From positions 1-15,970 of the forward strand of contig JBHHXN010000120.1 in NCBI GenBank assembly GCA_046757025.1: 15,970 nucleotides of DNA, written 5' to 3'. The stretch comes from a bacterium. GTDB lineage: Bacteria; Zhuqueibacterota; Zhuqueibacteria; Oceanimicrobiales; Oceanimicrobiaceae. The notes under the pieces were generated by a model. It was not told where the DNA came from, searched no databases, and saw only the letters and a list, made by a program, of their open reading frames with translations. Shown here piece after piece: positions 1-15,970 of the stretch (the first letter of the stretch is position 1; every line of letters starts with the position of its first letter). The position numbers and the translations under genes are program-made.

Positions 1-467
1 TACAGTTTATGGAAATACGACCAGACCAGCGCCAGACTCAACACTTTTGTTTTGCCTGAACCTGTTGCCATTTTTACCACATAGCGGGGCCAGGTTTCAG
101 GAAAGTGCCCTGTGCTGATTCTGCCCGAAGAATCAAAGCGCATGAGTTCATATTTATCTTTGGCTTTGGCAATTTCATACAGATAAATAATCGATTCGAT
201 GGCTTCCCTTTGGGCAAAATAGTATTGGAAAACATGGTCATTTTTTTTGTGGCTGTCGGGTTTGAACCAGAATTGCAGCAGCGCTTTTGTCGTATCCGAT
301 GCGCCTGAATAATCGCTGTCCCGCCACGCTTTTAAAGCCTGCCGAATTTTATAAACCAGCGGCGGGATGAGTTGTTCGTAGGCTTTCTCCTGTAAATCTT
401 CCTGCGACGGCGCCCAGCGGATATTCGGGTTAAGTATTTGAAAAGGATTTTGTGGGAAAGCACTCAT
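1..467 (-). CDS. Type III restriction enzyme Res subunit / DEAD-box-like helicase, N-terminal part (runs off the left edge)
   Basis: Manual minus-strand translation from ATG at 467 is open to the edge: MSAFPQNPFQILNPNIRWAPSQEDLQEKAYEQLIPPLVYKIRQALKAWRDSDYSGASDTTKALLQFWF...FQYYFAQREAIESIIYLYE...RYVVKMATGSGKTKVLSLALVWSYFHKL. It has the Q-motif-like YFAQREAIE and Walker A MATGSGKT typical of ResIII proteins. Absent from the ORF track because it has no stop in the window. Confidence 0.88.
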   Translation of the reverse strand, partial: MSAFPQNPFQILNPNIRWAPSQEDLQEKAYEQLIPPLVYKIRQALKAWRDSDYSGASDTTKALLQFWFKPDSHKKNDHVFQYYFAQREAIESIIYLYEIAKAKDKYELMRFDSSGRISTGHFPETWPRYVVKMATGSGKTKVLSLALVWSYFHKL

Positions 468-533
468 TGGATATTTAACCTTTTGTAATTTGCTGATTTT
501 ACAGCCCGACGACCTCCTGGAATTGGCACCATT

Positions 534-2084
534 TCACAACGGAATATTGCCGTGCTTTTTGCGCGGATTGGAATCCACTTTGTTTTCCAGCAACTCCAGC
601 GAGCGGATGAGTTTGGGTCGGGTTTCCTGGGGCTCGATGATTTCATCGACGTAACCGCGCTCGGCCGCAATGTAGGGATTGGCAAACTTTTCCCGATATT
701 CGTTGACCTTATGCTCGGTGACCTTTCCCCTGTCTCCGGCATTTTCAATTTCTTTTTTGAAGATAATCTCCACCGCGCCTTTGGGTCCCATGACCGCGAT
801 TTCAGCGGAAGGCCAGGCGTAGTTGACGTCGCCGCGGATGTGTTTGGAGCTCATGACGTCGTAGGCGCCGCCGTAGGCTTTGCGGGTGATCACCGTGATC
901 TTGGGCACCGTGGCTTCACAAAAAGCGTACAGCAATTTCGCTCCGTGCTTGATGATGCCGCGCCACTCCTGCTCCGTACCCGGCAGAAAGCCCGGCACAT
1001 CCACAAACGTGATGATGGGAATGTTAAAGGCATCACAGAACCGCACAAATCGCGCGCCTTTTAAAGAAGAATCGATATCGAGCACGCCGGCAAGCGCTCC
1101 CGGCTGGTTCGCCACGATGCCCACGGATTTGCCGTTCAAACGGCCGAATCCCACCACCAGATTCTGAGCGTAATTCGCATGCACTTCTAAAAAATCTTTA
1201 TCATCGAGTACGCACTGGAGGATTTGCTTCATTTCGTATGGTTTGTTGGGATTGTCCGGCACGAAATCCAGCAGCGCCTTGTCCATACGGTTGGGGTCGT
1301 CCGTACACTCAACGCGCGGTGGATCTTCCATATTGTTTTGAGGAACATAGCTCAGGATTTTGCGAATAGTCTGCAGACATTCCACTTCATTTTCCGAAAT
1401 GAAATGCGCCACCCCGCTTTTGGTGGCGTGGGTTTCGGCGCCGCCCAGCTCATCGAATGTCACTTCTTCATGGGTGACCGTTTTCACCACTTCCGGACCG
1501 GTCACGAACATAAAGCTGGTATTTTTCACCATCAAAATAAAATCGGTGATGGCCGGTGAATAGACCGCGCCGCCGGCGCACGGGCCCAAGATGGCGGAAA
1601 TCTGCGGCACCACGCCCGATGCCAGGGTGTTGCGCAGAAAAATATCCGCGTACGCTCCCAGGCTCACCACCCCTTCCTGAATGCGGGCGCCGCCGGAATC
1701 GTTCAAGCCGATCACGGGCGCGCCGACTTTCATGGCCATGTCCATGATCTTGCAGATTTTCTGGCCGTAAGCTTCGGAAAGGGAACCGCCCAGCACCGTA
1801 AAATCCTGAGAAAAGACGAAGACCAGACGCCCGTTGATCAGGCCGTGGCCGGTGACCACACCGTCACCGTAGTACCGTTGTTTATCCAGGCCAAAATCGC
1901 GAAAGCGATGCTGCACCAGCATGTCCACTTCCTGAAAGCTGTTTTCATCCAACAGCAGCTCGATGCGTTCGCGGGCGGTTAGCTTGCCCTTTTTGTGCTG
2001 AGCGTCGATGCGCTTCTGCCCGCCGCCTAAAAGGGCTTTGGCTTTTTGTTGTCGCAGATGTTCGATTTTTTTGGATCCTGCCAT
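534..2084 (-). CDS. pccB: Acyl-CoA carboxylase carboxyltransferase subunit (propionyl-CoA carboxylase beta / methylmalonyl-CoA decarboxylase alpha family)
   Basis: 516 aa with family motifs [60 protein letters not shown] and the C-terminal KKHGNIPL. Confidence 0.95.
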
Positions 2085-2128
2085 GATTCCTCTGATGGTT
2101 ATTCTAAGAAGCGATTTAAAAGTGAAAA

Positions 2129-2157
2129 ATAATAATCAATCTGTAATCAAAAATCAA
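2129..2157 (-). promoter_or_regulatory. Candidate sigma70 promoter for pccB
   Basis: Minus strand TTGATT-N17-TATTAT, about 45 nt upstream of the pccB ATG. The region is AT-rich, so a chance match is possible. Confidence 0.45.
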
Positions 2158-2716
2158 CAATTTTTCAAGTATCGCGAACGCAGCAGGAACCACGACCTAA
2201 TGTCCATACTCGATACTACAGCAGTAAGGCCGCCTGCTAAAAACTATCTTTAGCCTAAGATATCTTGTCACTTCAATCTCTGCAGCAATTTATCTTATTG
2301 CGCCAATGGGGGCAAGATCTGACGGCGGCAAGAAGAGGATCGTCTTCCCATCCAATATCGAGCAAGTTTGGCCCGCTGGTTCTGATCGTAGTAAGTTCTA
2401 ACGTCTATAGCTCTTTTCCCCCGTTTAAATAATGCACTTAACTGTTTAAATTCGACGATAATTTGGTTTCAGTCACCATTTTAGCATGCTAATCAGTGTG
2501 GTTATGATGGAATAATTCTGAGAGAAAAGGATCATTTACTTTGTCTTTTAAACTAGTAGGTACAAATAGATTTTTGCTAATTTTAAATAAATGCGGACGA
2601 TTTTGTAGGCTTTGCCCATTTTAGAAGTAAGTAAATTATTTTTTTAGGCTAAGCGTGTCCTTATCTGAGTTTTTATTAGCAGAAGAATTAATCATTCAAT
2701 TAATGGAGTAAGGCCC

Positions 2717-4084
2717 ATGAAATATTCAGGTAATCACTTCTTGGGTTGGGCTATTTCGCAAGGATTACGAGTAAGTTTATTGCTTATCTTTCTTTTGATT
2801 GGTCCAAACACGGTTTTGTCTAACACAAATGATTTATTTGACAAAACCATCCACGAAAATCAAAGCTACGCTTTTGAATTTCTCACTTTTAAAACGGATG
2901 AAAATCAACAAACCTTTCTGGAAATCTTTTGCCAGATTCCTCTGCAAAATCTGCAACACTTTAAGTCTTTAAACGAGTATCTGGTCAGCTATCATCTTGA
3001 CATTACTCTATTTGATGAAAATCAAATAAAAACGGATGGTTTGAATTTAATAGATTCAGTGAAAGTCGAGCCGTTTAATTCCAGTTATTTGAACTCAATT
3101 CCCCATTTGGTCCGATTTACATTTCTGGTCAATCCTGGTGAATACACAGCCCGAGTTAAACTGATCGATAGAGAAACCATGTCCTTTTTTAGCTTGGACA
3201 AGGATATCACCATTCCCAACTACAGTGTAAAACGGTTGATAATCAGCGATATCCAAATGGCAACTTCGATTGCGCCATCTCAACAGGAATCGATTTTGGT
3301 CAAAAACGAAATGAAAATTATTCCAAATGTTTCACACGTATTTGGAATTAGTTACAAGACCTTGTTTCTATATTCTGAGATTTACCATCTTAAATACCAG
3401 CCGGAAGCCTCAAACAACATGTTCACGGCTACCTACACTATTTTCAATCAAGAAGGGCAGGTAGTCAAATCCCTGGCAAGAAAATATAAAAAACCGGGCC
3501 CGTCCTCAGCATTGAGCATTGGTATTCCAATTTCAGAGCTGGCCTCTGGTCAATACACCGTGACCCTCACAATCCAGGACCCCGAAAATGGTCAATCGGC
3601 ATTAAACGAAGCAAAATTTACCATTGTCAAGCCCCTCTCTGAAATATCCGACGAAGAGTATGCGACCTTAATGCGGCAATTGCAATACATCGCCACGGAG
3701 GATGAAATCGAATATCTGAAATCGCTGCCTGCAGACGCGCGCCTATCTGGATTAAATCAATTCTGGACGAAACTCGATCCGACCCAGGACACGGACAGAA
3801 ACGAATTGATGGTGGAATACTTTCAGAGAATTTATTATGCTAACCAACATTTTCAGTGTGTCAATGGCAGCGGCTGGGAAACGGATCAGGGTCAAATTTA
3901 TCTAAAAAATGGTCCGCCGGATTTCATCAAAAGTGCGTCTTCGCCAGACAAAAACAAGTCCTTTGAAGTGTGGGAATATTTTAAATTGAACTCCAAATAT
4001 GTCTTTGTGGATGAATGGGGTTTAGGTCAATTCAGACTACTAAGAACATCCAGTAAGCCTCAACAGGGCATCACACTTTTTTGA
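2717..4084 (+). CDS. GWxTD domain-containing exported protein
   Basis: Hydrophobic N-terminal signal and a beta-rich middle. The C-terminus FWTKLDPTQDTDRNELMVEYFQRIYYANQHF...GWETDQGQIYLKNGPPD...EVWEY...YVFVD matches the GWxTD domain. GGAG precedes the ATG. Confidence 0.9.
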   Translation: MKYSGNHFLGWAISQGLRVSLLLIFLLIGPNTVLSNTNDLFDKTIHENQSYAFEFLTFKTDENQQTFLEIFCQIPLQNLQHFKSLNEYLVSYHLDITLFDENQIKTDGLNLIDSVKVEPFNSSYLNSIPHLVRFTFLVNPGEYTARVKLIDRETMSFFSLDKDITIPNYSVKRLIISDIQMATSIAPSQQESILVKNEMKIIPNVSHVFGISYKTLFLYSEIYHLKYQPEASNNMFTATYTIFNQEGQVVKSLARKYKKPGPSSALSIGIPISELASGQYTVTLTIQDPENGQSALNEAKFTIVKPLSEISDEEYATLMRQLQYIATEDEIEYLKSLPADARLSGLNQFWTKLDPTQDTDRNELMVEYFQRIYYANQHFQCVNGSGWETDQGQIYLKNGPPDFIKSASSPDKNKSFEVWEYFKLNSKYVFVDEWGLGQFRLLRTSSKPQQGITLF

Positions 4085-4360
4085 GTGAATTTAGCTTAGA
4101 CCGGTATTGAGCGATTGAAACTTGAAATCCTCACAAACGGGCTGGGGGGTTTTAAAGATTGGGGATGCACGCCTTTTACCACGGCGCATGAATTGCTCTG
4201 TTTGGGTTCGGAACTGATTCAATTTTAACTTAATTTATCGAACTTATCATAGAATTATATTTTTTTTTAAGGGCGCAATTGCCTGGGCGATAAGCACGCA
4301 ATTGATTGTTCATTCATAGTTAATCAAGTTAGAAAAATGCAAGCAACAAGGAGGTTTGAC

Positions 4361-5815
4361 ATGAAAAACCAAAGTGAAAACAATTGGCGTCATAAATGGT
4401 TTCAGGGGCGAGGCTTACTGCCTGGACTGATACTATTTCTTTTTCTTGCAGTGTTCATTGCCGTTTACGCCAACTATTCCTGGGATGAAATCAAACCTCC
4501 AGAAACCGAGCTACCCGGCATGGGTAGTTGGCCGCAATTTCACGGAGATGGTGCAAATCACGGTGTATACCTCGCATCGAGCACATTTGCTCATAAACCG
4601 AAATGGTCGGTTGACGTAGGTCATGTCATTCATTCATCCCCGGTGGTAAGTGGCGACCATACCGTTTATATTGGCAACCTTGAGGGAGAGCTCATTGCGA
4701 TACATCGACTCGGTTTAGTAAAATGGCGATTGAACCTGGGCGAACCAATTACATCCTCGCCCGCGGTTTCGTCCACAGGAGTGGTATATGTCGTCACAAC
4801 ACATGCAATTGATGAAGAGGAGGATAAATATATCAGCACTTTACATACCGTTACACCTGCCGGCGTCCTGGTTCGCTCTATTACTCTCCCGGATACATGG
4901 ACTACCGCTTCGCCTAAAATCTGGCGTTCAGAAGATAATGAGTATATTTTTCTCTCCGCACTGTGGAGCTCTTTGTTAGTCTATGACCAGGCAGGCAATC
5001 TCGTAAAACATGCGCAATTTAGTGGTTGCCCTATCCATGGAGGCAGTCCTATATGGGATTGGCTCGGAGATCTTTTTGATGTGTTGAAGGAGGCATTTGA
5101 TGAATGGCCGGAATTTGAATTTGATACTGAGTGGACAGCCCCGACGTTATATGAACAATTCGGTTGGTTATATCCTACAGTTACTGTCATCGATGCGCCG
5201 GTTTTTTTCGAACATCCTATTGTGATTTTCGCGGACAATGCTTGTTTCATCAAGGCCTATAGCTGGGAGCCGCCGAAATTGACTTTTTTATGGTCAAAGC
5301 AGCACGAGATGGGTTTATTGTCATCCCCGGCAAGACTGAGAGGCACGAAAACCGTGGTCTTCGGGACTAAGGGTGGGGATGTTGTTGCATACGACATTCT
5401 GACCGGCGATAAATTATGGAAAACCGGCGTCGATGGCGGCGCGGTCATGGGCACACCGGCTTCTCGGGGTATAGGTTTACCAATCTATGTGGTCAGCTAC
5501 GACGGAACCCTAACCAGCCTCCGGCCATCTGATGGCTCTGAAATTAAAAAAATCGCGATTGAGGGAACAACGATTTCTTCACCCGCTGCTTCGAGCGACC
5601 TTGTTTATGTCCACACCAGCAAGGGGTTGGTTAGCCTTAGTTTCAACTTTGAGAGTTGGGCTGCGACTACTTCTGCTAAGGGCGGTGGCCTGGCTTCCCC
5701 GGCAATTGGCCCGGATGGAACGGTGTATGTCGTGGTAAATTCCGCCGACACGGGCATTTTGCGGGCCTACGGAGGCAATCCAATATTTGAACTATCGGGT
5801 GCGATTACAAAATAA
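4361..5815 (+). CDS. PQQ-like (BamB-type) beta-propeller repeat protein, exported or membrane-anchored
   Basis: Hydrophobic N-terminal segment, WPQFHGDGANHG, repeated SSPAV/SSPVV...VYVG-type blades and W-docking motifs (KWSVDVG, KWRLNLG, TGDKLWK). Start moved from 4337 to ATG 4361 because AGGAGG lies at 4349-4354. Confidence 0.85.
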   Translation: MKNQSENNWRHKWFQGRGLLPGLILFLFLAVFIAVYANYSWDEIKPPETELPGMGSWPQFHGDGANHGVYLASSTFAHKPKWSVDVGHVIHSSPVVSGDHTVYIGNLEGELIAIHRLGLVKWRLNLGEPITSSPAVSSTGVVYVVTTHAIDEEEDKYISTLHTVTPAGVLVRSITLPDTWTTASPKIWRSEDNEYIFLSALWSSLLVYDQAGNLVKHAQFSGCPIHGGSPIWDWLGDLFDVLKEAFDEWPEFEFDTEWTAPTLYEQFGWLYPTVTVIDAPVFFEHPIVIFADNACFIKAYSWEPPKLTFLWSKQHEMGLLSSPARLRGTKTVVFGTKGGDVVAYDILTGDKLWKTGVDGGAVMGTPASRGIGLPIYVVSYDGTLTSLRPSDGSEIKKIAIEGTTISSPAASSDLVYVHTSKGLVSLSFNFESWAATTSAKGGGLASPAIGPDGTVYVVVNSADTGILRAYGGNPIFELSGAITK

Positions 5816-5837
5816 AGAATACCTGCGTAAAAATTTT

Positions 5838-5897
5838 GCCTAACATGACAAATGCAGCCGACCCCCGTTCGTCAGCGGCTGATATGTATCGTTATAG
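5838..5897 (+). mobile_element. Integron attC recombination site (60 bp, solitary)
   Basis: R'' GCCTAAC (5838-5844), L'' AATGCAGC, CG-A-C, short terminal loop, G-CG, L' GCTGATA, 6-bp spacer, R' GTTATAG (5891-5897). L'' carries one extra base relative to L', and the unpaired A of CCGAC/GCGG gives the second extrahelical base. It lies 22 bp after a stop codon. Confidence 0.82.
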
Positions 5898-6406
5898 CTT
5901 CTCGCGACGCTTCCTGCTTTTGTTAAATTGAGTGACTGTTATGCGATGTACGCCAAGAATCTTTCTGATTTCACTGACAGAAACTTTTTTTCGACCCTAC
6001 CAAAATCCAAGAGTCTCAAAGGTTATACAACAGCTATCATTCTGATCTGTTGCCTCGAAGATTCGTCTTGTGGCGGACTGCAGCGGTACCGTCCGCGAAT
6101 TGCTGTCGTATATTGACAGTGACGATTACACAATCGGGTAAATGCCTGAAACTTCAAAAAAGGATTGCCGTAACTCTATTCACTGCTAGCCAAAATAGAT
6201 CCATTATTAAGAGAATTCGCTTGCTTTTTTTAAGCCGATGGTTTATTTTGTTTCACAAAATCGCCCTTCCTGCGTTCCATCACCATGGCTCTTTTGTTTA
6301 CAAAAGGATTAATTTTTAATCCTGCTTTCAGGAGATTTTTGGTGCAAGCAAAATAAATATACACGCCTATTAACCATCTTAAATCAATCAAAATAATGGA
6401 GGACTT

Positions 6407-7771
6407 ATGCAAATCAAAACTGTCTTAAGGATGATGAGTGTTTTGCTGTTGATTTTGTCGTTATCATGCGCTCAGCAGCCGAGCAAGTTCAGCGTGCCGG
6501 TGGAATATCACAAACTGGATAACGGTCTGAAAGTGATTTTGTCGCCGGATAAAACCGCACCCACCGTCGTTGTGGCCGTGTACTACAACATCGGCTTTCG
6601 CATCGAGCCAAAAGACCGCACCGGCTTTGCGCACCTGTTCGAGCACATGATGTTCCAGGGTTCGAAGAATCTGGGCAAAATGGAATTCATCCAACTGGTG
6701 GAAAAAAACGGCGGTGTGCTGAACGGCTCCACCCGCTTTGATTTCACCAACTACTTTGAGATTTTACCCGCTCACAAACTGGAAACCGCGCTCTGGGCCG
6801 AAGCCGACCGCATGCGCGGTCTGGCCATCACCCAGGACAACCTCACCAACCAGCAGGGCGTGGTGAAAAACGAAGTCAAAGTCAACGTGTTAAACCGTCC
6901 GTACGGCGGGTTCCCCTGGCTTGACATGCCCCAGTACGCCAACGAAAACTGGTTCAACGCGCACAATTTTTACGGCGATCTCAAAGATCTGGATGCGGCA
7001 AATCTGGAAGACGTGCAAAACTTTTTCGACACCTACTACGCCCCCAACAACGCGGCGTTGGCTGTAGTAGGAGATTTTGAGCCGGCTGAAGCGTTGGCTA
7101 TGATCAAAAAATATTTTGGCGATATCCCTGCGGCGGAACTGCCAGAAAAACCAGACATCTCAGAGCCGCGACAGGAAAAGGAAAAGCGTTTTAACAAAGA
7201 AGACCAATTAGCCAACCGACCGGCGCTGGCGTTCGCCTATCATGTACCGGAACGCAACACGCCGGAATATTACGCCATGGGCCTGCTCGACCAGATTCTG
7301 CTTCAGGGTGAAGACAGCATGCTGCATCAGTCGCTGGTGAAAAAACACGGCATGACCGGCGACGTCAACGGCGGCATCAACTTGTTGGGAAACATGTTCA
7401 ATTACAACGGCCCCATGCTGTGGATGGTTTCGTTGTTCCATGATTCCAACATCTCGCCGGATTCCATATTAAGCGCGGTCGATGAAGTCATCGAAGAAGT
7501 ACGCACCACGAAAGTGGATCAGGAAACCTTAGACCGCGCTTTGGTGAAAATGCGTTCCAGCCTGTACGACAATTTAGGCGGCTTCTTTGGATTTGGCCGC
7601 GCCGACCTGCTGGCAAGCTTCGCCTTATTCGATGACGATCCGGCCCGCATCAACACGCTGGAAGACCATTTGCAAGCGGTGACGCCGGAGCTTATTTTAA
7701 CCACCGCTCAGGAATATCTGCGCCCCACCAATCGCACTATCCTGACTTTGGAACCGAAAGCGGGAACTTGA
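6407..7771 (+). CDS. M16 family zinc metallopeptidase, catalytic subunit; probable lipoprotein
   Basis: Inverted zinc motif GFAHLFEHMMFQGS (HxxEH), NGSTRFDFTNY, distal Glu in VVKNEV, and YYAPNNA. Lipobox-like SLSC and GGAGG RBS. Confidence 0.95.
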   Translation: MQIKTVLRMMSVLLLILSLSCAQQPSKFSVPVEYHKLDNGLKVILSPDKTAPTVVVAVYYNIGFRIEPKDRTGFAHLFEHMMFQGSKNLGKMEFIQLVEKNGGVLNGSTRFDFTNYFEILPAHKLETALWAEADRMRGLAITQDNLTNQQGVVKNEVKVNVLNRPYGGFPWLDMPQYANENWFNAHNFYGDLKDLDAANLEDVQNFFDTYYAPNNAALAVVGDFEPAEALAMIKKYFGDIPAAELPEKPDISEPRQEKEKRFNKEDQLANRPALAFAYHVPERNTPEYYAMGLLDQILLQGEDSMLHQSLVKKHGMTGDVNGGINLLGNMFNYNGPMLWMVSLFHDSNISPDSILSAVDEVIEEVRTTKVDQETLDRALVKMRSSLYDNLGGFFGFGRADLLASFALFDDDPARINTLEDHLQAVTPELILTTAQEYLRPTNRTILTLEPKAGT

Positions 7772-7840
7772 TTGAGTCAAAGAAATCGACAGTACTTAAC
7801 TTTGCTAAATTTAAAAGTTCAATTAAGTTGGTAATGATAT

Positions 7841-8001
7841 TAGACTTCTGTAAAATAAAGAAAATGTTGTCATTGCGAGGAATCCCGCCAAAAGCGGGAT
7901 GACGAAGCAATCCCCTGATTTTCTGCAACTCAGGAGATTGCTTCCTCCCGCACAAAACGCGGGATTCGCAATGACGCTCAATTGTATTTTACATAAGTCT
8001 A
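7841..8001. mobile_element. MITE-like element, 161 bp, with 17-bp terminal inverted repeats and a 9-bp target-site duplication
   Basis: Left TIR TAGACTTCTGTAAAATA (7841-7857) matches the right TIR reverse complement TAGACTTATGTAAAATA (7985-8001) at 16/17. Flanking direct repeats TAATGATAT (7832-7840) and TGATGATAT (8002-8010) match at 8/9. Confidence 0.8.
7869..7975. repeat. REP/RPE-like palindromic element of the GTCATTGCGA...TCGCAATGAC type
   Basis: Outer stem GTCATTGCGA/TCGCAATGAC with three internal hairpins: ATCCCGC/GCGGGAT (7882-7900), GAAGCAATC-C-CCTGA/TCAGG-A-GATTGCTTC (7904-7944), TCCCGC/GCGGGA (7946-7964). Confidence 0.85.
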
Positions 8002-8030
8002 TGATGATATACTTAAGGAGGAAAACCAAA

Positions 8031-9416
8031 ATGTGCAAATCCATTATTCTAATTTTTATACTCACGCTTGCGGTTTGTTTACAGCCCGCCCGGGCGCAAA
8101 AGGAAACCCCACCGGCCGGCGGCACCCCCAAAGATTTTACGTTGCCAGCAAAGCAGACATTCAGTCTGGATAACGGCGTGCAAGCTACCATGGTGCCCTA
8201 CGGCAAACTACCGAAAGTCACGGTGCGTATCGTAATGCGCACCGGCAACATCAACGAAGCGGCGGACGAAGTCTGGCTGGCCGATTTGACCGGCGATTTG
8301 ATGAAAGAAGGTACGCGATCACGCAGCGCCGAACAAATCGCGCAGGAAGCCGCCAGCATGGGCGGAGCCGTTAGCGTTTCGGTGGGCCCAGACCAAACCA
8401 ACGTCCGAGGCGACGTGCTGTCAGAATTTGGCCCGAAGCTGGTGGAGCTGTTAGCAGACATCGTGCGCAACCCCTTGCTGCCGGAATCCGAGATTGAACG
8501 GCTGAAAAATGACATGCTGCGCAACCTCAGCATTCAAAAATCCCAGCCCAATAATATCGCTCTGGAAAAATTTCGTACTGTGATGTACCCCGATCATCCG
8601 TATGGACGCGTGTTCCCAACGGAGGCATTGATTCAAAGCTACACTGTGGAGAAAGTGCACTCGTTTTATGATGCCAATTTTTGCGGCGCCCGTACACATG
8701 TTTACGTGGCCGGGGTGTTCGACAGCGGCAGGATGGAATCCGCCATTCGCCGCGCCTTCGACGGCTGGAAAGCAGGCGCGCTGGCTGCTGAAAATATCCC
8801 CAAACCGGTTTCCAAACGCGTCATTCATCTGGTGGACCGGCCGGACGCCAAACAATCTACCGTACTCATCGGGTTGCCGGTCATCGATCCGGCGCACGAA
8901 GATTACATCGCGCTGCAGGTTACCAACACGCTTCTGGGCGGGGCCTTTGGGTCGCGCATTACGCGCAACATTCGGGAAGACAAAGGCTACACCTATTCGC
9001 CCTTCAGTCAAATTTCCACCCGCTACCGCGACGCGTACTGGGCAGAGCAGGCCAACGTGACCACCGAAGTCACCGGTCCATCTTTACGAGAAATCTTTTA
9101 TGAGATCGACCGGCTGCAGGATGAGCAGCCCACGGAAGAAGAACTCAAAGGCATACAGAATTACATGGCTGGCACGTTTGTGCTGCGCAACTCGACCCCC
9201 TCGGGTATCATCGGCCAACTGGCGTTCCTGGATCTGCACGGCCTGGATGAGAGCTACTTAACCGAATACGTGAAACATATTCATGCCCTTACACCCGAAG
9301 AAGTGCAGAATATGGCCAAAACCTACTTGCGCGACGAAGACATGACTATCGTGATAGCCGGGGATAAAAAGAAAATCTACGAGCAAATTTCCAATTACGG
9401 CAAAGTGGTTGAATGA
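8031..9416 (+). CDS. M16 family peptidase, non-catalytic partner subunit, exported
   Basis: M16 fold motifs (LDNG, HPYGR, LGGAFGSRITRNIREDKGYTYS with the R/Y pair) but no HxxEH. True start is ATG 8031 after AAGGAGG (8015-8021), followed by a signal peptide ending ARA-Q. The ORF-track start at 7899 lies inside the repeat. Confidence 0.92.
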   Translation: MCKSIILIFILTLAVCLQPARAQKETPPAGGTPKDFTLPAKQTFSLDNGVQATMVPYGKLPKVTVRIVMRTGNINEAADEVWLADLTGDLMKEGTRSRSAEQIAQEAASMGGAVSVSVGPDQTNVRGDVLSEFGPKLVELLADIVRNPLLPESEIERLKNDMLRNLSIQKSQPNNIALEKFRTVMYPDHPYGRVFPTEALIQSYTVEKVHSFYDANFCGARTHVYVAGVFDSGRMESAIRRAFDGWKAGALAAENIPKPVSKRVIHLVDRPDAKQSTVLIGLPVIDPAHEDYIALQVTNTLLGGAFGSRITRNIREDKGYTYSPFSQISTRYRDAYWAEQANVTTEVTGPSLREIFYEIDRLQDEQPTEEELKGIQNYMAGTFVLRNSTPSGIIGQLAFLDLHGLDESYLTEYVKHIHALTPEEVQNMAKTYLRDEDMTIVIAGDKKKIYEQISNYGKVVE

Positions 9417-9430
9417 CCTGATCACATACT

Positions 9431-9563
9431 GGGGCTGTCCCAAAGGTCGCGAAAAGAAGACACCTTCATGTTGAGCAAAGGCAAAGCGTGTTTGTTTTTA
9501 AGCAACTTACAACCCCCTTCGATATCTCTGCGGGTGAGAAATCAGGACTTTTTAGACAGCCTC
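9431..9563. mobile_element. Degenerate MITE-like element, about 133 bp
   Basis: GGGGCTGTCCCAAAGGTC (9431-9448) matches the reverse complement of 9546-9563, GAGGCTGTCTAAAAAGTC, at 14/18 (16/20 with flanking CT/AG). GGCTGT ends resemble IS5/IS1182-type termini. No clear target duplication. Confidence 0.6.
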
Positions 9564-9599
9564 AGGATTCCCATTAAACGACTGTAAAACGGAACCTCA

Positions 9600-11222
9600 A
9601 TGAGTTTAGACGACAAGCAAAAAGCCTGGCTTATCGCCGAAGGCAAAAAATGGGTGGAGCAAGGGCTCATTTTACCAAGAACCATTAACAACATCTTAAA
9701 GCACTACGGAATCACTGAGACCATCGCCCCGCCGGCCAGACCGCAAAAAGCCAAAGACCCGAAAGTCCTCATCAAAACCGTGCTCTTTATCGGCGCCACG
9801 CTGATCAGCCTGGGAATCATTTTATTTATCGCAGCCAACTGGCACAAAATTCCGCCATCGCTTAAAATAGCGGGCACGGCTTTGCTGACGCTGAGTTTTT
9901 TGCACACTGGCTATCGTTTTCAATTCCGTACCGCCCCAAAAATAAATTTTGCCAGAGCGTTTTTCTTTTTAGCGGCATCCGGCATCGGCGCCACCTTGCT
10001 GCTCATCGGCCAAATTTATCACGTACAGACGGATGCCTACATGCTGCCGTTGCTCTGGGGCTCGCTCATCCTGCCAATCGCTTTGTTTATGAATTTCCCC
10101 GCCATGTTAATTTACTCGGGCGCGCTCTGGCTGATAAGCCATCTCCTGTATTCGGACTCGCATCAGACTTTTCTCTGGCTGTACCCGCTAATCGTGCTGG
10201 GTGTACAGTTGCCAATCAGCATAAAATCAGAAAGAAAATATCTGCTGCCCTTTTCGCTCGTCTGCATCCTTATTTCGAGTTTTCAAGCCACTTCTTTGAA
10301 CGCACACTGGGCCAATCTGCTGTACGGAATGAGCTGCCTCGCGCTGTCTGTCTGGCTGCGCCAACAGATATTACAAATTCTGGCGATGTTCATTTTGGCT
10401 TTGTGGAATATTTCATTTATCGGCGCGTACGAAACCGTCCCAAATGTGTTTTATGTGGTGGTGCTCGTGTATTTTTTTGTCACTGCATGGAAAACAAACT
10501 CCCCGCCAATCATGGGTTTCAATACAGCCAATACGCTGTTCTGGATTTTCACCTTCTTTTATCAAATTCGTGTCCGATTCAATTTAACCGGACCCGAAGG
10601 CACCGACGTCCTTTTATTTTTAACCGCCGTTTGCCTGTTTATTTATTCTCTTTCAGAAATGATTAGAGAACATGCGACCTGGCACAGTTTAACCAAATTC
10701 TATAAAATAGGAAGTTTAACTCTGGGTTTGTTTTTGATCTATAATCTTTCATTTCGATTTTATACAGAGCAGCAGTACCTAATCAATTCGCCTATGTACT
10801 TTGGCGGGATTATCATCGCAGCTGGCGTTGGTTTTATCGCGCTATTTCCCATGCTTTTGCGGAAATTACAAAGCGATCCTCAGAGTTGGTATGAACTGCT
10901 TTGTTTTAGCTTGACGGCCGGAGCTTTAGCAGCAGCGTTTATTTTACCGCCGAATCATTTTCTGCACGTGCTGCTTTACAATCTCATCTTATTCCTCGGC
11001 GCATTTACTTTGATGCTCACAGGTTATCGCAAAAAGATGGTGGCTATTTATAACGGCGGCGTGGCGCTTTTCGTCATTTCTATCTTCACACGCTATTTCG
11101 ATTCCCTATGGCGGTTGTTGCCGCGCTCGGTGTTTTTTATCCTCGGCGGCGTGTTTTTGATGCTCTGGGCTTTTTTCATCGATAAAAAAAGAAGAGAAAT
11201 CACCGCACGATCAAAAAATTAA
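9600..11222 (+). CDS. DUF2157 domain-containing multi-pass membrane protein
   Basis: N-terminal W-x-x-x-G-L-I, then GATLISLGIILFIAANWHKIP..K and GATLLLIGQIYH, which are typical of DUF2157. Many TM segments follow, ending RYFDSLWRLLPRSVFFILGG. Adjacent to its usual partner gene. Confidence 0.88.
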   Translation: MSLDDKQKAWLIAEGKKWVEQGLILPRTINNILKHYGITETIAPPARPQKAKDPKVLIKTVLFIGATLISLGIILFIAANWHKIPPSLKIAGTALLTLSFLHTGYRFQFRTAPKINFARAFFFLAASGIGATLLLIGQIYHVQTDAYMLPLLWGSLILPIALFMNFPAMLIYSGALWLISHLLYSDSHQTFLWLYPLIVLGVQLPISIKSERKYLLPFSLVCILISSFQATSLNAHWANLLYGMSCLALSVWLRQQILQILAMFILALWNISFIGAYETVPNVFYVVVLVYFFVTAWKTNSPPIMGFNTANTLFWIFTFFYQIRVRFNLTGPEGTDVLLFLTAVCLFIYSLSEMIREHATWHSLTKFYKIGSLTLGLFLIYNLSFRFYTEQQYLINSPMYFGGIIIAAGVGFIALFPMLLRKLQSDPQSWYELLCFSLTAGALAAAFILPPNHFLHVLLYNLILFLGAFTLMLTGYRKKMVAIYNGGVALFVISIFTRYFDSLWRLLPRSVFFILGGVFLMLWAFFIDKKRREITARSKN

Positions 11223-11241
11223 TCAAAAGAGAAGGCAGATC

Positions 11242-11763
11242 ATGTTTACTAAAATCCCCCCCAGAATCGGGCTCTGGTTTACCACGCTTCTCTGGATCGG
11301 TGTTTTTGCCGGCATGTGGGGCAAAAATCACTACCAGTTAGTCAACGGCAAAGAAATCGTTTTGAACACAGTCCCAATCTCCGGAAGAGAAATGCTCAGA
11401 GGTGAGCGCCTCATTTTAAATTATGAAATTTCGGCACTCAATCTGGACATCTTAAATCAAAGTTCAGAACAATTCAACAGCCATGAAACTGTTTATGTCG
11501 GTCTCATAGAACGTGACGGATTCTGGCATGCCAGCAAGATTCAAACGGAACCGCCCGAGGTTGGCGATTTTTTACGCGGTCAGGTGAAACGCGTGCGAGG
11601 TAAAACCATCGAGATCGACTACGGTATTGAATCGTATTTTATCCCCGAAGGCCGCGGCCGGGAAATTGCAAAGCAATATCGAGACGGCCACTTAGCGGTG
11701 GTGGTCGCGGTCAATCCTTATGGAAAGGGGTTGCTGAAAAGAATCCAATTTGCAGAAAATTAG
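11242..11763 (+). CDS. GDYXXLXY family membrane-anchored protein (divergent motif)
   Basis: N-terminal TM, GKEIVLNTVP, LRGERLILNYEIS at the GDYxxLxY position, FLRG, YGIESYFIPEGRG. Starts 19 bp downstream of the DUF2157 gene. Confidence 0.85.
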   Translation: MFTKIPPRIGLWFTTLLWIGVFAGMWGKNHYQLVNGKEIVLNTVPISGREMLRGERLILNYEISALNLDILNQSSEQFNSHETVYVGLIERDGFWHASKIQTEPPEVGDFLRGQVKRVRGKTIEIDYGIESYFIPEGRGREIAKQYRDGHLAVVVAVNPYGKGLLKRIQFAEN

Positions 11764-12008
11764 GATTCATAAAAATTAAACCTGTCGCTATCTTTCAACC
11801 TTTACATTCCATTTTGGGCCTTCCAAACAGAATTGTTTAAGAAACTCTGCTTCCTCTCTCTAAATTGGTCATTCAAAACAGAGTTTCTCCACAATTGCGT
11901 GCTAAAATAGATATTTTGGAACGAGCAAGGTGTAGATCTCAGTGTCTTTTTCCGTTTTATTCCGTGGTATTTGAATTACTCAGGTCAGAATGCTTTTCTG
12001 AAAATTAC

Positions 12009-12040
12009 AAAAGCGCCGGCCCCCATCGCCGGCGCTTTTT
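12009..12040. terminator. Intrinsic terminator, probably bidirectional
   Basis: AAAAGCGCCGGC-CCCCATC-GCCGGCGCTTTTT is a perfect stem with T tracts on both strands, between convergent genes. Confidence 0.85.
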
Positions 12041-12121
12041 AGCGAAAGGAAGTAAGGGAAGTAGCATGAAGTACCGAGTTCTTGCGATGTATCCGGTGAG
12101 AATCAATTCGCACGCCCATCG

Positions 12122-14410
12122 TTAAAACTGATAACCCGAACCCAAGATCCAGGTTCGGCCGGGCATGCGATAGCGGGCAAGCTCCTCGTACTGGGTATTG
12201 AAAACATTGTTGACACCAAGGCTGATATTTAATTTCCTTCCAAAACTTCTCCTGAGCTTGCTGTTGACAACCCAAAAGGCATCCGGTTCGTCGTTGGGGT
12301 AGAGAAACACTTCCTCCACCGCACTTCGGTACCGACCATCAAAACTCAAAAACCAACTCCCTTTTTCAAGGGAGGTCATAAAACTAAATGAATGCTTGAT
12401 TTTGTACGGCAGCACGTCATCTTTGCGGTTGTGGGAAAGATCTCTGGCGTCTAAATAGGTGTAGCCGAAAGTCGTACGCCAGGGACGCCAGGGATAAAGC
12501 GAGGCGCTTACTTCCAGCCCGCGATTGAGCGCTTTGTTGAGATTGCGCACCTGAAAAAGTAGGTAGTTGACGTTTTCTTCTTCCGAAATATTCACCCAGA
12601 AAATGAGATCCCGTTGTTCGGAATGGAAATATGCCAGATCCAGTTCCGCCCAGCTGCCGAATCGAATCTGGCTGCCGATTTCAAACGACAGGACTTTTTC
12701 GGCGTCCAGCTCGGGATTGGGTTTGAATTTAGTGCCGCCGGCGATCTCTTCCTGAAAAAAGCGTTCGGCAATGGAAGGCGCTCGGAAAGCATGACCCGCC
12801 AGCGCACGCAGTGTCCAATTAGAAAAGGGCGTGAAAAGCAGAGCTACTTTCGGACTCAACTGGGTTAATTGTTTGCCGCCCACCAGTTTATTCAAATCGT
12901 ACCGCACACCAAAATTGAGCGTCCATTTATCCGAAAGCTGGCTTTCGTTCAGGGTATAAATGGCAAAATTGTTCACCTGGCGATTGCCAAACATGATGTC
13001 CACGGGAACGGAATCTACCATTTCTCTTTGCATCTGCAAACCCACAATCAAATAGTTGCGCTCGCTGATGGCGTAATCCAACTGCGTAATATTGCCCAAC
13101 GTCATGGAAGTGGTGCGAGTAAACGTGCCAAACGGTTCGTTGTTCGGGATCAGCCTTTGCGGGTCGTTGGGATTGAACTCCGATTTGATGAATGTGCGGT
13201 AAAAGAAAAAACGCGAGGAATATTTTACCCTGGGATTGGGAATGGCGTAATAAAAAATATCCGAGCTGAACGTGAGTTTGTTCTGCACATTGTCCTTGCG
13301 TTTGGGATGCACTTCCAGCGGGTCCAAGTTGCCCAGCCACGGATGCGGATAGTCGTTGCGCCCGATATCGCCGCCCACGGTAATCTCAAAATTTCGGTTG
13401 TTGGACAGGTCGATATACAGCTTACCGTACAAATTGTAAAATTCATAGGCGCTTCTTTGCCGGTGTCCGTCCGATTCTTTCCGACTCAAACTGAGCAGAT
13501 AGGCTGCTTTGCCCAGTCGTTTGCTGTGACTGAGTGTGACGGTGTTTAGCAGATTGGGCGAATCTTTGTAGCGGATGCTTTTCCCGGGCACTTCGTAAAA
13601 TCCAGCGGTGACCTCCGCATTCAAATAGGAACCCGGAGCTGGTTTTTTGGTGATGACATTGATGACGCCGCCCATGGCCGTGGAGCCGTACAACGAAGAA
13701 AACGCGCCTTTCACGATTTCGATGCGGTCGATGAAATTGGTGGGCACCAGACTCCAAAGGGCGCCGCCGGAGTCCGCCCGCAAAGCCGGCCGCCCGTCGA
13801 TGGCCAGCAGAACGCGGTTGCCCACGCCGCCACCGGCGATATCAGACGAGCCACGGATTGAAAGGGACTGCACCGACGTGCCGATGCTGCGATGCACCGA
13901 AATGCCCGGCACATTTTCAATGGCTTGATCAAACGTCGAAATATTGCGTGATTCAATTTCGTTGCTTTTCACTATGCTGACGCTGGCCGGCGCCATCTGC
14001 GCAGTTTGCTCTTTGCGGGAAGCGGTCATAATCACTTCATCGAATTGTATTGCAGAGTTGTGCAGTGCGATCTCTCGAAAAGTGAGATGGCCGGGCCGGA
14101 CTTCCACCTCTTCAACCAATGCCGGACGAAAGCCAATGCAGCTGACTTTCAGGGTGTATTTGTCCGGCGGAATATTTCGGATCAAAAAGGTGCCGTCTTT
14201 GCCCGAGGCCGCGCCGTAAGGCGTGGAAAGCACGGAAATATTCACATCGCTCAACGGCAGCTTTGAGACCGCATCCACCACCTTGCCGCTGATTTCCCCG
14301 TAGATGGGATTATCCCCGGACTCCGGTGCGGATTGAGCCAACAACGGTCCATGAGCTAAACCGCCTAATATCAGGAAACAAGGTAAAAATGTAATCCACC
14401 TTTTTAACAT
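12122..14410 (-). CDS. TonB-dependent outer membrane receptor with N-terminal carboxypeptidase-regulatory-like domain
   Basis: Signal peptide, GEISGKVVDA...YTLKVSCIGF domain, TonB-box-like DEVIMTASR, plug motifs SIRGS, IDGRP, IDRIEIVKGAFSSLYGSTAMGGVINVITK, FRAPS, NPELDAE, GVNNVFN, PGRT, and a terminal Phe. Confidence 0.95.
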   Translation of the reverse strand: MLKRWITFLPCFLILGGLAHGPLLAQSAPESGDNPIYGEISGKVVDAVSKLPLSDVNISVLSTPYGAASGKDGTFLIRNIPPDKYTLKVSCIGFRPALVEEVEVRPGHLTFREIALHNSAIQFDEVIMTASRKEQTAQMAPASVSIVKSNEIESRNISTFDQAIENVPGISVHRSIGTSVQSLSIRGSSDIAGGGVGNRVLLAIDGRPALRADSGGALWSLVPTNFIDRIEIVKGAFSSLYGSTAMGGVINVITKKPAPGSYLNAEVTAGFYEVPGKSIRYKDSPNLLNTVTLSHSKRLGKAAYLLSLSRKESDGHRQRSAYEFYNLYGKLYIDLSNNRNFEITVGGDIGRNDYPHPWLGNLDPLEVHPKRKDNVQNKLTFSSDIFYYAIPNPRVKYSSRFFFYRTFIKSEFNPNDPQRLIPNNEPFGTFTRTTSMTLGNITQLDYAISERNYLIVGLQMQREMVDSVPVDIMFGNRQVNNFAIYTLNESQLSDKWTLNFGVRYDLNKLVGGKQLTQLSPKVALLFTPFSNWTLRALAGHAFRAPSIAERFFQEEIAGGTKFKPNPELDAEKVLSFEIGSQIRFGSWAELDLAYFHSEQRDLIFWVNISEEENVNYLLFQVRNLNKALNRGLEVSASLYPWRPWRTTFGYTYLDARDLSHNRKDDVLPYKIKHSFSFMTSLEKGSWFLSFDGRYRSAVEEVFLYPNDEPDAFWVVNSKLRRSFGRKLNISLGVNNVFNTQYEELARYRMPGRTWILGSGYQF

Positions 14411-14979
14411 TATTTTACAGTCGCTGGGCCCAGAAATACGATATTAAAAAAATCGGCTTTGAAATCGAAATTGGTAATGTTATCCCCTTTTTCCAACTTA
14501 AATGCGGCCGGTGTGGGGTCGTCAAATGGCGAGCCAGGGATATTCAGCCCCACGCTCACCGAATCCGCATCGCCCCAGTACACACCTAAAGTGGCAACAC
14601 GCACGGAACGGTCGCGGGTCTCATCCGGATGTTCCCAGCCCACGGCGATGGCGGAATAATCGCCTGGAGACATGCCGTCAAATTGGTATGTGTATTGCGT
14701 TTGCCCGGCCACTTTTTGCAAGGTGTCCACGCCGGCCGGTGGACCCTGGGCGTTAATCGGTCCGAAAGCCGTCCAGACACCGCCTTGCCATAAAGTCACC
14801 ATGACGATGCCGCTGTCCGGCCACATAGCCACGTTTTCAAACGTGATGGTACCGGAGACATTGGCAAACTCCGAGCTGAGGCTATCGTCGCCGTCGCAGC
14901 CCAGGGCCAAAAGCAAAATACCCAACAGAGCGAAAATAAGAAACGTCTTGGTCCGTGTAATTTTAATTTCCATGATCAC
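14410..14979 (-). CDS. Uncharacterised lipoprotein, translationally coupled to the TonB-dependent receptor
   Basis: Lipobox LALGC followed by DGDD, with a beta-rich body. AGGAGG RBS implies a start at GTG 14979 or ATG 14973 rather than 15003. Its stop overlaps the receptor start (TAATG). Confidence 0.85.
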   Translation of the reverse strand: MIMEIKITRTKTFLIFALLGILLLALGCDGDDSLSSEFANVSGTITFENVAMWPDSGIVMVTLWQGGVWTAFGPINAQGPPAGVDTLQKVAGQTQYTYQFDGMSPGDYSAIAVGWEHPDETRDRSVRVATLGVYWGDADSVSVGLNIPGSPFDDPTPAAFKLEKGDNITNFDFKADFFNIVFLGPATVK

Positions 14980-15054
14980 GGGTTTATTCCTCCTGTTAAT
15001 CATTAACTAATTTGAATCGGATTAAGGATCGGTATCTTAGGTAGTTTTACAAGA

Positions 15055-15063
15055 ATTATACCA
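15055..15063 (-). promoter_or_regulatory. Extended -10 promoter candidate for the lipoprotein-TBDR operon
   Basis: Minus strand TGGTATAAT (TGnTATAAT) about 75 nt upstream of the lipoprotein start; no good -35. Confidence 0.5.
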
Positions 15064-15315
15064 TTTTATTTAACCAGAAGAATTATTTTATGCAGTCGTT
15101 TATAATTCAAAATGTTCCAGGCAATCACGGCCTTTAACACACTGAAATTATGTAATTTGTAATTTTCACCAAATGCCACAACAGGTCACAATTCCAAGCG
15201 CGTAAAGGGCGGCCATTTTCCGATGGCGCGTTTTGGCCATGAATTCGATTTTCATTTTGAAAAAAAATATTTCAAATCGAAAATTTATTGGCAAGTTTCA
15301 ACCATCCATGGCACT

Positions 15316-15970
15316 TCAAGTGGACTGCGAAAACACCGCGCTTCGTTGCTTGACATGCACGGATTTGCCAGTGTCGGCCACGATCACGCGATAACCCAGC
15401 CAGATCAAACAGATGCCGATGAGTTCGGTGATATAAAGCACTTCCACGTAACCCGCACGCGCAGAGGCGCCTCCGATTCCCGGTAGCAGCGCACCCACGG
15501 CAATGAACAAATTCCCCCAAAAACGGTTCTGTGAACGTTTGTCCTGCTGCCAGTATTTCCAGGCCGACCAGAACGCCCCGCCCACCAGAAAAATAAACGC
15601 GTAGGTGTTGATGAACGGGGAAAAGGCACGTACCCACTGCCAGGTTAAAACCCGGCCGGACAAACGAAAATTTTCAACCAACTGCAATTGGATGGGGGAA
15701 ATTAAAACAAATGCAGCGGCAATCCCCACCAACGATACGAGTACCGTTGTCATTCGGTGAGCGGTTTTATCTGAAAACAACAAATACACCGTACCCTGGG
15801 CTAAGGGTGCTCCGCCCAACAACGCGCCGCTGATGTACCAGGCGCGAAACACCCACTCGTTCCAGCCCAAAAGCGTGGTCAGGCTTTCGGTGAGGGTCCC
15901 GACCCCGTACAAGAACACGCCAACGGTCCACCACAGTAAATAAAAAGAACCGGGCTTTTGGCGCCAGTGT
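15316..15970 (-). CDS. Hypothetical multi-pass membrane protein (5' end outside the window)
   Basis: The frame stays open beyond 15918 to the edge (HWRQKPGSFYLLWWTVGVFLYGVGT...). About six hydrophobic segments are visible, with motifs FRAWYISGALLGGAPLAQGTVYLL and GNLFIAVGALLPGIGG. Confidence 0.8.
   Translation of the reverse strand, partial: HWRQKPGSFYLLWWTVGVFLYGVGTLTESLTTLLGWNEWVFRAWYISGALLGGAPLAQGTVYLLFSDKTAHRMTTVLVSLVGIAAAFVLISPIQLQLVENFRLSGRVLTWQWVRAFSPFINTYAFIFLVGGAFWSAWKYWQQDKRSQNRFWGNLFIAVGALLPGIGGASARAGYVEVLYITELIGICLIWLGYRVIVADTGKSVHVKQRSAVFSQST

Follow-up and report, generated by a model that had tools for sequence, protein, structure and literature searches.

Loot et al. (10.1101/2022.09.11.507474) demonstrated in E. 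coli that IntI can insert an integron cassette into the genome at G|TT, by recombination between its attC and an attG site. Among 21,105 genomes they found 3,400 single attC sites lacking an integrase (SALINs), spread over 2,469 of them. Here, we analyze a stretch of 15,970 bp (the window), which is the entire contig C120 of a 5.96 Mb host genome (374 contigs, 94.8% complete). It holds an isolated attC site, located 22 bp behind a beta-propeller gene of patchy distribution, and this attC has decayed. The element most likely belongs to the SALINs, a described and common class. We propose that it is probably a single integron cassette of ~1,563 bp (4329-5891), inserted by IntI at a plain GTT site of the genome and now stranded there.

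Genomic context of the locus

Both neighboring genes lie outside the cassette and on the + strand. The upstream GWxTD-domain gene (2717..4084) is a lineage-specific paralogue of a copy on contig C20 (10795-12159), with which it shares 82% nucleotide identity over about the reading frame, where the similarity ends. In the six best relatives the GWxTD gene has a conserved gene order downstream, consisting of what we take to be a phosphoesterase-like gene and two further conserved genes. In the host genome this order is kept on C20 and not in the window, which identifies the window copy as the duplicate. The downstream pair of M16 peptidase genes (6407..9416) is patchy, being present in 4 out of 30 relatives, in settings other than that of the window. 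No locus syntenic with the window flanks was found in the relatives (the six best for GWxTD, 30 for the M16 pair), and plasmids yielded no DNA resembling that of the window.

The intergenic regions 4085-4360 and 5892-6406 contain no evident pseudogene or second cassette upon six-frame translation inspected by eye, and neither a sigma-70-like promoter nor a terminator was detected on the + strand of 4085-4350. The contig end (3-467, - strand) carries a fragment of a gene resembling the res subunit of type III restriction systems, with a Pfam ResIII match slightly below the cut-off. Contigs from four runs of vent samples (X1-X4) were compared with the assembly. Dense intergenic differences with runs X2 and X3 are concentrated at 4120-4144 and 6360-6377, in near-identical surroundings.

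A genuine but worn attC site

The attC site (5838..5897, + strand, 60 bp) directly follows the propeller gene in the same orientation. It opens with R'' GCCTAAC (5838-5844), a 6-nt spacer and L'' AATGCAGC (5851-5858), and ends with L' GCTGATA (5878-5884), another 6-nt spacer and R' GTTATAG (5891-5897), where the crossover is expected after G5891. R'' fits RYYYAAC and its AAC pairs with the GTT of R'. After GTTA, the resident R' deviates from GTTRRRY and it pairs with R'' at 4/7 positions. Six of the seven L pairs are formed, and two extrahelical bases (5854 and 5861) are both unpaired with 6 bp between them. The R''-L'' spacer counts 6 nt instead of 5, a version also found in three of the sites from relatives, and the extrahelical bases are situated at distances of 9 and 16 nt from the R box, each one more than at C197:1225. 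Synthetic sites are reported to tolerate, or even to profit from, a shift of both bases to exactly these distances (PMC7439510), so the 6-nt spacer is no defect in itself. The R'' at C197:125 is the exact complement of the resident R' in the window, which we treat as a coincidence.

As proposed in the initial annotation, a covariance model was run on the window, and it confirmed the site. The model was made of 11 unrelated attC sites, leaving out the host genome and seven viral sites found by a window-derived pattern. It ranked 5838-5897 above everything else in the window, with 24.1 bits and E=0.0011 over 40 kb (E-values being rough). At genome scale, 25.7 bits gives just E=0.068 and 24.1 bits alone is not significant. 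A profile scan trained on 18 attC sites from outside the host genome ranked the site second among 15 genome matches with a score of 47.2, above the best scores in two resampled genomes (25.1 and 37.9). The window contains no second attC at E<=1, two or more being the CALIN criterion, and no Rfam match. To our knowledge, Rfam holds no attC family. Aligned with eight other sites (seven from relatives and one viral site found by the window-derived pattern), the attC shows 76% mean column identity, and by this alignment it probably groups with a subfamily of short attC sites known from the host's family. An origin of the short type outside the lineage was considered and abandoned in view of the sites found in relatives.

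The attC is thus real, yet the label 'canonical' given to it initially was too generous, since it is worn and weakened. For its bottom strand, the computed folding energy is -7.4 kcal/mol, a z-score of -1.06 (31/200 shuffles are equally good), and the lowest-energy fold has the correct register but makes up 2.7% of the ensemble, with the apical stem open and the apical loop unpaired. Two intact control attC sites reach -15.5 and -17.4 kcal/mol (z -3.66 and -3.97), while two further relic-like sites have z-scores of -1.58 and -0.73. An A occupies one L' position of the window site at which all eight other aligned sites keep T, and the L box is short of one pair.

Variation among the vent runs was taken from the listed differences (40 out of 55) and pieces (28 out of 32). 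Among these, runs X1-X3 have no change inside the attC. In run X4, a contig of depth 4.2 is changed at 5841 and 5843, by which the AAC of R'' is lost, amid 17 differences in 160 nt; as its depth is low, sequencing error is possible. A second contig of this run, of depth 6.8, is changed at 5876, 5882 and 5884 on the L' arm. The differences listed for the propeller gene comprise no indel and 18 coding substitutions, 9 of them silent and none creating a stop, a pattern that gives a weak hint of constraint.

The predicted left boundary of the probable cassette

The predicted left junction G|TTAGAA (4328..4334, + strand) begins 33 bp before the ATG at 4361 and would represent the original R' core of the cassette after insertion. 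The coordinates in the initial annotation are all correct. Its observation that R'' pairs better with GTTAGAA (5/7) than with the resident GTTATAG also holds: the computed circle junction folds at -8.9 kcal/mol vs the -7.4 kcal/mol of the resident site. Seven GTT words occur in 4085-4360, and the one at 4328 is the sole one that matches the complement of R'' at five positions in a row; a non-contiguous 5/7 is reached by three others. Within the propeller gene, two GTTAG words match this complement at 6/7 by chance. Genome-wide, 78 of 2205 long ORFs (3.5%) have GTTAG at most 60 nt upstream, and with such a low background the position counts for something.

In the same genome, a 7/7 partner is found at the expected place for C197:1225, C93:1481 and the lone site on C101. 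The partner on C212 reaches 5/7, as in the window. No partner lies close to the start of the gene on C58 or C71, and a further two sites are located at contig ends. The placement of the left junction relative to the gene is the same at C101 (7/7) and C212 (5/7). In relatives, 8 out of 21 sites have a 7/7 partner near the gene start or at an upstream attC. Given its 5/7 match, the left boundary in the window is likely but weaker than at typical control sites. Contigs of runs X1, X2 and X3 span both cassette ends, which excludes a mis-assembly; run X1 may be the source of the assembly. An empty site, a circle (joint 5891-4329) or any other joint was not found in the contigs of the four runs, which belong to one study and drop rare variants. 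From the claim of true cassette boundaries a plausible left junction therefore survives, and the predicted circle found no counterpart in these contigs. Searches with the left flank in 20 family genomes gave nothing beyond E=0.02, and the right flank does not show, by eye, the CRGM motif of attG hotspots.

The propeller gene and its product

The cargo gene (4361..5815, + strand) is preceded by an RBS-like AAGGAGG (4348..4354), 6 nt before the ATG, and a second in-frame ATG lies ahead at 4337. It encodes a PQQ/BamB/YxaL-like beta-propeller of 484 aa with Pfam PQQ_2 above cut-off. The predicted structure is a propeller (pLDDT 75), for which Foldseek returns 8-bladed designed propellers, YxaL and BamB at 14-22% identity. 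Hydrophobicity indicates an N-terminal hydrophobic helix at residues 19-37. A lipobox cysteine is absent, the first cysteine being residue 223, and all five full-length homologues with an aligned N-terminus carry a lipobox-like cysteine there. On the basis of its fold, we predict a propeller that is exported or anchored in the membrane and serves for binding or as a scaffold, with no enzymatic role. Our guess is that its gene is transcribed by upstream read-through and uses its own RBS.

Close homologues are few: the best four have 41-61% identity, and more full-length ones exist. The gene was found in none of 20 family genomes and none of 166 other genomes of the phylum, and the viral contigs carry no propeller homologue. 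Because the propeller family is patchy, orthology to BamB is not implied; the missing lipoprotein cysteine signal and the lack of the gene in the 166 phylum genomes do not fit BamB either. With a GC3 of 0.46, the gene falls at the 6th percentile of 1509 ORFs (median 0.57), and horizontal acquisition of the cargo is supported.

Two homologue loci could be read, L042 (47% identity) and L043 (59%, from a Gammaproteobacteria MAG). Neither has an attC at E<=5, both adjoin ordinary genes in an operon-like manner, and the L043 genome (just 1.6 Mb) has no IntI above cut-off. At the contig start (L042:1-170), the region surrounding the homologue's start codon recurs in reverse complement, probably a fold-back assembly artefact. 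The two loci speak against an established cassette family, in a sample of two. Synteny and vertical inheritance of the gene in relatives with no attC had been named as refuting the cassette reading; the gene was not found in the family and phylum genomes searched, and the two homologue loci are free of attC.

The initial annotation had called the cargo large, and its coding sequence of 1,455 bp is well over the medians of 362 and 575 bp given for cassette coding sequences (PMC5371416). The annotation overstated the point, since ORFs of 533, 736 and 862 aa are found in 3 out of 21 attC-ended units read in relatives. The cargo is large, yet not exceptional for the host's family.

Integrase and attC sites elsewhere

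Neither intI nor another att site is present on the 15,970-bp contig, and there is no adjacent intI or attI as in a complete integron; the description as a single gene that ends in an attC and lacks a nearby integrase is upheld. The proposed search of the whole genome gave 7-9 attC-like sites and, for the integrase, just a dead fragment. No IntI in the host genome reaches the TIGR02249 cut-off, which is exceeded in 14 of 30 relatives. The fragment (C47:9775-9918) consists of 48 residues with 65% identity to the N-terminus of a relative's IntI and has an internal stop; the remainder of the integrase is missing. It continues (C47:9775-9960) into the end of a small ORF, which in several relatives (L024, L026, L029) is located behind intI. 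Recombinases on C300 and C96 were rejected as integron integrases, with scores far under the IntI cut-off. Considering this dead fragment, the weak attC and the lack of an intact intI in the assembled host genome, the suggested mobilization in trans is unsupported. An intact intI may reside in the unassembled part of the genome. Nothing supports present mobility of the cassette.

The genome-wide covariance search scored 150 of 929 candidates and missed both 5838-5897 and C197, so attC counts here and in relatives are lower bounds. A clean lone cassette (C101:1810-2784) with an HNH gene and a 7/7 left boundary is located directly downstream of an acyl-CoA dehydrogenase gene and is a better SALIN example than that of the window. 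Lone attC-like sites with non-consensus bases after GTT occur at C212:7197-7801, C58:26065-26196 and C71:11539-11668, the last being uncertain because its profile score falls inside the shuffle range and it has no covariance-model match. Two-attC arrays are found on C197 (125-1352, at the contig start) and C93. The latter follows an attI-like platform extending into C14, with no intI match upstream. This platform of ~220 bp has no adjacent integrase and occurs in three copies in the host (C14:1-260 overlap-joined to C93:1-55; C173:5674-5894; C14:8226-8427) and in one copy in relative G012 (L090, G012:C6). Behind it, C93 and C173 share a nearly identical short first unit with a degenerate attC and then differ in the genes that come next, namely a split YaaC-like gene and a 448-aa ORF.

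Dispersed attC sites were detected in three of five relatives scanned, with at least 15, at least 7 and at least 5 matches. A candidate at L081:1681 (14.5 bits) was rejected as it appears, by eye, within coding-type sequence. Seven viral contigs (L054-L060) carry attC sites, at least four of them several, which agrees with the reported presence of integron parts in phage genomes (PMC9892861).

Discussion

We propose that a circular cassette recombined, via the folded bottom strand of its attC, with an attG site of the genome that lay downstream of the duplicated GWxTD gene and ahead of the M16 pair. The left junction of such an insertion would read G|TTAGAA and the right one G|TTATAG. Afterwards, the integrase of the host itself would have lost its catalytic part, and the attC would drift as the reading frame stays open.

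Other histories have to be weighed. The 60-bp element might be a chance hairpin or terminator-like sequence and no attC at all. Its modest folding z-score and a model score that is not significant by itself at genome scale would fit, but four boxes and both extrahelical positions are all in register, the mean column identity with the eight other sites is 76% and the profile score exceeds all shuffled matches, so that we give this idea very little credence. Alternatively, the cassette could be all that is left of a larger array or attI platform from which the integrase and the other cassettes were deleted, GTTAGAA then being a decayed attI or attC end. The host does have two-attC arrays, an integrase-less platform in three copies and an intI destroyed by deletion, and both genes flanking the cassette are non-syntenic. 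Upstream of 4328, however, neither the covariance model nor the profile scan finds an attC-like match, the region 4255-4340 has no significant likeness to the regions around intI of 10 relatives (15/200 shuffles are equally good), and the left flank does not match the platform. We regard this history as unlikely.

It is likewise improbable that the attC is genuine and the propeller gene not its original cargo, having arrived by another route or replaced an earlier cargo, with GTTAGAA a coincidence. The operon-like, attC-free setting of both homologues, the 5/7 left boundary and the lipobox-like cysteine retained by homologues and missing in the window protein would be explained. The 22-bp distance from stop codon to attC and the GTTAG-RBS-ATG layout, on the other hand, are those of real cassettes in this genome, a chance GTTAG at that position is rare, and the readable homologue loci number two.

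Insertion of a single cassette at a genomic GTT thus remains the reading we prefer. A more far-reaching version is conceivable, though doubtful: a chromosomal lipoprotein gene family would have been newly packaged as a cassette here, dropped at a genomic site and be undergoing domestication, with the integrase dead, the lipid anchor gone, successive stages of attC decay in the vent populations and the gene intact. If so, the birth of a cassette and its fixation could be followed at this locus as a time series in nature. As a single case, the window adds one more SALIN. It is also a natural example of a predicted end state, in which the cassette outlives its integrase and the attC erodes in coexisting populations as the gene stays open. 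If further homologues prove to be cassette-free, the locus would also become a tractable case for how chromosomal genes turn into cassettes.

Compared with known systems, the product has the fold of BamB and YxaL (TM-score by query 0.55-0.60) and an N-terminal export or anchor helix. It differs from them by an identity of 14-18%, the absence of a lipobox cysteine and a low-confidence acidic helical insertion (residues 225-267). With CALINs and complete integrons (Cury et al., PMC4889954, as described in Loot et al.), the locus shares the attC anatomy, and C93 and C197 are of that kind; the window differs in having one attC and no adjacent attI, Pc or intI. In comparison with SALINs, the insertion point in the window is inferred, the attC folds weakly and the CRGM hotspot motif is missing. 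Like a SALIN, however, it combines one coding sequence having its own RBS with one attC, lacks an integrase or second att site nearby, and has GTT at both predicted junctions, fitting the GWT consensus.
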